A stretch of 64,000 bases of DNA, taken from the UHGV virus genome UHGV-1493261; one strand, 5' to 3'. This document shows positions 1 through 64,000 of this stretch, piece by piece. The stretch is from a virus. The translations under genes and the position numbers were made by a program. The notes beneath the pieces are model-generated. The model had not been told where the DNA came from, made no database searches, and was given only the letters and a program-made list of their open reading frames with translations. The number at the start of each line of letters is the position of its first letter. Positions within the stretch are counted from its first letter, which is position 1.

Positions 1-8
1 GCGAGCTG

Positions 9-437
9 TTGTTTACTGTACCGACTCCAGCTGCTGGCGATACGGACGCGATCTTTGCCGATATGCTGGCCAAGGGGTATCTGGTGTATGACCTCACCCA
101 CGATGTCTACTCCTTTACTTCGCTGAACACCGTGTTTGGATTCACCATCACATCTGAAGCCAACATCCCTGACTGGGGTATCTTGGCATGGGGTGTTGAC
201 GGCCTGGGTGCAACCTACGCATCTTCTGACGTCGGTGCAGTTCTGATTGATGAGGGTGTCACCATGGAGCAGTACCTTGCCCAGTTCCCTCAGCACAATA
301 TCACAGGCAGCGACATCATTTTGGTCCAGCCTGGCGCTATCGCTCTCCCCCGTTTGGTGGGTGGATGGAATCCTCGGCTGAAGGACATCATCGCAGGTAT
401 TCGATCCCACATTCCGGTTGTGAATCCGACGCCGTAA
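9..437 (+). CDS. 3' portion of a gene truncated by the window start; unknown function
   Basis: ORF open from the window edge to the stop at 435-437, followed by a hairpin terminator; no recognisable motif. Confidence 0.4.
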   Translation: MFTVPTPAAGDTDAIFADMLAKGYLVYDLTHDVYSFTSLNTVFGFTITSEANIPDWGILAWGVDGLGATYASSDVGAVLIDEGVTMEQYLAQFPQHNITGSDIILVQPGAIALPRLVGGWNPRLKDIIAGIRSHIPVVNPTP

Positions 438-453
438 AAATAATTCAATAAAA

Positions 454-470
454 GGGGCTTTCGCCCCTTT
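454..470 (+). terminator. Rho-independent terminator-like hairpin (GGGGC-tttc-GCCCC + TTT)
   Basis: 5-6 bp GC stem read at 454-467, short T run; sits after the stop at 437. Confidence 0.45.
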
Positions 471-496
471 ACTTCTTCAATATCCTTCCCTATACT
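468..496 (+). promoter_or_regulatory. sigma70-like early promoter: -35 TTTACT, 17-nt spacer, -10 TATACT
   Basis: Hexamers and 17-nt spacing read directly; same architecture recurs at 7135, 14183 and 33188. Confidence 0.5.
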
Positions 497-523
497 TCAT
501 TCCATAAGCAGTACGACACCAAC

Positions 524-548
524 TTGAAAAGCAGGAACTATATCATGA
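524..548 (+). promoter_or_regulatory. Conserved translation-initiation box TTGAAAAGCAGGAACTATATCATGA
   Basis: Near-identical to 14242-14265; related boxes at 7200-7238, 33227-33262 and 54408-54437 (minus). Confidence 0.4.
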
Positions 549-862
549 CACAACTCAAGAACTTCACAGCCGATGACATGTTTGCCTTCCAGGGTGCTGA
601 GCACTTTGCTGACGGCTCCGTACCTCGCATCTACTACTTCTCCGACGAAGAGATGGAAGCGTTCTTCGACCTGATGGAAAAGGACTACGAACCAGGCGAC
701 TTCGTTTATATCATCCATCACGCTGAAGGACTGACCTTGGGTTGGACGGCCAACAACGAACCAGAAGAAGTAAACTTCCCTGAAGGTATCATGTCAGAGC
801 GCGTCGAATATCTACTGGAAGCCCTGGACCCCACACCCTCCCGCTCTGGGCGATGTCTGTAG
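545..862 (+). CDS. hypothetical early protein (105 aa)
   Basis: ATG at 545 with AGGA 8 nt upstream; the track's TTG start at 524 is probably an extension. Confidence 0.5.
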   Translation: MTQLKNFTADDMFAFQGAEHFADGSVPRIYYFSDEEMEAFFDLMEKDYEPGDFVYIIHHAEGLTLGWTANNEPEEVNFPEGIMSERVEYLLEALDPTPSRSGRCL

Positions 863-884
863 CCCAAGTTCAAAAATAAGATAA

Positions 885-904
885 GGGGGCTGACGCTCCC
901 TTTT
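885..904 (+). terminator. terminator-like hairpin GGGGGC-tgac-GCTCCC + TTTT
   Basis: Inverted repeat with one G-U pair, followed by TTTT. Confidence 0.4.
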
Positions 905-954
905 GGTTTCGCTAATTAGAAGAAACCGCCGTTAATTCAGTCAGGAGATATAAA

Positions 955-3669
955 ATGTCAAAGCTAAGTTTCCTCCAGTTCATGCAGGAAAGAGATCAGT
1001 TGGACGAAGCGTTCAACTCCGCTCCGTATGAGCTGACTATGGGTAAGAAGAACGCAGGCGATGTGTTCTTCACCTTCGTCGACGAAGATGAAAAGGAATA
1101 CCGTATTCAGTTCTATACCCCTCAGGGGCTGGGCAAGAGCGTTCGTCAGGTTTTCATCGGTCAGAAGCGCGGCTCCGTCTATCCTGACGCCATCGCTCGC
1201 TTCAAGAACCCAATGCGCGTTATCGCTTCCATGATCGAAGCGACCAAACAATTCATGGCGACTCCTCTGGGCAAGACCATCGATGGCTTTGCTGTCAACT
1301 TCTCGAAGAAAGCGCTGGATCGCGGTATGACCCTAATTCCTAAGATCATCCGCCAGTCCGGCCTGAAACAAAAACTGAATGTCATGGACCTGACCTACGC
1401 GCCTGTCCCTGACCGTGGTTATGTGTGGCTGGTCCGCAAGGGTAAAGATCCGGCTCAGGTATTCGACGGTCCGAAGATGCAGGGTATCACCTGGGATGAT
1501 CCAGACAAGGTCGGCGACGTTCCGGTTCAGAATAATACTTCGGATGTGGGAGTTGGGGCTGGTTCTTCTGAAATCGAAGTCAACCGCGAGTGGTACAACA
1601 GCTCGGACACTGGTCTGGAGTTGAAGAGCGGGCGAGACCCGATTCGTGGAAACTACGTCCGCCTGATAAGCGGTTCGAAAGAAGTAGCCGCATTCTATGG
1701 TTATGATTTTGACAAATATCCAGACGGGACTGAGGTATCTTGGAATATGAAGCGCGGCTTCACCAACCAAGACTTGGTCGGTGCGTCCATGACCAAACAG
1801 AAGAAAGGCATGTACGATCAGTACACTTTCAAGAAAGGTGCTCAGATAATTCTGGTGGTGGACGTTGACACCAGCAATGACACCAGCAATGACACCAGCA
1901 ATGACAACGGTTGGAAACTCACAAAAGCCGATGCCACTCAACCAATGTTAGTATGGGCGGGGAAAGAAAAAGGTCGCTTAGTCACGGCAAATATCGCTCC
2001 CCACTACAATGAGCCGGGCGTGTATGTTGGCGCATACATGAATGAGAAACCTGTGCGTGGGCAAAGTGCTGATTTCATTGCTCGTCAGTTGAAATTACCA
2101 CAAGTCCCTATCAGTATCCTGAATGATTTCACCACGGCGTCCACAAAATTTTGGAAAGGTTCTCAGCAGAAGTCCGCGCCAGCTGACTCTAACACCACAA
2201 TCGGGGCAACCAGTATCGATCAATTGCGTGACAGCGGTTTCATCGCTCGTGTTCTGGGTATCATTGATGCCAACATTGACCAGAAAGCAAGCCATCTCCC
2301 AGGGGAAAGCATTAAGAAGATCGGACAGGCACGTTATCAAACTAAAGGTGGTCTGGTGATCATCGTCAGCTTCGATTCAGTCGATGGCAAGAATCTGACC
2401 TACAACGTGTTCTCTGAAATCGAAACTCAGCCTGGTGTCATCTCTGGCGATGCTCGTCTGGTGGCAAACAAAATCATGGAAACGATCACACACGTGGCCA
2501 AACATCAGTACACTGGCAAATGGGAAATTAGCGCAGTGCCAACAAGCGCTCCATACCCTATCAAAGCCATTCGCCGTTCTCGGGGCTGGGGTTATGTGGA
2601 AACCGCAAACTGGACTCTGAAAGTGTCCGACGCTGTCCTGAATCGTGTGAAGCCAGGGAACACTGCTCTGCTGGAACTCATCAAAGAACCTCCTCGTGGC
2701 AAGCACCTGCTGGTAATCATCCCAGAGAAGGGCGACAAGACCCTGATGCTGAAAGATCGTATTAGCGGGGCCATCTATGGTTCTATCGACCTGAATGCCC
2801 AGGGTGCTGATATGGTCAACTCTGGAACCCTGAAGATGCCACGCAACGCCATGGTGTTTGGCGAGACTGTCAACGGTATGTCTATCACTTGGTCTGGAAT
2901 CAATTTCCCGAAAACTGGGAAGTATGATGGTGCTGTATTGACCACGAATGTGACCTATTACTACGACAAAGGAAAAGTCGCGTTCACACCGATGATCTCC
3001 CAGAAAGGGCGGCTGCTGAACAATCCGAAGACATATGAACTTCCTTTGAATAAAGACATTGTTCAGGCATTGATCGATGAAATTTCTTCTAAAATGGAAA
3101 TGATATCTCGGAATATGCAAACTCTGAAAAGCACGTCGCATAATCCGAAACAAGTATTTTTGGACGACATTTCTGTTGACAACAACGGTTCAGTCCTTTG
3201 GCGCGGGTACGACATGGCGGATCGCCGCACTAATGATTTTATGTTGGGTATCCTGTCCAAAGAAACCGAGAGACTGGAGAAAGAGTCGAGTACTGCGAAG
3301 AAGACTGGTGCCGACCTTGCGGCATACGCCGACTCCATCCGCGACAACGCACCAAAAGGTCGCGACCTGGATTGGCAGATCTATGCAAGCCGTGATGGTC
3401 AGACTCTGAACGTGGACTGGGATATCACCTTCCGCCGCAACACAACTGAAGGGGCATATCGCGAGTTCAAAGCTCAGATTGACCGCGCCAACCAGTACCT
3501 GCAGACTCTGTACCGGGATGCGAAGTCCAAGGGTTACAACCCGACTGAACCAAACCTGATGACTCTGGCTAGCGCCCAGCAGTCTGACCAGTGGTCACAA
3601 GACAACGGGGAAAGCGCATACAGCGAGTACGAGCAGTCCCTGGGTGGAAACATGCAGATCAAGATCTGA
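955..3669 (+). CDS. large hypothetical protein (904 aa) with internal DTSN x3 repeat
   Basis: Long uninterrupted ORF with SD CAGGAG; no family motif recognised. Confidence 0.6.
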   Translation: MSKLSFLQFMQERDQLDEAFNSAPYELTMGKKNAGDVFFTFVDEDEKEYRIQFYTPQGLGKSVRQVFIGQKRGSVYPDAIARFKNPMRVIASMIEATKQFMATPLGKTIDGFAVNFSKKALDRGMTLIPKIIRQSGLKQKLNVMDLTYAPVPDRGYVWLVRKGKDPAQVFDGPKMQGITWDDPDKVGDVPVQNNTSDVGVGAGSSEIEVNREWYNSSDTGLELKSGRDPIRGNYVRLISGSKEVAAFYGYDFDKYPDGTEVSWNMKRGFTNQDLVGASMTKQKKGMYDQYTFKKGAQIILVVDVDTSNDTSNDTSNDNGWKLTKADATQPMLVWAGKEKGRLVTANIAPHYNEPGVYVGAYMNEKPVRGQSADFIARQLKLPQVPISILNDFTTASTKFWKGSQQKSAPADSNTTIGATSIDQLRDSGFIARVLGIIDANIDQKASHLPGESIKKIGQARYQTKGGLVIIVSFDSVDGKNLTYNVFSEIETQPGVISGDARLVANKIMETITHVAKHQYTGKWEISAVPTSAPYPIKAIRRSRGWGYVETANWTLKVSDAVLNRVKPGNTALLELIKEPPRGKHLLVIIPEKGDKTLMLKDRISGAIYGSIDLNAQGADMVNSGTLKMPRNAMVFGETVNGMSITWSGINFPKTGKYDGAVLTTNVTYYYDKGKVAFTPMISQKGRLLNNPKTYELPLNKDIVQALIDEISSKMEMISRNMQTLKSTSHNPKQVFLDDISVDNNGSVLWRGYDMADRRTNDFMLGILSKETERLEKESSTAKKTGADLAAYADSIRDNAPKGRDLDWQIYASRDGQTLNVDWDITFRRNTTEGAYREFKAQIDRANQYLQTLYRDAKSKGYNPTEPNLMTLASAQQSDQWSQDNGESAYSEYEQSLGGNMQIKI
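1867..1902 (+). repeat. perfect 12-bp tandem repeat x3 (GACACCAGCAAT), in frame, encoding DTSN-DTSN-DTSN
   Basis: Three identical adjacent copies read directly. Confidence 0.9.
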
Positions 3670-3677
3670 TCATCGAA

Positions 3678-3693
3678 AGCCCCTTCGGGGGCT
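3678..3693 (+). terminator. terminator hairpin AGCCCC-ttcg-GGGGCT
   Basis: Perfect 6-bp GC-rich stem immediately after the stop at 3669. Confidence 0.55.
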
Positions 3694-3701
3694 TATAAAT
3701 A
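3694..3701 (+). promoter_or_regulatory. T4-type late promoter TATAAATA
   Basis: Exact TATAAATA octamer 25 nt upstream of the ATG at 3726. Confidence 0.6.
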
Positions 3702-3725
3702 ACTGAAATCCCCGAGGAGATTAAG

Positions 3726-4031
3726 ATGAAACCGTTTATCGAATATTTTAAAGAACAAGCCGCTAAACCTCAGACCCATGCTGGTGTCCAGGGTAAGACC
3801 GTATCCATCACCAAGCAAGCTGACGGCACCCAGTGGTGTTCCGGCGCTACCGTGACCCAGATCACTCCTGACAATCAGGCGGATGTCTACAACCTGGAGT
3901 TAACCAACGGCAACACCATCAAGGTGAAGCTGACCCCAGACCAGACTCACGGTATCTCCCAAGGTCAGGAAGTCGTTGCTGTCCATGACGGTTTCGAATT
4001 CTTCTTTGGCAAGCCTGCCGACAAAGACTAA
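3726..4031 (+). CDS. hypothetical late protein (101 aa)
   Basis: ORF with SD GAGGAG; preceded by a late promoter. Confidence 0.55.
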   Translation: MKPFIEYFKEQAAKPQTHAGVQGKTVSITKQADGTQWCSGATVTQITPDNQADVYNLELTNGNTIKVKLTPDQTHGISQGQEVVAVHDGFEFFFGKPADKD

Positions 4032-4062
4032 GTGAAACCATCAAGATGACTCTTGATCATAA

Positions 4063-4091
4063 TCCCCCTAAATACAGGGGGATTTCTTTTT
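4063..4091 (+). terminator. terminator hairpin TCCCCC-taaataca-GGGGGA + T-rich tail; loop carries a TAAATA late-promoter-like core (4067-4074)
   Basis: Inverted repeat plus TTTCTTTTT. Confidence 0.5.
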
Positions 4092-4105
4092 CTGAGGACA
4101 ACATC

Positions 4106-4459
4106 ATGGTCAATGCGAGTATTTTCATCAACCGTGGACTGCTTGCTATAGCCCACTCTCATGCCTTGCACTTCGTTACAACGTCCTATGCCAAGCACAA
4201 GGCACTCGGGGAGTTCTACGGGGATCTAGAGGACTTGCTGGACACGTTTACCGAAGCATACATCGGTGCAGGTGGTCAGTATGTTCCATCATTCGAGAAT
4301 ATCAAATTGTACAACCCAGACCCTATCTCCTATATTAACAGTGTGGTGATAGACGTCGATGGCATCTACAAGCAGTGTGACTCCCACCTTCAGAGCACTC
4401 TTGACGATATCAAGACACTGTGCTATCAGACGATCTACAAACTGAAGCAGCTGTCGTAA
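4106..4459 (+). CDS. hypothetical protein (117 aa)
   Basis: ATG at 4106 with GAGG 9 nt upstream; the track start at 4046 lies inside the terminator hairpin and is unlikely. Confidence 0.5.
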   Translation: MVNASIFINRGLLAIAHSHALHFVTTSYAKHKALGEFYGDLEDLLDTFTEAYIGAGGQYVPSFENIKLYNPDPISYINSVVIDVDGIYKQCDSHLQSTLDDIKTLCYQTIYKLKQLS

Positions 4460-4516
4460 GTCAATACGAAATAAAGGCATATAATTTTGCTCATTATTCA
4501 CCAAAAGGAAAGGACA

Positions 4517-5128
4517 ATGAGCAAAATCTTTATCCCGTCACACCGCGAAGGATGTGAAATCGCGGCCAACTACCTGCGCGGTCGCATGAACTGCGGCGCT
4601 GTCTTCATCGAGCCAAATTCGTTTGACAACAAAGAATCACCTGATGCCATCGGGTTCCGTTCCGGCGGTTGCTCTATCCTGATGGAAGTGAAGGTGTCTC
4701 GCTCTGATTTCCTTACCGACAAGAAGAAGCCTCATCGCATGGATCCGACGACGGGCATGGGCGCATACCGCTTTTATGTCTGCCCTCAGGACGTGATCAG
4801 GGTTGAAGACCTACCACCGAAGTGGGGGCTGTTCTACTTCACACCCCGCAAGTCCCTGATGCCAGTTCATGTGCCAGACATGCGGTACTCTTTATTGTCA
4901 TCACCAGATCATTATCAGAAGTACCTTGATGAACAGATCAAGAGAGGAAGAACCGTTACTCGGCATATGCGCAGCTACATGGAACTCCTCGAAGGCTTCG
5001 CCCACTTTGAGCGCAACACTGCCGGGGAGCAGAATATCCTGTATGGGGCTTGGCGCCAACTGTGTATAGCTCAAAGTCGTGGTGTAGACTATACTGTGAC
5101 CGAAGTGTTCCAGAGGCCGAAGATCTAA
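4517..5128 (+). CDS. putative PD-(D/E)xK-type nuclease
   Basis: Motif sPDaigf...ilmEvKvS; ATG at 4517 with SD AAAGGAAAGGA; stop overlaps the next start (TAATG). Confidence 0.4.
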   Translation: MSKIFIPSHREGCEIAANYLRGRMNCGAVFIEPNSFDNKESPDAIGFRSGGCSILMEVKVSRSDFLTDKKKPHRMDPTTGMGAYRFYVCPQDVIRVEDLPPKWGLFYFTPRKSLMPVHVPDMRYSLLSSPDHYQKYLDEQIKRGRTVTRHMRSYMELLEGFAHFERNTAGEQNILYGAWRQLCIAQSRGVDYTVTEVFQRPKI

Positions 5129-5784
5129 TGAACTATCAAAAAATTCATGACGCTATAATAACCAGAGCCAGGGATAGAATTTTAACTGGTTACAAGGAAA
5201 AACACCACGTCATCCCTCTATCTCTTGGTGGTGAAGACAGGAACTACAATAAAGTTTCTCTCACAGCATCTGAACATTATATTATTCATCTTCTGTTGGC
5301 AAAAATTCACGGCGGGGTAATGGTCAGCGCATTTAAAAAGATGCGCCACTTGACCTCTAATCCTCCAAACAATAAAGAATTTGCCGCCAGGAGGGAATTG
5401 TTGTGTACGACAGCCGGAGAGAAAGCGAAAGATCCACAAAAACGGAAAAATCATTCTCTGAAAATGAAGGGTAGAAACCATACAGAATCTACCAAATTGT
5501 CAATATCTAATTCCATGACTGGGGAGAATAACCCAATGAAGGGGATACCTGCATGGAGGAATCCGACCAACATCAGCCGAGGAACCCATAAAAATTGGTT
5601 GGCGGCTGGAGAAATTTATGACTTGTACATCACAGGGAAATTTTTAAGAGTTATCGACCTCTTCAATGCTTGCAAATTGCCGACATCATACGGAACGGTT
5701 TCCACCATAAAAACAAAATTGGAATTGGGTTGGAAACCAAGGAAAGACGCGGATTGGTTGCAATTCTATGAGGAACACAAATGA
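5128..5784 (+). CDS. HNH homing endonuclease (free-standing)
   Basis: Motif HHVIPLSLGGEDRNYNKVSLTASEHYIIH; visibly AT-richer than neighbours; translationally coupled on both sides. Confidence 0.7.
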   Translation: MNYQKIHDAIITRARDRILTGYKEKHHVIPLSLGGEDRNYNKVSLTASEHYIIHLLLAKIHGGVMVSAFKKMRHLTSNPPNNKEFAARRELLCTTAGEKAKDPQKRKNHSLKMKGRNHTESTKLSISNSMTGENNPMKGIPAWRNPTNISRGTHKNWLAAGEIYDLYITGKFLRVIDLFNACKLPTSYGTVSTIKTKLELGWKPRKDADWLQFYEEHK

Positions 5785-6839
5785 AATTTCTCGACGAACA
5801 ATTCATAAATTACGTTGCTCCCAGACTCGATAAATTCAAGTGGGAACGTGTTGGGTCTGTCGCAAATTTTAGATGCCCGCTTTGTGGAGATTCTCTCAAA
5901 AGTGCTAATAAGCGACGCGGTTATTTTTTCTTCGATCGAGATAATGATTGCTTTCGGTTCAAATGTCATAATTGCCATAACATGAATGGCTGGTCATTTG
6001 AGTTCTGGCTGAAGAAGTTCGACGAACGCCTCTCAACAGAGTACAACATGGAGAAGTTCCGTCTGCTGGGTGATACTTCGGGCAGACCACTTCCTTCCCT
6101 GAAGCCGTTGCCAAAGCTGACACAGACCGCCCGTATTGGCTCAGTGGCGGCAAAACGCGACGAGAGCCTCCTCGGCAATATGCTACGACTTGATCTGCTA
6201 CCGCCTGACCATAAGGCTCGACAGTACGTACAGTGGCGTGGACTGCCGGATAGCACTTTGTCCCTCCTGTATTACACACAGCACTTCCGCCAGGATCTAC
6301 TCCAGTTCGAAACGAACCCTGAGAAGCAGCTGAAAATTCCCGATGACGAGCGCCTGGTAATCCCATTCTGGACTCAGGATGGTCGCATGAAGATCGTTCA
6401 GGGGCGTGCATTCGACAAGAATGCGACACTGCGCTACGCAACAGTCAAGCCCAAGGATGAAGACACTAAGGTCTATGGTGAAGACCGGGTGAACATTCAC
6501 AAAACCAAGCTGGTTGTGGAAGGTCCGATTGACAGCCTGTTCCTACCCAACTGTCTTGCATCGGCCGACGCTGATCTACTGAGCGTGAAGGGTGACATTT
6601 ATATCCCTGATAATCAGTACCGGAACCCGCAGGTATGTGATGGCATTCAGAAGATGATAGATAAAGGTGTCAAGGTCGTCCTCTTCCCGCCGAATATTCC
6701 GTGGAAGGACATCAATGATATGGTCATGCCTTCGAAGGGTAACATGGCCATACGAGACCTCCTGAAGCTGATCGCCCAGAACGTCTACCAGGGGATGGCT
6801 GCATCACTGCAATTTGCTGAACTGAGGAAAGTGAGATGA
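5781..6839 (+). CDS. 61: DNA primase, T4 gp61-like
   Basis: N-terminal zinc ribbon CPLCGDS...CHNC; motifs VEGPIDSLF and WKDINDM match T4 gp61 as I recall it. Confidence 0.85.
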   Translation: MKFLDEQFINYVAPRLDKFKWERVGSVANFRCPLCGDSLKSANKRRGYFFFDRDNDCFRFKCHNCHNMNGWSFEFWLKKFDERLSTEYNMEKFRLLGDTSGRPLPSLKPLPKLTQTARIGSVAAKRDESLLGNMLRLDLLPPDHKARQYVQWRGLPDSTLSLLYYTQHFRQDLLQFETNPEKQLKIPDDERLVIPFWTQDGRMKIVQGRAFDKNATLRYATVKPKDEDTKVYGEDRVNIHKTKLVVEGPIDSLFLPNCLASADADLLSVKGDIYIPDNQYRNPQVCDGIQKMIDKGVKVVLFPPNIPWKDINDMVMPSKGNMAIRDLLKLIAQNVYQGMAASLQFAELRKVR

Positions 6840-7042
6840 CATTAGAAGAACTGAACAAACTGGACGACGGGGAGATCGTGCGGGGGTACTTGAAATCTCG
6901 TGAGGGGTATGTCCTATCTGGGGAAGAGTCTCCGAGTTTCATCCACGGCTGGAAGAATGGTCAGGTGGACTTCCATGGGGTTCCCATCAGTGCTGAGCAG
7001 GCCGAATTGGCTCGCGAGTTTGTAAGATTTCGCCCGAACTAA
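6836..7042 (+). CDS. small hypothetical protein (68 aa)
   Basis: ORF coupled to the primase stop (ATGA overlap). Confidence 0.4.
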   Translation: MTLEELNKLDDGEIVRGYLKSREGYVLSGEESPSFIHGWKNGQVDFHGVPISAEQAELAREFVRFRPN

Positions 7043-7070
7043 AACTTTTTACTTCACATTACTTCCCTCC

Positions 7071-7094
7071 AGGCCTCGTCGAATGAGGCCTTTT
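7071..7094 (+). terminator. terminator hairpin AGGCCTC-gtcgaat-GAGGCCT + TTTT
   Basis: Perfect 7-bp stem plus T run. Confidence 0.6.
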
Positions 7095-7134
7095 AAAATA
7101 CTTCAAAAATATTTTAAAAAATTATTGAAAAGAC

Positions 7135-7163
7135 TTTACTATTCAATAATAGCGCACTATTAT
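7135..7163 (+). promoter_or_regulatory. sigma70-like early promoter: -35 TTTACT, 17-nt spacer, -10 TATTAT, AT-rich upstream region
   Basis: Direct read; A/T tract 7095-7130 upstream. Confidence 0.55.
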
Positions 7164-7199
7164 AATTCACATAGGGCGGTAACACACCGCCGAATGAAA

Positions 7200-7238
7200 G
7201 TGAAACGCACCAACTACATTATGAGGAATTACATCATG
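7200..7238 (+). promoter_or_regulatory. Conserved translation-initiation box, tandem ACTACATyATG copies
   Basis: caACTACATTATGAGGaattACATCATGg. Confidence 0.4.
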
Positions 7239-7724
7239 GCTACTACCAAAACTCTGATCACCAACGGCACCATCTCTTTCGAACTGAACACCGAAGTTGC
7301 TAAAGTTGAAATGTTCCGCATAGCTCAGGCAGCTGGCTTCACTGGTGGCAAAACTTCCTTCATGAACCTACTGAACGGTAAAGTGAAAGCGACTAACGGC
7401 TTCACCCTGGTAGAGCAGGTTGTGGTTGATAAAGCTGTGGTTGCTAAGACTGCCGACAAAGTTGGTATGCTGAAAAGCCTGGGCCACGACATCCGCATTG
7501 TCGAAGCAAACACCGAAACTTACGGCACCATCGTAGTCGGTAAAGGTCGCATCCAGCTGAACCCGCTGAACAACGGTTCCTTCTCTGTGATGGTCTTCCC
7601 TAAGAAGGGCTACGACAACACCGACATCGTGAAAGCTGCTGGTGGCGAAGCAAAAGCTCAGTACGTCAAAATGGGTAAACTGAGCGCCGACGCAGTTGAA
7701 GCTCTGGTGAGCAAACTGGCGTAA
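7236..7724 (+). CDS. hypothetical early protein (162 aa), probably highly expressed
   Basis: ATG at 7236 with GAGG 9 nt upstream; strong promoter and terminators on both sides. Confidence 0.55.
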   Translation: MATTKTLITNGTISFELNTEVAKVEMFRIAQAAGFTGGKTSFMNLLNGKVKATNGFTLVEQVVVDKAVVAKTADKVGMLKSLGHDIRIVEANTETYGTIVVGKGRIQLNPLNNGSFSVMVFPKKGYDNTDIVKAAGGEAKAQYVKMGKLSADAVEALVSKLA

Positions 7725-7731
7725 CCGGTGA

Positions 7732-7765
7732 CGGGGGAGGTGACTCCCCTCCTTTCAGGTTTTTG
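7732..7765 (+). terminator. imperfect GC hairpin followed by TTTCAGGTTTTT
   Basis: GGGGGAGG/CCCCTCC arms with a bulge, then T-rich tail. Confidence 0.4.
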
Positions 7766-7778
7766 GTAGGAGACCATC

Positions 7779-7967
7779 ATGTCACAAGCAATTATCCACC
7801 CCTCTTCAGGCGCTCTCTGGGTAGCCAGCCGCATTCCTAACAAAGTCTTCCCTCAGTTCCAAGAGGAGCTAGAGCAAGCGATGTTGTCCGTGTTGGAAAA
7901 ATACGGATACGACACTGAAGTTCGTGCTTCCTTTGGTGAAATCATGCCCGTGGTGGTGACCCGATGA
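7779..7967 (+). CDS. small hypothetical protein
   Basis: ORF with SD TAGGAGA. Confidence 0.4.
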   Translation: MSQAIIHPSSGALWVASRIPNKVFPQFQEELEQAMLSVLEKYGYDTEVRASFGEIMPVVVTR

Positions 7968-8164
7968 AACTGACTCTAGATCAGTTGGCCAGAGCCTCTT
8001 GCGCCCATCTCAAAGAAGTGACGGGTAAAGTATGGACACCATCCGTAATCACTTCTGCTGGGATGATCATGCTAACATCTGAGTCTTCCGTTCTGACTCT
8101 GTTTTATAGGGAACGAGAAGGTAGTTGGGCAGCTCGGCCTAGTGACAAAACCAAAGAAGAGTGA
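7964..8164 (+). CDS. small hypothetical protein
   Basis: ORF coupled to the upstream stop. Confidence 0.35.
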   Translation: MKLTLDQLARASCAHLKEVTGKVWTPSVITSAGMIMLTSESSVLTLFYREREGSWAARPSDKTKEE

Positions 8165-8275
8165 ATCCGCTGTTGGTGCTTATAACGCCATGAAGCGTGA
8201 CTTTGGTCCGATGATAGCCAAGTACAACACCATGCTGGAATCTATGTAGTCTCAACCCCTATGAGAGGAAACAAA

Positions 8276-8578
8276 ATGTTACACGGCAGCGAACAATCAA
8301 CCAAGATCGCAAAAGATGCAGCTCAGCAATTGGAAGCCCATACCTCCAAGGAATGGAAGGTCGTGGGTAACTCATTCTCTCAAATCACTCTGATGAACGG
8401 GAACGTCTACGTCGACCACCTGATTTCTACTGGTGCTTGGCGAGCAGGGATTCAGGATTTCTGGATCGAAGACCTCGCTGGCGAGTACCTGAGTTCTCCG
8501 ATTGAGGCTTATGACAGCCTGAAAGTCGCTGTCAAAGAACATCTGAAAGAACTTCAAGAAGTTTCAGACAGTCTGTAG
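8276..8578 (+). CDS. hypothetical protein (100 aa)
   Basis: ATG at 8276 with GAGAGGAA upstream. Confidence 0.4.
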   Translation: MLHGSEQSTKIAKDAAQQLEAHTSKEWKVVGNSFSQITLMNGNVYVDHLISTGAWRAGIQDFWIEDLAGEYLSSPIEAYDSLKVAVKEHLKELQEVSDSL

Positions 8579-8606
8579 TACCGCAATTCCTCAAGTTCAC
8601 TTTCAC

Positions 8607-8639
8607 TTTAAATACCTCTGCATTCATTGTGGAGGTATT
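8607..8639 (+). promoter_or_regulatory. late-promoter-like TTTAAATA (8607-8614) overlapping the 5' arm of a hairpin (8611-8619 / 8631-8639) whose 3' arm contains the endolysin SD GGAGG
   Basis: AATACCTCT pairs with GGAGGTATT; the ATG at 8644 follows. Confidence 0.45.
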
Positions 8640-8643
8640 TCTT

Positions 8644-9438
8644 ATGGCCATTCTAAAACTTGGCAACCGTGGCACTGAAGTGAAGGCACTTCAGAATAGC
8701 CTCAACAAAATCGGCTTCACCCTCGTCGCTGATGGTATCTTTGGCAAGGCAACAGAGAACGCTGTCAAGACTGTTCAGGCGGGTGCGGGGCTTGTCATTG
8801 ATGGTATCGTGGGTCCAAAGACCTCCTATGCTATTCGCAACGCCGGAGACGCCCATCAGGATCATCTAACTGAGTCAGACCTGATTGATGCTGCTAACGA
8901 TCTGGGTGTTGACCTCGCCTCTGTCAAGGCGGTGAATCAGGTTGAGTCACGCGGTACGGGCTTCACCAAGTCAGGTAAGATCAAGACATTGTTTGAGCGC
9001 CACATCATGTATAAGAAGCTGACGGCGAAGTTCGGGCAGGCTCGGGCGAATGCCATGGGACATATGTACCCGACGTTGGTCAGCCCTTCCGCAGGCGGGT
9101 ACACGGGTGGCGACGCGGAGTTGGATCGACTTCATGCAGCGATCAACATCGACGAGGATTGTGCGTACGAGAGTGCCTCATACGGCCTCTTTCAGATCAT
9201 GGGCTTCAACTGCCAGGTCTGTGGGTATGCCAACGCCAAGGAGATGTTCAACGACTTCCTGACAGGCGAACGCGCTCATTTGATGGCATTCGTGAAGTTC
9301 ATCAAGGCTGACGCCAAGCTCTGGCAGGCTCTGAAGGACAAGAACTGGGCTGAGTTTGCGCGGCGCTATAATGGTCCGGCATATGCCAAGAACCAGTACG
9401 ACACGAAGCTCGCTGCTGCATACCGCAGCTTCAGTTAA
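8644..9438 (+). CDS. endolysin: N-terminal peptidoglycan-binding domain plus muramidase-like catalytic domain
   Basis: PG-binding repeat LGNRGTEVKALQNSLNKIGF...DGIFGKATENAV; C-terminal region SYGLFQIMGFN. Confidence 0.7.
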   Translation: MAILKLGNRGTEVKALQNSLNKIGFTLVADGIFGKATENAVKTVQAGAGLVIDGIVGPKTSYAIRNAGDAHQDHLTESDLIDAANDLGVDLASVKAVNQVESRGTGFTKSGKIKTLFERHIMYKKLTAKFGQARANAMGHMYPTLVSPSAGGYTGGDAELDRLHAAINIDEDCAYESASYGLFQIMGFNCQVCGYANAKEMFNDFLTGERAHLMAFVKFIKADAKLWQALKDKNWAEFARRYNGPAYAKNQYDTKLAAAYRSFS

Positions 9439-9442
9439 CTCA

Positions 9443-9466
9443 AAGGCCGGAAACGGCCTTTTCTTT
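9443..9466 (+). terminator. terminator hairpin AGGCCG-gaaa-CGGCCT + TTTCTTT
   Basis: Perfect 6-bp stem plus T run after the stop at 9438. Confidence 0.6.
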
Positions 9467-9539
9467 ATCCAATCCTCAGGTATGCTGGGTTGTCACCTTA
9501 ATTAGAGGTGATGACACCCTGAGATATAGGAAGGTTCCC

Positions 9540-10382
9540 ATGCAATCTGCCACCAAAGTTGTAAGTAAGAAGCCAGCGGGCAAGACCAAGTCAGCACGTA
9601 AGAAGGAGACAATCCAGAAAGAAGATGACTGGATGAAGTTCTCTAAAGGTGACTTCAGAATCGCTCCGTTCAATGGCCTCTCAGAAAATCAGAACCTCGC
9701 GTATCAATCTGCTCTTGAAGAAAACCTCACCATCGCAATCGGTCCGGCAGGCACAGGTAAATCGTACTGTGGTGCCTCAGCCGCCGCCAAGCTCCTGATC
9801 GATAAAGTAGTCAGCAAGATCGTCATCACGCGCTCTCCGCTACCAACAGGCCAGACTGCAGGCTTCCGCCCTGGCGACACATACGAAAAGCTGATGCCAT
9901 ATCTGATGCCCCTGATTCAGACGCTGAAGAAGGTGCTGAAGACTGACACAGGTAGCGACGGTTTCTTCAACTATCTGTGGGAGAAGCGGATCATTGAGAT
10001 CCAGGATCTGGAGACCATCAAGGGGATGACCTTCGACGACACCTTCCTGATCATTGAAGAAGCGCAGGAATGTGATATGGAGCAACTGAAGAACCTACTG
10101 ACCCGCGCATCCGACTCGACTTACATCTTTGTCAACGGTGACATCAAACAGTCTAACAAGCGCCTGCGTGAAAGCGCCCTGGAAAAGTACGTCAGTTCCT
10201 TCCGCGACTTCAACACCAAGCTGGAGGCCGGAACCCTGAAGATCGATGGTGTTGGCGTCGGTGATGAGTACCCTGAATGGGTTCAACCGTTCAGTATCAT
10301 CGAGTTCGACAAGTCTGACCGCAACGGGCGCGGCGACTTCACCCGCCTGATGCTGGAAGTCAACGATCTGTACGACATTTAA
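9540..10382 (+). CDS. phoH: PhoH-like P-loop ATPase
   Basis: Walker A GPAGTGKS and overall PhoH-like layout. Confidence 0.75.
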   Translation: MQSATKVVSKKPAGKTKSARKKETIQKEDDWMKFSKGDFRIAPFNGLSENQNLAYQSALEENLTIAIGPAGTGKSYCGASAAAKLLIDKVVSKIVITRSPLPTGQTAGFRPGDTYEKLMPYLMPLIQTLKKVLKTDTGSDGFFNYLWEKRIIEIQDLETIKGMTFDDTFLIIEEAQECDMEQLKNLLTRASDSTYIFVNGDIKQSNKRLRESALEKYVSSFRDFNTKLEAGTLKIDGVGVGDEYPEWVQPFSIIEFDKSDRNGRGDFTRLMLEVNDLYDI

Positions 10383-10465
10383 GTAACTCGCCAACCCTCC
10401 CCGCCGCCTTCAATCTACGAGGGCGGCGTATAATAAAACCTGCGTAAACAAACCCGAGGAACACC

Positions 10466-12748
10466 ATGATTAACGTTATAAAACGTGACGGATCTTCTGT
10501 CCCATTTGATATTGAGAAACTACACGCAGTCGTAGACCGCGCATGTGATGGCTTGCCTGGTGTATCAATGTCAGAGGTGATCGCTGCATCGAAGATTCAG
10601 TTCACCGACAACATGAGAACAGATCGCATTCAGGATATCCTCATCCAGGCTGCAGCTTCACTGATCTCTGTAGAGAAACCCAACTACCAGTATGTGGCCG
10701 CTCGCCTGAAGTCATATGATCTGCGCAAGGCTGTCTATGGCCAGTACAAGCCGCCTCACCTGCTGGATATCTTCGTCAAGAACATCAAACAGCGCGTGTA
10801 TGATCGTGAGTTCCTTGATCTCTACACGACCGAAGAGTTCAACGAACTGAACGATGTTATCAACCACAAACGTGACAAGAACTTCACCTGGGCGGCCATG
10901 GGTCAGCTGACAGAGAAGTATCTGCTGCGTGACCGTTCCAAGAAGGACAGCAAGATCTTCTACGAAACCCCTCAGGTCATGTACATGGGCATCGCCATGG
11001 CGTTGTTCTCTAACTGGGACAGAGACAGCCGCCTGGAAATGGTTAAGAAGTTCTATGAATATGCCAGCACAGGCAAGTTCAGTCTTCCAACCCCGATTAT
11101 GGCAGGCGTTCGTACTCCTACCCGTCAGTTCAGTTCCTGCGTGTTAATCAAGACTGATGACACCCTGAACTCTATCAACGCAACAGCCAAGACCATCGTT
11201 GACTATGTGTCCAAACGTGCGGGTATCGGCTTCGACGTCGGGGCTATCCGTGGGATTGGTAGTCCTATTCGCGGCGGAGAAATGGTTCACACAGGCCTGA
11301 TCCCGTTCATCAAGTACCTCACTGGCGCACTGAAGTCGTGCTCTCAGGGCGGCATTCGTGGTGGTGCGGCAACAGCATACATCCCTCTGTGGCATTACCA
11401 GTTCGATGACGTCGTTGTTCTGAAGAACAACCGTGGTACTGAAGAAAACCGCGAACGCCGTATCGACTATGGCATTCAGATCAACCGCGTGATGTTTGAG
11501 CGCCTGGTTGCCAAGCAGCCTCTGTATCTGTTCGACCCGAAAGACAACCGCGAAATGTATGAAGCATACTTCGCTGACGTTGACAAGTTCCGTACTCTGT
11601 ATGAGAACATGATCAAGGCCGCTGATGCTGGTTTGGTTCGTGCTAAAAAGTTGCAGGCAGAAGAGGTGTTCCAGATGCTGTTAGACCAGCGTTCAGACAC
11701 AGGCCGCATCTACATCGCATTTGTCGATCACATGAATGAATACAGTCCATTCAACCTAGACACGATTTATTCTTCAAATCTTTGTTTAGAAATCGCCCTG
11801 CCGACCCGTGAGTTTGAGCAGTACAACGATGAAAACGGGCGCGTGGCTCTGTGCACCCTGGCTTCCTTCAACCTGACAGCGTTCGAAGATCCTACGGAAA
11901 TGGAAGACGTGGCGTTCGTGTTGGTGTCTGCGCTGGACATGCTGTTGGAATATCAGGACTATCCAGCGATTCAGGCTCGTAAAGCTGTTGAAGACTATCG
12001 TCCTCTGGGTGTTGGTATCGTGAACGTGGCTCACTTCCTGGCCAAGAACTTCACGGGTTATGGCTCACCAGCTGGTCTTGAAATGCTGGATGCGTGGATG
12101 GCACACCTGCACTTCTATCTGGTCAAGGCGTCCAACCGTCTGGCTATGAAGTTCGGTGCTTGCAAACGCAGAACCATCCACAATAATGGGCAGGTCACCG
12201 CCGACCTTCAGCCGCTTCCACTTGATATCCTACCAAATGGCAAGAAGCCGGAAGGGATGGCATACGGGCTGGATTGGGATGAGTTGAAGGATAATCTGAA
12301 GACCTATGGTATCCGCAACGCCACTCTGCTGGCAGTAGCCCCTACCGAAAGCTCCTCACAGGTCCTCAACGCAACGAACGGTATTGAGCCACCGAAGGGC
12401 TTGGTGAGCATCAAGGGTAGCAAGGACGGCACTTATAAGCAGGTCGTCCCGGACGTTGAGACCCTTGGACCGATGTATGACCTCAAGTGGGACCTGGACT
12501 GTATTGAGTACCTGAAGACCGCTGCTGTCATCCAGCGCTGGGTTGACCAGTCCATCAGTACCAACACGTGGTATGACCCAGAGAAGTACCCTGACAGCAA
12601 GATCCCTCGCGCCAAGATGATGCAGGATATCCTGTCGTTCTATATGTGGGGTGGCAAGACTCTGTATTACAACACAAACAAGGACGCCAAGGAAGACGAA
12701 GAGCTGAAGCAGGCTGAGGAAACTCAGTGCGATAGCTGTGTTGTATAA
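10466..12748 (+). CDS. nrdA: ribonucleotide reductase class Ia large subunit
   Basis: ATP-cone N-terminus; active-site stretch SSNLCLEIALPT...ALCTLASFNL; C-terminal CDSC. Confidence 0.9.
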   Translation: MINVIKRDGSSVPFDIEKLHAVVDRACDGLPGVSMSEVIAASKIQFTDNMRTDRIQDILIQAAASLISVEKPNYQYVAARLKSYDLRKAVYGQYKPPHLLDIFVKNIKQRVYDREFLDLYTTEEFNELNDVINHKRDKNFTWAAMGQLTEKYLLRDRSKKDSKIFYETPQVMYMGIAMALFSNWDRDSRLEMVKKFYEYASTGKFSLPTPIMAGVRTPTRQFSSCVLIKTDDTLNSINATAKTIVDYVSKRAGIGFDVGAIRGIGSPIRGGEMVHTGLIPFIKYLTGALKSCSQGGIRGGAATAYIPLWHYQFDDVVVLKNNRGTEENRERRIDYGIQINRVMFERLVAKQPLYLFDPKDNREMYEAYFADVDKFRTLYENMIKAADAGLVRAKKLQAEEVFQMLLDQRSDTGRIYIAFVDHMNEYSPFNLDTIYSSNLCLEIALPTREFEQYNDENGRVALCTLASFNLTAFEDPTEMEDVAFVLVSALDMLLEYQDYPAIQARKAVEDYRPLGVGIVNVAHFLAKNFTGYGSPAGLEMLDAWMAHLHFYLVKASNRLAMKFGACKRRTIHNNGQVTADLQPLPLDILPNGKKPEGMAYGLDWDELKDNLKTYGIRNATLLAVAPTESSSQVLNATNGIEPPKGLVSIKGSKDGTYKQVVPDVETLGPMYDLKWDLDCIEYLKTAAVIQRWVDQSISTNTWYDPEKYPDSKIPRAKMMQDILSFYMWGGKTLYYNTNKDAKEDEELKQAEETQCDSCVV

Positions 12749-12780
12749 ATTGGTCTAAACCTACTACCGTTATATCATCA

Positions 12781-12803
12781 GGGGTGAGAGATCACCCCTT
12801 ATT
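12781..12803 (+). terminator. hairpin GGGGTGA-gaga-TCACCCC between nrdA and nrdB (weak T tail)
   Basis: Perfect 7-bp stem; tail TTATT only. Confidence 0.35.
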
Positions 12804-12818
12804 AATCAGGAAAGAAAC

Positions 12819-13922
12819 ATGAGCGAACAGAAACAATTCTCCGTATTCGACCCAAGCTCGGACAACACTGGTCTACCGTTCTTCGGTGACCCAGTGAGCA
12901 TCCAGCGTTACGATGTCGTGGCCTGGCCATTCGTACAGAAGTGGTATGAGAAAGGTCTCAGTCAATTCTGGCGTCCTGAAGAGGTGGACATCACCAAGGA
13001 CAAGGCAGACTTCGCTACTCTGAACGAAGCAGAGAAACATGTCTACTTCAGCAACCTGAAGCGCCAGACCATGCTGGACTCTATCCAGGGTGCGGCTCCG
13101 TTCGAGGCGTTTGGTCCATGGGCGTCTACCCCTGAAATGCAGTTTGCTGTCCTTGAATGGACGCGCCAGGAAGCCATTCACTCTTTATCGTACACCCACA
13201 TTTTGCGCAATACTGTGAACGATCCAGGTATCGTGTTTGACCACGTACTGGATGTTGTGGAGATCGTGGACTGTGCTCACCAGATCAGTGTGTACTACGA
13301 TGACATGGTACAGTACAGTGGCATGCGTATGGCCGGACGCATCTTCACCCGAGAAGATCTGATGAATGCCAAACGCGCATTCTGGCGTGCTCTGTTTGCT
13401 GCCAACACACTGGAAGGCATCCGCTTCTACGTGTCCTTTGCATGCTCTTGGGCATTCACACAGTTCCAGAAGAAGATGGAAGGCAATGCCAAAATCATTC
13501 GACAGATCGCCCGTGATGAGCAGGATCACCTGATCCTGACCCAGACGCTGCTAAACCGCCTGCCTGGTATGGACCCCGACTTTGCAATCATCCGTGAGGA
13601 ACTGCGTGGTGAGATGACCCAGATGTTCCTGGACGTGGTCCATCAGGAGAAGGAGTGGGCGAACTACCTATTCAAAGACGGTTCCATCCTGGGGCTGAAC
13701 GCCAAGATCCTTCATCAGATGGTAGACTGGCTGGCAACCCACCGGATGGGCGCTATCGGGCACCCATATCCCGGTGAACCTCGCAAGGAGAACCCAGTCC
13801 CATGGATTAATGACTGGCTAGATAATAAGGCAATGCAGTACGCGTTGCAGGAAGCGGAAGCTCCTGATTATCTGATGGGTGTACTGACTGGTTCGGTATC
13901 CGATGGCCTCAAATTCGCTTAA
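12819..13922 (+). CDS. nrdB: ribonucleotide reductase class Ia small subunit
   Basis: Di-iron/tyrosyl-radical family pattern (EAIHSLSY, RDEQDHL). Confidence 0.85.
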   Translation: MSEQKQFSVFDPSSDNTGLPFFGDPVSIQRYDVVAWPFVQKWYEKGLSQFWRPEEVDITKDKADFATLNEAEKHVYFSNLKRQTMLDSIQGAAPFEAFGPWASTPEMQFAVLEWTRQEAIHSLSYTHILRNTVNDPGIVFDHVLDVVEIVDCAHQISVYYDDMVQYSGMRMAGRIFTREDLMNAKRAFWRALFAANTLEGIRFYVSFACSWAFTQFQKKMEGNAKIIRQIARDEQDHLILTQTLLNRLPGMDPDFAIIREELRGEMTQMFLDVVHQEKEWANYLFKDGSILGLNAKILHQMVDWLATHRMGAIGHPYPGEPRKENPVPWINDWLDNKAMQYALQEAEAPDYLMGVLTGSVSDGLKFA

Positions 13923-13931
13923 AGGTGAGAA

Positions 13932-14156
13932 ATGATTACGATCTATTCCAAACAAGGTTGCGCTCAGTGTGTAACAGCCGAAAATCTGTGCAAAATGAAA
14001 GGGCTGGAACACAAGATCCTCAAGCTGGACAAAGATTACCGGCTGGAAGAACTTCAGCAGTTGACGGGTAAGCCGCGCGTGTCGATGCCTGTAATCGTCC
14101 TCGCTGACCAGACCGTGACCGACGTTAATGGACTCGCCGCCAGCCTTAAACGCTGA
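13932..14156 (+). CDS. glutaredoxin/NrdH-like redoxin (74 aa)
   Basis: CAQC redox motif near the N-terminus; sits directly after nrdB. Confidence 0.6.
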   Translation: MITIYSKQGCAQCVTAENLCKMKGLEHKILKLDKDYRLEELQQLTGKPRVSMPVIVLADQTVTDVNGLAASLKR

Positions 14157-14164
14157 CAAGCCAA

Positions 14165-14185
14165 AGCCCCTCATTGAGGGGCTTT
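14165..14185 (+). terminator. terminator hairpin AGCCCCTC-att-GAGGGGCT
   Basis: Perfect 8-bp stem. Confidence 0.55.
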
Positions 14186-14211
14186 ACTTCTATAATCCCT
14201 GCGCTTATACT
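14183..14211 (+). promoter_or_regulatory. sigma70-like early promoter: -35 TTTACT, 17-nt spacer, -10 TATACT
   Basis: Same architecture as 468-496. Confidence 0.5.
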
Positions 14212-14241
14212 TCCCAGTAATTCATTGGCATTCGCCACAAA

Positions 14242-14265
14242 TTGAAAGCGGGAACTATATCATGA
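14242..14265 (+). promoter_or_regulatory. Conserved translation-initiation box TTGAAAGCGGGAACTATATCATGA
   Basis: Near-identical to 524-548. Confidence 0.4.
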
Positions 14266-14723
14266 CAAACAAAGTACTCACCAACCCACTGCACAACTTC
14301 GGTTACATTCAACTCCCTCTGGTGATCGACACCCTGTACGCCGACGACAAAGAAGAGATCTGCTGGTCACCCACCGCACTGATTGAACGCGAAATCTTCA
14401 AGTCTGTTGTTGATGTCATGTTCCGTATCGGTCGCAATGGACCTCTGGTCTACCTCGGCAAGGTGACTGAGTTGAAGACAAGCCACAACGAACGCTTCCT
14501 TCGTATCGATACAACGGGGTGCTCTCAGCAGGACTTCAACACACTACGTAACTATGTACTGATCAACCGTCCGGTCAGCCAGCACCGCCCGTACCTGACG
14601 TCAATGCACATCGACAATTTCATCACCGACGTGCACCTCCGCGCCGAAACCCTTCATGAAGAGGAAACAGGCCGAGCTATCGACACAGTCTTAAATATGG
14701 TTGTGATCACCCTGGCGGAGTAG
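14262..14723 (+). CDS. hypothetical early protein (153 aa)
   Basis: ORF preceded by the promoter cassette. Confidence 0.5.
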   Translation: MTNKVLTNPLHNFGYIQLPLVIDTLYADDKEEICWSPTALIEREIFKSVVDVMFRIGRNGPLVYLGKVTELKTSHNERFLRIDTTGCSQQDFNTLRNYVLINRPVSQHRPYLTSMHIDNFITDVHLRAETLHEEETGRAIDTVLNMVVITLAE

Positions 14724-14728
14724 TCCTC

Positions 14729-15079
14729 ATGCAAGATTACAAAGAGCTGAGCATGCAGCTGGCAGTCCCCATACCCGACAAAGATTTATACCAGAACCTG
14801 CATCATCTGATGTCTGAAGGACACATGCTGTCATTGCAGTCTGAGGATGGAACTCAGATCGGTTATGCCACCAGTTGCGTGGTCTACGACAAACCAGGAG
14901 ACGAAGAGCGCGGACAGGTCAGTGTGGGTTCCAGATTTGTGTTGAACAAGAAGCTGGAGGGATCAGTGGTTGACGTCAGGCCGATGATTATCCTCTACCA
15001 CTTCAACGGTAAAGAGATGTTCAGGTTATTGAGCCACTTCATGTTAGTCGTGGCTCCGGCATTCAGGACGAAATTCTAA
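14729..15079 (+). CDS. hypothetical protein (116 aa)
   Basis: ORF. Confidence 0.45.
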   Translation: MQDYKELSMQLAVPIPDKDLYQNLHHLMSEGHMLSLQSEDGTQIGYATSCVVYDKPGDEERGQVSVGSRFVLNKKLEGSVVDVRPMIILYHFNGKEMFRLLSHFMLVVAPAFRTKF

Positions 15080-15456
15080 TTCGTCCTTTTCAACCACACG
15101 GTGTCTGTTATTGGATCTGGATTGTTGACCACATAGAATGTGATGGTAACGCCCAGAGAATGGTAATCCTCTGACAGACTCACCGTGACTTCTTCTACCT
15201 CTGCTCTGGGTTCATACAGGGCGATAGCGTCCTCTACTTTGTTCCTCACGTCTACCTGGATAGTCGGTGTCGTGTTTTCGCCCAGCAGCCCATAAAGCCC
15301 CGCGCCGATCCCAGGATAAGTAGGCCAATCCCCAACCGAAGACATGACGATATTCCGCACGGATTGTAAGACAGCATACACACCTGATTTCATGGTGACA
15401 TCTTTGGTCACCGGATGCATGCCGAACTTCAGATCGACATCTTTATACTCTTTCAT
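15076..15456 (-). CDS. 25: baseplate wedge protein, T4 gp25-like
   Basis: Matches my recollection of T4 gp25 (PGIGAGL..LLGE, YEPR, NPDPI). Confidence 0.75.
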   Translation of the reverse strand: MKEYKDVDLKFGMHPVTKDVTMKSGVYAVLQSVRNIVMSSVGDWPTYPGIGAGLYGLLGENTTPTIQVDVRNKVEDAIALYEPRAEVEEVTVSLSEDYHSLGVTITFYVVNNPDPITDTVWLKRTN

Positions 15457-15529
15457 TTCGCGATCCTCTCAGGATGCCTATAAGGAGCAGAGAGACGTGC
15501 TGCCCCTCTGCCACCAAACTTATACCAAC

Positions 15530-17140
15530 TTACTCTTTGGTGCCGAAATTACCACCATTGTCTTTTAATTCTGCCTTGATGTCAATCTCACCCGGACCCG
15601 TAGGGGATGCAGGGGTTGCACCTGACAGAGAAGAAGCGCGACCAGCACCTTCGGCATATATGATGTTACCATTGATCGTCTGAGCGACAGTCAGTTTGTC
15701 AGCGATTATCTCAGTCGTTAGAATCTTAGGAACCTTCAATGTCCCGCCGACCTCCAGAGTCTCGCAGATAATGCGCAGAATATTCTGCGCTTGCATTTCC
15801 GCTAGGTCACTGAATTTCATCAGCGCTGTGCCCGCAACCACATTTGAGTAGTTGTTGGAATGCAAATGATAGACCTCACCTGTCTTGCGCTGAACTTCAG
15901 TTCCTTTGACCGTCAGGTTGTGGTCCCCGCCGACATAATAACGCTTGTTGAACATCGTCAGGTCATAGTGGTCTTTGACGGACTTGTTGACCACATCACC
16001 ATCCGGCAACATTTGCTTGTAAGACCCAGACTTATGCATCCAATGAAGACGTTCACCACCAGGGGTGTCATCCACTTCCATAATATGCCCAGCTCGGGAC
16101 ACCATGACGTTATTGTACGGGTATTTGGAGCCACCCGCAGCCGGAACTATGGTCTCTCCAGTGTTGTCAATATCCCGCACTCGCCCAGTGGGAGCCGGAG
16201 TCGGTTGTTCCTTTGGAGTACGATCTGGGATAGGTTCTGACCATTTACCATTCTGCTGAGCAGGCAAGGCTGTGGCTGTGTTAGCAGGACCAGGCCAACG
16301 ATACCCCAAGACCGAAGAACGTCTGAAACGACTGACCTTCACTGAATCGGATTGGTTGCCACCAATACACCAGACATAGTTTTCATCGAACTTCTGTACA
16401 AACGCCACGTGTCCAAATGTAGGGTTGTTACCACGCCGGAAGACTACGATAGCACCATATTGTGGTGCTGACAGTGGAGTGCCCCATGTAAGGTAAGATC
16501 GGGCAAGAGCGGAGCGTGTAGACGTGTATCCAGCCTGTATCATAACCCAACCCACGAACGCCGCACACCACGACACTTCATCTTCAGAAGCACCAAGGGA
16601 GGTTGTCTTGTGATATTCTATAATGCGCGGGTTGTTGTTGAACTTTCCGGCATACTCCTTGATACCCAATTCGCCACGAGCGATTGTCATCCACTTCTCT
16701 GGATCATACCCACCAACAGGTGGTTGTGGATCTGGTTGTGGTTCGTCTTCTTGTTTCACAGGAACGTCAGTGACAGCGTTGTACGCCTGACGTTCTACAG
16801 ATTGAACGACCTGCCCGAGAGCCAGCGGGTTTGTGTCGGCGCCATCAGTAGGGCTTGAACCAGTCCAAGTCCAGGTGATGCGTAAATTCTGGTATGCTTC
16901 GTCAAGGGCGAACCCCATAACCTCAGTGCCAGGAATGATACCCGTTGGAGACCAACCTAAACCAGCAGAGGAGGCATTTGAAGCAGGCATCAGTACCTTC
17001 GCCCATGGGAGTTTGTCTGTAGGCAGGAGGACGGGATCGTCGGTGTGTACGCCATATATGCGGACGGCGACGCGCCCGTTTTGGTCTGGATCGTTGACAT
17101 CTTCAACGGTGCCGTAAAACCATCTCATATTGTCTAACAT
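15530..17140 (-). CDS. 5: baseplate central spike: gp5-like N-terminal OB domain fused to a CHAP peptidase/amidase domain
   Basis: N-terminus WFYGTVEDVNDPDQNGRVAVRIYGVH...LPWAKVL; CHAP Cys (SWCAAFVGWV) and His (GHVAFV). Confidence 0.7.
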   Translation of the reverse strand: MLDNMRWFYGTVEDVNDPDQNGRVAVRIYGVHTDDPVLLPTDKLPWAKVLMPASNASSAGLGWSPTGIIPGTEVMGFALDEAYQNLRITWTWTGSSPTDGADTNPLALGQVVQSVERQAYNAVTDVPVKQEDEPQPDPQPPVGGYDPEKWMTIARGELGIKEYAGKFNNNPRIIEYHKTTSLGASEDEVSWCAAFVGWVMIQAGYTSTRSALARSYLTWGTPLSAPQYGAIVVFRRGNNPTFGHVAFVQKFDENYVWCIGGNQSDSVKVSRFRRSSVLGYRWPGPANTATALPAQQNGKWSEPIPDRTPKEQPTPAPTGRVRDIDNTGETIVPAAGGSKYPYNNVMVSRAGHIMEVDDTPGGERLHWMHKSGSYKQMLPDGDVVNKSVKDHYDLTMFNKRYYVGGDHNLTVKGTEVQRKTGEVYHLHSNNYSNVVAGTALMKFSDLAEMQAQNILRIICETLEVGGTLKVPKILTTEIIADKLTVAQTINGNIIYAEGAGRASSLSGATPASPTGPGEIDIKAELKDNGGNFGTKE

Positions 17141-17174
17141 ATTGAGTTCCGGTTGTCAAACAAGGATTTGAAGG

Positions 17175-17182
17175 TATTTATG
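17175..17182 (-). promoter_or_regulatory. late-promoter-like CATAAATA, 35 nt upstream of the gp5-like start
   Basis: Minus-strand read of 17175-17182. Confidence 0.35.
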
Positions 17183-17481
17183 CGCAGCTGATTTTGCCTT
17201 ATATACTATAGGAAGCTCTGCTTCCGTTCATTTTATTTGTTTTATTCGATCCTATTCGCTTCGCTCATCAAACCGCCCTATGCGGGCAGCACCATTCCAA
17301 TGCCATGGAGGCATAAGGGCGAGGCAATAACTGTACACCCCAGAACACTCCTTGAAAAATGGTATTTTACTGACAATCTGATTCAAAACAAACAAACACC
17401 AACAAATGACTCGGGAACAAGCCCATTATAGCAATTTCAGGTAAAGAGAGTGCGTGTTAACCGATTTTACAGTTAAGCCAA

Positions 17482-17505
17482 TAAAAATCCCGCCGAAGCG
17501 GGATT
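17482..17505 (-). terminator. terminator hairpin AATCCCGC-ttcg-GCGGGATT + TTTTT (minus strand)
   Basis: Perfect 8-bp stem plus T run downstream of the gene ending at 17653. Confidence 0.6.
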
Positions 17506-17652
17506 ACTGTTTCTTAGACAACCTGACCTTGAGGGCTTCGGTTAACAAGTCAAGATGCCATGGCATCGACTCGTTGATTTCAAATATGCTATAGCCGTGT
17601 AACTTCAATTCATCACACATCACGAAGTAGGATAATAAATCAGTTTCAAACA

Positions 17653-26889: not shown

Positions 26890-27935
26890 TGGAAATCAAA
26901 GCAATAAACAACAATGACATGCTGAAACAGGCTGTCTTGGCTATCCGTGAATTCGGGATCGAATCTGATCCTGGTAATGCTGAAATCAATACTGATAGCA
27001 CCCGCTTCCTTGATGGCGTGACCATAACCGTCGCCGACATCCGTGACCGCTGGCTATCCGTTGAAGGTCGTAACTCATCGGCTATCGCCGCCATCGGCGA
27101 GACCTTCTGGGTTCTGTCCGGGCGCGATGACGTTCGCTTCCTGTCCCGCGTGTTGCCCCGCGCCGCCAACTTTTCCGACAACGGCCACACATGGCGAGCT
27201 GCTTATGGTCCGCGTCTGTACGCTCATGGTCAGCTGGATAGCGTTATCAACCGCCTGCGCAAGAATCCAAACACTCGCCAGGCGTACCTCACCATCTATG
27301 ATCCGGCTCTGGATTCAGATGCTGGTCTGGCGAAGTTCAGTGAGAGTGGCGAAGCAAAGACCAAGGACATGGTGTGTAACCTGGCTCTGTTGTTCGCCAT
27401 CGTTGAAGGTCGCCTGAACCTGACGGTTATCAATCGCTCACAGGATGTTCTGTGGGGTATGAGTTCAATCAACTTCATTGAGTTCTCTATTCTTCAGGAA
27501 GTGATTGCTCGGGTGTTGGATGTTGACGTCGGCCAGTACAAGCTCTTCTCCAACAATCTTCATTACTACAACAATGAAGTCAGCCAGAAGCAGCTGGGCA
27601 AGATCACGAAGGACACCAAAGTAGAAGCTGGGTTCATCAACTCCATGATCCACTTCACGAACGTGACCAACCAGAACCATATCCGCGATCTGTTCACTGG
27701 CGTGCTTGTTCATTGTGACTTCGGTAGCCCTTGGGAAACTGTTGTTGCCTTCCTGAAGGAGTATGATGCGGATCGCGGTCTGATTGTGCAGATGGCATAC
27801 TGCCTGCACTGCAAATTGAATAACAAGCTCATTAACCTGGACCTGATTCAGGATCATGGATTGAACACCGCGCTCACCCATTCTCCGGTTGACCGCAAGA
27901 TCGTTGATCCTAAGTTCCTGGAAGGTGTAGTATGA
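26889..27935 (+). CDS. thymidylate synthase-family enzyme (pyrimidine hydroxymethylase-like), 348 aa with C-terminal extension
   Basis: ThyA-like blocks WRAAYGPRL, YLTIYDP, INRSQDVLWGMSSINFIEF; the conserved Cys is followed by Asn (VCN) where I recall ThyA having PCH. Confidence 0.7.
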   Translation: MEIKAINNNDMLKQAVLAIREFGIESDPGNAEINTDSTRFLDGVTITVADIRDRWLSVEGRNSSAIAAIGETFWVLSGRDDVRFLSRVLPRAANFSDNGHTWRAAYGPRLYAHGQLDSVINRLRKNPNTRQAYLTIYDPALDSDAGLAKFSESGEAKTKDMVCNLALLFAIVEGRLNLTVINRSQDVLWGMSSINFIEFSILQEVIARVLDVDVGQYKLFSNNLHYYNNEVSQKQLGKITKDTKVEAGFINSMIHFTNVTNQNHIRDLFTGVLVHCDFGSPWETVVAFLKEYDADRGLIVQMAYCLHCKLNNKLINLDLIQDHGLNTALTHSPVDRKIVDPKFLEGVV

Positions 27936-28501
27936 TGTACCCAAATCTTGAATTCTTTACGGGGCGCAAGCGTTCCGGTAAGGACTTCTGTTTGGAGTCC
28001 CTCATCAGATATCACCAACTACAGGGTGATATGGACATCCAGCGCCTTTCGTTCTCAGATGAACTGCGCCGGGTTGCCAACTTCATCTATCCATGGCTGC
28101 CAGCGGAGGTAGAGGATGCCGTGAAGGACGTTCCTTACGACCACCCTGATAACCCCAAGGGCTTAACCCCACGGCAGATCTGGCTTCATCTAGGCAGCGA
28201 TACGGGCTTACGTTACGTACAACCCGATCTGTTCCTGGCGTTCTTCAAGCGCTTCCAGCTTCCTCTGGTAGAGCAGAACCCCCACGTCCATTATATCGTG
28301 AGCGATCTGCGTACCCCTCAGGAATATGAATGGGCGCTGAGTACGAAATGTCCTATCACCCGTATTTCAAAGGCCGATCGTGCTGGTATCATAGAGGACG
28401 ATATAGAGGCTTTCATTGACCAAATGAAAGTGGACTACGAATTCCTCAATCCATTTGATGGTTGGGAACCGTTCGTTAAATTCTACGGAGAACGTAAATG
28501 A
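27932..28501 (+). CDS. 1: deoxynucleoside monophosphate kinase, T4 gp1-like
   Basis: GRKRSGKD P-loop matching my recollection of T4 gp1 (GVKRSGKDT). Confidence 0.65.
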   Translation: MMYPNLEFFTGRKRSGKDFCLESLIRYHQLQGDMDIQRLSFSDELRRVANFIYPWLPAEVEDAVKDVPYDHPDNPKGLTPRQIWLHLGSDTGLRYVQPDLFLAFFKRFQLPLVEQNPHVHYIVSDLRTPQEYEWALSTKCPITRISKADRAGIIEDDIEAFIDQMKVDYEFLNPFDGWEPFVKFYGERK

Positions 28502-29052
28502 TCACAGCAGGGCATATCAAAAGCCTGCTCGAACTCCAAAAGGCCACTAACGTGGCCTACTTTGGGGAAGAGTGGAAGAATGTATGGAGTCAGAACGCAG
28601 TTATCAACTCCATCTATCGTGAGTGGGCAGAGTTCCTTGATGAAACCACCCGTGACTGGAAGGTCTATGGCAACGACATCGGGTTTGACCATACGAACGC
28701 AGTTTATGAACTGGTGGACGTGGTACACTTCATGTTGTGCTTCATCCTTGTGGACCGCACCAAAGGTGAGATCGAAGAAGAATTTGAAGTCCTGAGTAAT
28801 CGCGAATTCACCCCATCTGCTTTGGGTGTTGTAGGGCATCGCAATGTTACGTACCGCCTTGGGCAATTCATGAACGATCCTTGCGTTGAGACTCTCATGT
28901 TCTTCCTGTCGTCTGCGTGTTCTTATATGGAGATCGACATTGAGACTTACATACTGGCGCACAAACGCAAGAACGATCGCAATCGTCTGCGTGCTTCTGG
29001 TGGTGCGGATTACGACAAGTCCGCAGAAACCCCTCTGACCCTGGAGTTCTAA
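28498..29052 (+). CDS. all-alpha NTP pyrophosphatase (dCTPase/dUTPase-like, gp56-like)
   Basis: Helical acidic motifs (EWAEFLDE, ELVDVVH); position in the nucleotide cluster. Confidence 0.4.
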   Translation: MITAGHIKSLLELQKATNVAYFGEEWKNVWSQNAVINSIYREWAEFLDETTRDWKVYGNDIGFDHTNAVYELVDVVHFMLCFILVDRTKGEIEEEFEVLSNREFTPSALGVVGHRNVTYRLGQFMNDPCVETLMFFLSSACSYMEIDIETYILAHKRKNDRNRLRASGGADYDKSAETPLTLEF

Positions 29053-29594
29053 TGTTTACAGTCGTCGTTTCATACCATGCGGAGAACGCTGCTCAGGCAT
29101 CCTCCAAATTCGCCGAGCACATCATCGGCGGCGGCCATAATGTATTCCTTACCGAATACAACAGGCCTGTTAAACCGGGCGACGGTCTTTCGGCGACTGT
29201 TACGCATAAGATCGCCAGCGAGCAACCAGAGTCTCTGTTCAGAATGATCGAAGAGTATGCCAGTGGTGGCATCAAGATACCAGATGAACTGGTAGACGTT
29301 TATTTTGAAGGCTCGATCTATTATATCCACGCTATGCCAAAGGATGTAACCATTGAACAGATGATGTATATCCTGAATATAGCACTGAACACTGCGTGCA
29401 TCAACCGCACGAACTACAACAATCTGCGCAATATGTACCTAACCGACCGACATAATGAAGCACCGTCACCTATTGAGACGATGTCCCTGAAGAGCATCCA
29501 AGAGGCGGTTAACATTTTGTCCCAGAAGGTTATGGGTGTAGACTTACTAACGACGATTAACAACAAAGAGGAAGTGAAATGGCCAGTTCATTAA
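29052..29594 (+). CDS. hypothetical protein (180 aa) in the nucleotide-modification cluster
   Basis: ORF; no motif recognised. Confidence 0.45.
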   Translation: MFTVVVSYHAENAAQASSKFAEHIIGGGHNVFLTEYNRPVKPGDGLSATVTHKIASEQPESLFRMIEEYASGGIKIPDELVDVYFEGSIYYIHAMPKDVTIEQMMYILNIALNTACINRTNYNNLRNMYLTDRHNEAPSPIETMSLKSIQEAVNILSQKVMGVDLLTTINNKEEVKWPVH

Positions 29595-30664
29595 TGGACC
29601 GCATGCTGAAGGTTGCTAAGAAACACGATGACCAGGCTTCAGTGCTGTCCCAATCAGACGCTCTGGAACCGTCTATCATCTGTTCTACTGGTATTCCCCT
29701 GATCGACATCGCATGGTCTGGGCGTATTGACGGCGGCCTGATCTCCGGTATCAAGATGATGGTGGGTGATTCCCGTACCTTCAAAACGATGTTCGGTCTG
29801 GTGGACGTCAAGGCGTACATGGACAAGTTCCCTGACGCTATCTGTGTATTTGCTGACTCGGAAAAGGGTGCCAACGCCGATTACTGGACCTCTATGGGCA
29901 TTGACATGGACCGCGTCCTGTACGTACCGATCGACAACGTTGAACAGACCAAGATCCGCTTGCTGCAGATCCTACAGGAAGTCAAGAAAGGCGACCATGT
30001 TATAATCTTCATCGACTCTATCAGCCAACTTCCCTCCACCAAGGAAGTTGAAGATGCGATCAAAGGGAACGACACTCAAGACATGACCCGCGCCCGTGCC
30101 CTCAACAGCTTCTGGCGTGTCATGACTCCCGAAATCAACAGCAAAAATCTCGTGTGTGTTTGGATCAACTCCTATTACGATGAGATCGGCAACCAATATG
30201 CCGAGCCTAACATCAAAGGTGGCAAACAGGGCTTCTTATCCTCCAACTTGATCTGGTTTATCACCCGTTCTCAGGTGAAGGAAGACAAAGATCTGCTGGG
30301 CTGGAACTTCAACATAAGCATCATGAAAGGTCGCCATGTCAAAGAGAAAGCCAAGCTCCCTGTGACGGTACTGTACAACGGTGGTATTGATCGCTGGAGC
30401 GGCCTGCTTGAGATCGCTCGTGCTCTGGGTTATGTTGATATGCCGTCTTCCGGCTGGTATGTGCGTACAGCCAAGGGTGGTTTCGATCCTGAGAAGGAAA
30501 AGAAATATCAGAAGCGTCAGATGGGTGATGATTTCTGGTATCCGCTGCTGGAGAATGTCAACTTCGCCGATGACGTGAAGAAAATGTTCGGTGTTTCTAA
30601 CGGTACTGTTATGCCTGCTAACATGCTGGAGCAAATGGACCATGTTATTAACACAAGCGAATAA
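29579..30664 (+). CDS. uvsX: RecA-like recombinase UvsX
   Basis: Extensive match to my recollection of T4 UvsX (GGLISGI, DSEKGANADYWTSMGID, FIDSISQL, DMTRARALNSFWRVMTP, GGIDRWSGLLE). Confidence 0.85.
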   Translation: MASSLMDRMLKVAKKHDDQASVLSQSDALEPSIICSTGIPLIDIAWSGRIDGGLISGIKMMVGDSRTFKTMFGLVDVKAYMDKFPDAICVFADSEKGANADYWTSMGIDMDRVLYVPIDNVEQTKIRLLQILQEVKKGDHVIIFIDSISQLPSTKEVEDAIKGNDTQDMTRARALNSFWRVMTPEINSKNLVCVWINSYYDEIGNQYAEPNIKGGKQGFLSSNLIWFITRSQVKEDKDLLGWNFNISIMKGRHVKEKAKLPVTVLYNGGIDRWSGLLEIARALGYVDMPSSGWYVRTAKGGFDPEKEKKYQKRQMGDDFWYPLLENVNFADDVKKMFGVSNGTVMPANMLEQMDHVINTSE

Positions 30665-30971
30665 CAGTGGAGGGGGAGGAGACTCCCCCAATAACTACAC
30701 AATCATCGACCCTGGTGCTGATCAGCTGGCGATTATCAAGATCACTTCTGGCAAATTCCGTGGAGTTCAATTCCGGTTCGGCAAGGTGGCCATCAACGAA
30801 GTGGACGGCGAACCCCGCCTGTCTTTCGTGACTGATATATTGAAGAAACCATTGCGTCTGATGTTTGTGAATTTGAAAGAAAATGACTTGTTCACTGAGG
30901 TGTCAGGGGATATCCTTGTAGATCTCATGCAGCGTAATGCTCAGGAATATAATAAATTTTTGGTGGGGTAG
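30642..30971 (+). CDS. small hypothetical protein (start uncertain)
   Basis: Only in-frame ATG is at 30642, overlapping the uvsX end. Confidence 0.3.
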   Translation: MLLTQANNSGGGGDSPNNYTIIDPGADQLAIIKITSGKFRGVQFRFGKVAINEVDGEPRLSFVTDILKKPLRLMFVNLKENDLFTEVSGDILVDLMQRNAQEYNKFLVG

Positions 30972-30977
30972 TGGCCA

Positions 30978-32402
30978 ATGTTACTCGAATCTGTCGTGCT
31001 TTCACAGTTGATTTACAATGAAGATTACCAAAGAAAGATCCTGCCGTACCTGAAAGCCGATTATTTTGACAACGAAGGCGAAAAGGTCATCTTTGGTCTG
31101 ATTGACAGTTATACCTCAGAGTACAATGCCCGCCCGTCTGTCGAAGCACTATCTATAATTCTTGAACGGACAAAGCTGAACGAATATGTGTTTGACCAGG
31201 CGGTATCTGCCCTGGAGAACATCAACGACAACACCTTCAATGAAGAGTGGCTGGCGAAGGAAACCGAGGCTTGGGCGCGGCAAAAGGCCGTACACAACGC
31301 AATCAAGACCGCCGTCAACATCTACGGTGACGAGAAGCGCAAGGACGAGATGAACAACATCCCGACCATGTTGCAGGAAGCCCTGGCGATCCGGTTTGAT
31401 TCATACCTCGGTCACATCTATTGGGAGATGGCGGCAGAGCAGTATGACCACATGAACTCCAACGAGGCCAAGATCCCGTTCGCAGTTGAGATATTCAATA
31501 AGGCGACACGTGGTGGCGTTGGTAAGAAGACACTGAACATCGTAACAGGCGCGATCAACGCAGGTAAGACCACAACGCTGATTGACCTGACCGCAGGGTA
31601 CTCGGAGCAGGGGCTGAACGTCTTTGTCTTCACCCTTGAAGTGGCTGAGAACGTCTGGCGACACCGCCTTGATGCCCGTATCATGCGTCGCGACTTTGAG
31701 TCTTTAGAGAAACTCACAAGGCACGAGTATATTGCAACGATAGAGAAGCTCCGCAGTCGCCAAGATGGTGCGCCCAAGGGTGATATCGTCATCAAGGAAT
31801 ATCCTTCCGGTACTGGACACACAGGTTTATTCCGCCGCGATATCCTTGAGTACATCCAGGCAACTGGTCGTGCTCCCGATGTTATCGTTATTGACTATCT
31901 TGGCGAAGCTGCTTCCTCGCGCCTGCCTGCCCACCTGATGCAGAACACGAACGTCTATTACACGTCTGTGGCTCGTGAGTTTCGTGCGCTGGGATTTGAG
32001 TTTGATGTCCCTGTATGGACTGGTATGCAGTTCAATCGTGAGAATCAGAATAGCACTGATGGCGGAATCAGTGATTTGGCAGATGCTATCGGTATTCCGA
32101 AGGTGGCCGACTTCATCATGGCATTCTATGCTCCTGACGAACTGGCGGCGGTCAAGAAAGCCCGAGCCTCAATACTCAAGAACCGTTATGCCAACAAGCA
32201 GAAGCTGAAATCATTCCTGTTTGGTATGGACCAAGACAAACAGATCCTGTTTGACCTGGACTGGAATGAAGTTAAGAAGGACCTGACTGAGGCTGAGGCC
32301 AAATATGTCGAAAACGTACACATCAAACATGACCTCAACAAGTCCGGGGCTGCTGCCAGCGATGAGCAGAAAGCCCAAACAGTCAATAATTGGAAATTCT
32401 AG
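30978..32402 (+). CDS. 41: replicative DNA helicase, T4 gp41-like (DnaB family)
   Basis: Walker A GAINAGKTT; N-terminus and overall pattern match T4 gp41 as I recall it. Confidence 0.85.
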   Translation: MLLESVVLSQLIYNEDYQRKILPYLKADYFDNEGEKVIFGLIDSYTSEYNARPSVEALSIILERTKLNEYVFDQAVSALENINDNTFNEEWLAKETEAWARQKAVHNAIKTAVNIYGDEKRKDEMNNIPTMLQEALAIRFDSYLGHIYWEMAAEQYDHMNSNEAKIPFAVEIFNKATRGGVGKKTLNIVTGAINAGKTTTLIDLTAGYSEQGLNVFVFTLEVAENVWRHRLDARIMRRDFESLEKLTRHEYIATIEKLRSRQDGAPKGDIVIKEYPSGTGHTGLFRRDILEYIQATGRAPDVIVIDYLGEAASSRLPAHLMQNTNVYYTSVAREFRALGFEFDVPVWTGMQFNRENQNSTDGGISDLADAIGIPKVADFIMAFYAPDELAAVKKARASILKNRYANKQKLKSFLFGMDQDKQILFDLDWNEVKKDLTEAEAKYVENVHIKHDLNKSGAAASDEQKAQTVNNWKF

Positions 32403-32420
32403 GCAATTCAATAAAGCGGG

Positions 32421-32443
32421 TCATAGGGTATAATTCTATGATC
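32421..32443 (+). other. hairpin TCATAG-ggtataatt-CTATGA with TATAAT in the loop
   Basis: Direct read. Confidence 0.4.
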
Positions 32444-32466
32444 TGAATGTAAACCAGGAGCACATC

Positions 32467-32802
32467 ATGTCACACAATGATTTTATGGCTGGCCTGGTGC
32501 AGGCCGCCAAACAGGTGTGCCACACCAAACAAGCGATTGAGCTGAGTCCGGAGCAGACTCTGGAGTTCTTCAACAATCGTAAAATCTGGGAGGAATATGG
32601 AATTGGTATGATATGCCAAGAGGGTGAACTCGTACAGCTGGATCTGCCGTCATTTCCCCTTCCAGTGCGCACCAACACAGTGGAATGGTATACGACGGAA
32701 GATGGTGTAGAGATCATCCCGAAGTTCCAGTATCACTCAATCGTAAACTTCTTTTTACGCCGTTGCGGGACTAATCTGATCCCACAAGGTATGAGATCTT
32801 AA
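32467..32802 (+). CDS. hypothetical protein (111 aa)
   Basis: ORF with SD CAGGAG. Confidence 0.45.
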   Translation: MSHNDFMAGLVQAAKQVCHTKQAIELSPEQTLEFFNNRKIWEEYGIGMICQEGELVQLDLPSFPLPVRTNTVEWYTTEDGVEIIPKFQYHSIVNFFLRRCGTNLIPQGMRS

Positions 32803-32817
32803 CAAGAGGAACACCAA

Positions 32818-33132
32818 ATGTCTGTAGAACAAATCGGCTTTTATGTACTACCATCTGATCCTGAATCCCGTCGCAAGCTGATAGGTGCGATTGAAAACTG
32901 TCGTGCCGCCCAAGTCCGCATCAAGTCGGAACAGACTTTCATTACTGAGACTCTGGCCGAGCTGGCGAAAGACACGGGTATCAAGGCCAGCGACTTGCGC
33001 AAGGTTGTATCCGACCGCGCCAATGGAACTTACCATAAGACGATCGAAACGAGCGAGAAATATCAAGACTTATACGAGTCTCTATTCCCGAACGCCAAGC
33101 CCGATCGAGATCCGAATGCCAGTGGCGAATAA
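32818..33132 (+). CDS. hypothetical protein (104 aa)
   Basis: ORF with SD GAGGAA. Confidence 0.45.
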   Translation: MSVEQIGFYVLPSDPESRRKLIGAIENCRAAQVRIKSEQTFITETLAELAKDTGIKASDLRKVVSDRANGTYHKTIETSEKYQDLYESLFPNAKPDRDPNASGE

Positions 33133-33150
33133 ATCAATAGAACACCAAGA

Positions 33151-33175
33151 AGCCCAGTCAAGTACTGGGCTTTTT
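33151..33175 (+). terminator. terminator hairpin AGCCCAGT-caagt-ACTGGGCT + TTTTT
   Basis: Perfect 8-bp stem plus T5. Confidence 0.7.
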
Positions 33176-33187
33176 AACTTCAATAAC

Positions 33188-33216
33188 TTTACTTTCAAGA
33201 AATAATCGCCTAATAT
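33188..33216 (+). promoter_or_regulatory. sigma70-like early promoter: -35 TTTACT, 17-nt spacer, -10 TAATAT
   Basis: Same architecture as 468, 7135 and 14183. Confidence 0.5.
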
Positions 33217-33226
33217 TTAATCTGTA

Positions 33227-33262
33227 TTGAAGAGTTACAACTACATCATGAGGCTGGAAATG
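33227..33262 (+). promoter_or_regulatory. Conserved translation-initiation box TTGAAGAGTTACAACTACATCATGAGGCTGGAAATG
   Basis: Shares AACTACATCATGA.GCTG...ATGAACGT with the minus-strand box at 54408-54437. Confidence 0.4.
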
Positions 33263-34453
33263 AACGTCAAAACATTCAATATTCCGATCGACAATGAAGG
33301 GTTGGTAGTTGAGCGACTGAAGAAGCTCGAGCGCACTGCCGAAAGGTTGGGTGTTCCGTTTCCGACTGTGACTTATGGTGAACCCTTCAAAACCCACACC
33401 CGCGACTTCACTGGTGAGATCCTTACTCACTGGTGGAAACCTGTCACTCTCGAAGGCGAAGGCATTGACCACCCCATCTCTTATGGTGGCTGGAAGATCA
33501 TCGGTCAGTTCAATCACGAATATCCAAAGGTTATTCTTAACCGCCTGTCCGACAACATCAATCCTGACTTCATCCGTCGCTTCGAGACAGAGAACGTCTC
33601 TTGGTGTCAGCATTGCAATCTAGCCATCCGTCGCAAGAACACGTATGTGATTGAAAATGAGGAAACGCATACCCAGATGCTGATTGGTAGCACCTGTATG
33701 CATCATTATGTGCCTCATCAGAAATCGCTTGACGCGATTATGTCTTACTATCTGGAAATCCAAGAGTTCTTCATGCCAGACGAGGACGACCCAGAGGGTA
33801 TATATCGCGTCCAAAATGAGCGCTTCACCGACACCCACAGTTACCTGCGCGCATGCTTCCAGGTGATGCTGGCAGGCGTGGATATCAAGTCTGAACTGTT
33901 TGACAAAGTACTGGGCTATGTCCGGTCTCATCAGAAACCAAAAGCAGGTTCCGATGAAGAGTATTTCGTAAACAAGGCACACGAATACCGTGAAGATGCC
34001 GAGTCGGAAATGTACCATATGAAGCTTTTCATCAGTGCGCTGTCCGAATCTAATGAGTTCAATGTTCGCCTGAAACGCATGTGTGAACCCGGCTATCACC
34101 TCATCAAGGATAACAACACAGTCTGCTGGGGTGCCAAGAAGTATTACGATTACATCCATCGTCCTCGTACTGACCGCAAGGCGGAGAACAAATGGGTGGG
34201 TGAAGTCAGTGAAATGCTGGAAGTGCAAGTCAGATTCGACAAGCGCACCTTCCTCTTCTCCAATGAATATGGTGATAGTTACCTGTTTACTTTCAAAACA
34301 GCAGAAGGCAATACAATTACCTGGAAGACCTCTTATATGGATACAGAGTTCTTGCAGGGCGATATGATCATCCGTGGTCGTGTCAAAGAACTGACTGAGT
34401 ACAACGGCGTTAAACAAACTCAGGTCACCAGAGCCAAATTGAGGAAATTATGA
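33260..34453 (+). CDS. hypothetical early protein (397 aa) with Cys/His cluster
   Basis: ATG at 33260 with GAGG 6 nt upstream; CQHCN...STCMH. Confidence 0.5.
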   Translation: MNVKTFNIPIDNEGLVVERLKKLERTAERLGVPFPTVTYGEPFKTHTRDFTGEILTHWWKPVTLEGEGIDHPISYGGWKIIGQFNHEYPKVILNRLSDNINPDFIRRFETENVSWCQHCNLAIRRKNTYVIENEETHTQMLIGSTCMHHYVPHQKSLDAIMSYYLEIQEFFMPDEDDPEGIYRVQNERFTDTHSYLRACFQVMLAGVDIKSELFDKVLGYVRSHQKPKAGSDEEYFVNKAHEYREDAESEMYHMKLFISALSESNEFNVRLKRMCEPGYHLIKDNNTVCWGAKKYYDYIHRPRTDRKAENKWVGEVSEMLEVQVRFDKRTFLFSNEYGDSYLFTFKTAEGNTITWKTSYMDTEFLQGDMIIRGRVKELTEYNGVKQTQVTRAKLRKL

Positions 34454-34565
34454 ATTTGATTGAGTTTGTTCTGAAGTCGTTCGCCTTTGGTCTGATAGCA
34501 TGTGGGATGATTACAGCTATGCTTCTCGTCATAGCCCTGGTCATCCCCTTTAAGAGGAAATAGAG

Positions 34566-34766
34566 ATGAAACGTGAAATCATGGATGTGTACGAGCCAGG
34601 ATCTTGTTGTCCTGGCCATGACAAGTATCCATCCGATACTTACAAGAATCGACGTTCCAAAGCGCAACGCTCCAAGAGCATTAAGAAGGAGCATCGCCAC
34701 GCTCGTCGTGTCAAGCGTCTGGGGCTGAAATCTGACCTGAATACCATTACGCGGGAGGACTTTTGA
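34566..34766 (+). CDS. small basic protein
   Basis: ORF with SD AAGAGGAAA; Lys/Arg-rich. Confidence 0.4.
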   Translation: MKREIMDVYEPGSCCPGHDKYPSDTYKNRRSKAQRSKSIKKEHRHARRVKRLGLKSDLNTITREDF

Positions 34767-34978
34767 TGGAATGTTCATGCGGAGGGCAGGGCACAAGTGC
34801 CTACATGCCATTCACCACTGTGAAGGAAGCCGAAGCCGCTGGATTTGCCGTGGACAAGGCTCCCTGTGTAATCGCCACGAAGGATTGCCCGTGCTGTAAG
34901 AGGCACTCTCAGGACGTCTTCTACGCCCCTGATGCGCGTCCGGCTACGGTCAACCTGCTCTCACTGATGAGGAAGTGA
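34763..34978 (+). CDS. small Cys-rich protein
   Basis: CSCGG...CPCCKRH. Confidence 0.4.
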   Translation: MMECSCGGQGTSAYMPFTTVKEAEAAGFAVDKAPCVIATKDCPCCKRHSQDVFYAPDARPATVNLLSLMRK

Positions 34979-35062
34979 CATGATAAAGTTTATCGACTGG
35001 TTGTTCTGTATACCGCCGCTGAGTGCTGAGATCCGTTCCCTGATAATATATTGAAGTCTCTG

Positions 35063-35089
35063 GGGTTATAATAGCATCACATATAACCC
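35063..35089 (+). other. hairpin GGGTTATA-(11 nt)-TATAACCC immediately upstream of the ligase start
   Basis: Perfect 8-bp stem. Confidence 0.45.
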
Positions 35090-35101
35090 TGGAGACACCA
35101 C

Positions 35102-36532
35102 ATGATCCCTATCCTTGAAACAGTCCACCGACTTCGCGAAACCAAAGGCAGCAATGCGAAGAAAGCCGTGCTGACCGAAGCATTCAAGAACAACCCAGAC
35201 TTGGCAGACTTCCTGCAGTATGTCTATGACCCAATGACGTCGTTCTATCGGACTGAGTTGAAGCTCAGCGCGTACCCTCGCATGCTCGTCCGTGAGAAGA
35301 CCGATGACATTAGCGAAGTCTATGGCGTCCTCGACCAGATGGCGCAGCGCCTTGTCGGTGGCCAAAAGGCTGATGCCCTGTTGGCCTCTGTCGCCCTGAA
35401 GATGGATCCCCAATACCACGAACTCATTCAGATGATCCTAGACCGTGATATCAAGGCGGGTATCGCTGAGAAGGGCATCAATGCAGCGTTCAAAGCAGCG
35501 GGTGGCACAGGCCGACTGATCAACATTCTTCCGTATCATCGTTATGACAACATGACGATTGACCTGCTGAAGAAGATGGACTTCAAGCGTGGTGTCTACA
35601 GCCAGCTGAAGTCAGACGGTATGTTCGCCAACATCATATGTCGGTACAATAAAGAGCCTGAGATTCGCTCTCGATCCGGTTCCCTTATCGCAGGCGGTTC
35701 GGTTGACAACCTGTCACTGGTGTTCAAGGACATCATCTACGATGCGGGGATTGGTGAGAGTGTGTTCCATGGTGAACTTCTCGTTGTTGACCTCAAGTCG
35801 AATACCATCCTGCCTCGTGCTGTCGGTAACGGTAAACTCAACAGCGTGATTCAGACAGGAGAACCCCTAGAAGATCGTTATCGGGTGATCTACCGGGTGT
35901 GGGATGTTGTGCCGTATGAACAATGGTTCAACGCCCAGCGCGTGGATACCCCGTATGAGCGCCGCTTCGATATCATCCAGCAACTGTTTGATGAAGACGA
36001 CGGTCTGGTTCAGGTTCAGGAAACTCGTGTTGTTCACTCATTTGCCGAAGCCGTCGACCACTTCAAAGACGCGCTGGCTCGCAAAGAAGAAGGCACGATA
36101 TGTAAGGCCGCAGACATGCCGTGGGAAGATGGTACTTCTTCTGAAGGTCTGAAGCTGAAGATGGAGGTTGAGTGTGACCTTGAAATCGTGGGCTTCAACG
36201 AGGCCGACAAGAAGGGTAAACACGCCAAGACTTTTGGCTCACTGATTTGTAAAACTTCCGACAGCCTGCTTGTTGTTGGCGTATCAGGGATCTCAGATGA
36301 GCTGAGACGCCATATGTGGGAGAACCAGGGCGATTACATTGGCAAGATCGCCGCAGTGCTCTCCAATGGCGTACAGGACAAGACAGACGATGCGATGAAG
36401 TCTTTGTTCCTACCTCGCCTTGTAGAAGTCCGCATTGACAAGAAAGTGGCCAACACACTGGATGAAGTCTATGCGATACAGAAAGCGTACATCGAAAACA
36501 TCGCATTCCTGTTGGAGAAGGGAAATGGGTGA
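35102..36532 (+). CDS. 30: ATP-dependent DNA ligase, T4 gp30-like
   Basis: Adenylation motif QLKSDGM (KxDG); size and layout like T4 ligase. Confidence 0.8.
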   Translation: MIPILETVHRLRETKGSNAKKAVLTEAFKNNPDLADFLQYVYDPMTSFYRTELKLSAYPRMLVREKTDDISEVYGVLDQMAQRLVGGQKADALLASVALKMDPQYHELIQMILDRDIKAGIAEKGINAAFKAAGGTGRLINILPYHRYDNMTIDLLKKMDFKRGVYSQLKSDGMFANIICRYNKEPEIRSRSGSLIAGGSVDNLSLVFKDIIYDAGIGESVFHGELLVVDLKSNTILPRAVGNGKLNSVIQTGEPLEDRYRVIYRVWDVVPYEQWFNAQRVDTPYERRFDIIQQLFDEDDGLVQVQETRVVHSFAEAVDHFKDALARKEEGTICKAADMPWEDGTSSEGLKLKMEVECDLEIVGFNEADKKGKHAKTFGSLICKTSDSLLVVGVSGISDELRRHMWENQGDYIGKIAAVLSNGVQDKTDDAMKSLFLPRLVEVRIDKKVANTLDEVYAIQKAYIENIAFLLEKGNG

Positions 36533-36758
36533 GTACATGAGTTTCTGGTGGGCGAAGTTCTTGGTTGAACTTCAGATATCCGGCATCGTCTTCTTGATCG
36601 CCGTGATCCTAGTTGCCCGTTCGGCGTTCAAGCAATGGCGCTGCAAACACAGCACCTATCGTGAGAACCATGCTTGCCATGCTATCTGCACCCATTGCGG
36701 GAAGGATCTTGGGTTTGTGGGCACTGTTCGCAAGATGAAGAATCACAAAGAGGTGTGA
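36525..36758 (+). CDS. small membrane protein with C-terminal Cys/His cluster
   Basis: ATG at 36525 with SD GGAGAAGG; hydrophobic helix; HACHAICTHCG. Confidence 0.4.
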   Translation: MGEYMSFWWAKFLVELQISGIVFLIAVILVARSAFKQWRCKHSTYRENHACHAICTHCGKDLGFVGTVRKMKNHKEV

Positions 36759-36762
36759 TCTG

Positions 36763-37020
36763 ATGGACGAGCTATTCGCATTGGTGATTGCATTAACGTT
36801 CTTACTGTCCTTGATTATCAGCTCGCTTGTGTTGTTGCTGGTGTGGATAGCTGTTCCCGAGATCAATAACCACAAGGCGCTCGTTGTCGTGATTATCCTA
36901 GGTCTGAGTGCTTCCCTTACTCTTCACTATTCCAAACAGGAGTATAATCCTAACAAATATTACAAGACATTAGCGGACAAGTATCATGAGTTTAAGAATG
37001 AAAGAGCTTCCGGTAAATGA
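36763..37020 (+). CDS. small membrane protein
   Basis: Hydrophobic N-terminal half. Confidence 0.4.
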   Translation: MDELFALVIALTFLLSLIISSLVLLLVWIAVPEINNHKALVVVIILGLSASLTLHYSKQEYNPNKYYKTLADKYHEFKNERASGK

Positions 37021-37240
37021 CAAGAAGTACATGTACAAGGTTCTGCTGAGCCTCGGGGTGTCACAATCTGGGCTGGCTCGTTTATTGGATTGTTCTAATG
37101 TTGTGAACTACTGGGCGAAGGGATATCGTGTTGTCCCCCGCTCATTCCGTCGCTTCATCCTGGTGTTACAGTTCATCAAGAAGAAAGGGCTGATGGAAGA
37201 GTTATTGCAATTTATTAAAGAAGAGGAACGCAAATGCTAA
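36986..37240 (+). CDS. small helix-turn-helix protein (start uncertain, 36986 or 36998)
   Basis: HTH-like LGVSQSGLARLLDCSNVVNYWAKG. Confidence 0.4.
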   Translation: MSLRMKELPVNDKKYMYKVLLSLGVSQSGLARLLDCSNVVNYWAKGYRVVPRSFRRFILVLQFIKKKGLMEELLQFIKEEERKC

Positions 37241-37893
37241 CAGAGTGGCAGAAGATGGAGTTCGAGCGGGCGTTCAACGTTTACTGTGTCTTCATGGCGA
37301 TCAAGCTGCACTTCACCACTAAGGACTTCGATTACAGCTTGTATGGACCTATGAATTACAAGTTCGAGACGTTCTTGGCGAAGGAGGCCGTGTGCAAACA
37401 GTTTGCTCGCCTTGCCCGTCGGTTCGAGTCGTCACAGGGTGAAGTGGTAGAGAACTACATCATTGCCAACTTCATCAAATCACCCAAGACATGGGTGACG
37501 ACATTGCTTACACGCCAGGCTCAGGCCAATTATGATGAATACCGTAAGCTGTACGAGAACTTCACATATAACTTCCTTGAGGAGTTCGAGCGGGAGATGA
37601 TCCCTGCCATAAGGGAGCGCAACTGCACCTTCATTGAGTACATCAAGGGGACGGGTACAGGTCATCCACCGTTGCTAACAGACATCATCATCAAGAAGTT
37701 CCCGATTTGGTTCCTTGTCGGTCTGAACAAGATCGTTGGTTTCATTCATCTATACGATACGATTCTGCGTGATGACATCTACTGGAACTCAGAGGCGTTC
37801 TTGCTCAGGAAGACGAATGCTGTGGTTCCGGATGAGGATACCACATATTCAAAACAGAGACTCCGTGAGCTAATACAAGCCCACGGAATCTGA
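37234..37893 (+). CDS. hypothetical protein (219 aa)
   Basis: ORF with SD GAGGAA. Confidence 0.5.
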   Translation: MLTEWQKMEFERAFNVYCVFMAIKLHFTTKDFDYSLYGPMNYKFETFLAKEAVCKQFARLARRFESSQGEVVENYIIANFIKSPKTWVTTLLTRQAQANYDEYRKLYENFTYNFLEEFEREMIPAIRERNCTFIEYIKGTGTGHPPLLTDIIIKKFPIWFLVGLNKIVGFIHLYDTILRDDIYWNSEAFLLRKTNAVVPDEDTTYSKQRLRELIQAHGI

Positions 37894-39888
37894 TTACCAT
37901 TCCCACAGGATGCGGGAATTATCTGTTTTGTTCTCAGGCTCAAGATATGAGCTGTTGAAGTTATTGGTCGTGTTGATCCTCTTAGAAGCATCCACATTCT
38001 GCTGTACTGGCATCACGACGCTGGCTGGAGGCGGTGAATAGCCGCCTTGTACTTGCTCGATATTAGACAGCGCCCTCCCTTGTGATGGCATGGCCCCACC
38101 CAGAGTACCACCCCCGATAGAACCATACGCAGCTTTCAGCTGAGAGGTGCGGTCATTAGCCATATTCTTGTGATCTGAAGACACACCAGAAGGTATCGGA
38201 GTCAGCGTCTGTGGATCGTTGTTCGGTTTTGGATCGTTGTTCGGTTTTGGTGACGTCTGTGGATCGATGTTCGGTTGTGGTGACGTCTGTGGCTGCGAGG
38301 TCTCTGCCACATTAGGAGACGGATTCTCATCAGTGTCAATCAGCATAGACTGGCGAGCCTCATCCATCTTCTGCTTCGCAGCCTGTCCACCCAGAGCGTC
38401 AGGGATGATGCTGACGAACTTGTCAACGATATCGAACATCGCATTGGTGATTGTGTTCAGCATGTTGAAGAAAGGTTTCTTCACATTTTCGGCAAATCCC
38501 TTCTTGATTTCGTCAATAACCTTGTTGGCCACACCCATGCCCTCGTCGATCACACTACTGATACCCCCTGTGATCCAGTCTACCAGCTTCATCAATTCCG
38601 ACTGAAGGTTGTCTGCCAGCTTGCCAGGGATATCCGTAAGAGACGTGTCTCTCCCGATCCCTGCAAACAAGTCGTTGCTAATCCAGTCGATAATACCATT
38701 CAGCCAACGAGCGGGAGCCTCGGTGATCATGAGGGTGTATTTGCGCAGGGTTTCTCCCGCCTCGGTATCAAAGCCAAAGATCTTGGACACCCAGTCAAAT
38801 ATATCACCAAATCCACCAACCAGTTCTGATATCCCCGCCCGTACTCGGTCAACTATCGTGACAGCACCTTTACCCAGGATCTCCTTCGCATCAATGAAGC
38901 CTTTACCGAAGTCCCAGATCATAGACAGGAGAGCCAGTGGACCGACTTTCAGGAACTTGAACACCTTCCCAAATGGGCCCAGAAGTTTGGTGATACCTTC
39001 TCCCAGCTTGGAGAACATGCCGAGGAAAGTCCCGACAACACCACCGATGATCTTGAACGGCTTGAGCAAGAAGCCCTTCAGTGCATTCAGGCCAAGCATG
39101 GCCGCCACAGCAGCCCCGATACCGGAGGAATCGTCTTTCTGGTCATCGTCTTTGGGTATAACAGAACCCGCCTGAGGATGACCACCCGTTTCTTTGTCGG
39201 TTTCCCCACGGCGCATCTCGTCCTTCTCACGCCACTTCTGGTCTTCATCAAAGATGCGTGTCAACACTCCAACGATATGACCGCCCGTGCGTCCAATCTT
39301 GTTTTCAATGCTAGACAAGCGAGTAAGGGTGTCATCGGAGTTCTTTTTCAGTTCAGCAACATCGTCACGAACCTCGATCATCACTCCGTCGATCATGTTC
39401 AAGAATGATCCCACGCGGACCAGAGACACACTCTGCTCGTCCATGCGCTTGAGGGTGTCATCATTGGCAGACTTCAGCTGGTCTGAGATCAGGTTAAGAT
39501 ACTCCAGGGACGTGTCATCTGTTGGCATGCGGGTGATCTCACCGAGGCGGTCAATCTTGCCTGCGATATTCTCCAGTTCCCGATTGCCTTCGTTACCCAC
39601 ATCGACAGTATCCTTCATCCATACGCTGAAGTCGCGGGTGAAGATCGGAGACATGCGAGCGAATCCCATGACGATCTCATTGACTGTCGGGATACGGATT
39701 TCAAATGGCTTGGACTCGGCCTTGGTGCCCTGTTTAGTGGCAGATTCCAGCTTGGCCAGATTCTTGTTCATCCGGTCAAGCTGTCTGTTGGTTTCATTCT
39801 GAGCGCGGAGTTGTTTGCGCTGCATCATCTCCGCCTTGATCTTGTCTAGAACTTTGACAACATCATTGTTCGTTGCTTCCTGTGCCAT
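37894..39888 (-). CDS. large virion-associated protein (664 aa): coiled-coil N-terminus, Gly-rich hydrophobic segment, Pro-rich repeat C-terminus; possibly tape-measure/hub-like
   Basis: Composition only; lies at the end of a minus-strand structural block. Confidence 0.4.
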   Translation of the reverse strand: MAQEATNNDVVKVLDKIKAEMMQRKQLRAQNETNRQLDRMNKNLAKLESATKQGTKAESKPFEIRIPTVNEIVMGFARMSPIFTRDFSVWMKDTVDVGNEGNRELENIAGKIDRLGEITRMPTDDTSLEYLNLISDQLKSANDDTLKRMDEQSVSLVRVGSFLNMIDGVMIEVRDDVAELKKNSDDTLTRLSSIENKIGRTGGHIVGVLTRIFDEDQKWREKDEMRRGETDKETGGHPQAGSVIPKDDDQKDDSSGIGAAVAAMLGLNALKGFLLKPFKIIGGVVGTFLGMFSKLGEGITKLLGPFGKVFKFLKVGPLALLSMIWDFGKGFIDAKEILGKGAVTIVDRVRAGISELVGGFGDIFDWVSKIFGFDTEAGETLRKYTLMITEAPARWLNGIIDWISNDLFAGIGRDTSLTDIPGKLADNLQSELMKLVDWITGGISSVIDEGMGVANKVIDEIKKGFAENVKKPFFNMLNTITNAMFDIVDKFVSIIPDALGGQAAKQKMDEARQSMLIDTDENPSPNVAETSQPQTSPQPNIDPQTSPKPNNDPKPNNDPQTLTPIPSGVSSDHKNMANDRTSQLKAAYGSIGGGTLGGAMPSQGRALSNIEQVQGGYSPPPASVVMPVQQNVDASKRINTTNNFNSSYLEPENKTDNSRILWEW
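38205..38292 (-). repeat. compound tandem repeat (18-bp unit x2, then 30-bp unit x about 1.5), encoding repeated DPQTSP-KPNND segments
   Basis: GGATCGTTGTTCGGTTTT x2 at 38213-38248; GGTGACGTCTGTGG recurring at 38249 and 38279. Confidence 0.8.
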
Positions 39889-39899
39889 GGGTCACCTCG

Positions 39900-41288
39900 T
39901 TAAACCTTCTGTGCTTGGCCTTTCTCAATCGCCTGAGGAGTAGTGGTGGAAGCAGTTGTCTGATTGGTCTGAGGTGGAAGCACCTGCTCCAGCAAACTGT
40001 CCTTGGCAATCTCAGCGATGCACTGATAATCTTTGGTCAGGCGGGAAATCTTGTGACGCACTTTGGTCACGATATAGTGGCCTGTCGATAGCTTACTTAA
40101 CTCTGCCAGGTTTTCGTTCTTCTTAGGACGGTTGGACTGGTCTTCGACGTAGAACACCTGACCGACGTTCAGGCGGTTATCACCAACGAGCAACACGCGC
40201 ATCACAGTGCTGGCAAGACTGAAGTTGATAACACGACTAGCATAATCAATCTGCTCCGCTCCATCCGGCTGGGCTTCAATGTAACGGACGTTCTGACGAT
40301 TGAATTCATCTGAGAACATCGGGAACGGATCAAGGTGAGCCGTCTCTGCAAACCACTCAGTATAGATGCGCTGTGTTGGGGTGACTGTCTTGGTCTCAAA
40401 GTCGTAGACGCGCTCGTTCACCGCCAGGACATCGCGGTAGTTTGCCATGAACTGGTCACGCGCCAGCTTCTTCTCTGCCTTGATGATCGTGCGCATAAAG
40501 CGCTCAGAGTTGAAGTTGTTATCCTGCATGAGCGGCGCGTCCTGAGGATCACGGAACAACTTGTTCTGTTGAGCTAGTTCCTGCTTCTCTTCTGCTGTCA
40601 ATGACTGGCTACCCTGGTTGAACAACGTCGTCAGGCTCTTGAAGTGATAGCCATTGAAGTCTTCATAGAACACGAATGGCATGAACAATTCGTCATAAGA
40701 ACGGCTCGCCATATAATCAATAGATCGCAGCACAGGCCAGAGAGGGGTGGCGAACCGCTCTTGAATTCCATATGACGGGTCGATGTCTTCGAACTTGGTG
40801 CGCGACTCCAGCTGATTGAAGATTGTCTTCGCCATGTCAGAATACGAACCGTCAAGACCGAGGGAGCATCGGATCATGCTGTCCTTATAGGCATCGGTGG
40901 TCACCATGTGCAACCAGAATGCTTTCTTGGACGAGCTGTTGGACTCATCAGCTACGCGCCCAACACGCGCTACGCGCAGGGAGAGAGTGGTGTAATCCGA
41001 GGCCGCCGGACTCTTGAATGACACCACAACTTCTTCGCCACCCAAGATAGGCATTGTGTCAAGAATGTCCCACCCCTCTTTTATCAAGACATTGGCTGTA
41101 AGCGATGGAGATGACTTCCCTTCAAGACCCAGATCCTGGAAGACGTTGAACTCCTCAAACAACGCCGTCAGGTCATATGGCGTTGGTGATCCGCCCTGGG
41201 GTGTATGAGGGAGTATCGCCATATACTTCAGGTCAAATGTTGTTGACGGTGTTACAATACCGTCTTGGGTCTCTCTGTTTTCGATCAT
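39900..41288 (-). CDS. hypothetical structural protein (462 aa), candidate baseplate hub component
   Basis: Position in the structural block only. Confidence 0.35.
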   Translation of the reverse strand: MIENRETQDGIVTPSTTFDLKYMAILPHTPQGGSPTPYDLTALFEEFNVFQDLGLEGKSSPSLTANVLIKEGWDILDTMPILGGEEVVVSFKSPAASDYTTLSLRVARVGRVADESNSSSKKAFWLHMVTTDAYKDSMIRCSLGLDGSYSDMAKTIFNQLESRTKFEDIDPSYGIQERFATPLWPVLRSIDYMASRSYDELFMPFVFYEDFNGYHFKSLTTLFNQGSQSLTAEEKQELAQQNKLFRDPQDAPLMQDNNFNSERFMRTIIKAEKKLARDQFMANYRDVLAVNERVYDFETKTVTPTQRIYTEWFAETAHLDPFPMFSDEFNRQNVRYIEAQPDGAEQIDYASRVINFSLASTVMRVLLVGDNRLNVGQVFYVEDQSNRPKKNENLAELSKLSTGHYIVTKVRHKISRLTKDYQCIAEIAKDSLLEQVLPPQTNQTTASTTTPQAIEKGQAQKV

Positions 41289-41839
41289 TTCGCCAACTCC
41301 TGCTCCAGCTGATTGACAAACGAAGACACATAATCTGGGTCGAGTACTTGGATGTTCCGTTTGGCTTCATTCTTACTGATTGCATCATCATGATATGAAA
41401 CTGCCGTCAGACCATAGTTAGCAATTATGGACGGCTCATCCAGGTCTAGGTTATATGCAAATTTGATAGCACGGGCGTCGGTCACGTTGTTGAACTGGTC
41501 GACATAATAGGCTGTATCCCACATACCATCGATGCCGTAATCTGCAGTCAGTTCTTCAATAATACGGCGTTCCGGTTTCGGCCAGTCCTTATTGATGTCC
41601 ATGATGCCGTTTATCAGACAAGGTATCCAAAACAACTCGAAGGATCCGTAAACGCGTTCTGCGAAAGACCTTGGGGTTTCCCCCTCTTGAATCGTATACG
41701 GCAGGAGAAGCCCTTCGATGTCCTTAATTTTCTGTAAGATCATCACCCGGCGCGTTAAGTTCTGTAACAGCACCTGATCATTCTCTTGGACATCTTGCAA
41801 TTGATGCCAAACAAGTGGAAACTTCTCAAAATATTTCAT
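41285..41839 (-). CDS. hypothetical protein (184 aa)
   Basis: ORF coupled within the block. Confidence 0.4.
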   Translation of the reverse strand: MKYFEKFPLVWHQLQDVQENDQVLLQNLTRRVMILQKIKDIEGLLLPYTIQEGETPRSFAERVYGSFELFWIPCLINGIMDINKDWPKPERRIIEELTADYGIDGMWDTAYYVDQFNNVTDARAIKFAYNLDLDEPSIIANYGLTAVSYHDDAISKNEAKRNIQVLDPDYVSSFVNQLEQELAK

Positions 41840-41850
41840 GGCATCCTCTC

Positions 41851-42819
41851 TTAGAAGCTATCGCCTTCGGTTTCAAAGCGCCCTTTATGCAGAGGCTCCA
41901 GTTCGATGAAGGTCATGTCAACCTGCGTGGACACGATACCATCATCTTTGTGAACCGCGTATGAACTGTCCGGCGTCTCGTTGACGAACATGTTGGAAAG
42001 TACACAAGTGGAGATGCGGTGCAGCCACTGGTTACGCTCCCCATTGACCATGAACGTAATGTCGAATGTTGAAGGATGCAAGTAAAACGCGCTGGAATTC
42101 TTGTTGTACTTGTACTCTGGGTACATGTGCATCTTGAACATGCGGATGATCTCACGGACCATTTTGGCTTCCTTCTGAGATCGCGGCGTGAATTTGAATG
42201 TAAACGGAATCTCACGGTTGCGTACCCCCTGGAAGATCATCTCCACATACGGGTTGGTCATCGTACCAGTGAACAACTCAAGGGTGTCATGAGCGTTGAT
42301 GGTAGGCATGAACGGGATAGCCTCCGATGCAGACTGAATGGCCTTGGTCGCTGCAAATCGACCCATTTCCTTCCCGACGTTGAGCGCATCACCCAGTTTA
42401 AACTGAGTCATGTCTTGGGCGGCGCGGGAAAGGAACTGTGCCCCCATACCAGCCAGCCCCAGCTCGCTACCGTTCCAGCCAACGCCATAGTTGGTTGTAA
42501 TGGACTCGGGCATACAAAGTACGATAGACTCGTTTGAACGAACGTGACGCGCCCATGCATATTTGGTGATGGAACCAGACTTGGACCCATAGACCACAGG
42601 AGTATTCCCCAGAGGGTTCTGTATTGGGTTCTCGATAGTCTGAGTAGCCGTGTTGCCATAAGATGAACCGGAGATGCGGTTGATGTTGAATAGGACATAG
42701 TGTCCCAAGGTCTTACCCCCAGTGACGTCTAGGGGATAAGACAATTGCTTCTGAGCCTGGGACAATCCCTTCGTGTTCAGAACCTTGATCTTATCGATTG
42801 TCTTTTTGAAGTCGGACAT
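41851..42819 (-). CDS. hypothetical structural protein (322 aa), possibly baseplate/tube-related
   Basis: Preceded by a late-promoter-like CCTAAATA at 42854-42861. Confidence 0.35.
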   Translation of the reverse strand: MSDFKKTIDKIKVLNTKGLSQAQKQLSYPLDVTGGKTLGHYVLFNINRISGSSYGNTATQTIENPIQNPLGNTPVVYGSKSGSITKYAWARHVRSNESIVLCMPESITTNYGVGWNGSELGLAGMGAQFLSRAAQDMTQFKLGDALNVGKEMGRFAATKAIQSASEAIPFMPTINAHDTLELFTGTMTNPYVEMIFQGVRNREIPFTFKFTPRSQKEAKMVREIIRMFKMHMYPEYKYNKNSSAFYLHPSTFDITFMVNGERNQWLHRISTCVLSNMFVNETPDSSYAVHKDDGIVSTQVDMTFIELEPLHKGRFETEGDSF

Positions 42820-42829
42820 AGTCTCAGCC

Positions 42830-42837
42830 CTTAAATA
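42830..42837 (+). promoter_or_regulatory. late-promoter-like CTTAAATA for the gp4-like gene
   Basis: 33 nt upstream of the ATG at 42870. Confidence 0.35.
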
Positions 42838-42853
42838 GATAGAGTGTTATGGC

Positions 42854-42861
42854 TATTTAGG
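42854..42861 (-). promoter_or_regulatory. late-promoter-like CCTAAATA (minus strand) for the gene starting at 42819
   Basis: 35 nt upstream of the minus-strand ATG. Confidence 0.3.
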
Positions 42862-42869
42862 ACTAGATT

Positions 42870-43484
42870 ATGAGCAACTATCTTCAGGGGAAGTACACCC
42901 CAGTTAATCCCAAGAAGTATCAGGGGAATGTGAATAACATCATCTTCCGCTCTTCGCTGGAGTTGGTGGCTTTCAAGTTCTGTGATATGAACTCCGCGAT
43001 AGTGAAGTGGTCTAGTGAGGAGACCGTAATCCCTTACATTTCCCCAGTCGACGGGCGCACCCATCGTTACTTCATGGACCTCAAGGTCTGGACGCGCCGT
43101 GAAGGGCAAGAGGAACTACAGGTCACCCTCATTGAGATCAAGCCCAAAGACCAGATCAAGCAGCCGAAGAAGACTCCGAACATGAAGGAGTCGACATTCA
43201 ACAATGCGATGCGAACCTGGTTGGTCAATTCTGCCAAGTGGGAGGCCACCCGCGAACTGTGTGCCAAGAAGAACTGGAAGTTCATTATCTGGACCGAAGA
43301 GCATCTTGTTCCAGGTGAGGATCCGGATGTTCGTAAACAGTTTGAGCTGAAGTCGAAAAAGAAACGGGATATGGAGATGCAAGATCGCCGACATGCTGAG
43401 CGTGTCAGGGTGCTGAAGGAACAGATGCGGAAGGAGATTAAACCCGCCCCAACGGAGCGGGATGATGGACTTCTATTACCTTAA
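42870..43484 (+). CDS. 4: head completion protein, T4 gp4-like
   Basis: N-terminal third matches my recollection of T4 gp4 (IIFRSS.E...F, EETVIPYISPVDG..HRYFMDL, IEIKPK). Confidence 0.6.
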   Translation: MSNYLQGKYTPVNPKKYQGNVNNIIFRSSLELVAFKFCDMNSAIVKWSSEETVIPYISPVDGRTHRYFMDLKVWTRREGQEELQVTLIEIKPKDQIKQPKKTPNMKESTFNNAMRTWLVNSAKWEATRELCAKKNWKFIIWTEEHLVPGEDPDVRKQFELKSKKKRDMEMQDRRHAERVRVLKEQMRKEIKPAPTERDDGLLLP

Positions 43485-43693
43485 CTTCTTTTGTGGCCAG
43501 GGGCGTAGCAGGTATGCCTGTCGCGCCCGATTTGCCAGCCGTCTGCTCGCGCCTGTTTGACACAATCACCCCAAGTCTCACCAGTGTATTGTTTGAACCC
43601 GCACTTGGGGTGATGCTCTTCCCAAGCCCAACTGCACGCCTTGCAATCTGAGCATTCACAATAAAGATCGATGGTGTAACCTGAAGTGATCAT
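43481..43693 (-). CDS. small Cys-rich protein
   Basis: CECSDCKAC...C...C. Confidence 0.4.
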   Translation of the reverse strand: MITSGYTIDLYCECSDCKACSWAWEEHHPKCGFKQYTGETWGDCVKQARADGWQIGRDRHTCYAPGHKRS

Positions 43694-43695
43694 AA

Positions 43696-44103
43696 TCAGT
43701 CTTCTAGGTGATCGTAGATCTTCTGACGGAACGCATTACCACCAGCACAACCCTTGGCCAGCAGGTGGGTGCCGCCCGTACCGATCACGCTGATTGTTGA
43801 GAAGCCCAAGATACGGCCTGTGATGGACTGATCAACCTTCACTGTCTCCACCTTACCGATGCGCAACTCATCAGCATCACGACGGATGAAACCACGTTTG
43901 ACGATGACGCGCTTGTTAGTCACAGCGAATTCAGTTGTCAATACATTTAAAATTGTTGGTATCAGAAATAACAAGCTGAATCCAAATGTTGGGATAAACG
44001 TTAAAATAACCAGAACGTAAATCCAAAAACCGCTCCACCAAGTCGGGCGGGTGAAGGCAATAACGTGCTCGTCTTTGCCGAGCATACGATCTACATAACG
44101 CAT
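43696..44103 (-). CDS. membrane protein with bacterial PH-like domain
   Basis: Two hydrophobic helices followed by VTNKRVIVKRGFIRRD. Confidence 0.4.
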   Translation of the reverse strand: MRYVDRMLGKDEHVIAFTRPTWWSGFWIYVLVILTFIPTFGFSLLFLIPTILNVLTTEFAVTNKRVIVKRGFIRRDADELRIGKVETVKVDQSITGRILGFSTISVIGTGGTHLLAKGCAGGNAFRQKIYDHLED

Positions 44104-44113
44104 GATAAATTCC

Positions 44114-44623
44114 TTATTTGTCAGGGTTCACTAAAACAGGGGTGGATACCAGTTCGCCGTTCTTCACAGAATGCTGGACTACAACAAACTGATCGACCAT
44201 GCGATATACTTCAATTCCAGCAGCCAGCATGTCAATAATACCGTCTATGATACGATATGGTCGGTCATAGAACACTTTAGCGATCTTGCCACTGTCGATA
44301 ATACGACGGGTGCACTCTGGGCATGGACTATGAGTGACAAACATCACCAGGCCACAACAGTCTTCGGTGTGCTGGGGGAGTTTGCTCAGAGCATTCTCCT
44401 CGGCGTGGATAACACCAACCGATACCAGTTGACCGTCTACTTCCTTCTCACAGACATTAGGAGCGCCAGGAGCAGTCCCGTTCCAACCGATAGACAGGGG
44501 CTGGTCAACACGCGGGTCAACGATAACACAGCCGACCTTCAGGCGCTGGGCATAGCTGGACAGAGCGTATGCATGAGCCGAGCGCATATGCGCAAACAAC
44601 ATACGGGGTTTGATAGCCATCAC
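44114..44623 (-). CDS. cd: dCMP deaminase
   Basis: Zinc-binding motifs HAEENAL and SPCPEC. Confidence 0.8.
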   Translation of the reverse strand: MMAIKPRMLFAHMRSAHAYALSSYAQRLKVGCVIVDPRVDQPLSIGWNGTAPGAPNVCEKEVDGQLVSVGVIHAEENALSKLPQHTEDCCGLVMFVTHSPCPECTRRIIDSGKIAKVFYDRPYRIIDGIIDMLAAGIEVYRMVDQFVVVQHSVKNGELVSTPVLVNPDK

Positions 44624-44934
44624 ATCACCAGTTTCTTTTCAAGGAGGAAGATCATGTCGTCTTGGTCTGCACGACCAAAGATCTGACCCATGGCGACCAT
44701 CTGGTGGACTTCCCTGACAATGATTTCTTTGCCAGGAGTAACTTCATCCAGGTCCATGATAGTGCTGACGCGGTCTACCATGCGCGGCGGGTGATTAATG
44801 TAGCGCTGCAGGTACTTCTCACGAGTGGCGATCAGGTTGTTCAGCTCGGACAGCTCTGTCTCTTCTTCTGAGAAGCGCTTTTCCTTCGCCTGTAGTTCAG
44901 ACAGACGCTCATACATTTCTTTTAATGGGGTCAT
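44620..44934 (-). CDS. hypothetical protein (104 aa)
   Basis: ORF. Confidence 0.4.
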   Translation of the reverse strand: MTPLKEMYERLSELQAKEKRFSEEETELSELNNLIATREKYLQRYINHPPRMVDRVSTIMDLDEVTPGKEIIVREVHQMVAMGQIFGRADQDDMIFLLEKKLVM

Positions 44935-45003
44935 TTCCGGTTCCTCTTAATAAACGAAGGGAAGTATATACTCCCCCTTCTTCAATAACCGCTGAATCTT
45001 TAT

Positions 45004-45333
45004 TCAGAGATAAGATTTACCGAGTTCGGTCAGGCGATAGAACGTCACCTCAGTGTTCGGCCAGTTCACGTAAGAACCGTCATGAACCATTGAGCCAGCT
45101 GGTTCAATCAACCCTTTGGACAACAGGGAAGCCCCAGTGCGGGGGTTGCCTTTGACGGAGGTGAAACCACCAGCGTTCGGGCATACCTGGAACGTCCAGA
45201 CGGTGTTGCCCTTGTCATTGGTCCAGGATTTGGGATGAAAGTACCATTCACCATAACGGCAATGACCTTTCTCAAAGTTCAACATTCCTAAAAGGACGCA
45301 GAGTTGATGTCCTGTGATGCGTGGCTTTTTCAT
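45004..45333 (-). CDS. hypothetical protein (109 aa)
   Basis: ORF. Confidence 0.4.
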   Translation of the reverse strand: MKKPRITGHQLCVLLGMLNFEKGHCRYGEWYFHPKSWTNDKGNTVWTFQVCPNAGGFTSVKGNPRTGASLLSKGLIEPAGSMVHDGSYVNWPNTEVTFYRLTELGKSYL

Positions 45334-45530
45334 GACAATACTCCTTTCAGAGCTAAAACGGAAAGCACACCAATAATCAACACAATCGGCCTGATATAAT
45401 AACCCGTTTTAGTTTGCTTCAAGATACATGGAGAGGAGAAGCGCAGATATGGATCCCCTTTCCGGTAGCCTGTGATTGTAACCTTCTGCACTTTATAAGG
45501 CACTTTTTGACCAGAAAAATAAATTTTCAT
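45330..45530 (-). CDS. small hypothetical protein
   Basis: ORF. Confidence 0.3.
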
Positions 45531-46087
45531 ATTTCAATCCCCAGATTGGTGTATAACAACTCAGACAGGGTTACAGGGCGCTTGAATTGTTCCCAACTAC
45601 AGTTCAGGTATTCACGTTCTTCACGCATTTCACTGTGAAGATGACCATGGATATTATACGCCCAGCGGTCTAATTGATAAGGAACGTGAGTGGTCAACAC
45701 ACGACCAACCGGAGTATCACGCTCATACATCGCACCAAAGGAGCTAATCCATCCCTCTTGATACAGCTGCATCAACATCTTGAAGCTGTCATGGTTGCCT
45801 TGCGCCACCCTGATGATAAAGTTCGGACGCCAGTCATCGGGAACCGGGCGGCGCTTGAACTCATCAATATTCCTCTTGGCACCCTCGCGCATCAGGCGAA
45901 TGAACCCCTCAGCCCCGATGAAGCAGATGTCCCCAGCCAGTTCAAGGACGTCTCGGGACTTCAGCCCCTGAAAGATACTGTCGATAACTGCAGCATCATG
46001 TGCCTCTTGGGTATCGAACCCACGGGGATTGAAGATCTTCTTGTGCCCAAGGTGGGTGTCGCCCAGATACTTTACAATTCCTGCCAT
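45527..46087 (-). CDS. calcineurin-like metallophosphoesterase
   Basis: GDTHLGH and GNHD motifs; start probably the Met at 46087. Confidence 0.6.
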
Positions 46088-46515
46088 TATGGTTTCCTCA
46101 ACCATTCTAAAATCGGTACGTTCACAAACCCTTTATGCCAGCGATGGGGTTTATGGCCTCTGTTGTGTTCGAGCAAACACGTGTCCGGTGGGACACTGAA
46201 GTGGATGCCGTCGATGTCGTAGTAATGCCCATCAATCAGAGTATACACATGACCTTCGGTCTGACTGTAATGGATCTCTGCTTGAGGGTACACGTGCTTC
46301 AACAACAGAGCGACCTGGTAACACTTCCCGTTCTTCCCCACATACTCGACATCCACCTGTTGTGGAAACACATCTTTGACAAGGTTTATCAATCTCGTGA
46401 TGTCATTTACGACAACCGAACGTTTCATATCACCTCTCCCGAGGATTCGTTGGTGAACCAATGATACTCTATCCCGGATATAGAAAAGCCCCTCACGGGG
46501 CTTGATCGTCTTCAT
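46087..46515 (-). CDS. hypothetical protein (142 aa)
   Basis: ORF. Confidence 0.4.
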
Positions 46516-46795
46516 CAGGGAATATACGCCATCGACCTATTCCATACCACTCACCGATAGAGTTCCACGTCCTTTCCCCAGGCCAGCCACCGACCGAGTA
46601 GTAATGCGCCACCAGCCGCCAGTAAGGAAGAGAGGCCGTGTTCACGCCGCCGTCGGCCTTTAGGCAGGCCAAGTACCAATTCGTGAGACTGAACGCCTGA
46701 AATAACGGATGAAGGAACATGAAGTACAGGTAGCCCAATATGGCTGTGAATACCCCAGCTGTTACGATCACACCGATGACAGTGAATACAATCAT
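46493..46795 (-). CDS. small membrane protein
   Basis: Hydrophobic N-terminus. Confidence 0.35.
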   Translation of the reverse strand: MIVFTVIGVIVTAGVFTAILGYLYFMFLHPLFQAFSLTNWYLACLKADGGVNTASLPYWRLVAHYYSVGGWPGERTWNSIGEWYGIGRWRIFPDEDDQAP

Positions 46796-47424
46796 CCCAC
46801 AACCTCCAGTCCCATCAGATCTTCCATGGTCTTCTGAATACGCAGCCAGTCAAGCGCAGCGTCATAACGAGGGTCGTGATAGACCATACCTTCCAGTTCC
46901 CACGCCTTGATGCCAGCATACCGATCCTGCTGTCCAACACCCTTCAGCCAACTCACGATGTCGAACGTGTGGTGGTAATCCCATGGCTCGTTGGAGTCCT
47001 GCTTACACGTCACTTCAATGATGTGCTGAGCCTTGCGTAGATCGAACAAGTTACGGTCACACCAGTCAACCGAGCGCGGGTCTACCCCAAGACGATGACA
47101 ACCCTTGCGGATTTCATCGGCCAATTGGAAGATAGAGATGTCATCTTCCTTGGGATACAGACTGACGGCGCGAGCCGCATCACACGGGTTGCGCTTGCCC
47201 GTGCCCAGCCACCATTCAACTGTCCCAGCGTCCTTCACGCGACCAAGTTCGAGCTGCTCTTTGACATTCAGCTTAATGAACGTCGTGCGCTCCTCAACCA
47301 GCTGCTGAAGAGTATAACGCTTGGTCAGGTCGGCGATGGTGTGTGCCCAAGACAGCATGACTGCATCATCCCAGCGCCCCAGGGTTTCGCTGTCGGCCAC
47401 AGCCAAAAAATTTGATTTATACAT
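46792..47424 (-). CDS. DEDD-family 3'-5' exonuclease (DexA-like)
   Basis: Exo I-like ADSET and Exo III-like YHDPRYDA. Confidence 0.5.
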   Translation of the reverse strand: MYKSNFLAVADSETLGRWDDAVMLSWAHTIADLTKRYTLQQLVEERTTFIKLNVKEQLELGRVKDAGTVEWWLGTGKRNPCDAARAVSLYPKEDDISIFQLADEIRKGCHRLGVDPRSVDWCDRNLFDLRKAQHIIEVTCKQDSNEPWDYHHTFDIVSWLKGVGQQDRYAGIKAWELEGMVYHDPRYDAALDWLRIQKTMEDLMGLEVVG

Positions 47425-47668
47425 GTTTATTCTCCCAACACTTTATTTTGGCTTTTACTGTATAATAATTTTCATCAATGAACTTTTTGTTGACGCGCTT
47501 AATTTCTATCTCTGGGCAAAGTAACCCTATAGTTTCCCTCAAAATCTGGCTCACCCTGGCCTGTGAAATACAATAAATTTCTGATACTTCTTTCGAACTA
47601 GATCCAGACATGACAAGTTTTAGAATATTGACCTTTTTATAAAATTCTTGATCAAACGCGCATATCAT
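47417..47668 (-). CDS. small sigma-70 region-4-like HTH protein
   Basis: EVSEIYCISQARVSQILRETI resembles sigma region 4.2; the gene is strongly AT-rich. Confidence 0.4.
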   Translation of the reverse strand: MICAFDQEFYKKVNILKLVMSGSSSKEVSEIYCISQARVSQILRETIGLLCPEIEIKRVNKKFIDENYYTVKAKIKCWENKHV

Positions 47669-47671
47669 TAT

Positions 47672-48286
47672 TCACCCCTCCTCGTCGATGATTTCTTGCT
47701 CATCTTCGACAATCATGATACCTTCTGTGTCTAGATGAGAAAGTTCCATCAGATCATCATCGAATCCGTCTCCTTCCCTGATATAGAAGACTGGGACGAC
47801 ACGGCGGCGGGTCTCTTCATACACGCTTTCAGAGATTCGATTGATATGGCGCACTACACTGTAGAGGTTCAGGCCACCAATACCACAGCCGATAGCAGGC
47901 AGGCCGACATAGACAGTTTCGTCTTTAGTTGCTTCCACAATTTCATGCACCTGCTCAAACAGGGTCTGAACAGAACTGATGACTGACGGCATTCGAGCGT
48001 TCGGGCCTGGATAAAACTGAGTGTAGAGGTTCGCACCCCAGACACCAGTGCTATGGTCAAATGCATAGGACATGCCACCCAGGCGTTGCTCTGGACCACG
48101 AGGGTCGTTCGCATCGACTTCGCGCAGCGCTGGGAAGTTGTTGCCGATGTGCAGGGCAATACCCGCGCCCATGGTAGACCAACAGTTGGCACCGTGGGCA
48201 AAGATGTCGATCAGATTGAAGCTACAGGCGGCTTTCAGTAAATCGCCGCCATTGATTACATAGGCTGTCATGCGTACTGTCTCCAT
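47672..48286 (-). CDS. macro-domain protein (ADP-ribose binding/processing)
   Basis: Macro-like N-terminal pattern VINGGDLL...FAHGANCWSTMGAGIA. Confidence 0.5.
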   Translation of the reverse strand: METVRMTAYVINGGDLLKAACSFNLIDIFAHGANCWSTMGAGIALHIGNNFPALREVDANDPRGPEQRLGGMSYAFDHSTGVWGANLYTQFYPGPNARMPSVISSVQTLFEQVHEIVEATKDETVYVGLPAIGCGIGGLNLYSVVRHINRISESVYEETRRRVVPVFYIREGDGFDDDLMELSHLDTEGIMIVEDEQEIIDEEG

Positions 48287-48510
48287 TCAATAATGCTGTT
48301 GTCAACACATGACACCTGGATGATGCCTGTGCGGTGGTGATAATCAGTCATCTGCATGATAAAGTTGTTCCCATTGCGGATAATGGTGTTGACAACGATA
48401 CCCTTGGCAGCAAGGCGTATTACAATGGCAGTGCAAAGGCGGTCCATGTAACCGGACACAGAACCTGGTTCGAAGCATCGCTCGAACAGATTTTCAAATT
48501 CTGGGCTCAT
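48268..48510 (-). CDS. small hypothetical protein
   Basis: ORF. Confidence 0.35.
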   Translation of the reverse strand: MSPEFENLFERCFEPGSVSGYMDRLCTAIVIRLAAKGIVVNTIIRNGNNFIMQMTDYHHRTGIIQVSCVDNSIIEWRQYA

Positions 48511-48560
48511 TTGATGTTACCAAACAAGGGGTCGAGGCGGTAATAATACCGCCTTTTTCT

Positions 48561-48971
48561 TCAATAGAGGTCTTCTGAAAAGAGTTCGCGGAAAGGGGTT
48601 GTCTTCAGGCGCACCTGATTGATCTGCCCAGCTTCACGGGCTACGATGCATGCCTCTTCACGAGTGAGGAAGTTGCCCTGGTTGTCGATGAATCCCTGTT
48701 CGCGGGTATGGGTGGATTTAATGACGCCTGCTTCTTTCAGGATCTTGAGCTGGCTGTTCATGAATCGGCTGTGGTGACGGTCGGCAACGACGATTACATC
48801 ACCATATTTGTTGGCAGCAGCGACCACACGGCGCTCCCAGGCACCTTCGACAGGAAGTTCACGAGTGTACAATGGAATCATCGTATCACCGATGTCATCC
48901 CCCTTCACCTGTGAGAACAACTTGCCTTCAGTGCCCGTTGGGAGTTCACGAAAATATCCCAGTAATTTCAT
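48561..48971 (-). CDS. hypothetical protein (136 aa)
   Basis: ORF; start 3 nt after the stop of the frameshifted gene. Confidence 0.45.
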   Translation of the reverse strand: MKLLGYFRELPTGTEGKLFSQVKGDDIGDTMIPLYTRELPVEGAWERRVVAAANKYGDVIVVADRHHSRFMNSQLKILKEAGVIKSTHTREQGFIDNQGNFLTREEACIVAREAGQINQVRLKTTPFRELFSEDLY

Positions 48972-48974
48972 AAT

Positions 48975-49252
48975 CTATTCAATCCAAATTTCAGGTTCAG
49001 AGATGTCAACCATATCCACTGTCTGGTTCTTCAGATCATGGAAACAGTCGCCGAGGAATTGTATTTTGCCGTCGGTCAGGAACAGATGGCAAATGATGCT
49101 GGATCAGTTGCATTCACCAGCAGGCTCGGTGTGAACGTAGGCTCAATAACATTGTTGTTCCACGACCACATCGGACCTTGGGTTTCGCCCTTAATGCGAT
49201 ATAGATGAAGTATACCACACCCAGGACAATGAAAATACAAGGAATCATCCAT
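48975..49252 (-). pseudogene. Cys/His zinc-ribbon-like gene (about 93 aa) split by a single-nucleotide frameshift
   Basis: Frame 1 (49252 down to stop 49076) gives MDDSLYFHCPGCG...PTFTPSLLVNATDPAS; frame 2 (49103 down to stop 48975) gives CHLFLTDGKIQFLGDCFH...; one extra T in the TTT run at 49091-49093 (minus strand) joins them. Confidence 0.5.
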
Positions 49253-49287
49253 AGACAGAAGTTTAGGGCTCAGAAGCTATGTTATGA

Positions 49288-49575
49288 TCAACCATCTACA
49301 GTGGCTTCAGGATCGTAGGGGCGCAGTTCACCAACCAGTTTCGGAAAGAGTGCAAGCCCGAACAGGTTGAAAGAACGCATAGTGCCTACCATTGCAACAT
49401 CTTCCCCTTCCTCGATATCTTTCAGGGCGCACATTGGATAATATTCATCGACCTCTGGGTCTTCCGTCTCACCATAGAGACCAAACGCCACCTCCTCTTT
49501 GATAAAGCGAGGAACCAGGAAATCAAATAGGATAATGATGAATACTATAGGTGCTGCAGAACGGAAATAGAACAT
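49288..49575 (-). CDS. hypothetical protein (95 aa)
   Basis: ORF. Confidence 0.4.
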   Translation of the reverse strand: MFYFRSAAPIVFIIILFDFLVPRFIKEEVAFGLYGETEDPEVDEYYPMCALKDIEEGEDVAMVGTMRSFNLFGLALFPKLVGELRPYDPEATVDG

Positions 49576-49616
49576 AGCACAACCCTCCAGGTGAGGAGGG
49601 GCGAACCCCTCCGATG

Positions 49617-50948
49617 CTATAGGCCAAGAGCCTTTTCAAGGTCATTAAGGTCTTCAGTGTAAAGATCGATGTCCTCTTTCTTACTTAATTCCTTGTGCTG
49701 TGCTTCAAGGTTCTCAATCTGCTTCAGTAGGCGCTCACGGGCGTCCAGAGTAATAGACGACAGAGGCATCTTGAACAACTCGTCAAGATCACCACCAAAG
49801 TCCGGGTAGTCCTGCATGAACAGAGACTTCAGCACGTCAATCTTTTGGCGGAGATCAACACGCGTCGCCCATTCAATGAACACCGCCCGGTCACCCAGCT
49901 TGCGGATCCTGTCTGCCATGTCCTTCAACAGATACTGGCGACGGTCTTCGTACCGTGACAGGCGATAATTGAAGAACGGCAGCAACATGTCCCGCCAACC
50001 AGAATAACGATGAATAACACCGTCTTCATCCCAGGCCGTCCAAACAGGCTTGGTGGCTGAATACAGCTTGAACATCTGCTCAACCTGCTCGTCACTCAGC
50101 TTAGAGAGTTCGCCGCGCTTAAACACAACCGTGATATCCCAGCCATCTTCGGTCGTGTCGTTGGCGTACTCGGTCAGGATACCTGCCTTATACAGAGGCA
50201 ACAACACCTTGGTCTCATAAGTCTTGGCGAACCAACCCACTGGGACTTCGGTGATATGCAGGGTCGTGGCATTGACCCGACGGAAGATACCGCGACTGTA
50301 TGCTCTTCCTTCCTCAGTATAGCCTGTCTCCCCTTTGTAGCCGTTCCAGTACGGTTTTAAGTCTTTCGGGTCTTCGCCACGGAGAAGCGCTCTCAGGGCA
50401 CTGAGCACGGACTTAACGCAATGACACGGGGTGTCGGTAGAATATCCGGTGCCGATACCATTGATCCCATTCACCAGGAACATGGGTAGGATGGGCAGAA
50501 AGAACTTCGGCTCCAGTCTTTCTTCACCAAGGTAGTTGTATTCCAAGATACCCTCATCCTCCTTACGGAAGATCTTGCGGATAACATCAGATACAGCGAC
50601 GGATATGTATCGGGCAGATGAAGCATCACGCCCCATGATAGAACCAAACTGGCCATCGCGGTCAAAGTACGGGATGTTGTTCGTGCCTGGGAACCCCTGA
50701 GCCATGTTCACGATAGTGCCGCTCATGTTCTCACCACCAGACTTGTAGTTGGTGCGAGCGGCGGCGAACATACCAAGGCGGTCAACGATCTCCTCCTTGT
50801 TGTACTCAAGAGCAGCAAAGAGGATCTTGCGCTGGCTTGGCTTGAGGCTGTCAATCAGCTGAGGGATTTGACGGATGCTGTTGACCACAGAAAACTGCTT
50901 ATGGTCAGTGTTGACAAAGTCCGTTACAGTAATGCTCTTGGCAACCAT
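49617..50948 (-). CDS. 52: DNA topoisomerase II medium subunit, T4 gp52-like (GyrA-like)
   Basis: Matches my recollection of T4 gp52 (IDSLKPSQRK, catalytic-Tyr region AAARTNYKSGG); start at 50948 or 51011. Confidence 0.85.
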   Translation of the reverse strand: MVAKSITVTDFVNTDHKQFSVVNSIRQIPQLIDSLKPSQRKILFAALEYNKEEIVDRLGMFAAARTNYKSGGENMSGTIVNMAQGFPGTNNIPYFDRDGQFGSIMGRDASSARYISVAVSDVIRKIFRKEDEGILEYNYLGEERLEPKFFLPILPMFLVNGINGIGTGYSTDTPCHCVKSVLSALRALLRGEDPKDLKPYWNGYKGETGYTEEGRAYSRGIFRRVNATTLHITEVPVGWFAKTYETKVLLPLYKAGILTEYANDTTEDGWDITVVFKRGELSKLSDEQVEQMFKLYSATKPVWTAWDEDGVIHRYSGWRDMLLPFFNYRLSRYEDRRQYLLKDMADRIRKLGDRAVFIEWATRVDLRQKIDVLKSLFMQDYPDFGGDLDELFKMPLSSITLDARERLLKQIENLEAQHKELSKKEDIDLYTEDLNDLEKALGL

Positions 50949-50949
50949 C

Positions 50950-51399
50950 TTACCCACGATAACCTCCCACTTCATATGGATCGACAATGTAGTCCACAAT
51001 CCAAGTTTCAAGTTTTACCGCCAGAGGAGATTTGTCTTCTTCATCCAGGGTGTAATATCTTTTGCCAGTACCCTTCAGTGGGTCGTACACAACAAGTTTT
51101 TCATGACGAGTGTCTAAGATGATCTGGTGCAATAACCCTGGCGTTGCTGGACTTGGCACGCAAAGCAGATAAACATAATCATGATAGATGGTGGCAGTTT
51201 GGTTGATCCCTTTCCCTTGCAAGAACGGAACCCCTTCCATACAAAGAACGTCACCAATCGTGGTTTCCCAATTCGCGAAACTTTCATGCCATATTTCAGC
51301 AACCTCGGCGACCGGACGCTCAAGTAACATCGCCAGGCACGTTGACATACACGTGTCTTTTGTTGGCTGCATCTGATGAGTTAGTGGATATTCCATCAT
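50950..51399 (-). CDS. peptidase C39-like (papain-fold cysteine peptidase) domain protein
   Basis: QMQPTKDTCMSTCLAML (Gln/Cys box) and HEKLVVYDP (His box); ATGA overlap with the gp39 stop. Confidence 0.5.
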   Translation of the reverse strand: MMEYPLTHQMQPTKDTCMSTCLAMLLERPVAEVAEIWHESFANWETTIGDVLCMEGVPFLQGKGINQTATIYHDYVYLLCVPSPATPGLLHQIILDTRHEKLVVYDPLKGTGKRYYTLDEEDKSPLAVKLETWIVDYIVDPYEVGGYRG

Positions 51400-53306
51400 T
51401 CATCCTCGGTTTCAAATAGACAAACATCGCTAAACCAGGTTTTGCGGTAATCGGCGGCCTCATCACCGAAGCCATTCTTCAGTGACTGTTGATAGCCATC
51501 GTCCAGCGTGACCGTCGTAGTATACGCATCCAGGTTGTTTAGAATACGCTTGAAGTCTTCAGTGCTGTTGCCACCCAGACCTTTCAGATATTTCTTCTTC
51601 GTGATCTTCTTGGCATCGGGGGTCTTCAGGAACTCCTCATACTCGGTGTTGTTCATGAACTCATGCATCACCTTACCACACCACACGCGCATATAAGGAG
51701 TACGCAGCAGCTTCAGCCTGCCCTGACGGACGTACTCTGGCCAGAACGTACAATACAGGGTGATCAACAACCCACGGATGTGAATGCCGTCGTCGTCCGC
51801 ATCGGTAGCCACAACAGTCTGTGGGTAACGGCTGATGTCAAGGGGCTGGCCTGGTACTGCACCACCGTGGATGGTACACAGATTCTTGAACTCTTCGTTT
51901 GCCATCACCTTTGAGCGCGGGGCGTTCAAACAGTTGATGAACTTACCACGAAGCGGGAACAACCCGATCTTCTTGGTGTCGCGGGCGTTCAGGATAGGAT
52001 TGGAGGCACTATCACCCTCTGTCAGCAACAGGGAGCATCCGCTGCGGTCACCACGGGCGGTCGCCGGGTAATACTTCTCAATCTCACGATAATCCCGCTT
52101 GCTGATGTCCTTCTTGGCCTTTTCAAACTCAGCATCATCCTGCTCATTGCGCAGGGAAGCCAGTTCTTTACTCAGACCAGCCGTAACGAACTCAAGCGCC
52201 TTGCGGATCAGTTTATCGCTGGGCTTGTACGACGTACCGAACTGGCTGACAGGAGTGGTCATGCGCTCCTTGGTCTGGCTGTCAAAGCGTGGGTTGTTGA
52301 TGTCGGCAGCGATGAACAAGGACATGTGGTTCTTGATCATTGCTGGCTTCAGCTCGGTCTTGAACTTCTTCACCAGCTGGGGACGAATCGCTGCCACGAT
52401 CTGGTCGGCAACATAATCAACGTGAGGACCACCGATGTGGGTGGCAATAGAGTTCACGTATGATGCGTGCATGAACGTACCGGATGAAGGGGCTACAGCA
52501 ACAGACCAATCCCCGGTTTCGTCAACAGCCGAGCCAGCATGGAAGTAATCAACGAAATGGCCAAAGCGGTCAATCCGGATTTGCTTCCCGTTGAGAACAA
52601 TCTTCAGGCGCGGGTTACACGCAGCCACTTCAAACGCGCGGCGATAGATCATCAGCAGGTTGTTCTGGTCAAGTCCTTTGACGCCCAGGCGAGCATAGTC
52701 AGGGATCCAGGCGATGGATGTGCCAGGACTGTTCACGTTGCTGATGACTGGGTTAGATTTCTTGCTCATGTTATCTTCAAACGTCTGAGTATAAGACTTC
52801 TTGCCGTCATTAGTCGTGACGCGGAACCATTTGGAGAACACGTTGACGAGGGACGCCCCTTCGCCATTCTGACCACCGGACTTCTGGTTGTTGTACTCTT
52901 CGTCTTCGTCGTTGAAGTTCGATCCCGCATATAGAGAGCCGAACAACATTTCAGGAAGCCACTCGTTGGTGACGCCATGCTTGACCACAGGGATACCCCC
53001 GTTGTCAGCAACGATGATTTGACCGTTCATCGGGGAAACTGTGACGGTGATTTCCGTCAGGGATTTGCCCTCAGGGGTCTTGCTGTGGTCAACACAGTTG
53101 GTGATGATTTCATCAAACTGTTTGATCAGCGCGGGGGAGTACTCAAAGTTGTCACGGAAGATGACTTTGTCCTTAGTTGGGTCATACACCCACACCGTCC
53201 CCACAGACGAACGAATACTGCCCAGATGACGCTCTGGGCGGAGTAGGATATGCTCAACGTGAGTGAGCTTCTTGTACTTGCGTTCAATATCAATTTTGTT
53301 GGACAT
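51396..53306 (-). CDS. 39: DNA topoisomerase II large subunit, T4 gp39-like (GyrB-like ATPase plus TOPRIM)
   Basis: EHILLRPERHLGS; GHKL ATPase; TOPRIM LLLTEGDSA. Confidence 0.85.
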   Translation of the reverse strand: MSNKIDIERKYKKLTHVEHILLRPERHLGSIRSSVGTVWVYDPTKDKVIFRDNFEYSPALIKQFDEIITNCVDHSKTPEGKSLTEITVTVSPMNGQIIVADNGGIPVVKHGVTNEWLPEMLFGSLYAGSNFNDEDEEYNNQKSGGQNGEGASLVNVFSKWFRVTTNDGKKSYTQTFEDNMSKKSNPVISNVNSPGTSIAWIPDYARLGVKGLDQNNLLMIYRRAFEVAACNPRLKIVLNGKQIRIDRFGHFVDYFHAGSAVDETGDWSVAVAPSSGTFMHASYVNSIATHIGGPHVDYVADQIVAAIRPQLVKKFKTELKPAMIKNHMSLFIAADINNPRFDSQTKERMTTPVSQFGTSYKPSDKLIRKALEFVTAGLSKELASLRNEQDDAEFEKAKKDISKRDYREIEKYYPATARGDRSGCSLLLTEGDSASNPILNARDTKKIGLFPLRGKFINCLNAPRSKVMANEEFKNLCTIHGGAVPGQPLDISRYPQTVVATDADDDGIHIRGLLITLYCTFWPEYVRQGRLKLLRTPYMRVWCGKVMHEFMNNTEYEEFLKTPDAKKITKKKYLKGLGGNSTEDFKRILNNLDAYTTTVTLDDGYQQSLKNGFGDEAADYRKTWFSDVCLFETEDE

Positions 53307-53355
53307 CGGCCTATCCCGTCAATGGTAAACACACAAGATTATGTATGGGGTCGGC

Positions 53356-53937
53356 TTATAGACCAAATTTGCTGCGCCACTTTTCAACCTTGTGTTCAAT
53401 AGCGTGCTCCACTTTAATGCGAGTGGCCATCAAAGAGGAGCCACGGATCGCCCCTTCCCCACACCCCATGCGCGCAGCATGCTTGATTAGGTCATTGACA
53501 AGATGATCCAATCTGTCTTGACTGCGATAAGGCTGGTTGCACAATCGGATAATCCGGCCATGATAATGATGGATAAGATTCAGATGCTTTTGAGGATCAC
53601 GATCAATCAGACGGAACCAGTCTTCTTCCAACAGATTAGAAGAAATATCGTTCACCGTCGCCATGTGGTTGATGACAGAGTCGATCATTTCGACCTTGTT
53701 CAGAGAGCCGCGCATTTGGACGTCGTCATAATCCATGACGTACATAAGGTCAATGGCAGAGATAATGACATCAGCAACTTCGCCATTCAACGGCTCGGAA
53801 GATGCTATGCCATGAAACACATCAGACAGTTCACAGATCTCTTCACCTAGTTTGTTCAGAACAAACACAGGCGAACGGTCTGGGGTATGAGCAGTGCAGT
53901 CATAAGAAGTGTCGACGATAGTGTGTAGAAATTTCAT
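53356..53937 (-). CDS. MazG-like nucleotide pyrophosphohydrolase (tentative)
   Basis: EExxE-like LGEEICELSDV and EVADVIISAID. Confidence 0.35.
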   Translation of the reverse strand: MKFLHTIVDTSYDCTAHTPDRSPVFVLNKLGEEICELSDVFHGIASSEPLNGEVADVIISAIDLMYVMDYDDVQMRGSLNKVEMIDSVINHMATVNDISSNLLEEDWFRLIDRDPQKHLNLIHHYHGRIIRLCNQPYRSQDRLDHLVNDLIKHAARMGCGEGAIRGSSLMATRIKVEHAIEHKVEKWRSKFGL

Positions 53938-54422
53938 TTCAAAGTTCCTTGTATGCGGAGACGATTAATGTGGGCAATGATATAGTCCATAGAGTTTTGA
54001 AAACTGTATTTCCCGTTCCGAACATATGCATGGATCAGGGGTAGGCGACTGTAAGCCAATCTGATCTTCAGACGTTCAGGCATTGTCTGGAGTTTCATGC
54101 TAGTTGCAAATAGGATATTGCGCTTGAATTCTTCGGTAGACGGGTCCAGGACAATGACGCGGGAAGCCGCCAATCCCTGTCCATATTGCTTGGCCTCATA
54201 ACCGTCGAGCAGGCGCAGGTTGTCATCCCTATACTTCAGCCAATACCAGTACCCCTCCATGGAGTTAAACACACCATGTTCATGGGTAGTCATTGGATGA
54301 TGGGTAAAATGCGAGAGGAAGCGCCCGAGTTCCGTCTGGCTCCGGCTGTAGATGTTGAAGTGATTCTTACCCTCTGTTGCAGGGGTCATCTTGTTCTGTG
54401 GAACGTTCATTAACAGCATCAT
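53934..54422 (-). CDS. hypothetical protein
   Basis: ORF whose start region carries the conserved box; start at 54422, 54419 or 54410. Confidence 0.45.
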   Translation of the reverse strand: MMLLMNVPQNKMTPATEGKNHFNIYSRSQTELGRFLSHFTHHPMTTHEHGVFNSMEGYWYWLKYRDDNLRLLDGYEAKQYGQGLAASRVIVLDPSTEEFKRNILFATSMKLQTMPERLKIRLAYSRLPLIHAYVRNGKYSFQNSMDYIIAHINRLRIQGTLK

Positions 54423-54437
54423 GATGTAGTTTCTCAA
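54408..54437 (-). promoter_or_regulatory. Conserved translation-initiation box (minus strand) TTGAGAAACTACATCATGATGCTGTTAATGAACGT
   Basis: Shares ACTACATCATGA.GCTG...ATGAACGT with 33227-33262. Confidence 0.4.
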
Positions 54438-54464
54438 ATCAAAGTATTGCTGTGTGCAGCCAGT

Positions 54465-54662
54465 TTATTTCTTCACACACCCCAAATAGGAGCAGAGTAA
54501 ACCGACAACAGAAAATATAATGGCAAGAAGGTAACGAGTTACCTGCATTTGTGGTGTTGTAAGCAGGCCGATAACGCTTTCGAGCGCCAGGAACAAACAC
54601 ACCCCAGCGACTACACCGAATTTGAACGAATTACGTTCTCTGTTAATTCTGAACTTGTACAT
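54465..54662 (-). CDS. small membrane protein (65 aa)
   Basis: Two hydrophobic segments. Confidence 0.4.
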   Translation of the reverse strand: MYKFRINRERNSFKFGVVAGVCLFLALESVIGLLTTPQMQVTRYLLAIIFSVVGLLCSYLGCVKK

Positions 54663-54711
54663 TGCGCACCTCCTGTTAGGGAAATAGGGGAGGAAACTCC
54701 CCTGTAACTAT

Positions 54712-55212
54712 CTAGCCCAGAAACACTACTAAAGTCAAATTAGTGAGGGCGCTGCGACCTTCCCGCAGCATTTCATGCGCAGATGCAAGGCGCTTGGGGT
54801 CATGCAACGTATCAGAGAACACGATGATGTTTGCTTTATCGATGTCCGTGCCCATGTAATGGGATATGGTTGTCGTGTGCTGTTTCTTGTCTACATCGGG
54901 CAATGATACATCCGCACCTGCTCGGGAGCGGAAGAAAGAATCGCGTTCACTAACGCTATGGAAGACACCCATGATGTTGAGGTTGTTCTCTGTCTGGAAA
55001 TCATAGGACAGAATCTTCTTCAGCGCGGCGGTGTGCCCAGTCTGGCGCAGCATGCGATAGTACAGTATGTTTCCAGGACAGGTGGGGTCCGTCACACCTC
55101 CCCTCGATTGGCGATCTTTCTGGATTTCATACGCATCCAGGATAAGTTGTTGGACCATTTCAATATGGGCAGTCAGGGAGATTTCGACTTTACGTTTGAC
55201 CATGGATTTCAT
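54712..55212 (-). CDS. hypothetical protein (166 aa)
   Basis: ORF with SD GAGGA. Confidence 0.45.
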   Translation of the reverse strand: MKSMVKRKVEISLTAHIEMVQQLILDAYEIQKDRQSRGGVTDPTCPGNILYYRMLRQTGHTAALKKILSYDFQTENNLNIMGVFHSVSERDSFFRSRAGADVSLPDVDKKQHTTTISHYMGTDIDKANIIVFSDTLHDPKRLASAHEMLREGRSALTNLTLVVFLG

Positions 55213-55283
55213 TTGGTGTATCCTCAGTTAGGTTCCGCTCATGGGGAACGAGTCCATTATACACCGAATACCGGAAATGAAAA

Positions 55284-55303
55284 AGAGGCCGGAGCCTCTT
55301 TTG
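55284..55303 (-). terminator. terminator hairpin AGAGGC-cgga-GCCTCT flanked by A run and T run (potentially bidirectional)
   Basis: Perfect 6-bp stem; near-identical core to 57393-57410. Confidence 0.6.
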
Positions 55304-55330
55304 TTAACCCATGATCATCGCGTTCATGGC

Positions 55331-55565
55331 TCATTCCTCTTCGTATTTTCCTGTCCTGAAGTTCCACTTTCGCGCATTCTTCAGGTCCAGGTCTTTGAAG
55401 ATGTTTCCAAAGATCTTTTGGAAGGAGGTCTGCTCTTGTTCTTCCTCAAGATCCTTGGGCTTCTTGACAGGCTCTTTCACCATACCGCCTTCGGGTTTCC
55501 CCACATCGGCGGTCGTGGTTCCAGGGGCTGCCGAGTCTTCAAGGAAGTCCTGGAAGCATTTCATG
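55331..55565 (-). CDS. small acidic protein (78 aa)
   Basis: ATG at 55565, 2 nt after the upstream stop. Confidence 0.4.
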
Positions 55566-55566
55566 A

Positions 55567-56388
55567 TTAGACCGCAGCCATTTCGCAACGAGTAGAGGTC
55601 ACAGAGTGGCCGTCAGCGTCTTCAACAACACACCAGTACTCACCCTCGTTTTCGGCAGCAACTGCAGTGATAACCAGGCTCGCAGTTGCAGCAGTGGGGT
55701 TAGTGCCAGCATCGATCACCTCACCTTCACCACCAGGGACATCAGAGAAGTACCAAGTATGTGTGTATGGGGTAGTGCCGCCTGTAGCAGCGATGGTGAA
55801 GGTTGCGGATTCACCTGTTGTTACATCCTGAGAAGCAGCCAGATCGGTAGACAGAGACAGAGCGCCAGCCACTGTGATGACGGTAGAGTCAGTGTGGTCA
55901 CCTTCAATGGTTACACCGTATACAGTCACTGAACCCGGCGCCAGCAGCTTGAATTTACCACCACCGATGTGCACAGCTTTGGTCAGATCGCCAGAGTACC
56001 AGTTGACACCCTGGTAGGTCGCGTTCTCCGGAGCGACGGCCGCCTTCAGTTCAACAACCTGACCGACTTCACCATTAGCAGTTTCAGGGGTGATGGTCAG
56101 GCCAGTGGTCAGCACAGCGCTTGGGTCGTGGATTTCATAAGACAGCTGGAAGCCAACGGGCTTGGTTGGATCCACTTTGGTGACGCCATCGGCCTGCAAA
56201 TTGCTCTTAGTCAGCAGTGCATCCAGACCTTTACACTCAGTCAGGATCTCGTCTGGGTCTTGGTTAAGACTGGTCTTTTCCCAACCACGAGCAGTACCTG
56301 TTACAGTGTGAAGACGCTCAGTTTCCGGTTTGTTGCGAACAACTTCCGGTGCTACTAATACAGTGATCGTTGGCATGGTTTCCTCCAC
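55567..56388 (-). CDS. Ig-like domain protein (BIG2-like plus Ig-like), candidate virion decoration protein
   Basis: Ig hallmark LVITAVAAENEGEYWCVVEDADGHS; BIG2-like VELKAAVAPENATYQGVNWYSGD. Confidence 0.5.
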   Translation of the reverse strand: MEETMPTITVLVAPEVVRNKPETERLHTVTGTARGWEKTSLNQDPDEILTECKGLDALLTKSNLQADGVTKVDPTKPVGFQLSYEIHDPSAVLTTGLTITPETANGEVGQVVELKAAVAPENATYQGVNWYSGDLTKAVHIGGGKFKLLAPGSVTVYGVTIEGDHTDSTVITVAGALSLSTDLAASQDVTTGESATFTIAATGGTTPYTHTWYFSDVPGGEGEVIDAGTNPTAATASLVITAVAAENEGEYWCVVEDADGHSVTSTRCEMAAV

Positions 56389-56747
56389 TCATCCAAATCG
56401 TTGTTCAGAGCCATCATCAGCTCATTATCTGGTTCGTATGAACCGGAACATAAATCATCGCGCCATACGCCTAATGTCAACAAAGCAGCCTTGAGGCGTG
56501 GCAACTGGGGCTTATCCACCTTCAAAACGAGCATACGGCAAGCGGCCTCTGTTTCGAACGTATTGAAGACAGTAATCAATTGATTGAGAATCAACCGAGG
56601 ACTCTTACCAGGGACAAATCTCTTCAATGATTGATTAATTAGCGAAATCCGCTGAATGTCTACCAACAGTTCATCCCACGAGACAGAATCTACAATATAA
56701 TGCCTCAGTGCATAATCCATCAAGTTGCTTTCGTCAACGATAGGCAT
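56355..56747 (-). CDS. hypothetical protein (130 aa)
   Basis: ORF. Confidence 0.4.
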   Translation of the reverse strand: MPIVDESNLMDYALRHYIVDSVSWDELLVDIQRISLINQSLKRFVPGKSPRLILNQLITVFNTFETEAACRMLVLKVDKPQLPRLKAALLTLGVWRDDLCSGSYEPDNELMMALNNDLDEWRKPCQRSLY

Positions 56748-56777
56748 ATTGAATAAGTTCAGCTGTTGTACATCGGC

Positions 56778-57203
56778 TTATTTAATCTGCAATTTTTCGA
56801 TCAGCTTCGCAATCAGCTGAATGCGATCTTCTTCTGTGATACCCAGCGGCGCAGCCAACAACTTGAGATCGTCAACCCCCAACAGGTTCAGAGTCTCGGC
56901 TGTGATGTTGGTTTCAATCACAGCCCCGGTTTCAAACGGCTTACCGAACTTGTCGCGACCATAACGCTTGAGGGTCGCAGCCAGCCCTGGAAGCTCCTGG
57001 AGGAGTTCCTTCGTGCCGTCTTGGTATTCGCACACCCAACCGTACCCGCCAGCGTAGACGACGCCTCCGTCTCCCCCTGGAGGGATGTTATCGATGGCGC
57101 GTTGTAGGTAAGTGGGCAACACACCTTCCTCCTTCGCCTGGATGTCATCGACTGGGGCTTCGGTTTTGATTTCAACTTTCTTGACTTCAGGTTTCTTCGC
57201 CAT
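56778..57203 (-). CDS. hypothetical protein (141 aa)
   Basis: ORF. Confidence 0.45.
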   Translation of the reverse strand: MAKKPEVKKVEIKTEAPVDDIQAKEEGVLPTYLQRAIDNIPPGGDGGVVYAGGYGWVCEYQDGTKELLQELPGLAATLKRYGRDKFGKPFETGAVIETNITAETLNLLGVDDLKLLAAPLGITEEDRIQLIAKLIEKLQIK

Positions 57204-57392
57204 GTTTGGTTCTCCTATAGACTGTTACGTATTTACCACAGCAATTGCAACAGTATACGTGCATCGCGTATCCTTCGCCTGTGAAGTCGCAACCACCACA
57301 GCGACAGAACAATTTCACGAACTGTTGGTCATGAACTTCACGGGGAGGAAAGTTCTTGTGGGAGTATTCCCTGGTCTCGCCTTCGAACTGAA

Positions 57393-57410
57393 AGGAGGCC
57401 GGAGCCTCCT
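57393..57410 (-). terminator. terminator hairpin GGAGGC-cgga-GCCTCC downstream of rIIB
   Basis: Perfect 6-7 bp stem; minus-strand tail TTTCAG. Confidence 0.5.
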
Positions 57411-57427
57411 TGGTGGATGGGGTTTGG

Positions 57428-58993
57428 TTACTTGTACAGACCTGTCACGTCAATAGACTTGTGCTGGCGATTGTACTCAGCAGTGTAGTCATCCAACACC
57501 AGGTATTCACAGCAGCGGATTTTGCTTGAACCAAAATCATCGGTGACCGACACGATGTCACGCGGGTTCAGCTTACAGCGAACGACACGCTGTCCCACAG
57601 AACCGAAACACTCCTTCAGGTAGGCCAGGGAGCAAACGTGCAAACCGTATGAACACAGGTCAGAGTTGTTGTCGTTCACGAATGAGCGAGCCATCCGCAC
57701 GATAGTGCCTGGGGCGTTGCTGATCGTGTTGCTGTGCTTGTCCATGTAGTTGCCGCGCACCGATTTGTAGAGGATGATGTCACCATCGTCGTCAATTTCG
57801 ATGTCAGAGTACGCCATGAACTCATAGATGCGCCCGGACTGAACCAGAGAAGCTGACGGGTTCTGGAACATTTTGTCCATAAACTTCGCCATGCGGTCCA
57901 GATTGTGGAAGTCACCCTTCAGCATCAGCGCCAGTACACGCTTGGCGATGGATGTGCCTGTGATGTCATGACCGGACCAGCGGACACGGTTGTCAGACAC
58001 GTCTACCAGACCAGCAGCGTACTTCGCGATGGCTTCACGAGGTCGCATCAGCGAGTAGGCCAGCTTCACGTCTTTGTCTTTGATCGCCTGTACGATGCGG
58101 TCGTAGGCCGGGTGTGAAGTGGTGATCGTTTCCGGCTTACCGTCAATCGCGATAACAACGCTGTCAGGCAGAATCAGGATCTGGTGTTCGTTCAGGAACA
58201 CGTCCAGGTCTTTCGCACCGAAGTCCTGCTTGGTCTTCTTGTCATCAGCCACTTCTTCAACGTCTTTGACAGCGACGGTGAATTCTACAGAAGACAGAGC
58301 CAGACGCAGGGTGCGACCGAGGATGCCATCAAAGTAACCAACACGGCGACGGGCATCCAAGGATCCACGGATAGGATAGGTTTCCCCGTCAACCACAACG
58401 CTGATTTCAACGTTACTCGGAACTTTGTCCGCACCTTCTGACAGTGCCACAGAAATTTCTGCCATCTCGCCGATAGCTTCAACATCGAAAGCGCGACTAT
58501 CACCTTCCACAGGAGTCAATTCAGACTTTTCAAAGAAAGCCCCTTTGAAATTGCCGTCGTTAGTGAGACACAGATACTTGTTGTGGTTCGGCAGATATGC
58601 CCCAACATACCATTCTGTGCCATCTTTGTCTTTGGCCGTGCCGCCCGGTTGGACCTCGAATACTTCCTGCTCTTCCGGCTTGATAGGAGAGATCACAGTT
58701 ACCTTGTTTTTCTCCTCGGTAATCCGGACCAACAGGGCACGGGCGATCGTCTTGGCTGACACACCGTACACCTTGGCCAAGAATGCATTGCTGACATTAC
58801 CTGCCGCCGAATCCCTTTGGATATTGGCGATCTGATCTGTTGTCAGGGATTTCAGCGAAGTAGGGTCAACACCGAGTTCCGTGTCGGAAACACGTTGTAC
58901 AGTCGAGCGGGGTATGCCCAACAGAGTAGCAATTGCGCTCTGGCTTTTGCCTTCCTTCAAATACTTCAGGATCTTTTCGTCAATCTTGTTCAT
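57428..58993 (-). CDS. rIIB: rIIB-like protein
   Basis: C-terminus CSYGLHVCSLAYLK..FGS...RVVRCKLNPRDIVSV matches my recollection of T4 rIIB; N-terminal HTH; probable start at 58993. Confidence 0.75.
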   Translation of the reverse strand: MNKIDEKILKYLKEGKSQSAIATLLGIPRSTVQRVSDTELGVDPTSLKSLTTDQIANIQRDSAAGNVSNAFLAKVYGVSAKTIARALLVRITEEKNKVTVISPIKPEEQEVFEVQPGGTAKDKDGTEWYVGAYLPNHNKYLCLTNDGNFKGAFFEKSELTPVEGDSRAFDVEAIGEMAEISVALSEGADKVPSNVEISVVVDGETYPIRGSLDARRRVGYFDGILGRTLRLALSSVEFTVAVKDVEEVADDKKTKQDFGAKDLDVFLNEHQILILPDSVVIAIDGKPETITTSHPAYDRIVQAIKDKDVKLAYSLMRPREAIAKYAAGLVDVSDNRVRWSGHDITGTSIAKRVLALMLKGDFHNLDRMAKFMDKMFQNPSASLVQSGRIYEFMAYSDIEIDDDGDIILYKSVRGNYMDKHSNTISNAPGTIVRMARSFVNDNNSDLCSYGLHVCSLAYLKECFGSVGQRVVRCKLNPRDIVSVTDDFGSSKIRCCEYLVLDDYTAEYNRQHKSIDVTGLYK

Positions 58994-59024
58994 CTTGTAG
59001 TTCCCACGTTGGTTAACAGGACTA

Positions 59025-61781
59025 TTATGCCCTGATAATGGAATTTGAAATAACGTCCAAGTAATCCGAAGAATTTTCAATCGGGTTCAGGGCGCTTGGT
59101 TTGTAATTCTCTTTCAAGAACCGGACAACACGATGACGTTCTACGGTCATGCGGTTCGCCTTTTTCGCGTTCCGTGTTGGCGTCTTCAGTAAATCAAACG
59201 GTACGAATCCGTGAATCCTCAGAACTTCCGATGCGCGACTGAAGATTTGCAACATACGTTGTTCCGCGCGGAACACCCTTTCATCCCGCTCATTGGTATA
59301 CAGATTCAGATTCAGAGTGCTGATCGTATCCTGGAAATGTTTGAAGCGGCGAACCTCATGAAGAGAAACATTACGCTTCGACATCGCCTGATAATGGCGG
59401 ATAGTTTGTTCGTCCAAGATATCGTCAACATAATCCAGCATTTGGTTATACCGATTAACCAGCTGATTATAACGCCCGTCTTCCCCTTCACCGAACGCCT
59501 GTTTTACCAGATGACACCCGTATTTCAGGCGATTAGAACCAAGATGAAGTCTCTGATGAGATTTCAGCAACTGTATCGCGTTGTGGCGTTCCAGCATCGG
59601 CCTGGCATTCTCCAACATGATCTTCAGGATTTCATCGATCGGGATGAAGACCTCTGGGAACTTCTTCATCATTGGCACGGATTTACGGCGAGCCAAGAAT
59701 ATTCTGTCGTGAATGTTGAGCATGTCGCTGATATACACTGGCTTGCCTTCATCGTCGACACTGACTGCGTGCTCATACAGAGATTTGCGAATACCCCGCG
59801 CCGCAGCTGTGGTCAACGTTCTGTCCATCACCTGATGGATACACTCATAGCCAGACACCTCAATATAGACGATGCGCTCGCCCTTGTTGATGATATCTGA
59901 GATCTGGTCGCCCGTCAGTTCTTCATACTGTTTTATGTCGAAGTTTCTGGACGTGAACGGAAACAGACCAGGGTCTTTGGTGACCGGAGGCGTGACATAC
60001 GTCAGTTCGTTCATGAACTTAACTTCAGCAGGCTCCAGCACCGCACTCAGCCAATCGACGAACTTGTCGGCGAAGCACAGATAATCAACCGTCGTTTCTT
60101 CTTTACCAATCCAAGTTTCAAAGAAATCATAGAGAGCCTGAGAATTCTTGAACGCAGGGTTGTCCTTAGATTGGTTGCGCTTGGTGACATAGGATGTGTT
60201 CGGCTTGGCCACGATGACTATCGTCCCTGTATCTTTCAGCTGCTTGATCTTCAGGTTACGAGCACGAACACTATCTTCGATCACCACAGTAACATGCTGG
60301 CCGCGATCAATCCACTTCTGGATTTCTGAAATGGTCAGGGTACTGGACTCACCCCAGTCATAGAAGATCTCCATAGAGAACGGCGATGACAGCTCATTGA
60401 ACGGCGCGGTATGGTCATAATCGCGATCAATCTCAACAGGCAGCGGGTAACGGTAATATGAATCGTGGAAGCGCTTGTCAGCCGGGTATTCCTTTTCAAC
60501 CATCTTGCGGAACCCACTGCCGAACATTTCACTCAGTTTTACCTTCTCCATATACAGGGCAAGAGGACCGCGCTTACACGCCAGCTCCAGGTCACGCATC
60601 TTTTCTGTCAAGATTGCATTGGCGGTGCCCTTAAACTCCTCAGAGAGCGTCTCACGCGTGAATTCGTCATACGACAGGTCTTCACGCGACGGTGGTACGT
60701 TCAGCGAGCCAAGTTCAAAGAATGTATAAGACGACGGGAACTTACTCATGATAGAGGAAGTGTCTGGGTCGAGCTGATTCAGGTCAATCGGGTACGACAC
60801 GCCACCCATTACAGCATAATGGATGTTCCCCTGGCCTTTCGGCTGGATGTACGTGTTGTTGACCTTGAAATCATAACTGATATCTTCCCAGCTGAAGCGG
60901 TATGAAGCGTTCTCAACAATTGGACGTTGTTCAGGGCGCATAACACGACCAAGGCGAACCAGTTCATCGGAGAATGCAGAGAAACGAGCGTTCTTCACCG
61001 GGATCTTCACCGTCATGCCGTTGAACTCATCGGTGTCTTCCGGCTTAGGATCACGGGTTTCAAGATCTTTGGTGATCAGATCAACAGTCGGGATGCGCTT
61101 GGCATTCAGGTACATCAGGAAGCGATGGAGTTTACCGTCCATGCGGCTTTCCACAGTGAACGAATCCGATACCGCAAATGGTGATTTGGAGCCAAGACCG
61201 AATGCCCCAATCTGATCATCATCTTCTTCCTTCGTACTGTGGAAGAGGGTGGTATACAATCCAGGCGTACGAATGATCTCGCCGTCTTCACGACGGAACA
61301 CCAAAGACCCATTGTAGAACCCTGGAATGCCGATGACTCCGGCCGAATCGGGGATCTCATCTTCCTTGACCACCATGTTTCCTTCCAGCAGCACCTCATC
61401 TTCCTGTGCTGGGATAGGCTCGCCAATGATCTTCTCAAGTGGCAGACCGATGCCGTAATCACGTATTTCCAGCCATGGTTCAAAGTCATCAGGTAGATGC
61501 ACAACAACCTGCTTACCCTTCGGTGCAAGGTATTTGCTATGGCGGGCAGGAGGCGGAGTGAGAGGCGCGTAGTGGGACGCCATCACACGGTGCATACGAT
61601 CACGCATGCCATGGGAGTCGATGGCGTTACAGACGGTTTCGCGCAGGGCTGCAGCCTCTTTGTAACGATACAATGATGAGAACAGAGTCTCAAACATCTT
61701 ATCGTTCATCTTCACGTTGAACGCCTGCCCCTGAATGGAAGACGACGAGCGGATAAAGTGCTCGGACTTGCGCATTTTCAT
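59025..61781 (-). CDS. rIIA: rIIA-like protein (GHKL-type ATPase N-terminal domain)
   Basis: N-terminus matches my recollection of T4 rIIA (QAFNV..KMFETLFSSLYRYK, RETVCNAIDSHG, DYGIGLP, GAFGLGSKSPF). Confidence 0.85.
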   Translation of the reverse strand: MKMRKSEHFIRSSSSIQGQAFNVKMNDKMFETLFSSLYRYKEAAALRETVCNAIDSHGMRDRMHRVMASHYAPLTPPPARHSKYLAPKGKQVVVHLPDDFEPWLEIRDYGIGLPLEKIIGEPIPAQEDEVLLEGNMVVKEDEIPDSAGVIGIPGFYNGSLVFRREDGEIIRTPGLYTTLFHSTKEEDDDQIGAFGLGSKSPFAVSDSFTVESRMDGKLHRFLMYLNAKRIPTVDLITKDLETRDPKPEDTDEFNGMTVKIPVKNARFSAFSDELVRLGRVMRPEQRPIVENASYRFSWEDISYDFKVNNTYIQPKGQGNIHYAVMGGVSYPIDLNQLDPDTSSIMSKFPSSYTFFELGSLNVPPSREDLSYDEFTRETLSEEFKGTANAILTEKMRDLELACKRGPLALYMEKVKLSEMFGSGFRKMVEKEYPADKRFHDSYYRYPLPVEIDRDYDHTAPFNELSSPFSMEIFYDWGESSTLTISEIQKWIDRGQHVTVVIEDSVRARNLKIKQLKDTGTIVIVAKPNTSYVTKRNQSKDNPAFKNSQALYDFFETWIGKEETTVDYLCFADKFVDWLSAVLEPAEVKFMNELTYVTPPVTKDPGLFPFTSRNFDIKQYEELTGDQISDIINKGERIVYIEVSGYECIHQVMDRTLTTAAARGIRKSLYEHAVSVDDEGKPVYISDMLNIHDRIFLARRKSVPMMKKFPEVFIPIDEILKIMLENARPMLERHNAIQLLKSHQRLHLGSNRLKYGCHLVKQAFGEGEDGRYNQLVNRYNQMLDYVDDILDEQTIRHYQAMSKRNVSLHEVRRFKHFQDTISTLNLNLYTNERDERVFRAEQRMLQIFSRASEVLRIHGFVPFDLLKTPTRNAKKANRMTVERHRVVRFLKENYKPSALNPIENSSDYLDVISNSIIRA

Positions 61782-61876
61782 AGTATAGAAATCCTATCAA
61801 TGTCAAAGGGGAACATATTGGTTGAGTGGGTATAATACGGTGGGCGTCTTCAATTGAAAAAGCCCTCGGCTGAGGG

Positions 61877-61900
61877 CTTTGTTCAGATCAATCTTCAGTG
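61877..61900 (-). terminator. terminator hairpin AGCCCTC-(4 nt)-GAGGGCT + TTTTT
   Basis: Perfect 7-bp stem plus T5 after the gene ending at 61888. Confidence 0.6.
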
Positions 61901-62235
61901 GCAAATTGCGCCTGGAAGTTGAATGTCGGTCGGGTGGCACCAGGCTCAAGGGTTTCCTCAAGATAGCCCACGACCGTGCGGGTGACTGACACAGTCTCTT
62001 TGCGCGGTTTGACTGGAGTGGCCAGTGCGATGATAGATGCCTTCTCTTCTTCAGTGCGGGTATAATCCACGTTGAAATGATAACGGCTACCGAACGCTGC
62101 CACTTCCACTTTGGTGATCTGTAGATCTTTCAGTTCAGTGCTGTTCAGGGTTCCCACGTTCAACTGTGAGCGCAGGTGCTCAACAATATTGGAGTACACA
62201 TACTGTGGGGTGATCAGCTGTTCAATAGAACTCAT
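61888..62235 (-). CDS. hypothetical protein (115 aa)
   Basis: ORF. Confidence 0.45.
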   Translation of the reverse strand: MSSIEQLITPQYVYSNIVEHLRSQLNVGTLNSTELKDLQITKVEVAAFGSRYHFNVDYTRTEEEKASIIALATPVKPRKETVSVTRTVVGYLEETLEPGATRPTFNFQAQFATED

Positions 62236-62376
62236 AACATATCCTCTACTTTTTGGGTTCGGTTTTACTTAATCGAGCGACCTCTGCTCGAAGGAAGATT
62301 ATCTCGTCGGTCATCAAACATCACCCATGATCTGGCCAACTTTGAAGTGCCTGCAGAAAGATCCTTCAGGCACTCC

Positions 62377-62577
62377 TCACTTACGTTTGCGCTTGTTCTT
62401 TCCATAGGTCTTCGCCTTCTTCTTGCGGGTTACAGACGGGCGACCATGTCCCGGTTCGCCGGGTGTGCCACCCTGAGTGTAACGACGCCCCCACATGTCA
62501 TCACCACGATGCGCGGCGACGATTTCCATTTCTGACAGCGCTAGCATAGCAGCAACAGCCGCAGATGATTTCTTCAT
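62377..62577 (-). CDS. small basic protein
   Basis: C-terminal Lys/Arg tract. Confidence 0.35.
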   Translation of the reverse strand: MKKSSAAVAAMLALSEMEIVAAHRGDDMWGRRYTQGGTPGEPGHGRPSVTRKKKAKTYGKNKRKRK

Positions 62578-63029
62578 TTCGTTTCCCCCTTGGCAGCATA
62601 GGACAGTGCCTGAACAATCATTACAGCCAGATCGATCGGCGAGTAGGTGCTGTTCAGATCTTCTCGAACACTCTGCTCGATTTCTTCATCAGACTGGACC
62701 ACAGGACAGTTCTTCCCCTGGCGACGGCGTTCTGCGTTGATCATATCACGCAGGAGCAGATCGGTGAAGGAGTACTCATCAAAGTTTTCCAGATAATTCT
62801 GAATCCCAGTGGATACAGGGGTTGGCTCCGGCTCCTGTGCCCCAGGATCTTTCAGGGCAGCAACAGTGGCATCAATATCCCACAGAGGGTTCATCAGTAA
62901 CAGAAGATTAACTGTTTCTCCTGACTCTGAAGTCGGGTTATTTCCCAGCACCTTGTAAAGATTCTTCAGGGTGCTGTCAAAGGTCAGAACGGTCTGCGCC
63001 AGTTCTTCATAAGTTGGTTTGGTAGTCAT
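62574..63029 (-). CDS. hypothetical protein (151 aa)
   Basis: ORF. Confidence 0.45.
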   Translation of the reverse strand: MTTKPTYEELAQTVLTFDSTLKNLYKVLGNNPTSESGETVNLLLLMNPLWDIDATVAALKDPGAQEPEPTPVSTGIQNYLENFDEYSFTDLLLRDMINAERRRQGKNCPVVQSDEEIEQSVREDLNSTYSPIDLAVMIVQALSYAAKGETK

Positions 63030-63391
63030 CAGCGTTTGCTCCGGCGTTTGTTCTTCATCTTAGTGGCCTGACGTTTGTGAGCAGCGGCTCCACGCAGGCG
63101 TGTGGGTTCTTGATAGCGGCGGTCGGCATAGAACTCCCGCATATCACATTCAGTGTCTCGTTGTTTAAGTTTGGCAATCAGAGCCTTGGTGTCCGGCATC
63201 TGTTCTAACTCGTCACAGATGATCATGCGCTCACCAGGCTCATTCCGACGCTTCGGGATATCATCGGGAGTGATGTGCACAACCTCAACTCCTGGTAGCT
63301 TCTCTTCCAGTAGAACTTTGATCAACCGAGAACCCAGTCCGGCTCCAACAATCACAATCTTTCTTGGCTTGTCTGTCATGTTCTTGTCCAC
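63029..63391 (-). CDS. hypothetical protein (120 aa)
   Basis: ORF. Confidence 0.45.
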   Translation of the reverse strand: MDKNMTDKPRKIVIVGAGLGSRLIKVLLEEKLPGVEVVHITPDDIPKRRNEPGERMIICDELEQMPDTKALIAKLKQRDTECDMREFYADRRYQEPTRLRGAAAHKRQATKMKNKRRSKR

Positions 63392-63441
63392 GAAAAAGGG
63401 GATAGAGCAATAATACCCTATCCCCTTTTATTGAAGAACGA

Positions 63442-63855
63442 TTAGACTTCAGATTCTACTTTGCCGCCTCGTAGATCCCGAACTGGTTTACCGTCCGGTG
63501 CCATCACATAAATGGTGTTGATTGTCTCAAACCAAGACAGCTGGTCAACACCCTCGGTGTATGGGGTCACCGGAACAGAAGTCTTGACCTCTTTGCCTTT
63601 CGTGTTCGGATGTTCAACCACATCCAAGAACGCACATTTCCCGCTCGGAAGGATCACACCATCAGTAAACAGCACGATCTTCTTGCGAGGGTTGCTGGCC
63701 TCACCCAGGCACACCACCAGATGATGGATCATCTCGGGGCGGGTAATCAACATGTCGTCTTTGATAATCCCTTGCTTGATAGCAGAGATCACCACTTCAT
63801 CCAACAGAGCCTGCTGTTGGTCCAGTGTCAGGGATTCAGTGAGTTTCACGCTCAT
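63442..63855 (-). CDS. hypothetical protein (137 aa)
   Basis: ORF. Confidence 0.45.
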   Translation of the reverse strand: MSVKLTESLTLDQQQALLDEVVISAIKQGIIKDDMLITRPEMIHHLVVCLGEASNPRKKIVLFTDGVILPSGKCAFLDVVEHPNTKGKEVKTSVPVTPYTEGVDQLSWFETINTIYVMAPDGKPVRDLRGGKVESEV

Positions 63856-63859
63856 GACA

Positions 63860-64000
63860 TCAGCCTTTGAAGTTAATCGGTTTCTGAATACCAGCGTCGA
63901 ACGCGGCCTGGGTACGGGTATCGCTCACCACCTGGCAGGTCTTGTCAAGGTCGATGCGCGGGTAGCCGAACATGCCAGCAATCAACGAACCAGGGAACTG
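63860..64000 (-). CDS. 3' end of a minus-strand gene whose start lies beyond the window
   Basis: Open frame from the window edge to the stop at 63860-63862, ending ...GIQKPINFKG. Confidence 0.4.
   Translation of the reverse strand, partial: QFPGSLIAGMFGYPRIDLDKTCQVVSDTRTQAAFDAGIQKPINFKG

Follow-up and report, generated by a model that had tools for sequence, protein, structure and literature searches.

The product of the gene at positions 15530..17140 on the minus strand of the 64,000-nucleotide viral window analyzed here is most probably the central spike with which an Ackermannviridae myovirus punctures cells, a spike equipped with a peptidoglycan peptidase that would act at entry. We assign this explanation as a whole a probability of roughly 80%; demonstrated in the present analysis are the domain architecture of the protein, the fold of its central domain, the conservation of the catalytic triad and the baseplate gene context. 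A preliminary description of this DNA had proposed that peptidoglycan is cleaved at peptide or amide bonds upon entry rather than by a glycosidase, and this proposal is supported, by inference from the sequence and the structural model, in the analyses described below.

The window corresponds to an Agtrevirus-like Ackermannviridae genome with a DNA identity of 98.7% to Escherichia phage A221, while the identity of the region to Shigella phage Ag3 (Ackermannviridae, Agtrevirus) is ~93%. The spike gene starts with an ATG codon and encodes 536 amino acids followed by a stop codon. Its gp5-type product is 99% identical to P0001, 84% identical to gp5 of Vi01 and 83-84% identical to the Vi01-type relatives. 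Using tblastn, the full-length protein was found in 279 phage records, the hosts being Salmonella, Klebsiella, Escherichia, Dickeya, Shigella, Serratia and Erwinia.

The spike gene is placed among baseplate genes on the same strand, an arrangement that is identical in Ag3. Directly downstream lies a gene for a gp25-like baseplate wedge subunit (15076..15456; GPW_gp25, E 2.8e-8 in Pfam; phrog_261, E 2e-32), the Ag3 counterpart of which is annotated as Gp25. Upstream, a gene for a gp26-like baseplate hub subunit was identified (17653..18573; T4_baseplate, E 1.5e-46 in Pfam; phrog_150 'baseplate hub', E 2.2e-56). These coordinates delimit the maximal open reading frame, and the true start is probably internal, the CDS annotated in Ag3 being shorter. 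A perfect sigma-70 consensus (TTGACA, a 16-nt spacer and TATAAT; 12/12 matches) is located upstream of the gp26-like gene at 18645-18672 on the minus strand, which is unexpected as late transcription would be anticipated for baseplate genes.

Between the gp26-like gene and the spike gene, on the same strand, lies a conserved 49-aa open reading frame (17504..17653) that matches phrog_9633 (E 3e-39), a family with no assigned function; its Ag3 counterpart is annotated as lacking an identifiable ribosome-binding site. It is followed by an intrinsic terminator (17486..17505, minus strand; 8-bp stem with 5 GC pairs, then a T-run), by which the spike gene is set apart from the gp26 unit. The ~345 nt from the terminator to the spike start codon (17141-17485, minus strand) contain no convincing open reading frame. 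The DNA identity of this segment is 93-99% in Agtrevirus and Limestonevirus phages and ~71-73% in Kuttervirus phages, CBA120 among them. Elements resembling TATAAT and CATAAATA are present in it. An Rfam scan of the segment gave no family above threshold and its RNA stability is not unusual (folding z-score -1.25). The segment may serve as a promoter region or as a long leader.

To delimit the domains of the spike protein, profile searches, alignments with solved structures and structure predictions were combined; all coordinates given here are on the minus strand. The N-terminal OB-fold domain, presumed to be the hub-docking part, spans aa 1-96 (16853..17140). Pfam places Gp5_OB at aa 39-96 (E 1.9e-12, 48.1 bits, curated cut-off 25), and aa 3-93 align with T4 gp5 residues 6-101 (1k28/1pdl, E ~8e-15), in agreement with the earlier assignment of the N-terminus to the gp5 OB-fold. 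Linker 1 (aa 97-148; 16697..16852) is rich in Pro, Glu and Asp (EDEPQPDPQPPVGG), varies across the family alignment, is modelled with a pLDDT below 50 in the full-length prediction and has no domain match in Pfam or PDB sequence searches. It leads into a cysteine peptidase domain of the CHAP/TIGR02594 type (NlpC/P60 superfamily) at aa 150-282 (16295..16693). Here, CHAP matches aa 187-262 in Pfam (E 4.2e-11, 43.6 bits, curated cut-off 26), and TIGR02594 matches aa 150-282 in NCBIfam over model positions 2-132 of 132 (E 6.4e-38, 130.1 bits versus a cut-off of 70.55). The OB and CHAP matches are far beyond chance.

Linker 2 (aa 283-336; 16133..16294) is Pro-rich, carries a conserved NGKWSEPIPDRTPK motif in the alignment, has a low pLDDT in the full-length model and gave no domain match. 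We take its position to match that of the T4 gp5 segment bearing the gp5*/gp5C maturation cleavage site. The predicted start of a gp5-type triple-stranded β-helix follows at aa 337-435 (15836..16132), where aa 337-432 align with T4 gp5 residues 385-477 (E 2.5e-13) and the helix start aligns with residues 385-464 of the T4-like spike 9f4a (E 6.9e-14). β-Strands are likewise predicted at aa 337-435 by AF2. However, the full-length AF2 monomer, computed from an 18-sequence alignment, is too poor (pLDDT 47.6) for the enzyme to be placed with respect to the needle. The remainder of the protein, aa 436-536 (15533..15835), forms a C-terminal tip region specific to Ackermannviridae.

Within the spike, the solved structures of T4 gp5 (1k28, 1pdl, 5iv5) and 9f4a match no region other than aa 1-93 and 337-432, and nothing in them aligns between aa 93 and 337. 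Similarly, a BLASTP comparison with the Tequatrovirus gp5 of phage Ozark (575 aa; Gp5_OB 33-173, Phage_lysozyme 183-310, Gp5_C repeats and Gp5_trimer_C in Pfam) yielded no meaningful identity outside the OB domain and query positions 337-435. Topologically, the CHAP domain is thus found where T4 gp5 has its lysozyme, with the OB domain on one side and the helix start on the other, and no Phage_lysozyme match was obtained, which bears out the previously suggested replacement of the lysozyme. Judged by its sequence, the protein is a homolog of the gp5 scaffold and not a 'tail lysozyme'.

The Cys and His motifs previously noted in the middle of the protein were located as SWCAAFVGW, containing Cys192 (codon TGT, 16565-16567, minus strand), and FGHVAFV, containing His244 (codon CAC, 16409-16411, minus strand). 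Asn262 (16355-16357, minus strand), in the GGNQS motif of aa 260-264, lies 18 residues after His244. According to the alignment and the AF2 model, Cys192 opens the helix 191-202 and His244 opens the strand 244-251. Cys192, His244 and G260-S264 are invariant in 18 spike homologs that are 38-86% identical overall to the query. Among 98 relatives of the domain, His, Asn and Gln are each conserved in 98/98 and Cys in 97/98. The exception, P0078, in which Cys is replaced by Ala, falls outside the phage family. This bacterial or metagenomic protein of 357 aa carries the TIGR02594-like domain fused to TIR_2 (PF13676), and the domain may be a wall-binding module that has lost its activity and was taken up by a TIR protein.

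In sequence searches of the PDB, no structure related to the central domain was found; GH108/PG_binding_3 modules, which are fused to the domain in bacterial relatives, dominated what the profile search returned. The AF2 model of aa 140-295, generated from 98 diverse relatives, is confident (pLDDT 91.5, pTM 0.88). It adopts a papain-like α+β fold, and its structural matches are NlpC/P60 and CHAP enzymes. Outside spikes, the TIGR02594 domain is fused to PG_binding_1, PG_binding_3, LysM or GH108, and it occurs alone in the Pseudomonas siphophage TehO, between a holin and a spanin, that is, in the position of an endolysin. Moreover, TIGR02594 has been described as a VgrG-associated peptidoglycan-degrading effector domain of type VI secretion systems (T6SS) (PMC13055248). 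Taken together, the fusion partners, the endolysin slot and the T6SS role point to a cell-wall peptidase.

The structural neighbors include DL-endopeptidases, MepS (DD-endopeptidase/LD-carboxypeptidase), the cross-link-cleaving Tae2/Tae3 and amidase-type CHAP enzymes, and with several specificities among them the target bond is not readable from the fold alone. Since the closest neighbors are mostly γ-D-Glu-mDAP DL-endopeptidases, the γ-D-Glu-meso-DAP bond is our best guess, at slightly less than even odds; a specificity like that of MepS, a cross-link specificity like that of Tae2/3 or an amidase specificity is also possible. Literature searches retrieved no enzymatic assay of the spike protein or of any TIGR02594 domain, and no cryo-EM or other high-resolution structure of an Ackermannviridae central spike.

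We considered whether the peptidase could instead cut mainly protein, be it the spike itself in linker 2 (self-processing), the bond that links Braun lipoprotein to peptidoglycan or a different protein of the envelope. Clan CA enzymes do include proteases, and the strongly conserved NGKWSEPIPDRTPK motif lies where T4 gp5 has its maturation site. However, the close structural relatives and fusion partners are all cell-wall enzymes or wall-binding modules, the same domain stands alone in an endolysin slot and no evidence for self-cleavage was obtained, so that a protein target appears improbable to us.

The conservation of the active site bears on a second alternative, namely that the central domain persists only as a structural remnant or serves as a non-catalytic peptidoglycan-binding module and that penetration is purely mechanical. 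The lysozyme activity of T4 gp5 is dispensable under laboratory conditions, and some myophage spikes lack an enzyme, such as P0031, in which only Gp5_OB and Gp5_trimer_C are present. An S-layer-penetrating myophage is likewise reported to lack enzymatic domains (PMC11948020). Nevertheless, Cys192, His244, Asn262 and Gln263 are invariant across Ackermannviridae spikes that are only 59-86% identical overall, and Cys, His, Asn and Gln are also retained across ~90 bacterial relatives, which would be unexpected for a dead enzyme; the single Cys-to-Ala variant is the one found outside the phage family. We regard a purely mechanical spike as marginally less probable still than one acting on protein. 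That the protein is a true 'tail lysozyme' with glycosidase activity, as most database records label it, and that its CHAP match is incidental, is highly implausible. No lysozyme-like fold, the outcome that would have spoken against a CHAP peptidase, appeared among the structural matches to the aa 140-295 model.

For a spike carrying a peptidoglycan peptidase, the following course of infection can be proposed. The OB domain would dock a spike trimer beneath the baseplate hub, and the C-terminal part would form a triple-stranded β-helix needle ending in the family-specific tip. Each chain would bear a papain-like Cys-His-Asn peptidase between the OB domain and the needle, held on flexible Pro-rich linkers. 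Sheath contraction would then drive the needle across the outer membrane, whereupon three copies of the enzyme could reach the periplasm and cut stem peptides, opening the peptidoglycan locally and allowing the tail tube to reach the inner membrane. We infer the trimeric assembly, the catalytic activity, the action at entry and the bond specificity; trimerization, contraction and periplasmic exposure are expected by homology with T4 gp5. Orthologs of the spike have been detected in virions by mass spectrometry (PMC10892097; PMC3184105, citing Pickard 2010), and the ortholog of ViI is a virion protein.

Exit of the phage would depend on a different enzyme, an endolysin encoded at 8629..9438 on the plus strand and composed of PG_binding_1 and an N-acetylmuramidase domain (PF11860, E 3e-59). 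As this endolysin is unrelated to the spike enzyme, entry and exit are predicted to use different peptidoglycan chemistries.

A homolog of the gp27 hub was not identified by sequence searches. A candidate for the gp27-type hub partner of the spike is a 462-aa 'tail protein' (phrog_350) encoded at 39900..41288 on the minus strand, for which no Pfam match and, by sequence, no solved structure was found. Rhizobium phage RHph_Y68 encodes a homolog of it (E 2e-11) directly upstream of its own OB+CHAP spike gene, and in the window the gene for the 462-aa protein adjoins the gp53-like (41285..41839) and gp48-like (41851..42819) baseplate genes.

The C-terminal tip was found by tblastn in only 283 phage records, all of them from Ackermannviridae and each time within the spike gene. 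For aa 430-536, there was no significant Pfam match even at E values up to 10 and no PDB match. A metal apex of the P2 gpV type was ruled out because aa 436-536 contain no histidines. In the Erwinia and Serratia relatives, the tip is extended by a further ~70 aa with a conserved S(D/N)G..WE motif at the end. The tip could be a new membrane-attacking apex that replaces the end of the gp5 helix and the PAAR cap found in T4.

The gp5 scaffold is clearly modular, with lysozyme, CHAP/TIGR02594, NlpC_P60, VgrG3-like/GH46 or no enzyme following Gp5_OB. The 255-aa protein of Rhizobium phage RHph_Y68 and the metagenomic P0024, P0025 and P0028 are OB+CHAP proteins that lack the helix. Gp5_OB is combined with NlpC_P60 in P0027 and with a VgrG3-like C domain in P0030, while P0031 consists of OB and helix with no enzyme. 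P0059 carries a VgrG3-like/GH46 domain and resembles the query in its N-terminal region, but Gp5_OB was not detected in P0059 by Pfam. The modularity of the scaffold is useful for spike engineering and for mining enzybiotics against Gram-negative peptidoglycan.

With regard to its origin, the Ackermannviridae CHAP domain has a mean identity of 45.7% (best 58%) to free bacterial TIGR02594 domains versus a mean of 39.5% to the other OB+CHAP spikes. These values are compatible with, although not proof of, a domain captured more than once from a pool that would also supply T6SS effectors. If capture was indeed repeated, a cognate periplasmic immunity protein might serve in superinfection exclusion, much as Spackle does in T4. 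These readings, a novel tip apex and a repeated capture of the domain, seem unlikely to us.

Two proteins were considered as further spikes and rejected. The TehO protein (L004:2483-3028) is a lone CHAP/TIGR02594 domain between the holin and an Rz-like spanin, and the protein of Vibrio phage ICP1_2004_A (L003:2252-2968) has a PG_binding_1+CHAP architecture, lacks an OB domain and is encoded beside nrdB and phoH. The two proteins are probably endolysins that acquired a wrong label when annotations were transferred from spike proteins containing the same domain. Hundreds of database records call the spike protein a 'tail lysozyme' although a lysozyme fold is lacking; some public records already label the spike as 'TIGR02594 family protein' or 'cell wall-associated hydrolase'.

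A spike with CHAP instead of lysozyme is already described for the ortholog of phage CBA120. In the section 'Baseplate Lysozyme', Kutter et al. (2011; Virol J 8:430, PMC3184105) reported that the 537-aa gp5 homolog has no identifiable lysozyme and that T4 gp5-like regions (aa 3-109 and 334-437) flank a CHAP domain at aa 150-282 (TIGR02594, NlpC/P60 superfamily). The CBA120, ViI/Vi01 and Ag3 orthologs belong to the same family as the spike analyzed here, with differences only at the species level of sequence, and the boundaries given for CBA120 agree almost to the residue with ours. Our finding adds little in itself; it correctly recognizes what had already been published for ViI-like phages, a feature that is common (~280 sequenced phages). 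What is added to the work of Kutter et al. is a confident structural model, the fold comparison, the triad statistics and a delimited tip. A 2017 review placed endopeptidase-type virion lysins mainly in phages of Gram-positive bacteria (PMC5380687); in contrast, a whole family of Enterobacteriaceae myoviruses carries a predicted virion lysin of this type.

The homology to T4 gp5 (1k28, 1pdl, 5iv5) covers the OB domain as well as the β-helix over its first ~100 residues. Both proteins carry an enzyme domain inserted between these two parts, both genes are associated with baseplate genes, and the same role as a central cell-puncturing device is predicted for the spike. However, the T4 enzyme is a GH24 T4-lysozyme whereas that of the spike is a predicted Cys-His-Asn peptidase, and the region from OB to enzyme is shorter in the spike. 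Furthermore, T4 gp5 has Gp5_C octapeptide repeats and Gp5_trimer_C, neither of which was detected in the spike with Pfam, and the tip is different. The entry and exit lysozymes of T4 are paralogs, while the muramidase endolysin encoded in the window is unrelated to the spike peptidase.

NlpC/P60 and CHAP hydrolases borne on hubs or spikes are also known from contractile and short-tail machines directed at Gram-positive bacteria, namely the diffocin Hub-Hydrolase CD1368 (8v3w), the hub of the Staphylococcus phage 812 (9euf/9eum), TAME/ORF56 of phage K and gp10 of Andhra (8ej5). These enzymes target thick Gram-positive walls and are built on hub or tail-tip-lysin scaffolds, not on a gp5 OB and β-helix needle, and a PDB sequence search showed no sequence-level relationship with the spike. 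The free TIGR02594 proteins (bacterial PG_binding fusions, T6SS VgrG-associated effectors and siphophage endolysins) are 45-58% identical to the enzyme domain, share its invariant Cys, His and Asn-Gln and are all predicted peptidoglycan peptidases. They are delivered by Sec, T6SS or holin-dependent release, whereas the enzyme of the spike would be mounted on a phage needle.

Follow-up and report, generated by a model that had tools for sequence, protein, structure and literature searches.

The window analysed here, a 64-kb stretch of the virus genome UHGV-1493261, belongs to a ViI-like phage of the Ackermannviridae and shares 99% identity with the E. coli phages YX22 and A221. On its minus strand, the baseplate gene gp5 (15530-17140) and gp26 (17653-18573 or 17653-18459), each the longest ORF on its side of the gap, are spaced by 512 bp (17141-17652) according to the ORF borders. 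The initial annotation described this whole interval as non-coding between two minus-strand genes; the spacing is real, but 17504-17653 on the minus strand codes for a 49-aa protein, and once this gene is subtracted the true non-coding stretch is 363 bp (17141-17503). On a crude gene map, in which 93% of the window is coding, these 363 bp are the longest real gap of the 64 kb; a 326 bp gap on the same map (18574-18899) is an artefact, as an annotated gene sits there. The gap was also rightly called comparatively AT-rich, with a GC content of about 42% versus about 50% in the flanks. As detailed below, the 363 bp are best explained as a conserved regulatory cassette heading the gp5 transcription unit.

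The 49-aa gene (MFETDLLSYF..., 17504-17653, minus), present in the ORF list with an ATG overlapping the gp26 stop codon, was previously missed in the window and is an addition to its annotation. It is annotated as a hypothetical protein in LIMEstone1, ChubbyThor, SKML-39, and fGh-Ecl02, is still recognisable in Kevin, phiEa2809, and Vibrio phage K361, and its substitutions in the alignment of relatives fall mostly at third codon positions. The protein matches phrog_9633 over its full length (E 3e-39) and, weakly, phrog_634 ('baseplate hub assembly catalyst'), and could possibly be a gp51-like baseplate-hub assembly factor. The terminator of the gp26/49-aa operon (17480-17505, minus) belongs to the 49-aa gene, starts on the final base of that gene's stop codon, and has the G+C-rich stem-loop, the U-run, and the position after a stop codon of an intrinsic (Rho-independent) terminator. 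Its hairpin (17486-17505), AATCCCGC-TTCG-GCGGGATT, with an 8-bp stem (5 G-C), a TTCG loop, and then TTTTATT on the minus strand, passes the terminator scan, in agreement with the terminator proposed earlier at 17482-17505. The same terminator is annotated in LIMEstone1 and May, and its stem varies by genus yet stays paired (AAUCCCGC/GCGGGAUU, AACCCCAC/GUGGGGUU, and AACCCCGC/GCGGGGUU).

At the other end of the gap, the late-promoter-like element reported at 17175-17182 could be confirmed as CATAAATA on the minus strand, 34 nt upstream of the gp5 ATG at 17140. It agrees with the T4-type consensus TATAAATA at 7 of 8 positions and has both the octamer and the spacing of a T4-type late promoter. 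Its ATAAATA is invariant in all relatives, including Kevin and phiEa2809, and the LIMEstone1 record labels the box upstream of gp5 a putative late promoter. Each of the three ATAAATA occurrences in the window precedes a gene start by about 25-40 nt, and their count is not enriched over chance. Homologues of gp55, gp33, and gp45 have been reported in CBA120, ViI, and AG3 (PMC3184105), and gp45 is annotated in YX22 and LIMEstone1. Since the terminator and the late-promoter-like box are both real and conserved, the interval does hold regulatory sites, as had been supposed.

Between these two elements, pattern search and alignments place an extended -10-like box, TGCTATAAT, at 17425-17433 (minus), from which a candidate transcript start is predicted near 17418. 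The last T of this box is replaced by C in 13 of the 23 distinct sequences, no -35 was found for it, and the promoter scan gives no sigma-70 site in the region; the motif GAAATTGYTATAAY is neither enriched nor recurrent within the window. Two further boxes, TTGAAT (17381-17386) and AAATACCATTTTTC (17354-17367), stand out as invariant alignment columns on the minus strand (17354-17386 together). A sigma-54 promoter reading of TGGCAT...TGC was rejected, its spacing being off by 2 nt.

Comparison with related genomes revealed that at least 270 Ackermannviridae records, spanning four or more genera, keep the region at the same place and at near-constant length. Among 23 distinct sequences, the distance from the -10-like box to a hairpin on the gp5 side (the 3' hairpin described below) is 215-226 nt, and a conserved core of 110 nt (17252-17361, minus), captured in the covariance model R1, measures 109-111 nt in all but one of them, with a mean column identity of 81%. 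Across five genera, 60-72% of the core columns are invariant, which is the level of the best-conserved coding segments nearby. A deletion scar, one of the earlier suggestions, is contradicted by this constancy of place, length, and core. Scanning of viral contigs yielded 20 loci, mostly the same isolate genomes, but contributed a few distinct sequences; the 30 loci found by scanning metagenome contigs with TGCCTCCNTGGCATTGGAA were all chance matches in which the flanking core was missing, and added no new lineages.

The cassette occurs three times per genome in collinear form, upstream of gp5, gp6, and gp45, with the gp6 and gp45 copies outside the window. Located in YX22, the cassettes lie near 44, 90.6, and 134.6 kb of the ~155-kb genome, those of gp6 and gp45 at divergent gene junctions, and all three are conserved in about 270 genomes. 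Model R1, built from gp5 copies only, recovered the window copy (E 3e-26) and, in six genomes, the gp6 copies (E 1e-7 to 1e-10); within 94 kb it hit no sequence other than gp5 and gp6 copies. No paralogue exists inside the 64-kb window, where the second occurrence of CCTATAGTAT (49542) falls within an ORF and is due to chance. Each cassette opens with a TATAAT/TATTAT box: at the place matching the -10-like box, the other two carry TATTAT(A), which the LIMEstone1 authors annotated as a putative promoter in the gp45 cassette. The paralogue alignment shows the two 5' boxes to be common to all three cassettes in the general form TTGAAT...AAAAC(T/C)NNTTT(T)C. In place of the late-promoter box, the gp6 cassette carries GCTAAATA, a form described as a late-promoter variant for some T4 relatives (PMC2988020). 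The extreme conservation of the core and the two paralogous cassettes were, like the 49-aa gene and the pseudoknot and tandem-GA hairpin described next, absent from the initial annotation.

The alignments support folding of the core as RNA on the gp5-sense strand, with conserved helices that change in a compensatory manner. A column-pair scan and covariation delineate 17292-17314 (minus) as a predicted H-type pseudoknot. Stem 1 pairs AUGCC (17310-17314) with GGCAU (17300-17304), and stem 2 pairs the loop CCAU (17305-17308) with AUGG (17292-17295) across the linker UGGA, giving a geometry of 5 bp in stem 1, 1 nt in loop 1, 4 bp in stem 2, 0 nt between the stems, and 4 nt in loop 3. Stem 1 is invariant among gp5 copies, and the gp6 copies change two of its pairs on both sides (AUGCC/GGCAU to CAGCC/GGCUG); in Taipeivirus and CRW-SP2, both copies have C-G instead of A-U at one pair of stem 2. 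With these two covarying pairs in stem 1 and one in stem 2, the pseudoknot pairs in 14 of 14 distinct sequences. It was preferred over an extended hairpin 1, with C-G and U·G beneath the stem, because that extension is not kept in the gp6 copies.

The imperfect inverted repeat GCCCTATGCGGGC, which had been noticed before, exists at 17272-17290 and proves to be a covarying hairpin, GCUGCCC-GCAUA-GGGCGGU on the minus strand (hairpin 2, from RNAalifold). Two of its pairs are compensatory (C-G/U-A and U-A/U-G/C-G), and three positions carry G·U pairs, which would turn into A·C mismatches on the opposite strand. It is followed at 17250-17271 (minus) by a tandem-GA hairpin, UUGAU-GA-GC-GAA-GC-GA-AUAGGA, with the conserved core GAGCGAAGCGA at 17256-17266 and the general form [stem]-GA-G(C/U)-(3-4 nt loop)-(G/A)C-GA-[stem]. 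A pattern scan found this motif once or twice in nearly all of 18 upstream regions of the gp5, gp6, and gp45 cassettes, the exceptions being an inserted variant in the Mansal gp5 copy and the Ag3 and YX22 gp6 3' copies, which the scan did not list; the hairpin is also present in Kevin, phiEa2809, and Vibrio phage K361. Its inner pair alternates between C-G and U-A, and its outer stems vary, that of the window being weak, with 2 contiguous pairs and 5/6 overall. The invariant 5'-GA...GA-3' around a short G-C/C-G helix resembles the tandem sheared G·A pairs of kink-turns, but no copy of the hairpin has the 3-nt bulge, so this recurring element is not a canonical kink-turn. We know of no L7Ae-type protein in these hosts or phages.

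Beyond the core, the 3' hairpin GGAAGC-AGA-GCUUCC (17211-17225) and the adjoining TATAGTAT (17203-17210), together 17203-17225, follow an A-rich tract when read on the minus strand. The hairpin shows the compensatory series GGAAGC/GCUUCC, GGAUGC/GCAUCC, GGCUGC/GCAGCC, and GGCGGC/GCCGCC. It passes the terminator scan only on the plus (antisense) strand, as do the hairpins of the gp6 and gp45 cassettes; 17211-17225 is not an intrinsic terminator on the sense strand, where no U-run follows and the sequence continues as UAUAGUAUAU.

By RNAalifold and the column-pair scan, five pairs of the hairpins and the pseudoknot change on both sides. Pairing holds in 100% of cells in 14 distinct gp5- and gp6-copy sequences, versus 22-56% when the partners are slid by 1-3 columns, and 0 of 500 shuffles reached the observed covariation score. 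The compensatory changes derive from few independent events (about five genus-level lineages and one paralogue split), so that their statistical weight is moderate. Fold z-scores are -2.2 for the minus strand and -1.5 for the plus strand, and the RNA was assigned to the gp5-sense strand because the G·U pairs of hairpin 2 and the tandem G·A dinucleotides fit only there. The earlier idea of a structured RNA in the interval thus gains comparative support from compensatory changes in four helices and from G·U pairs on the sense strand only, and we regard conservation, paralogy, covariation-supported structure, and strand as established by these alignments. About half of the invariant core (17315-17361) shows no covariation-supported structure. 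Several other pairings were considered: a UCGC/GCGA closing stem proposed by RNAalifold is invariant, hence uninformative, and competes with a possible GGGGUG/CGCCCU stem that itself covaries in Kuttervirus and Kevin and fails in Taipeivirus and CRW-SP2; the long-range 5'/3' pairing of the single-sequence MFE fold and an ACCAUU/AAUGGU pairing are both absent from other genera; and a hammerhead-like CUGAUGA...GAAA reading of UGAUGAGCGAAGCGAA was rejected, being unconserved in Kuttervirus and Taipeivirus and having no Rfam match.

These compensatory changes bear on whether the cassettes might act as DNA, for example as a platform on which a phage regulator binds at the gp5, gp6, and gp45 promoters, with the fold having no function. 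The position just upstream of promoters, the long invariant segments without supported pairing, and the palindrome-like ATGCC-N5-GGCAT in the hairpin-1 region would all suit protein-binding sites, and no early or middle promoter of the ViI-like phages has yet been identified (PMC3184105). Nevertheless, we consider such a reading quite unlikely, since some of the changes in the four helices pass through G·U intermediates that are meaningless in duplex DNA, the tandem G·A motif, flanked by covarying pairs, is characteristic of RNA, and a protein operator is not expected to show such co-variation of its half-sites.

Far less probable still is that the core codes for a small protein, either on the minus strand (MPPWHWNG..., about 20-28 aa) or on the plus strand (a 43-64-aa ORF at 17237-17431, annotated as gp110 in ChubbyThor). 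Open frames do cross the core in all three minus-strand frames, a plus-strand open frame of 72-73 codons is found in Agtrevirus, Limestonevirus, and Kuttervirus, small ORFs are annotated here in some GenBank records, and ATGCCTCCATGGCATTGGAATGG varies at three positions, each the third of a codon in the MPPWHW frame. However, two of these three changes covary as a pseudoknot pair (A1 columns 121 and 133), and the remaining one affects a nucleotide left unpaired between the pseudoknot and hairpin 2. Indels of lengths not divisible by three separate the genera (A1 columns 109, 146, 157-158, and 175) while the nucleotides stay invariant, and the predicted minus-strand peptides, 18-37 aa long, are unrelated between genera past residue 8. 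Their ATG has no Shine-Dalgarno sequence, and the AAGGAG before an alternative GTG is missing in Kuttervirus and Taipeivirus. The plus-strand ORF had already been judged spurious for want of a Shine-Dalgarno sequence, and this judgement is upheld: it has no RBS, is interrupted in Taipeivirus and CRW-SP2, and in Kuttervirus encodes an unrelated C-terminal half. A kept frame, an RBS, and a conserved peptide are found for the core on neither strand.

The RNA does not correspond to a described family. Searches with the 4227 covariance models of Rfam 15 over 16900-17900 and 17190-17440 gave no family match inside 17200-17450, where the sole hit was at chance level (9 bits against a 50-bit threshold), a scan of the gp6 and gp45 paralogues gave no Rfam hit, and ARAGORN predicted 0 tRNA or tmRNA genes in the whole window, so that a known structured RNA or tRNA, which the initial annotation had proposed to seek with covariance models, finds no backing. 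A host-mimicry or plasmid origin was likewise dismissed, with no similarity in 5,426 E. coli genomes and 72,556 plasmids, and a search of the available literature for Ackermannviridae transcriptomes or non-coding RNAs returned nothing relevant. The combination of a pseudoknot with a recurring tandem-GA hairpin, outside described RNA families, makes the element a candidate new RNA family.

The variants of hairpin 2 and of the pseudoknot are common to the gp5 and gp6 copies of one genome, and the Mansal gp5 copy contains a 6-nt insert identical to gp6-copy sequence. This points to gene conversion between the copies, which would make the gp5 and gp6 copies not fully independent. The sharing of variants within a genome would also fit a common partner in trans, and raises the possibility that the element is a trans-acting small RNA of about 200-220 nt, reaching from the -10-like box to the 3' hairpin (17211-17225), with host or phage mRNAs or proteins as targets. 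The fixed distance of 215-226 nt between those two elements, the structured conserved modules combined with long invariant stretches without supported pairing, and an invariant, anti-Shine-Dalgarno-like CCUCC in the pseudoknot as a candidate contact are all compatible with such an RNA, and the three paralogues per genome could make an RNA family. Nevertheless, the 3' hairpin lacks a sense-strand U-run and scores as a terminator in antisense only, no homologue in E. coli genomes or plasmids hints at mimicry, and all copies lie directly upstream of a gene and co-oriented with it, a typical cis pattern, so that we hold a small RNA to be possible though unlikely.

The dispersal of three copies over a ~155-kb genome also invites comparison with the T4 origins oriF, oriG, and oriE, at which a promoter-driven RNA lies by an A/T-rich tract, at dispersed sites and points of transcription divergence (PMC3016281). 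If the cassettes were origins of this type, the structured RNA would prime the leading strand as an R-loop on an A+T-rich unwinding region. In each copy, a -10-like box is indeed combined with a structured RNA and an A/T-rich tract; two copies lie at transcription divergence, as reported for the more active T4 origins, and T4 oriE depends on an early-type promoter (PMC3016281); and the YX22 gp45 cassette contains an iteron-like tandem duplication (TTATTATCTTTAATAAAG x2). However, the T4 origins have no common sequence motif (PMC3016281) and no conserved fold is known to be required in their RNAs, whereas the cassettes share a motif. At about 20-30 nt in the gp5 and gp6 copies, the A/T-rich tracts are short, and the composition profile has no inflection of skew at this site. 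An origin function therefore appears improbable to us.

The reading we favour, to which we give an even chance, is that the core is part of a cis-acting leader RNA. On the minus strand, the cassette consists, in order, of the gp26/49-aa terminator, the -10-like box, the two 5' boxes, the 110-nt core, the A-rich tract, the 3' hairpin, and the late promoter. Host RNA polymerase would initiate the leader at the upstream -10-like box, ahead of late transcription, and the transcripts would run on towards gp5, since the leader has no sense-strand terminator of its own; the terminator scan found no sense-strand intrinsic terminator between the core and gp5. The folded modules may then serve as binding or processing sites that steer the fate of the transcript, whether by way of stability, of translation, or of elongation past downstream hairpins. 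Late in infection, the downstream gp55-type promoter would yield a leaderless gp5 mRNA, thereby bypassing the leader. Transcription of the element, its promoter, its 3' end, and its regulatory role are what we infer from the arrangement of these conserved parts. A promoter would be needed at the gp6 and gp45 cassettes because they stand at divergent gene junctions. In Vibrio phage K361, the GA hairpin comes right after a TATAAT box and about 30 nt before the gp5 start, which places the GA hairpin in the 5' UTR. Counting against a leader, gp5 and gp6, as late structural genes, already have a late promoter of their own, and why they should need an early or middle leader is puzzling.

Among known phage elements, the closest in layout are the PeSL (promoter-early stem-loop) cassettes, terminator/promoter composites described for T4-like phages (PMC2839356, PMC4122927). 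Both are short composite non-coding cassettes repeated in a T4-related genome, both pair a terminator-like stem-loop with a promoter-like box, and both exchange sequence between copies, here seen in the hairpin-2 variants and the Mansal insert. PeSLs, however, are small and numerous, lie in hyperplastic regions between variable early genes, and are not described as folded RNA domains, whereas three copies of 250-360 bp each are found here before the conserved core genes gp5, gp6, and gp45, with a covariation-supported pseudoknot and GA hairpins and without a recognisable -35. With only three copies, no -35, and none elsewhere in the window, the cassettes fall outside the PeSL class.

Two RNA elements offer further analogies. 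The put (polymerase-utilisation) RNAs of HK022, a lambdoid phage, are cis-acting antiterminators; the likeness is one of working principle and is positional only, in that both are paralogous promoter-proximal RNAs before downstream hairpins or terminators, where transcription units begin. Both also combine conserved structure with specific unpaired nucleotides, put being a compact two-helix RNA. Nevertheless, the two share no sequence similarity, put contains no pseudoknot, and the genes downstream here are late ones with their own promoter. The pseudoknot in the leader of T4 gene 32 mRNA, which serves translational autoregulation, is likewise an H-type pseudoknot with a one-nucleotide first loop, located 5' of a T4-family gene and conserved among relatives. 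It precedes a different gene, however, and the element described here is separated from the start codon by about 150 nt and by a late promoter, with no counterpart identified for the adjacent unstructured binding tract.

A bolder proposal, which we regard as speculative and rather unlikely, is that the three cassettes represent a hitherto unrecognised class of RNA device, acting in cis, by which ViI-like phages order their transcription programme or origin firing. The module of pseudoknot, hairpin, and GA hairpin would bind RNA polymerase or a phage factor and would either switch the gp5, gp6, and gp45 operon transcripts between termination and read-through, by put-like antitermination, or prime three origins. 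To our knowledge, ViI-like phages are without the MotA/AsiA middle-mode machinery of T4, and the signals behind their early and middle control have so far escaped detection.

Ackermannviridae such as CBA120, Vi01, LIMEstone, and the Klebsiella Taipeiviruses are widely used candidates for biocontrol and therapy. The authors of the CBA120 study were able to identify no early promoters and no regulators (PMC3184105). Our results speak against the assorted small 'hypothetical proteins' annotated across the region in several GenBank records, and extend the reach of the GA hairpin to Vibrio phages. An RNA-level element kept by strong purifying selection before two baseplate genes and the sliding-clamp operon, present in every member examined, offers an entry point to early and middle control in this family.

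A 1-kb query around the gap matched Enterobacter phage fGh-Ecl02 and E. coli phages A221, AV101 and YX22 at 99% identity, Shigella phage Ag3 at 96% and Dickeya phage LIMEstone1 at 89.5%, all of them Ackermannviridae; the database places fGh-Ecl02 in Kuttervirus, despite its 99% identity to this Aglimvirinae-type window. According to annotation in relatives and PHROG matches, the flanking genes are gp5 (baseplate hub and tail lysozyme; 15530-17140, minus) and gp26 (baseplate hub; 17653-18459/18573, minus). The longest gp26 frame (17653-18573, minus; 306 aa, GTG start) overlaps a divergent 176-aa gene (18503-19033, plus) by ~70 bp and is the form used by ChubbyThor, while most relatives start at the ATG at 18459 (268 aa); the short form is probably the right one. 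The initial annotation regarded the roughly 510 bp at 17141-17652 as non-coding. The size holds (512 bp between gp5 and gp26), but the interval contains a 49-aa gene (17504-17653, minus) with an ATG overlapping the gp26 stop codon. This ORF is annotated in several relatives, is recognizable out to Serratia phage Kevin, Erwinia phage phiEa2809 and Vibrio phage K361, and varies mainly at third codon positions in the alignment. Its product gives a full-length match to phrog_9633 (E 3e-39) and a weak one to the C-terminal part of the PHROG "baseplate hub assembly catalyst" (gp51-like) family; the gene is absent from the GenBank annotation of CBA120, May, 0507-KN2-1, EspM4VN and SeSz-1. A terminator scan placed its intrinsic terminator at 17486-17505 (minus; hairpin plus TTTTATT), the stem of which changes in sequence between genera with pairing kept. 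With the gene set apart, the non-coding stretch is 17141-17503 (363 bp), the longest true gap in the window by a crude gene map (93% coding).

Searching with these 363 bp by blastn matched at least 270 phage records, from Agtrevirus, Limestonevirus, Kuttervirus and Taipeivirus as well as from relatives that are unclassified. The Kuttervirus sequence in "Enterococcus phage Efm 3-10" (38.5 kb) and "Pseudomonas phage Pa-sanjiao" matches about as closely as that of Salmonella Kutterviruses, so these records are probably mislabelled or contaminated. In alignments of 12 and later 23 distinct gp5-upstream sequences the layout was fixed, with 215-226 nt from the TATAAT-like box to the 3′ hairpin in every sequence. 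The core (17252-17361, minus) measured 109-111 nt in 22 of the 23, with a mean column identity of 81%. Across five genera, in 40-nt bins, 60-72% of its columns were invariant, a level that gp5, gp26 and the 49-aa gene reach in their best segments, against 12-38% in the remaining spacer; compared with LIMEstone1, the window is 93-100% identical here and ~80-90% in the flanking genes. These comparisons show a conserved non-coding cassette upstream of gp5. The matches in at least 270 records, the fixed layout and a core as invariant as the best coding segments refute a deletion scar, one of the origins initially proposed, which is effectively excluded.

Open frames span the core on both strands, and small proteins are annotated there in some GenBank records. 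A small protein from the core is nevertheless effectively excluded, because single-base indels between genera (columns 109, 146, 157-158 and 175 of the gp5-upstream alignment) shift the frame amid invariant nucleotides, the peptides (18-37 aa) are unrelated between genera beyond the first eight residues, no ribosome-binding site precedes the ATG of MPPWHWNG... (AAGGAG precedes an alternative GTG start in some genera only), and the 72-codon plus-strand frame does not stay open in Taipeivirus and CRW-SP2.

From the 23 sequences, RNAalifold predicted hairpin 1 (AUGCC/GGCAU), hairpin 2 (GCUGCCC-GCAUA-GGGCGGU), which is the inverted repeat of the initial annotation, and a 3′ hairpin (GGAAGC/GCUUCC), the last two with compensatory changes. 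When every pair of columns was scanned, one more helix emerged, between the hairpin-1 loop residues CCAU and AUGG four bases downstream; the sole two variable positions of this 25-nt stretch covary (A-U to C-G). Hairpin 1 and this helix therefore form a predicted classical H-type pseudoknot (5-bp stem, 1-nt loop, 4-bp stem, 4-nt loop). The fold was assigned to the gp5-sense strand because the opposite strand would have A·C mismatches in place of the G·U pairs of hairpin 2; folding of the single sequence is in weak agreement (z = -2.2 vs -1.5, gp5-sense lower). In 14 distinct gp5 and gp6 sequences, pairing held in all 224 cells and five pairs had changed on both sides; with the partners shifted by 1-3 columns, pairing fell to 22-56%, and no shuffle reached the observed covariation score, although the events are few and some variants are common to both copies of a genome. 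The latter indicates gene conversion between the gp5 and gp6 copies, which are thus not independent samples. Covariation nevertheless shows a structure on the gene-sense strand, and the rival reading of the cassettes as purely DNA-level sites has to be set beside it. The core 5′ half (17315-17361, minus), CAUUUUUC...UCUG.G.GUA..GU..UU.CCUCGC, is almost invariant, and no covariation-supported structure was found in it; its CGC(CC) could pair with GGGGUG upstream or GCGA downstream, the two being mutually exclusive.

YX22, the closest complete genome, holds two further partial copies, both outside the window: each occupies another intergenic region of ~360 bp and points the same way as the gene behind it. 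One precedes gp6 (baseplate wedge) and the other gp45 (sliding clamp), and both are kept in ~270 genomes. A covariance model built solely from gp5 copies picked up the gp6 copies in six genomes (E 1e-7 to 1e-10) and had no other match across 94 kb of YX22. Hairpin 1 of the gp6 copy, CAGCC/GGCUG vs AUGCC/GGCAU, differs by two compensatory pairs in a stem that is constant among the gp5 orthologues; its pseudoknot pair, as in the gp5 copies, is C-G in Taipeivirus but A-U in most genera. Alignment of the three shows collinear paralogues within a genome, each running from a TAT(A/T)AT box through TTGAAT and AAAAC(T/C)NNTTT(T)C, a variable segment, an optional GA hairpin (gp6, gp45 and Kevin copies), the pseudoknot and hairpin 2 (gp5 and gp6 copies), the GA hairpin GAGCGAAGCGA, an A/T-rich tract and a hairpin to a late promoter (CATAAATA for gp5, GCTAAATA for gp6) and ~35 nt to the start codon. 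The Kevin gp5-upstream region has three match places in each of seven Serratia Miltonvirus records, only the one upstream of gp45 being seen directly, which fits a three-cassette arrangement there too. The YX22 gp6-upstream cassette (134540-134904) is 94% identical to Kuttervirus phages and only ~80% to Agtrevirus Ag3; since an Aglimvirinae phage is here closer to Kuttervirus than to Ag3, this points to recent inter-genus recombination. In Salmonella phage Mansal, a 6-nt insert in the gp5-upstream core gives ACGAGCGAGGGCGTCAGCGAG, reproducing the gp6-upstream sequence ACGAGCGAGGGCGTCAGC, an apparent case of gene conversion between these cassettes.

The GA hairpin is built around a strongly conserved core, GAGCGAAGCGA (17256-17266), and has the form stem-GA-G(C/U)-(3-4 nt loop)-(G/A)C-GA-stem; it was found once or twice in nearly all 18 upstream regions of the three cassettes from seven genera. 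Loops and outer stems differ, the inner pair alternates between C-G and U-A, and the Mansal gp5 copy has the hairpin as an inserted variant. The two invariant GA dinucleotides can form tandem sheared G·A pairs, a feature of sense-strand RNA. In Kevin a second GA hairpin stands in place of the module of pseudoknot and hairpin 2, the core length still being 110 nt. In K361 the hairpin directly follows a TATAAT box and lies ~30 nt upstream of the gp5 start, and is thereby placed in the 5′ UTR.

The late-promoter-like box of the initial annotation (17175-17182) was confirmed, as was its inverted repeat. Each of the window's three ATAAATA sites sits 25-40 nt upstream of a gene start, and GCTAAATA is a late-promoter variant of some T4 relatives (PMC2988020). 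Two clean TATAAATA boxes (3677-3701, plus; 23294-23301, minus) lie 25-35 nt upstream of gene starts, the one at 3694 fused directly behind a terminator hairpin (GCCCC-TTCG-GGGGC) with no intervening U-run. In every cassette, the 3′ hairpin passes as an intrinsic terminator on the antisense strand only; sense transcripts would therefore meet no canonical terminator ahead of the gene; a free small RNA, the rival reading on which the cassette RNA would act apart from the gene, has to be weighed against this.

Rfam held no family matching any of the three cassettes, ARAGORN found no tRNA, E. coli genomes and plasmids held no similar sequence, and a metagenome pattern scan returned chance matches only. 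At the gp5-upstream region, the LIMEstone1 paper and record mark nothing beyond the terminator and late promoter; the LIMEstone1 annotation also has a -10 box heading the gp45 cassette. Early and middle promoters and regulators of ViI-like phages could not be identified in the CBA120 study (PMC3184105), and we found no transcriptome study of Ackermannviridae in the literature searched.

The initial proposal of a small RNA or regulatory sites is partly supported. Most likely, we infer, the core is a cis-acting leader RNA: it would be transcribed from the upstream -10-like box and run on into the gene, its folded modules would be binding or processing sites, and late in infection the T4-type promoter would bypass it. 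The main weakness is the -10-like box, which lacks a -35 and ends in C in 13 of the 23 sequences. The cassettes might alternatively yield origin or primer RNAs comparable to those of T4 oriF/G/E (PMC3016281). The YX22 gp45-upstream cassette has a ~20-nt tandem duplication, (G/A)TTATTATCTTTAATAAAG twice (29600-29660 of the YX22 stretch L067), where LIMEstone1 has one copy, so that the YX22 arrangement is iteron-like. The operon headed by this cassette encodes a "translation repressor protein" (RegA-like; YX22 87152-87616, L067 26153-26617), a possible RNA-binding partner of the cassettes. As a leader RNA or otherwise, the element is a candidate for a new family of structured RNAs specific to Ackermannviridae.

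Follow-up and report, generated by a model that had tools for sequence, protein, structure and literature searches.

The locus described here lies in a 64,000-nucleotide stretch of viral DNA (the window) from an Agtrevirus-like phage of the family Ackermannviridae. A compound tandem repeat is embedded in frame at residues 533–561 of a 664-aa protein, about 100 residues before its C-terminus, and the protein is a putative tail tape measure protein (TMP; Table 1). Its gene sits directly downstream of genes for gp48-, gp53-, and gp27-like proteins, all on one strand, and the same order recurs in the annotations of phages Ag3, ChubbyThor, and LIMEstone1; in the latter two, the gp27-like neighbour is named a baseplate hub subunit. 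An antisense open reading frame (38219–38605, plus strand) was set aside as a shadow ORF of the gene that holds the repeats.

Table 1. Genes, protein regions, and repeat units at the locus (positions in the window)
Feature	Position	Strand	Basis and remarks
Putative TMP gene	37894..39888	-	664 aa; ORF list, PHROG matches, orthologue annotations
Gp27-like baseplate hub protein	39900..41288	-	Upstream neighbour; phrog_350 tail protein, E=2e-98
Gp53-like baseplate wedge gene	41285-41839	-	Same operon direction; phrog_232, E=3e-58
Gp48-like baseplate tail-tube cap gene	41851-42819	-	Same operon direction; phrog_230, E=4e-113
N-terminal long-helix (coiled-coil-like) region, aa 6-233	39190..39873	-	AF2 helices 6-52, 69-79, 86-117, 127-233; low confidence
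Gly-rich hydrophobic segment, aa 255-330, putatively membrane-inserting	38899..39126	-	Kyte-Doolittle; analogy with T4 gp29 TM segment
Conserved helical region, aa 331-515	38344..38898	-	AF2 helices 334-515; position matches T4 gp29 helical bundle domain
Pro/Gln/Asn/Thr-rich linker, aa 516-577, predicted coil	38158..38343	-	AF2, composition, family alignment
Conserved C-terminal region, aa 578-664	37897..38157	-	Invariant residues across 41 representatives
Compound tandem repeat array	38205..38292	-	TRF, unit dissection, shuffles; encodes PQTSPQPNID-PQTSPKPNND-PKPNND-PQT
Unit A, CCACAGACGTCACCACAACCGAACATCGAT	38292..38263	-	30 bp; PQTSPQPNID, aa 533-542
Unit B, CCACAGACGTCACCAAAACCGAACAACGAT	38262..38233	-	30 bp; PQTSPKPNND, aa 543-552
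Unit C, CCAAAACCGAACAACGAT	38232..38215	-	18 bp; PKPNND, aa 553-558
10-nt partial copy, CCACAGACGC	38214..38205	-	Encodes PQT end of array
48-bp insertion (16 codons, PQTSPKPNNDPKPNND)	38215..38262	-	Alignments to relatives; exact gap placement arbitrary within repeat

The protein is approximately 97.7% identical to its orthologues in the E. coli phages fGh-Ecl02 and AV101. Full-length orthologues with 33–98% identity are found among the putative TMPs of the Ackermannviridae (phrog_3799; LIMEstone1 ORF027, ChubbyThor gp74, and Bue1 AVO22870), with lengths of 648–649 aa in Agtrevirus and Limestonevirus and 646 aa in the sampled Kuttervirus. In a PHROG scan confined to the neighbouring genes, the strong match of the 664-aa protein was to phrog_3799 (E=0), a family labelled 'unknown function', and a weak, partial match was to phrog_4200, 'tail length tape measure protein' (E=2e-5, 24 bits; residues 267–498 against profile positions 273–480 of 732). 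Orthologues are annotated as putative TMPs in ChubbyThor and LIMEstone1, that of LIMEstone1 (ORF027) carries the annotation 'confirmed structural protein', and in the Vi01-like phage Sajous1 the putative TMP orthologue was found by virion mass spectrometry, with 52 spectra (PMC10892097). The LIMEstone1 and Sajous1 orthologues bear out an earlier, sequence-only reading of this DNA, which had spoken of a virion-type protein and did not name a TMP. Searches of the 664-aa protein against the PDB with phmmer and profiles gave no match, and Pfam and NCBIfam, together with Pfam searches on all 41 homologues, returned no meaningful curated family. We infer that the protein serves as a TMP and, by analogy with T4 gp29, would be anchored to the baseplate hub.

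An AF2 model computed with a 41-sequence alignment (mean pLDDT 43, pTM 0.20) was used for secondary structure only, and was left out of fold comparison because low-confidence models yield meaningless matches. In this low-confidence model the protein is helical over residues 6–515; the coiled-coil N-terminus proposed in the sequence-only reading reappears as long helices, at low confidence only, whereas the Gly-rich hydrophobic segment is reproduced by hydropathy, with 19-residue Kyte-Doolittle peaks of 1.73 (residues 257–275), 1.44 (274–292), and 1.33 (306–327). Among the 41 representatives of the family comparison, conservation is highest in the helical region at residues 331–515 (0.76–0.87), and four residues of the C-terminal region (N609, L649, N653, and W662) are invariant in 41/41; the C-terminal region would dock on the baseplate hub, if the analogy with T4 gp29 holds. 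Between the all-helical body and this conserved region lies the linker, with 13 Pro in 56 aa, which is predicted to be non-helical and has the lowest pLDDT of the model (27–32), although the coil assignment is weak evidence given the poor quality of the model. Conservation in the family alignment is also at its lowest in the linker (0.11–0.39), in line with the flexible, linker-like segment read from the sequence. Residues 517–576 give a sub-threshold, composition-type match to the ClfB adhesin (E=0.11).

Within the linker, TRF detects an 18-bp array at 38212–38250 (2.2 copies, 100% matches, score 78) and a 30-bp array at 38230–38292 (2.1 copies, 93% matches, score 112). Outside the repeat site, the window holds one further array with a score of at least 50; when the window was shuffled 60 times under a first-order Markov model, a score of at least 78 was reached in 0/60, and arrays scoring at least 50 averaged 0.12 per shuffle. 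Two nucleotides separate unit B from unit A, and unit C is identical to the final 18 nt of unit B. Both TRF and the shuffles show that the 18-bp and 30-bp tandem units previously noticed here are real, and unit dissection and the ORF list agree that they encode Pro/Asp-rich segments of the DPQTSP/KPNND type.

The TMP gene measures 1995 nt here, as against 1947 nt in 22 close records, and a 301-nt query from the window covers just 253 nt in about 44 (at least 25) Agtrevirus/Limestonevirus records. Besides these approximately 44 records, the relatives examined comprise 19 loci from IMG/VR, one Logan contig, and, from a cluster of 115 members, the 15 that are listed; every one of the relatives has one unit followed by the 10-nt partial copy (1.3 copies), whereas the window has two 30-bp units and an extra 18 bp. 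Thus, the insertion of 48 bp (16 aa) is private to the window. It occurs in 0/19 of the IMG/VR loci and is absent from the Logan contig, while the 15 listed cluster members are all 648 aa long. The exact 664-aa protein was not found in a collection of 15 billion protein sequences, and KPNND is absent from all homologues in the family alignment. Two junction patterns searched against IMG/VR gave 0 viral matches, and the junction-pattern matches that were obtained (11 metagenome, 7 genome) show no similarity to the TMP gene. P0021 (509 aa), which at 98% identity was a candidate for a closer relative, proved to be a fragment caused by a frameshift, and its contig is without the insertion. The repeat is a recent in-frame tandem duplication of 48 bp (16 aa), unique to this genome among the sampled relatives.

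Length variation had been anticipated from the sequence, and the region is indeed not invariant across relatives: the window has gained 16 aa, another homologue (P0016) has lost 1 aa through a one-codon deletion in the same repeat unit, and the linker spans 22–78 aa in the family. Given that the single-copy state is essentially fixed in close relatives, the insertion is a rare private variant rather than one side of a frequently flipping polymorphism.

The linker is variable and little constrained. With its standard deviation of 11 aa, it is the most length-variable block across the 41 representatives, and its length correlates with that of the whole protein (r=0.81); the block at residues 465–512 has zero length variation. 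Compared with the nearest relative, PC3, 8 of 11 nonsynonymous differences fall inside the linker (binomial estimate for the clustering, ~3e-8), and pN/pS is 1.31 in the linker vs 0.06 in the rest of the protein. In deeper comparisons, linker pN/pS is not elevated (0.24 vs 0.15–0.22 elsewhere). In Erwinia phage Bue1 the linker reaches 78 aa in a TMP of 696 aa, and the distant homologues P0047 and P0049 have EP/KP-rich linkers. In Bue1 and Klebsiella phages, where the linker is longer, it was found to contain no DNA tandem repeats, so that slippage is documented for the present event and the one-codon deletion only. The linkers of Ag3 and LIMEstone1 are nearly alike in sequence.

We consider it likely that the array arose recently, in this lineage only, by tandem duplication in two in-frame steps within a disordered linker of an Agtrevirus-like TMP, that it persists because length and sequence can change there without harm, and that its effect is small. 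The ancestral state would have been one 30-bp unit followed by the 10-nt partial copy (CCACARACGC), a potential substrate for slipped-strand mispairing that is present in the aligned relatives. Slippage would have duplicated the 30 bp; in the new copy, two point mutations would then have replaced Q by K and I by N; and a duplication of 18 bp within the changed copy would have brought the net gain to 48 bp and 16 aa. This three-step history, with its two slippage steps, is the most parsimonious one. The array fits a replication-slippage length polymorphism, being head-to-tail and in frame, differing in copy number among relatives, and having a pre-existing substrate. Import from another phage was rejected, the inserted units being 2 nt from the resident unit and KPNND occurring in no homologue. 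A phase-variable or contingency locus was likewise rejected, because the 18- and 30-bp units, present in about 2 copies each, are multiples of 3 and keep the frame; the sampled relatives are all single-copy.

In the assembled tail, the linker would join the helical body (N-terminal helices, hydrophobic segment, and helical region) to the C-terminal region, which would anchor the TMP to the baseplate hub as in T4 gp29. The additional 16 residues would add ~2.4 nm if helical or ~5 nm if extended, at most about one tail-tube ring, and their effect is likely small. The insertion is presumably near-neutral. The new 30-bp copy carries two substitutions vs ~0.4 expected from the gene-wide divergence of 1.4%, and the linker pN/pS of about 1.3 could reflect diversifying selection rather than neutrality.

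In none of the collections searched does the variant occur outside this sequence, as would be the case if the extra 48 bp were a sequencing or assembly artefact, a mis-assembly or polymerase error in a short repeat. We regard such an error as very improbable. The insertion is exactly in frame and has a multi-step structure, with a 30-bp copy bearing two substitutions that both recur in the further 18-bp copy; assemblers usually collapse short repeats, rarely expand them, and never make diverged copies; the 18–30-bp repeats are much shorter than the read length; and the flanking linker carries further lineage-specific substitutions. It is just as hard to credit that the protein is another internal baseplate, hub, or ejection protein, with a linker unrelated to tail length. 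The lack of detectable homology to T4 gp29 or to a solved TMP, of a curated family, and of a function for the main match, phrog_3799, would agree with this, as would the arithmetic of the ruler, 648 aa at 1.5 Å giving 97 nm, below the ~114 nm reported for the tails of relatives (113–118 nm for Vi01/LIMEstone1-type phages). However, the T4 residue-to-tail-length ratio is similar, the gene occupies the genomic position of gp29 beside the gp27-, gp53-, and gp48-like genes, the orthologues are virion proteins, the architecture of long helices, hydrophobic segment, and conserved C-terminus is typical of TMPs, and there is the partial match to the TMP family phrog_4200.

A different question is whether the expansion was adaptive, the Pro-rich linker being a functional spacer in which the 16 added residues and the amino acid changes were selected for a one-ring change of the tail or a match to the host envelope. 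The spacer might then be part of the length ruler or, alternatively, a TonB-like extended rod that lets the ejected C-terminus cross the periplasm. The excess of nonsynonymous changes in the linker relative to the nearest relative, the fact that linker length accounts for most of the protein-length variation in the family, and the EP/KP-rich linkers of P0047 and P0049 would be in keeping with such tuning. So would the tail of Bue1, the longest in a published table (126 nm), and the behaviour of T4, in which the C-terminal parts of the TMP leave first and the TMP makes a membrane conduit. Nevertheless, we consider adaptive tuning unlikely. Across genera, reported tail lengths, which are EM values from different laboratories and too noisy for such a comparison, do not follow TMP length: in the Serratia phages phiMAM1 and 3M, TMPs of ~630–635 aa (from tblastn spans) go with tails of 120–123 nm, and the tails of Vi01 (646 aa, as in sampled Kuttervirus orthologues) and LIMEstone1 (649 aa) measure 115 and 114 nm, respectively. 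Moreover, the raised pN/pS disappears in deeper comparisons, the Ag3 and LIMEstone1 linkers are almost identical, the variant is known from one genome only, and in T4 the TMP can be compressed within the tube, so that a few nanometers of slack need not alter the number of rings. The most specific form of the idea is quite improbable, namely that the linker is polyproline-II-like, that 16 more residues (~5 nm) provide one more tube and sheath ring or a longer C-terminal reach into the periplasm, and that duplication and clustered changes reflect selection in this E. coli-phage lineage. If such selection did operate, its driver could be a change in the host envelope or a host or prophage factor targeting the ejected TMP, like T4 Imm.

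The insertion, which we ascribe to slippage in a tolerant linker, gives this genome a private allele of a structural gene that is already annotated in phages. The mutational mechanism is well known and so is this kind of TMP variation; the overall importance of the insertion is modest and its effect probably little. At the same time, it marks the one insertion-tolerant place in the Ackermannviridae TMP, variable over 22–78 aa between neighbouring blocks with zero length variation, which may help those who wish to engineer tags or length variants into Agtrevirus, Kuttervirus, and Limestonevirus phages. Together with its 98%-identical relatives, the phage forms a natural near-isogenic pair in which to ask whether a non-helical linker counts in the ruler of a contractile tail.

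Compared with known systems, the closest parallel is T4 gp29. The gene adjoins that for the gp27-like protein, with gp48 and gp53 homologues nearby (the T4 order is 27-28-29-48-54), the sizes are comparable (590 aa for gp29 vs 648–664 aa in the Ackermannviridae), and the parts follow in the same order, i.e., N-terminal coiled coils, a stretch of Pro and acidic residues, a hydrophobic TM segment (residues 207–246 in gp29; bioRxiv 10.64898/2026.03.06.709160), a helical domain, a low-complexity stretch, and a conserved C-terminal piece, the last 20 aa of which bind gp27 in T4 (PMC12929629). In this order, the counterpart of the linker is the Pro/Lys/Gln-rich stretch at ~519–570 of gp29, which, unlike the Ackermannviridae linker, differs little in length among nine Straboviridae. 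Comparison with hhalign gave a probability of 0.2% for the single sequence vs T4 gp29 and 1.3% for the 41-sequence profile vs 9 gp29 homologues, and short collinear motif resemblances near the C-terminus (E 0.03–0.05, single pairwise comparison) are not significant. Given that no gp29 homology is detectable, the protein is a positional and architectural analogue rather than a member of the gp29 family.

A more distant likeness is to TonB, the (EP)n(KP)n region of which is a Pro-rich spacer. Both are rich in Pro with K, E, N, and D, both would link two functional parts through an extended, non-globular spacer, and EP/KP motifs occur in the linkers of P0047 and P0049, although there is no homology. 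One may speculate from this likeness that the linker spans the periplasm. Among TMPs themselves, length mutants are classically those of lambda gpH and TP901-1. The window allele alone among the Ackermannviridae putative TMPs has the 16-aa PQTSPKPNNDPKPNND insertion. According to a survey, myovirus TMPs are mostly without tandem repeats (PMC13585406). The present repeat resides close to the C-terminus, in a Pro-rich linker that is not helical, rather than in the helical ruler, so that proportional lengthening of the tail is not assured. Part of the length variation of TMPs is recognised to come from tandem repeats and slippage (PMC13585406), and what the present repeat shares with those surveyed is an in-frame tandem duplication by slippage that alters the length of the TMP and leaves the frame intact.

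TRF resolved the compound tandem repeat that the sequence-only reading had placed at 38205-38292 into overlapping 18-bp and 30-bp arrays, lying, as that reading also held, within a 664-aa ORF. Only one array scoring at least 50 was found elsewhere in the 64-kb window, and none of 60 Markov shuffles reached a score of 78. Units A and B differ by 2 nucleotides, and both changes are also present in unit C.

Positions of the features discussed, in the window unless another sequence is named; repeat units are written in the coding direction
Feature	Position	Strand	Description
18-bp array	38212-38250		18-bp unit x2.2, 100% matches, TRF score 78
30-bp array	38230-38292		30-bp unit x2.1, 93% matches, TRF score 112
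Repeat-bearing ORF	37894-39888	minus	664 aa, putative tail tape measure protein (TMP)
Unit A	aa 533-542	minus	CCACAGACGTCACCACAACCGAACATCGAT = PQTSPQPNID
Unit B	aa 543-552	minus	CCACAGACGTCACCAAAACCGAACAACGAT = PQTSPKPNND
Unit C	aa 553-558	minus	CCAAAACCGAACAACGAT = PKPNND
Partial copy	after unit C	minus	CCACAGACGC = PQT...
Place lacking the homing endonuclease gene	36986-37240 / 37234-37893
Homing endonuclease gene, compared loci L001 and L002	1647-2342 in each		696 nt
Split TMP gene, Logan contig L052 (DRR569829)	3001-4948		509-aa and 134-aa ORFs
gp29, T4 sequence L024	13879-15648		compared part aa ~519-565
12-bp array	1866-1906		TGACACCAGCAA x3.4, perfect, encodes (DTSN)3
ORF with 12-bp array	955-3669	plus	904 aa, unknown function (phrog_3867)

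The repeat site holds 48 bp missing from every relative examined. The gene measures 1995 nt in the window versus 1947 nt in all 22 close phage records, and in ~44 records of Agtrevirus, Limestonevirus and allied phages, a 301-nt query around the repeat covers just 253 nt or splits. The insertion was present in none of 19 IMG/VR loci, nor in a Logan contig of a close relative (L052), and exact-pattern scans for the novel junctions returned nothing related from IMG/VR, JGI metagenomes or GTDB genomes. The exact window protein was not found in a 15-billion-sequence collection, and in a 115-member 90% cluster all 15 members listed are 648 aa long. The relatives read QPQT(P/S)(P/A)QPNID-PQTLTP at this site, where a 10-nt partial copy (CCACARACGC) trails a single 30-bp unit, and a unit with a partial copy is a classic substrate for slipped-strand mispairing. 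Because the two changes that set unit B apart from unit A recur in unit C, the most parsimonious history would be duplication of the 30-bp unit, two substitutions in the duplicated copy and then duplication of 18 bp. We infer that the mechanism was replication slippage, to which changes in the length of tandem repeats and homorepeats of TMPs are generally ascribed (PMC13585406). The allele is new, in a gene that is known and already annotated, and slippage is a known mechanism.

This in-frame, lineage-specific duplication is real and falls in the least constrained and most length-plastic part of the protein. Conserved anchors were used to divide 41 representatives of the cluster (identities 33-98%, lengths 617-734 aa) into blocks. 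The one corresponding to window residues 512-566 spanned 22-78 residues (sd 11.0), the widest variation of all blocks, and its length showed the strongest correlation with that of the whole protein (r = 0.81); the adjoining block, 465-512, showed zero length variation. Column conservation is lowest in the Pro-rich linker (0.11-0.39), and in the close relative P0016 a single Pro codon of unit A is deleted. The AlphaFold2 model built on the 41-sequence alignment was poor (mean pLDDT 43), and its secondary structure alone was used: residues 6-515 are modelled as helical, residues 516-577 have no regular structure (lowest confidence, 27-32), and two short helices and a C-terminal tail follow. The suggestion of a flexible linker of variable length is thus upheld. 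Long linkers of Erwinia phage Bue1 and Klebsiella phages were searched for DNA repeats and yielded none, which argues that the window event is recent and that older expansions have decayed or had another origin. In IMG/VR loci of Klebsiella/Serratia Ackermannviridae, two TMP alleles of 661 aa (L009/L010/L021) and 647 aa (L011/L023) differ by a 14-aa indel at the same linker position, with no DNA tandem repeat detectable at that site.

The window contains a second perfect tandem repeat, of a 12-bp unit, around which 400 nt look mosaic. The top match there is Klebsiella phage K751 (96%), versus 92% for the E. coli phages that are otherwise closest to the window. The length matched differs between phages (397, 400, 406 or 636 nt), suggesting another indel-prone spot.

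The window derives from an Agtrevirus-like myophage of the Ackermannviridae (Aglimvirinae). Over a stretch of 22 kb, its identity is ~97.7% with Enterobacter phage fGh-Ecl02 and with E. coli phages AV101, A221 and PC3, and ~91-92% with the group of MK-13, SKML-39 and ChubbyThor. The repeat-bearing gene hits phrog_3799, a family of unknown function, at E=0 and has a partial hit, at E=2e-5, to phrog_4200, 'tail length tape measure protein'; no match was found in Pfam, NCBIfam or PDB sequences. Its ChubbyThor and LIMEstone1 orthologues are annotated 'putative tail length tape measure protein'. The assignment to a virion-type protein agrees with the LIMEstone1 record, which adds 'confirmed structural protein', and with mass spectrometry of virions of the Vi01-like phage Sajous1, in which the orthologue was seen (PMC10892097). 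Genes for gp48-like, gp53-like and gp27-like baseplate proteins precede the gene on the same strand, and it adjoins a convergent gp59 helicase-loader gene. In PC3, Ag3 and ChubbyThor, the small phrog_4600 gene is separated from the gp59 gene by a homing endonuclease gene (MobE-like / HNH); the endonuclease gene is absent from the window, LIMEstone1 and L052. In L052, a 98%-identical relative, a 1-nt insertion near codon 500 splits the TMP gene, which may reflect either misassembly or a pseudogene.

That the protein is not a TMP is very improbable: sequence homology does not counter this reading, but synteny, architecture and presence in virions speak against it. It is just as improbable that the extra 48 bp are an assembly artefact, since the insertion is multi-step and in-frame. 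Import from elsewhere is likewise disfavoured by this structure and by the occurrence of KPNND in no homologue. Adaptive tuning, with the linker either contributing to the ruler or spanning the periplasm as a spacer, is unlikely, though somewhat less so. In its favour is a local excess of amino-acid change: the gene as a whole shows 11 nonsynonymous differences from PC3, the nearest relative, and 8 of them fall in aa 519-575, where pN/pS is 1.31 versus 0.06 elsewhere. Nothing speaks for it directly, and in deeper comparisons (LIMEstone1 and L008) the linker is unexceptional (0.24 versus 0.15-0.22).

The expansion probably has little effect. The 16 added residues amount to ~2.4 nm as a helix or ~5 nm if extended, and the rise per tube ring is ~4 nm. 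The T4 TMP is also compressible in the virion (PMC12929629). Published tail lengths, compared across family members as a probe of the ruler idea, do not track TMP length (PMC10892097, Table 2), though EM values from different laboratories are noisy: 120-123 nm in Serratia phages (TMP ~630-635 aa, inferred from tblastn spans), 115 nm in Vi01 (646 aa, the length in Kuttervirus orthologues sampled), 114 nm in LIMEstone1 (649 aa) and 126 nm in Bue1 (696 aa). The repeat points to a place in the Ackermannviridae TMP that tolerates insertions, and it is chiefly of use as a natural, near-isogenic test of whether the Pro-rich linker counts in contractile-tail length measurement.

The protein would act as a tail-length ruler with its C-terminus anchored to the hub, by analogy with T4 gp29, which in situ has its last 20 residues bound to the gp27 hub and its N-terminus facing the DNA (PMC12929629). 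The gp29 map, proposed recently, runs from a coiled coil (1-120) through a Pro-rich stretch to a TM segment (207-246), a helical bundle (273-518) and a C-terminal loop (571-590) (bioRxiv 10.64898/2026.03.06.709160). The order of parts in the window protein, including a Gly-rich hydrophobic stretch at 257-327 (hydropathy), parallels this map, and a Pro/Lys/Gln-rich low-complexity stretch sits between the gp29 bundle and loop. Near their C-termini the two proteins share short collinear resemblances, at window TMP aa 534-544 (QPNIDPQTSPK versus QPNAKPETSAK in gp29) and 627-644 (PVQQNVDASKRINTTNN versus PVQQASPSINNTNN), at E 0.03-0.05 in one pairwise BLASTP and unsupported by profile comparison; these could reflect compositional convergence or a faint remnant of shared ancestry. 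Because homology to gp29 is undetectable in sequence, and even profile against profile, we do not assign the protein to the gp29 sequence family and treat it as a positional and architectural analogue, gene 29 occupying the equivalent genomic place in the T4 cluster 27-28-29-48-54.

Follow-up and report, generated by a model that had tools for sequence, protein, structure and literature searches.

The gene on the minus strand at positions 47672-48286 of the window (the whole 64,000-nt stretch of viral DNA that was analysed, UHGV virus genome UHGV-1493261) encodes a macrodomain protein that belongs, by homology, to the phage Tk.4/AdfM family. We consider it likely that this protein is a stand-alone DNA ADP-ribosylglycohydrolase, which would remove the thymidine-linked ADP-ribose attached by DarT2. 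The window belongs to a phage of the Ackermannviridae. Escherichia phage AV101 (Ackermannviridae, Aglimvirinae) shares 97.6% DNA identity with the 4 kb around the gene, and another 210 phage records match this region, most of them phages of Salmonella, Escherichia, Dickeya, and Shigella. For most of the closest relatives of the window, the host on record is E. coli. The gene already carries Tk.4-like or ADP-ribose-binding labels in GenBank relatives: the AV101 record notes its own copy as "Tk.4 protein", and the copy of Shigella phage ChubbyThor is labelled "putative ADP-ribose binding protein". It adds a member to a family that received its functional role recently, through work on T4 in 2025.

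The reading frame was confirmed in the ORF list of the 64,000-nt window as an ORF of 204 aa with an ATG start, and residue numbering throughout refers to this longest ORF. Translation probably begins at the second ATG, at 48271 (Met6), since this codon forms an ATGA overlap with the TGA stop of the upstream gene and a Shine-Dalgarno-like GGAG (48281..48284, minus strand) lies 9 nt upstream of it. The first ATG (48286) has no comparable ribosome-binding site. The coding sequence would thus span 47672..48271 (minus strand) and comprise 199 aa plus the stop codon. The AV101 copy is annotated with 199 aa, consistent with a start at 48271, and orthologues open with MTTYVI. The last part of the upstream DUF7234 gene contains this GGAG; together with the ATGA overlap, this suggests translational coupling of the DUF7234 and macrodomain genes. 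Plus-strand ORFs within the macrodomain gene are short and without support. The gene is not a chance ORF, because its product matches PHROG 335 (E 4e-63), has 80 database homologues with invariant residues (many with a precomputed PF01661 match), and gives tblastn matches in 2447 of 50,697 phage records (~5%) from many host genera. An orthologue with at least 60% identity was found by tblastn in about 250 phage records. In Salmonella phage bering (NC_049502.1, 120921-121494), the orthologue match is split in two and lies under three "hypothetical proteins", and this Kuttervirus-like orthologue is represented in BFVD only by a 103-aa fragment (74% identity); this phage may have a frameshifted or split copy of the gene.

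The initial annotation had proposed a macro-domain protein from a glycine-rich pattern, and this pattern, FAHGANCWSTMGAGIA, is indeed present at residues 29-44 (48155-48202, minus strand). The single sequence falls below the threshold of Pfam Macro (PF01661), scoring 16.5 bits where 22 are required, with a partial match limited to residues 105-146, and the motif-based call therefore needed evidence from profiles and structures. T4 Tk.4 scores 27.7 bits on the same model, above the cut-off, and a phmmer search of the PDB with the single sequence retrieved DarG at E 0.023. A family profile, built from 55 aligned sequences among the 80 database homologues, matched in the PDB the DarG proteins of M. 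tuberculosis (E 2.2e-17) and T. aquaticus (E 1.6e-16), TARG1 (E 1.8e-14), Bacteroides Q8A8B0/BT1257 (E about 1e-12), SCO6735 (E 1e-12), and Poa1p (E 2.5e-11), with MacroD-type AF1521 reaching only E 5e-3. The sole NCBIfam match is antitoxin_DarG (E 2.5e-8), and DarG is also the best PADLOC match (E 2.8e-7). The AlphaFold2 model (pLDDT 96.2, pTM 0.92) presents the three-layer alpha/beta/alpha macro fold, and its top Foldseek matches include TARG1 (4j5r, ranked first, TMt 0.80), DarG (5m3e and 5m3i), and Poa1p.

Profile searches, predicted structure, and Foldseek matches thus agree that the protein is a real macrodomain, with a core at 47780..48271 (minus strand, residues 6-169). By the same profile and structural comparisons, which matched DarG, TARG1, and SCO6735, it is assigned to the ALC1-like class (TARG1, DarG, SCO6735, Poa1p) and not to the MacroD, PARG, or macroH2A types. 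Both features on which the initial annotation had made its macro-domain call depend, the fold itself and the ligand-binding residues, are present. The substrate cannot be read from the fold, because the phosphatase Poa1p, which acts on ADP-ribose-1''-phosphate, and the protein hydrolase TARG1 lie at nearly the same structural distance.

The predicted ADP-ribose-binding elements are conserved and align with the corresponding segments of DarG and TARG1. They include Asp15 in GDLL, Asn34 in HGAN(C), loop 1 (MGAGIA), and loop 2 (PAIGCGIGGL). Across the 55 aligned sequences, H31, G32, N34, C35, G42, N86, T89, Q90, G94, and P130 are invariant. The segment HGANCWSTMGAGIA (residues 31-44, 48155..48196, minus strand) contains Asn34 followed by the glycine-rich phosphate-binding loop 1, and its first residues read HGANC in 53 of the 55 members and HGCNC in the other two. 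In alignments to the DarG chains, Asn34 occupies the position of the active-site Asn22 of DarG; the active-site residues of DarG2 are N22 and K80 (PMC13309987). The second active-site position is different. The motif NLYTQ (residues 86-90, 48017..48031, minus strand) places Thr89-Gln90 at the Thr-Lys80 site of DarG and the Thr-Lys84 site of TARG1, and Gln90 coincides with these lysines in the alignments to 5m3i, 5m31, and 4j5r. TQ is found at the catalytic-Lys site in all 55 aligned members, 53 of them carrying NLYTQ and two the variants NFYTQ and NLGTQ, and it is also found in T4 Tk.4. The diphosphate-binding loop 2, PAIGCGIGGL (residues 130-139, 47870..47899, minus strand), has Gly137 at the site of Asp125 in the TARG1 segment "PRIGCGLDRL"; Lys84 and Asp125 form the catalytic dyad of TARG1 (PMC9411070). 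Judging from these alignments, the Tk.4 family is devoid of the Lys needed by DarG and TARG1.

The absence of this Lys does not imply inactivity, since SCO6735, which has a glutamine (Gln85) at the same site, is active: it removes thymidine-linked ADP-ribose from DNA and shields cells against DarT, and its Q85A mutant is inactive (PMC9411070). The equivalence of Gln90 and SCO6735 Gln85 is transitive, drawn through the alignments to DarG and TARG1. The invariant Gln in the 55 homologues and in T4 Tk.4 suggests that this widespread family may use an SCO6735-type rather than a DarG mechanism. A non-exhaustive literature search did not find this point made for the Tk.4 family. The most DarG-like member of the family, P0080, reaches E 2e-18 to M. 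tuberculosis DarG in phmmer, yet is of the Gln type ("NLGTQ"). It is encoded at positions 5001-5486 of L008, a phage-like metagenomic contig (Logan SRR35788915) with rIIB, endonuclease VII, and WhiB; a darT gene next to this Gln-type member was looked for on the contig and was not found.

Membership of the Tk.4/AdfM family is indicated by searches in both directions. BLASTP against T4 Tk.4 gave 33% identity (E 1e-15) over only about 115-130 residues, and tblastn of T4 Tk.4 against the window gave one significant match, the macrodomain ORF (E 5e-13). There is one match to the protein per T4-like genome. T4 Tk.4, which is outside the 55-member alignment, carries HGCNC and NLYTQ. Earlier work had established that T4 without AdfA and AdfN is still resistant to DarTG2, and a further anti-DarT factor was therefore predicted. 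When a T4 transposon library was grown on a host with DarTG2, tk.4 was the only T4 gene significantly depleted. A clean tk.4 deletion sensitised T4 to DarTG2, and the gene was renamed adfM, for "anti-DarT factor Macrodomain"; the evidence for this role of T4 Tk.4 is so far genetic and at preprint level (bioRxiv 10.1101/2025.11.20.689424). PhiKZ gp104, which is also named AdfM, was demonstrated biochemically to remove the ADP-ribose of DarT2 from DNA (Cell Rep 2026, PMC13309987). The DarTG2 systems of the cited studies defend E. coli. Since Tk.4 is of the Gln type and PhiKZ gp104 of the Lys type, macrodomain anti-DarT factors of phages would fall into two or more lineages, and the present gene belongs to the Gln-type Tk.4 lineage. 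The initial annotation had suggested a counter-defence enzyme against host ADP-ribosylation or NAD-derived signalling systems. Homology to T4 Tk.4 supports this idea and would narrow it to DarTG2.

The composition of the window is consistent with such a role. TNTC occurs 1034 and 1122 times, against about 986 and 1036 expected, and none of TNTC, TTTW, TCTC, and TTTC is depleted in the 64 kb. The phage therefore does not appear to escape by motif avoidance, and with DarT2-type motifs undepleted it is plausible that it relies on an enzymatic counter. On the other side, the thymidines of Ackermannviridae DNA are hypermodified, and this could change how much DarT2 matters to the phage. Neither T4 AdfN (gp30.3, NADAR) nor T4 Alt gave a significant homologue by tblastn against the 64-kb window (best E 0.46). 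A literature search combining Ackermannviridae with macrodomain or ADP-ribose returned no publication naming Ackermannviridae among the matches listed.

In the scenario that we favour, the protein would be made during infection as an orphan "antitoxin-like" enzyme. Host DarT2 would put ADP-ribose on thymidines of single-stranded phage DNA, thereby blocking replication, and the protein would bind the ADP-ribose and hydrolyse the base-ribose bond, so that replication could continue. Catalysis may be water-activated and Gln-assisted, as proposed for SCO6735, rather than Lys-based as in DarG and TARG1, given the invariant Gln at the Lys position. We infer the anti-DarT2 role from T4 genetics and the DNA-thymidine substrate from the biochemistry of DarG, PhiKZ AdfM, and SCO6735. 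Against this reading, the one phage AdfM with a biochemical test, PhiKZ gp104, is of the Lys type and only ~20% identical, and the Lys of DarG is missing here.

The protein could also serve more generally, removing ADP-ribose from proteins or RNA modified by other host ADP-ribosyltransferase toxins or defences or by phage transferases. The best structure and sequence matches include the protein-Glu/Asp hydrolase TARG1, SCO6735 acts on protein as well as DNA substrates (PMC9411070), and a family found in ~5% of phage records, across many host genera, is spread more broadly than might be expected for a single target system. We nevertheless regard this broader activity as unlikely: functional data within the family exist only for T4 Tk.4 and implicate DarTG2, no other T4 gene having been significantly depleted in the transposon library; the Lys84/Asp125 dyad of TARG1 is replaced by Gln90 and Gly137; and tblastn found no homologue of the T4 Alt ADP-ribosyltransferase in the 64-kb window. 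An action on free ADP-ribose metabolites, whether as a Poa1p-like Appr-1''-p phosphatase, in O-acetyl-ADP-ribose deacetylation, or in the degradation of NAD-derived immune signals, would fit "A1pp phosphatase", the historical annotation of both T4 Tk.4 and PHROG 335. However, such labels were transferred from the domain name and not from tested activities, and DarG outscores Poa1p in every sequence search. The T4 phenotype is moreover specific to DarTG2, and a scan of nine neighbouring proteins revealed neither a Tpt1-like nor a sirtuin partner, all of which makes a metabolite substrate very unlikely.

Another alternative to a DNA ADP-ribosylglycohydrolase is a protein that mainly binds, as a stoichiometric inhibitor or sponge of DarT2 or of another transferase, perhaps with its acidic tail as a nucleic-acid mimic. 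This tail, the C-terminal extension of residues 170-204 (47675..47779, minus strand), comprises 35 residues, of which 15 are acidic and one is basic (net charge -14), and is modelled as helix-strand-helix (H176-182, E190-193, H196-203) with pLDDT 93-98. It is specific to the Ackermannviridae-type clade, in which orthologues have 31-43 residues beyond the last macro strand with a tail net charge of -6 to -16; T4-type proteins stop 1-6 residues after that strand. PDB macrodomains leave the extension uncovered (TMq 0.48-0.62), and it is covered by the orthologue of Serratia phage phiMAM1 as modelled in BFVD (TMq 0.83, 202 columns). A confidently folded element that stays acidic across the clade would suit a binding role, as would the observations that SCO6735, DarG, and TARG1, even when catalytically dead, inhibit DarT through interaction (PMC9411070) and that the ICP1 factor AdfB acts through direct binding. 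On the other hand, N34, T89-Q90, and both Gly loops are invariant in 55 divergent sequences, which argues for a retained enzymatic function, and T4 Tk.4 works without such an extension, so that a mainly binding protein seems hardly probable. A speculative combination, to which we give little credence, is that the Ackermannviridae Tk.4-type protein is a two-mode anti-DarT factor, in which the Gln core erases ADP-ribose and the acidic module mimics ssDNA and occupies the DNA-binding groove of DarT2 or of another DNA-targeting defence protein. If true, an unrelated 35-residue element would have taken over the function that the DarT-binding domain serves in DarG.

The macrodomain gene is part of a co-oriented block that contains the genes for the large and medium subunits of topoisomerase II, an Arn.3-like protein, the DUF7234 protein, the macrodomain protein, an 83-aa HTH-like ORF, the DexA exonuclease, a YunG-like protein, a phosphoesterase, and a dCMP deaminase. 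These genes resemble early or replication-associated genes of T4. A scan for sigma-70-type promoters between 44 and 54 kb found 11 sites, against 11.3 expected by chance, and since this is no excess, it is from the neighbour genes only that we infer "early" expression of the macrodomain gene. The proposal of the initial annotation that this is an early accessory gene is thus in keeping with the T4-early-like neighbours, and the promoter scan added no independent support to it.

The 83-aa HTH-like ORF (47417-47668, minus strand), the next gene downstream of the macrodomain gene, gave HTH matches that all stay below threshold (Sigma70_r4, 16.5 bits; GerE, 16.4 bits) and no match in the PHROG search. 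It resembles a variable small insert, because it is present in AV101 and absent from ChubbyThor, where DexA directly adjoins the macrodomain gene. Upstream, the 80-aa DUF7234 protein (48268-48510, minus strand) is assigned by Pfam (E 7.7e-41) and to PHROG 5593, and it is preceded by a 136-aa protein of PHROG 839 (48561-48971, minus strand), noted in AV101 as "Arn.3 conserved hypothetical protein". The ChubbyThor label of this 136-aa neighbour, "putative tRNA processing enzyme", was considered and set aside, as the protein has no Pfam match and its PHROG is of unknown function; a Tpt1-like tRNA-splicing partner adjoining the gene was accordingly rejected as support for an Appr-1''-p phosphatase. 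Between the Arn.3-like and DUF7234 genes, a strong terminator-like hairpin of 9 pairs (5 G-C) followed by a T-run was called on the plus strand (48534-48555), with the surrounding genes all on the minus strand. Other small conserved phage genes of the block encode a 58-aa DUF6527 protein (49076-49252, minus strand) and the YunG-like protein (46087-46515, minus strand; PF24591, E 6.6e-43).

If the proposed anti-DarT2 function is right, phages of the Ackermannviridae carry a dedicated enzymatic counter to DarTG2. This family includes the Kuttervirus and Agtrevirus types, whose use is being considered against Salmonella, E. coli O157, and Shigella, and such a counter would bear on host range and on the choice of therapeutic phages for DarTG2-carrying strains.

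A number of similarities and differences with known macrodomain proteins can be noted. DarG (NF048014; M. tuberculosis 5m3i, T. aquaticus 5m31/5m3e) has a C-terminal DarT-binding domain that is absent here, the match covering model positions 6-135 of 338 with 33.6 bits against a cut-off of 250. The catalytic Lys80 of T. aquaticus DarG is replaced by the invariant Gln90, and no darT gene adjoins the macrodomain gene, a Pfam scan of the neighbours giving no DarT-like match. Human TARG1/C6orf130, the top Foldseek match, shares loop 1 (MGAGIA), but it is primarily a protein-Glu/Asp hydrolase and relies on the Lys84/Asp125 dyad where Gln90 and Gly137 are found here. SCO6735 (PDB 5e3b) is likewise a stand-alone ALC1-like macrodomain with Gln at the catalytic-Lys position, according to the transitive alignment. 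Unlike the phage protein, it is bacterial and DNA-damage-regulated, and it is structurally less similar than DarG or TARG1 (Foldseek rank 49, TMt 0.62). The Gln of SCO6735 is followed by an extended, Lys-rich mobile loop (Lys89, Lys93). The putative counterpart of that loop after Gln90 here, QFYPGPNARMPS, contains one Arg and no Lys. PhiKZ gp104 AdfM is, like T4 Tk.4, a stand-alone phage macrodomain countering DarTG2, and hhalign matches it to the family profile (98% probability, E 1.6e-13). It is nevertheless ~20% identical, is of the Lys type ("FPTK", K78) as DarG is, and is imported into the phage nucleus. It represents a separate lineage under the same name. T4 Tk.4 is a stand-alone phage macrodomain with HG[AC]NC and NLYTQ motifs, and DarG is the sole NCBIfam match for both proteins. 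At 155 aa, T4 Tk.4 is without the 35-residue acidic C-terminal extension, and its gene is flanked by vs and tk.3 in T4 instead of the DUF7234 gene, the HTH-like ORF, and DexA found here.

Follow-up and report, generated by a model that had tools for sequence, protein, structure and literature searches.

The interrupted gene on the minus strand of the DNA studied here is very probably an ordinary, multiply lesioned pseudogene of the DUF6527 family (PF20137, BubE), which is decaying by a real deletion of one nucleotide that followed the loss of its native start. The window, i.e. the whole analyzed stretch of 64,000 nucleotides of the virus genome UHGV-1493261, is assigned by its sequence to an E. 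coli-infecting, Agtrevirus-like member of the Ackermannviridae. We observed the lesions themselves, their sharing and their diversity among related phages, a clustering of indels in this gene, a raised pN/pS and the membership of the joined protein in a known family. Public genomes already contain the allele of the window.

Layout of the locus and family of the joined protein

The sequence-only reading had described a minus-strand ORF with a CPGC motif from an ATG at 49252 to a stop at 49076, a second frame open from 49103 to 48975 and a TTT run at 49093-49091. All of these features are present (Table 1). The translation of the first ORF is a product of 58 amino acids (MDDSLYFHCPGCG...DPASFAICS*, in full MDDSLYFHCPGCGILHLYRIKGETQGPMWSWNNNVIEPTFTPSLLVNATDPASFAICS*). 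Its residues 1-54 are homologous and include the CPGC knuckle (C9, C12) and the invariant S43; four out-of-frame residues, AICS, precede the TGA. The -1 frame is open after a TGA (49106-49104), ends with a TAG (48977-48975) and encodes SSIICHLFLTDGKIQFLGDCFHDLKNQTVDMVDISEPEIWIE*. The part of it that follows the lesion contains the invariant residues C55, H56, G62, D69 and H72 as well as the near-invariant C70. In the 3' half no ATG, GTG or TTG start was found ahead of the conserved motifs, and no ORF of at least 25 amino acids is listed in this frame. Because a start codon before the conserved motifs is missing, the 3' frame is not translatable on its own.

Addition of one T, which had been proposed to join the halves, results in a protein of 92 amino acids with the junction at residue 54/55. 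The joined protein matched PF20137 (DUF6527, now BubE) with an E value of 2e-12 and 47.2 bits at a cut-off of 23.6. This match comprises residues 4-66 and profile positions 2-62 of 63 and runs across the junction. The 5' fragment alone reached 33.9 bits (profile positions 2-45 of 63), and the orthologue from phage Ag3 reached 50.3 bits. A frame of 43 codons would be open by chance in about 13% of cases for random sequence. Despite this possibility, the PF20137 match across the junction indicates that the two halves belong to one gene. The joined sequence also matched PHROG 3362 (E 5e-41). This match starts at profile position 12 because the native N-terminal extension is missing. The added T restores the reading TCA TTT TGC of the close relatives AV101, RPN242, ZQ1, fGh-Ecl02 and A221, all of which read four Ts.

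In an alignment of 99 homologues C9, C12, S43, C55, H56, G62, D69 and H72 are invariant and C70 is near-invariant (numbering of the 92-residue protein). The break separates the CPGC knuckle and Ser43 in the 5' ORF from the CH...DCxH segment in the 3' frame. The four cysteines of the predicted zinc cluster (C9, C12, C55 and C70) are all encoded in the window DNA, C55 and C70 in the shifted frame. The AF2 model of an intact orthologue (pLDDT 95.8) is a single domain of eight strands for which both halves are required; the 3' segment gives strands 66-71, 74-77 and 89-91 of the predicted fold. According to this model the intact protein, of about 103 amino acids, folds into one compact domain made up of beta-strands only; it carries the CPGC knuckle near the N-terminus, the invariant Ser and the CH...DCxH segment. 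The gene had been called zinc-ribbon-like. Its conserved cysteines and histidines are indeed real in the 99 homologues, but the family is DUF6527/BubE and not a zinc ribbon with two knuckles. A classical zinc ribbon with two CxxC knuckles was also tried as a candidate and rejected: Zn_ribbon_IS1595 scored 14.8 bits versus a cut-off of 25.4 and matched the first knuckle only, and the later candidate ligands C-H and D-C-x-H are located on separate strands of the AF2 model. A PADLOC search gave no match.

In most Ackermannviridae the gene occupies a slot between the topoisomerase II medium-subunit and membrane-protein genes on one side and the Arn.3-like gene on the other. The neighbors in the window are the topoisomerase II subunit genes, the small membrane-protein gene, the Arn.3-like gene, a DUF7234 gene and a weakly macro-domain-like (Tk.4) gene. 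The close spacing to the downstream gene that had been reported was confirmed, as the Arn.3-like ATG at 48971 is placed 3 nt past the old TAG of the pseudogene. Four ORFs which overlap the locus (plus strand, 48808-49134 and 49038-49208; minus strand, 49114-49248 and 49036-49113) were considered as real genes and rejected with no PHROG match. A search for an internal promoter in the 3' half gave one sigma-70-like match at 49092-49063, which is within chance (2 found, 1.6 expected).

Several further differences between the phages were noted in the surroundings. The 149-aa ORF of Table 1 matched PHROG 4049, a family of unknown function, and no Pfam family. Phage LHE287, which is otherwise 98% identical, lacks this ORF; AV101 carries a 100% identical copy, and 4HA11, Ag3 and many other phages have it as well. 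The essential pair of topoisomerase II genes harbors a presence/absence polymorphism at this point. LHE287 also has nothing that corresponds to about 246 nt at 47425-47669. In 4HA11 the upstream membrane-protein gene has lost 1 nt (equivalent to window position 49533) and is annotated as two fragments, and in CECAV_050 it shows a 9-nt in-frame deletion (equivalent to 49547-49555).

Table 1. Positions of the pseudogene, its lesion and nearby genes in the window
Feature	Positions	Strand	Remarks
149-aa ORF	50950..51399	-	between two topoisomerase II subunit genes; start/stop overlaps at both ends
Upstream small membrane-protein gene	49288..49575	-	95 aa; PHROG 2241
Remnant of the native N-terminal extension	49253..49285	-	ATA ACA TAG CTT CTG AGC CCT AAA CTT CTG TCT
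5' fragment of the DUF6527/BubE-like pseudogene	49076..49252	-	58-codon ORF, ATG 49252-49250 to TGA 49078-49076
Lesion site, TTT run	49091..49093	-	one T deleted, -1 frame shift
3' fragment of the pseudogene	48975..49090	-	-1 frame, encodes CHLFLTDGKIQFLGDCFHDLKNQTVDMVDISEPEIWIE*
Downstream Arn.3-like gene, intact	48561..48971	-	T4 Arn.3-like, 136 aa; annotated Arn.3 in relatives
DUF7234 protein	48268..48510	-	80 aa; E 8e-41; downstream of Arn.3
Tk.4-like protein	47672..48286	-	204 aa; sub-threshold macro-domain signal; downstream of Arn.3
83-aa ORF	47417..47668	-	weak sigma-70 region 4 / LuxR-type HTH signal (E about 0.006)

Start loss and frameshifts among related phages

In the 1.4 kb that surround the locus the window shares 95-98% identity with LHE287, AV101, fGh-Ecl02, PC3, PH4, ZQ1, A221, CECAV_050, RPN242, YX22 and 4HA11, and about 92% with Ag3, Gloob and P46FS4. 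A tblastn search detected the gene in about 300 phage records, 283-288 of which cover at least 80% of the query, and about 280 Ackermannviridae genomes other than the window carry it intact. Among the matches listed, every record that belongs neither to the E. coli clade nor to EspM4VN showed a match in a single piece; Kuttervirus, Klebsiella and Serratia phages are among these. In the comparison with orthologues that had been suggested earlier, most orthologues cross the junction in a single frame, and the broken relatives carry different lesions. The orthologues of Shigella phage Ag3 (orf00020), Gloob (gp13) and 4HA11 (AC4HA11_0140) are found in the same slot, from the membrane-protein gene to Arn.3 and downstream of topoisomerase II. 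They are 86-89% identical to the joined window sequence at the protein level and nearly identical to it in the DNA of the 3' half. They differ in that they consist of one unbroken ORF of 103 codons with a native ATG and GAGGG before it.

This native start reads ATG TCA/CCA CAG in Ag3, Gloob and 4HA11 and is located 2 nt past the upstream stop. Most Ackermannviridae homologues have a length of 103-104 amino acids and start with MSxLLSPKLLSMG. In the window the native start, 11 codons upstream of the ATG at 49252, has become ATA (49285-49283), and CAG as codon 3 has changed to TAG (49279-49277); the remnant translates to I T * L L S P K L L S. In the DNA alignment the native ATG...CAG has given way to ATA (GTA in A221) and TAG in all members of the E. 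coli clade. The window ORF begins at an internal Met codon, the ATG at 49252, which has no Shine-Dalgarno sequence and is located 35 nt past the previous stop. Residues 2-6 and 9-12 of the lost extension are part of confident beta-strands in the AF2 model, from which we infer that the loss of the 11-residue N-terminus impaired the protein and that even the "open" copies of A221 and fGh-Ecl02 are probably impaired. Since these two phages keep a 92-codon ORF from the internal Met, the clade-wide start loss may not have fully inactivated the gene. The sequence-only reading had listed a recent inactivation as one of three options. The loss of the T does inactivate the gene, but the native start had already been lost and the in-frame stop gained in the ancestor of the E. 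coli clade. In the window no uninterrupted ORF for the full domain is left, with the 1-nt deletion, the ATA at the start and the in-frame TAG all present.

The alleles were compared in a DNA alignment of 1.4 kb from 13 genomes, which was decisive; PH4 was left out. At the lesion site the more distant intact orthologues, in this alignment those of Ag3, Gloob and 4HA11, read TCA CGT TGC. A221 and fGh-Ecl02 have four Ts (TTA TTT TGC) and a 92-codon frame which is open from the internal Met. Three Ts, with one T lost at alignment column 211, were found in the window, LHE287, PC3, YX22 and CECAV_050. Further lesions accompany this allele in PC3, where the internal ATG has been lost by a change to ACG, and in CECAV_050, which has an extra CC. 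AV101, ZQ1 and RPN242 have four Ts: AV101 has lost a T in TGTTTC, ZQ1 shows both the change of ATG to ACG and the loss of an A from AAAA, and RPN242 has an extra T near codon 27. The tblastn match of PH4 is in two pieces, exactly as that of PC3. LHE287 has the identical truncated ORF of 177 nt (XAN60178.1) with the three-T allele and the clade-wide start loss, and the same two lesions are present at the loci of PC3, PH4, YX22 and CECAV_050. All five loci are a few substitutions apart from that of the window.

Besides the three-T allele, the sister phages show four other frameshifts and the change of ATG to ACG. In the Aglimvirinae we counted at least seven distinct lesions. The E. coli clade accounts for five frameshifts and for two losses of a start; the events in EspM4VN and in the Limestoneviruses are separate. 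EspM4VN has its own deletion of a G in AAGGGCGAA and an intact native start (locus L013, 119-428). The Limestoneviruses have only the first approximately 56 codons, fused to unrelated sequence, and their Arn.3 slot differs (Dickeya phage XF4, locus L014, 369-608). The three-T allele itself occurs on at least three flanking haplotypes and was therefore distributed by recombination or by recurrent slippage. A scan of IMG/VR gave no match to the three-T allele and one match to the four-T allele, on a contig with the RPN242-type frameshift.

The lesion is a change in length by a single base in a homopolymer, and with four Ts a frame of 92 codons is open in the close relatives A221 and fGh-Ecl02. 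Both observations would be in line with a sequencing or assembly error, an option that had been raised before, with a phage that truly has TTTT and a gene which is at least open from the internal Met. We consider such an error quite unlikely, however. The same three-T allele was deposited in GenBank for five independent genomes (LHE287, PC3, PH4, YX22 and CECAV_050) from different laboratories and countries, and a run of 3-4 Ts is too short for the usual platform error. Over 48.6 kb compared with LHE287 the indels are mostly compensating pairs in divergent stretches, with no excess of isolated homopolymer indels. Moreover, with four Ts the native start would still be absent and the upstream in-frame stop would remain.

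Selection on the gene and other readings of the interruption

Five of the six frame-breaking indels in the alignment of 13 genomes are located inside the 279-nt gene. The sixth is found in the membrane-protein gene of 4HA11, and the 411-nt Arn.3 gene has none. The pN/pS ratio within the clade (Nei-Gojobori) was 0.70 for the gene, with 0.93 for the N-terminal and 0.25 for the C-terminal half, compared to 0.08 for Arn.3 and 0.24 for the membrane-protein gene; these ratios are based on few substitutions in visibly recombinant genomes. The nucleotide diversity of the region has its peak in the 5' half of the pseudogene. The 3' half is nearly invariant with a pi of about 0.015, and together with its low pN/pS this counts against a long-standing neutrality. 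A low-diversity tract on the minus strand (49085-48906, pi 0.010-0.020 across the 13 genomes) includes the 3' half of the pseudogene as well as the first approximately 60 nt of Arn.3. This tract may be a recent recombination tract or may reflect a constraint tied to the expression of Arn.3.

The N-terminal fragment of 58 residues could also be a functional, newly truncated CPGC knuckle peptide, so that the gene would have been reshaped and not killed. LHE287 annotates the same 58-codon ORF, the three-T allele is found on several haplotype backgrounds, and the Limestoneviruses likewise keep N-terminal codons only. Nevertheless, a functional peptide is very unlikely. The N-terminal half evolves almost neutrally, the ATG at 49252 is the poorly placed internal codon without a Shine-Dalgarno sequence described above, and PC3 combines the three-T allele with the loss of exactly this ATG. 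The fragment furthermore lacks three of the eight predicted strands and the invariant residues C55, H56, D69 and H72. A collection of 15 billion proteins contains no exact match to the 58-aa product of the window or to that of LHE287.

The third option, a programmed -1 ribosomal frameshift or a transcriptional slippage at the T run which would lead to the full-length protein, has hardly any chance of being correct. The two frames do share 27 nt, the halves could be joined by a -1 shift at any point of 49103-49079, and the 3' half is well conserved. But no X XXY YYZ heptamer occurs in the overlap (GAT CCA GCA TCA TTT GCC ATC TGT TCC TGA), and re-pairing of tRNA-Phe would have to take place on AUU. 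The 81 nt downstream (49100-49020) showed a minimum free energy of -12.2 kcal/mol versus a mean of -13.6 for shuffled sequences (z = 0.55), and 137 of 200 shuffles folded at least as well. An Rfam scan of 46500-52500 at E <= 0.1 gave no match. Polymerase slippage would require a much longer run than three Ts. The arrangement in two frames is not conserved: most orthologues have the whole gene in one frame, and the broken relatives either would have to shift elsewhere and in the opposite direction or lack the start codon. The tail assembly chaperones G/GT of phages are likewise encoded in two overlapping frames of one protein which are joined by a -1 shift. Unlike G/GT, the locus in the window has no slippery heptamer, no stimulatory structure and no conserved split.

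Of the three alternatives offered by the sequence-only reading, consequently, only the inactivating mutation is left, and the lesions in the relatives are both shared and varied. The pseudogene very probably arose as follows. The ancestor of the E. coli-infecting, Agtrevirus-like clade lost the native start (ATG to ATA) and gained the in-frame stop (CAG to TAG). Selection on the gene then relaxed, and different members gained different frameshifts. In the window one T has been lost from the TTTT run. This splits the CPGC knuckle and Ser43 from Cys55, His56, Asp69, Cys70 and His72, and no functional product is expected.

Annotation and comparison with BubE

In the public genomes of the clade the remnant is annotated in five or six inconsistent ways, all of which are resolved by one alignment. 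The variants are a 58-aa N-terminal ORF, internal ORFs of 44-46 aa, C-terminal ORFs of 63-65 aa, no feature at all and, in intact relatives, an "anaerobic dehydrogenase". This label ("putative" in the case of Gloob gp13) and the label "ammonia monooxygenase" are inherited, and none of the profiles searched supports them. The appropriate annotation for the locus is a pseudogene of the DUF6527/BubE family, and neither a hypothetical protein of 58 aa nor an "anaerobic dehydrogenase". Roughly 280 Ackermannviridae genomes conserve this gene, yet the E. coli-infecting, Agtrevirus-like lineage can clearly do without it. The wider point is that a BubE-like peptidase gene was lost repeatedly in one phage lineage.

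A literature search on the DUF6527 domain found biochemical work for BubE only. BubE is part of bacterial Bub (6E) ubiquitination-like operons and is described as a Ser-His peptidase which binds zinc and removes conjugates of Ubl (bioRxiv 10.1101/2024.11.21.623953). The Pfam labels of one tool used here give PF20137 the name BubE. Because BubE removes ubiquitin-like conjugates, the intact phage orthologues are reasonable candidates for a counter-defence function; this idea concerns the intact relatives and not the dead copy in the window. The repeated disruptions might even be adaptive. The intact protein would then be a Ubl-deconjugating counter-defence peptidase which brings an advantage on Salmonella, Klebsiella or Shigella hosts but no advantage or even a cost on E. 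coli hosts, and the lineage would have shed it after a host shift. We regard this extension as unlikely.

With respect to gene context, a plasmid-borne, Mu-like prophage of Raoultella carries a DUF6527 gene beside terL, and on other contigs such genes are found among small phage genes. Both plasmid matches that were examined are located in prophage or phage-like regions. A scan of contigs for BubE-type sequences revealed relatives at 40-60% identity only. Unlike the genes of the Bub operon, the phage copies stand alone without E1, E2 or Ubl neighbors, and the copy in the window is broken. The phage protein has a CxxC where BubE has CxCxC and an adjacent C-H where BubE has C-x-x-H, and it is devoid of the hydrophobic extension.

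Apart from these differences the two proteins have much in common. BubE and the phage protein belong to the same Pfam family PF20137 and are small beta-sandwiches of eight strands which have no solved structural relative. Both contain an N-terminal Cys cluster, a later Cys and an invariant Ser and His. In Citrobacter BubE the zinc cysteines are C57, C59, C61 and C99, and the Ser-His dyad consists of S92 and H102 (bioRxiv 10.1101/2024.11.21.623953). The spacing from the first Cys to the Ser is 34 residues in the phage protein (C9-S43) and 35 in Citrobacter BubE (C57-S92). Based on invariance and on this spacing, S43 and H56 of the phage protein are candidate equivalents of S92 and H102 of BubE; H72 is also invariant and is a second candidate for the His. 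By analogy to BubE, the intact phage protein is probably a zinc-stabilized Ser-His peptidase.
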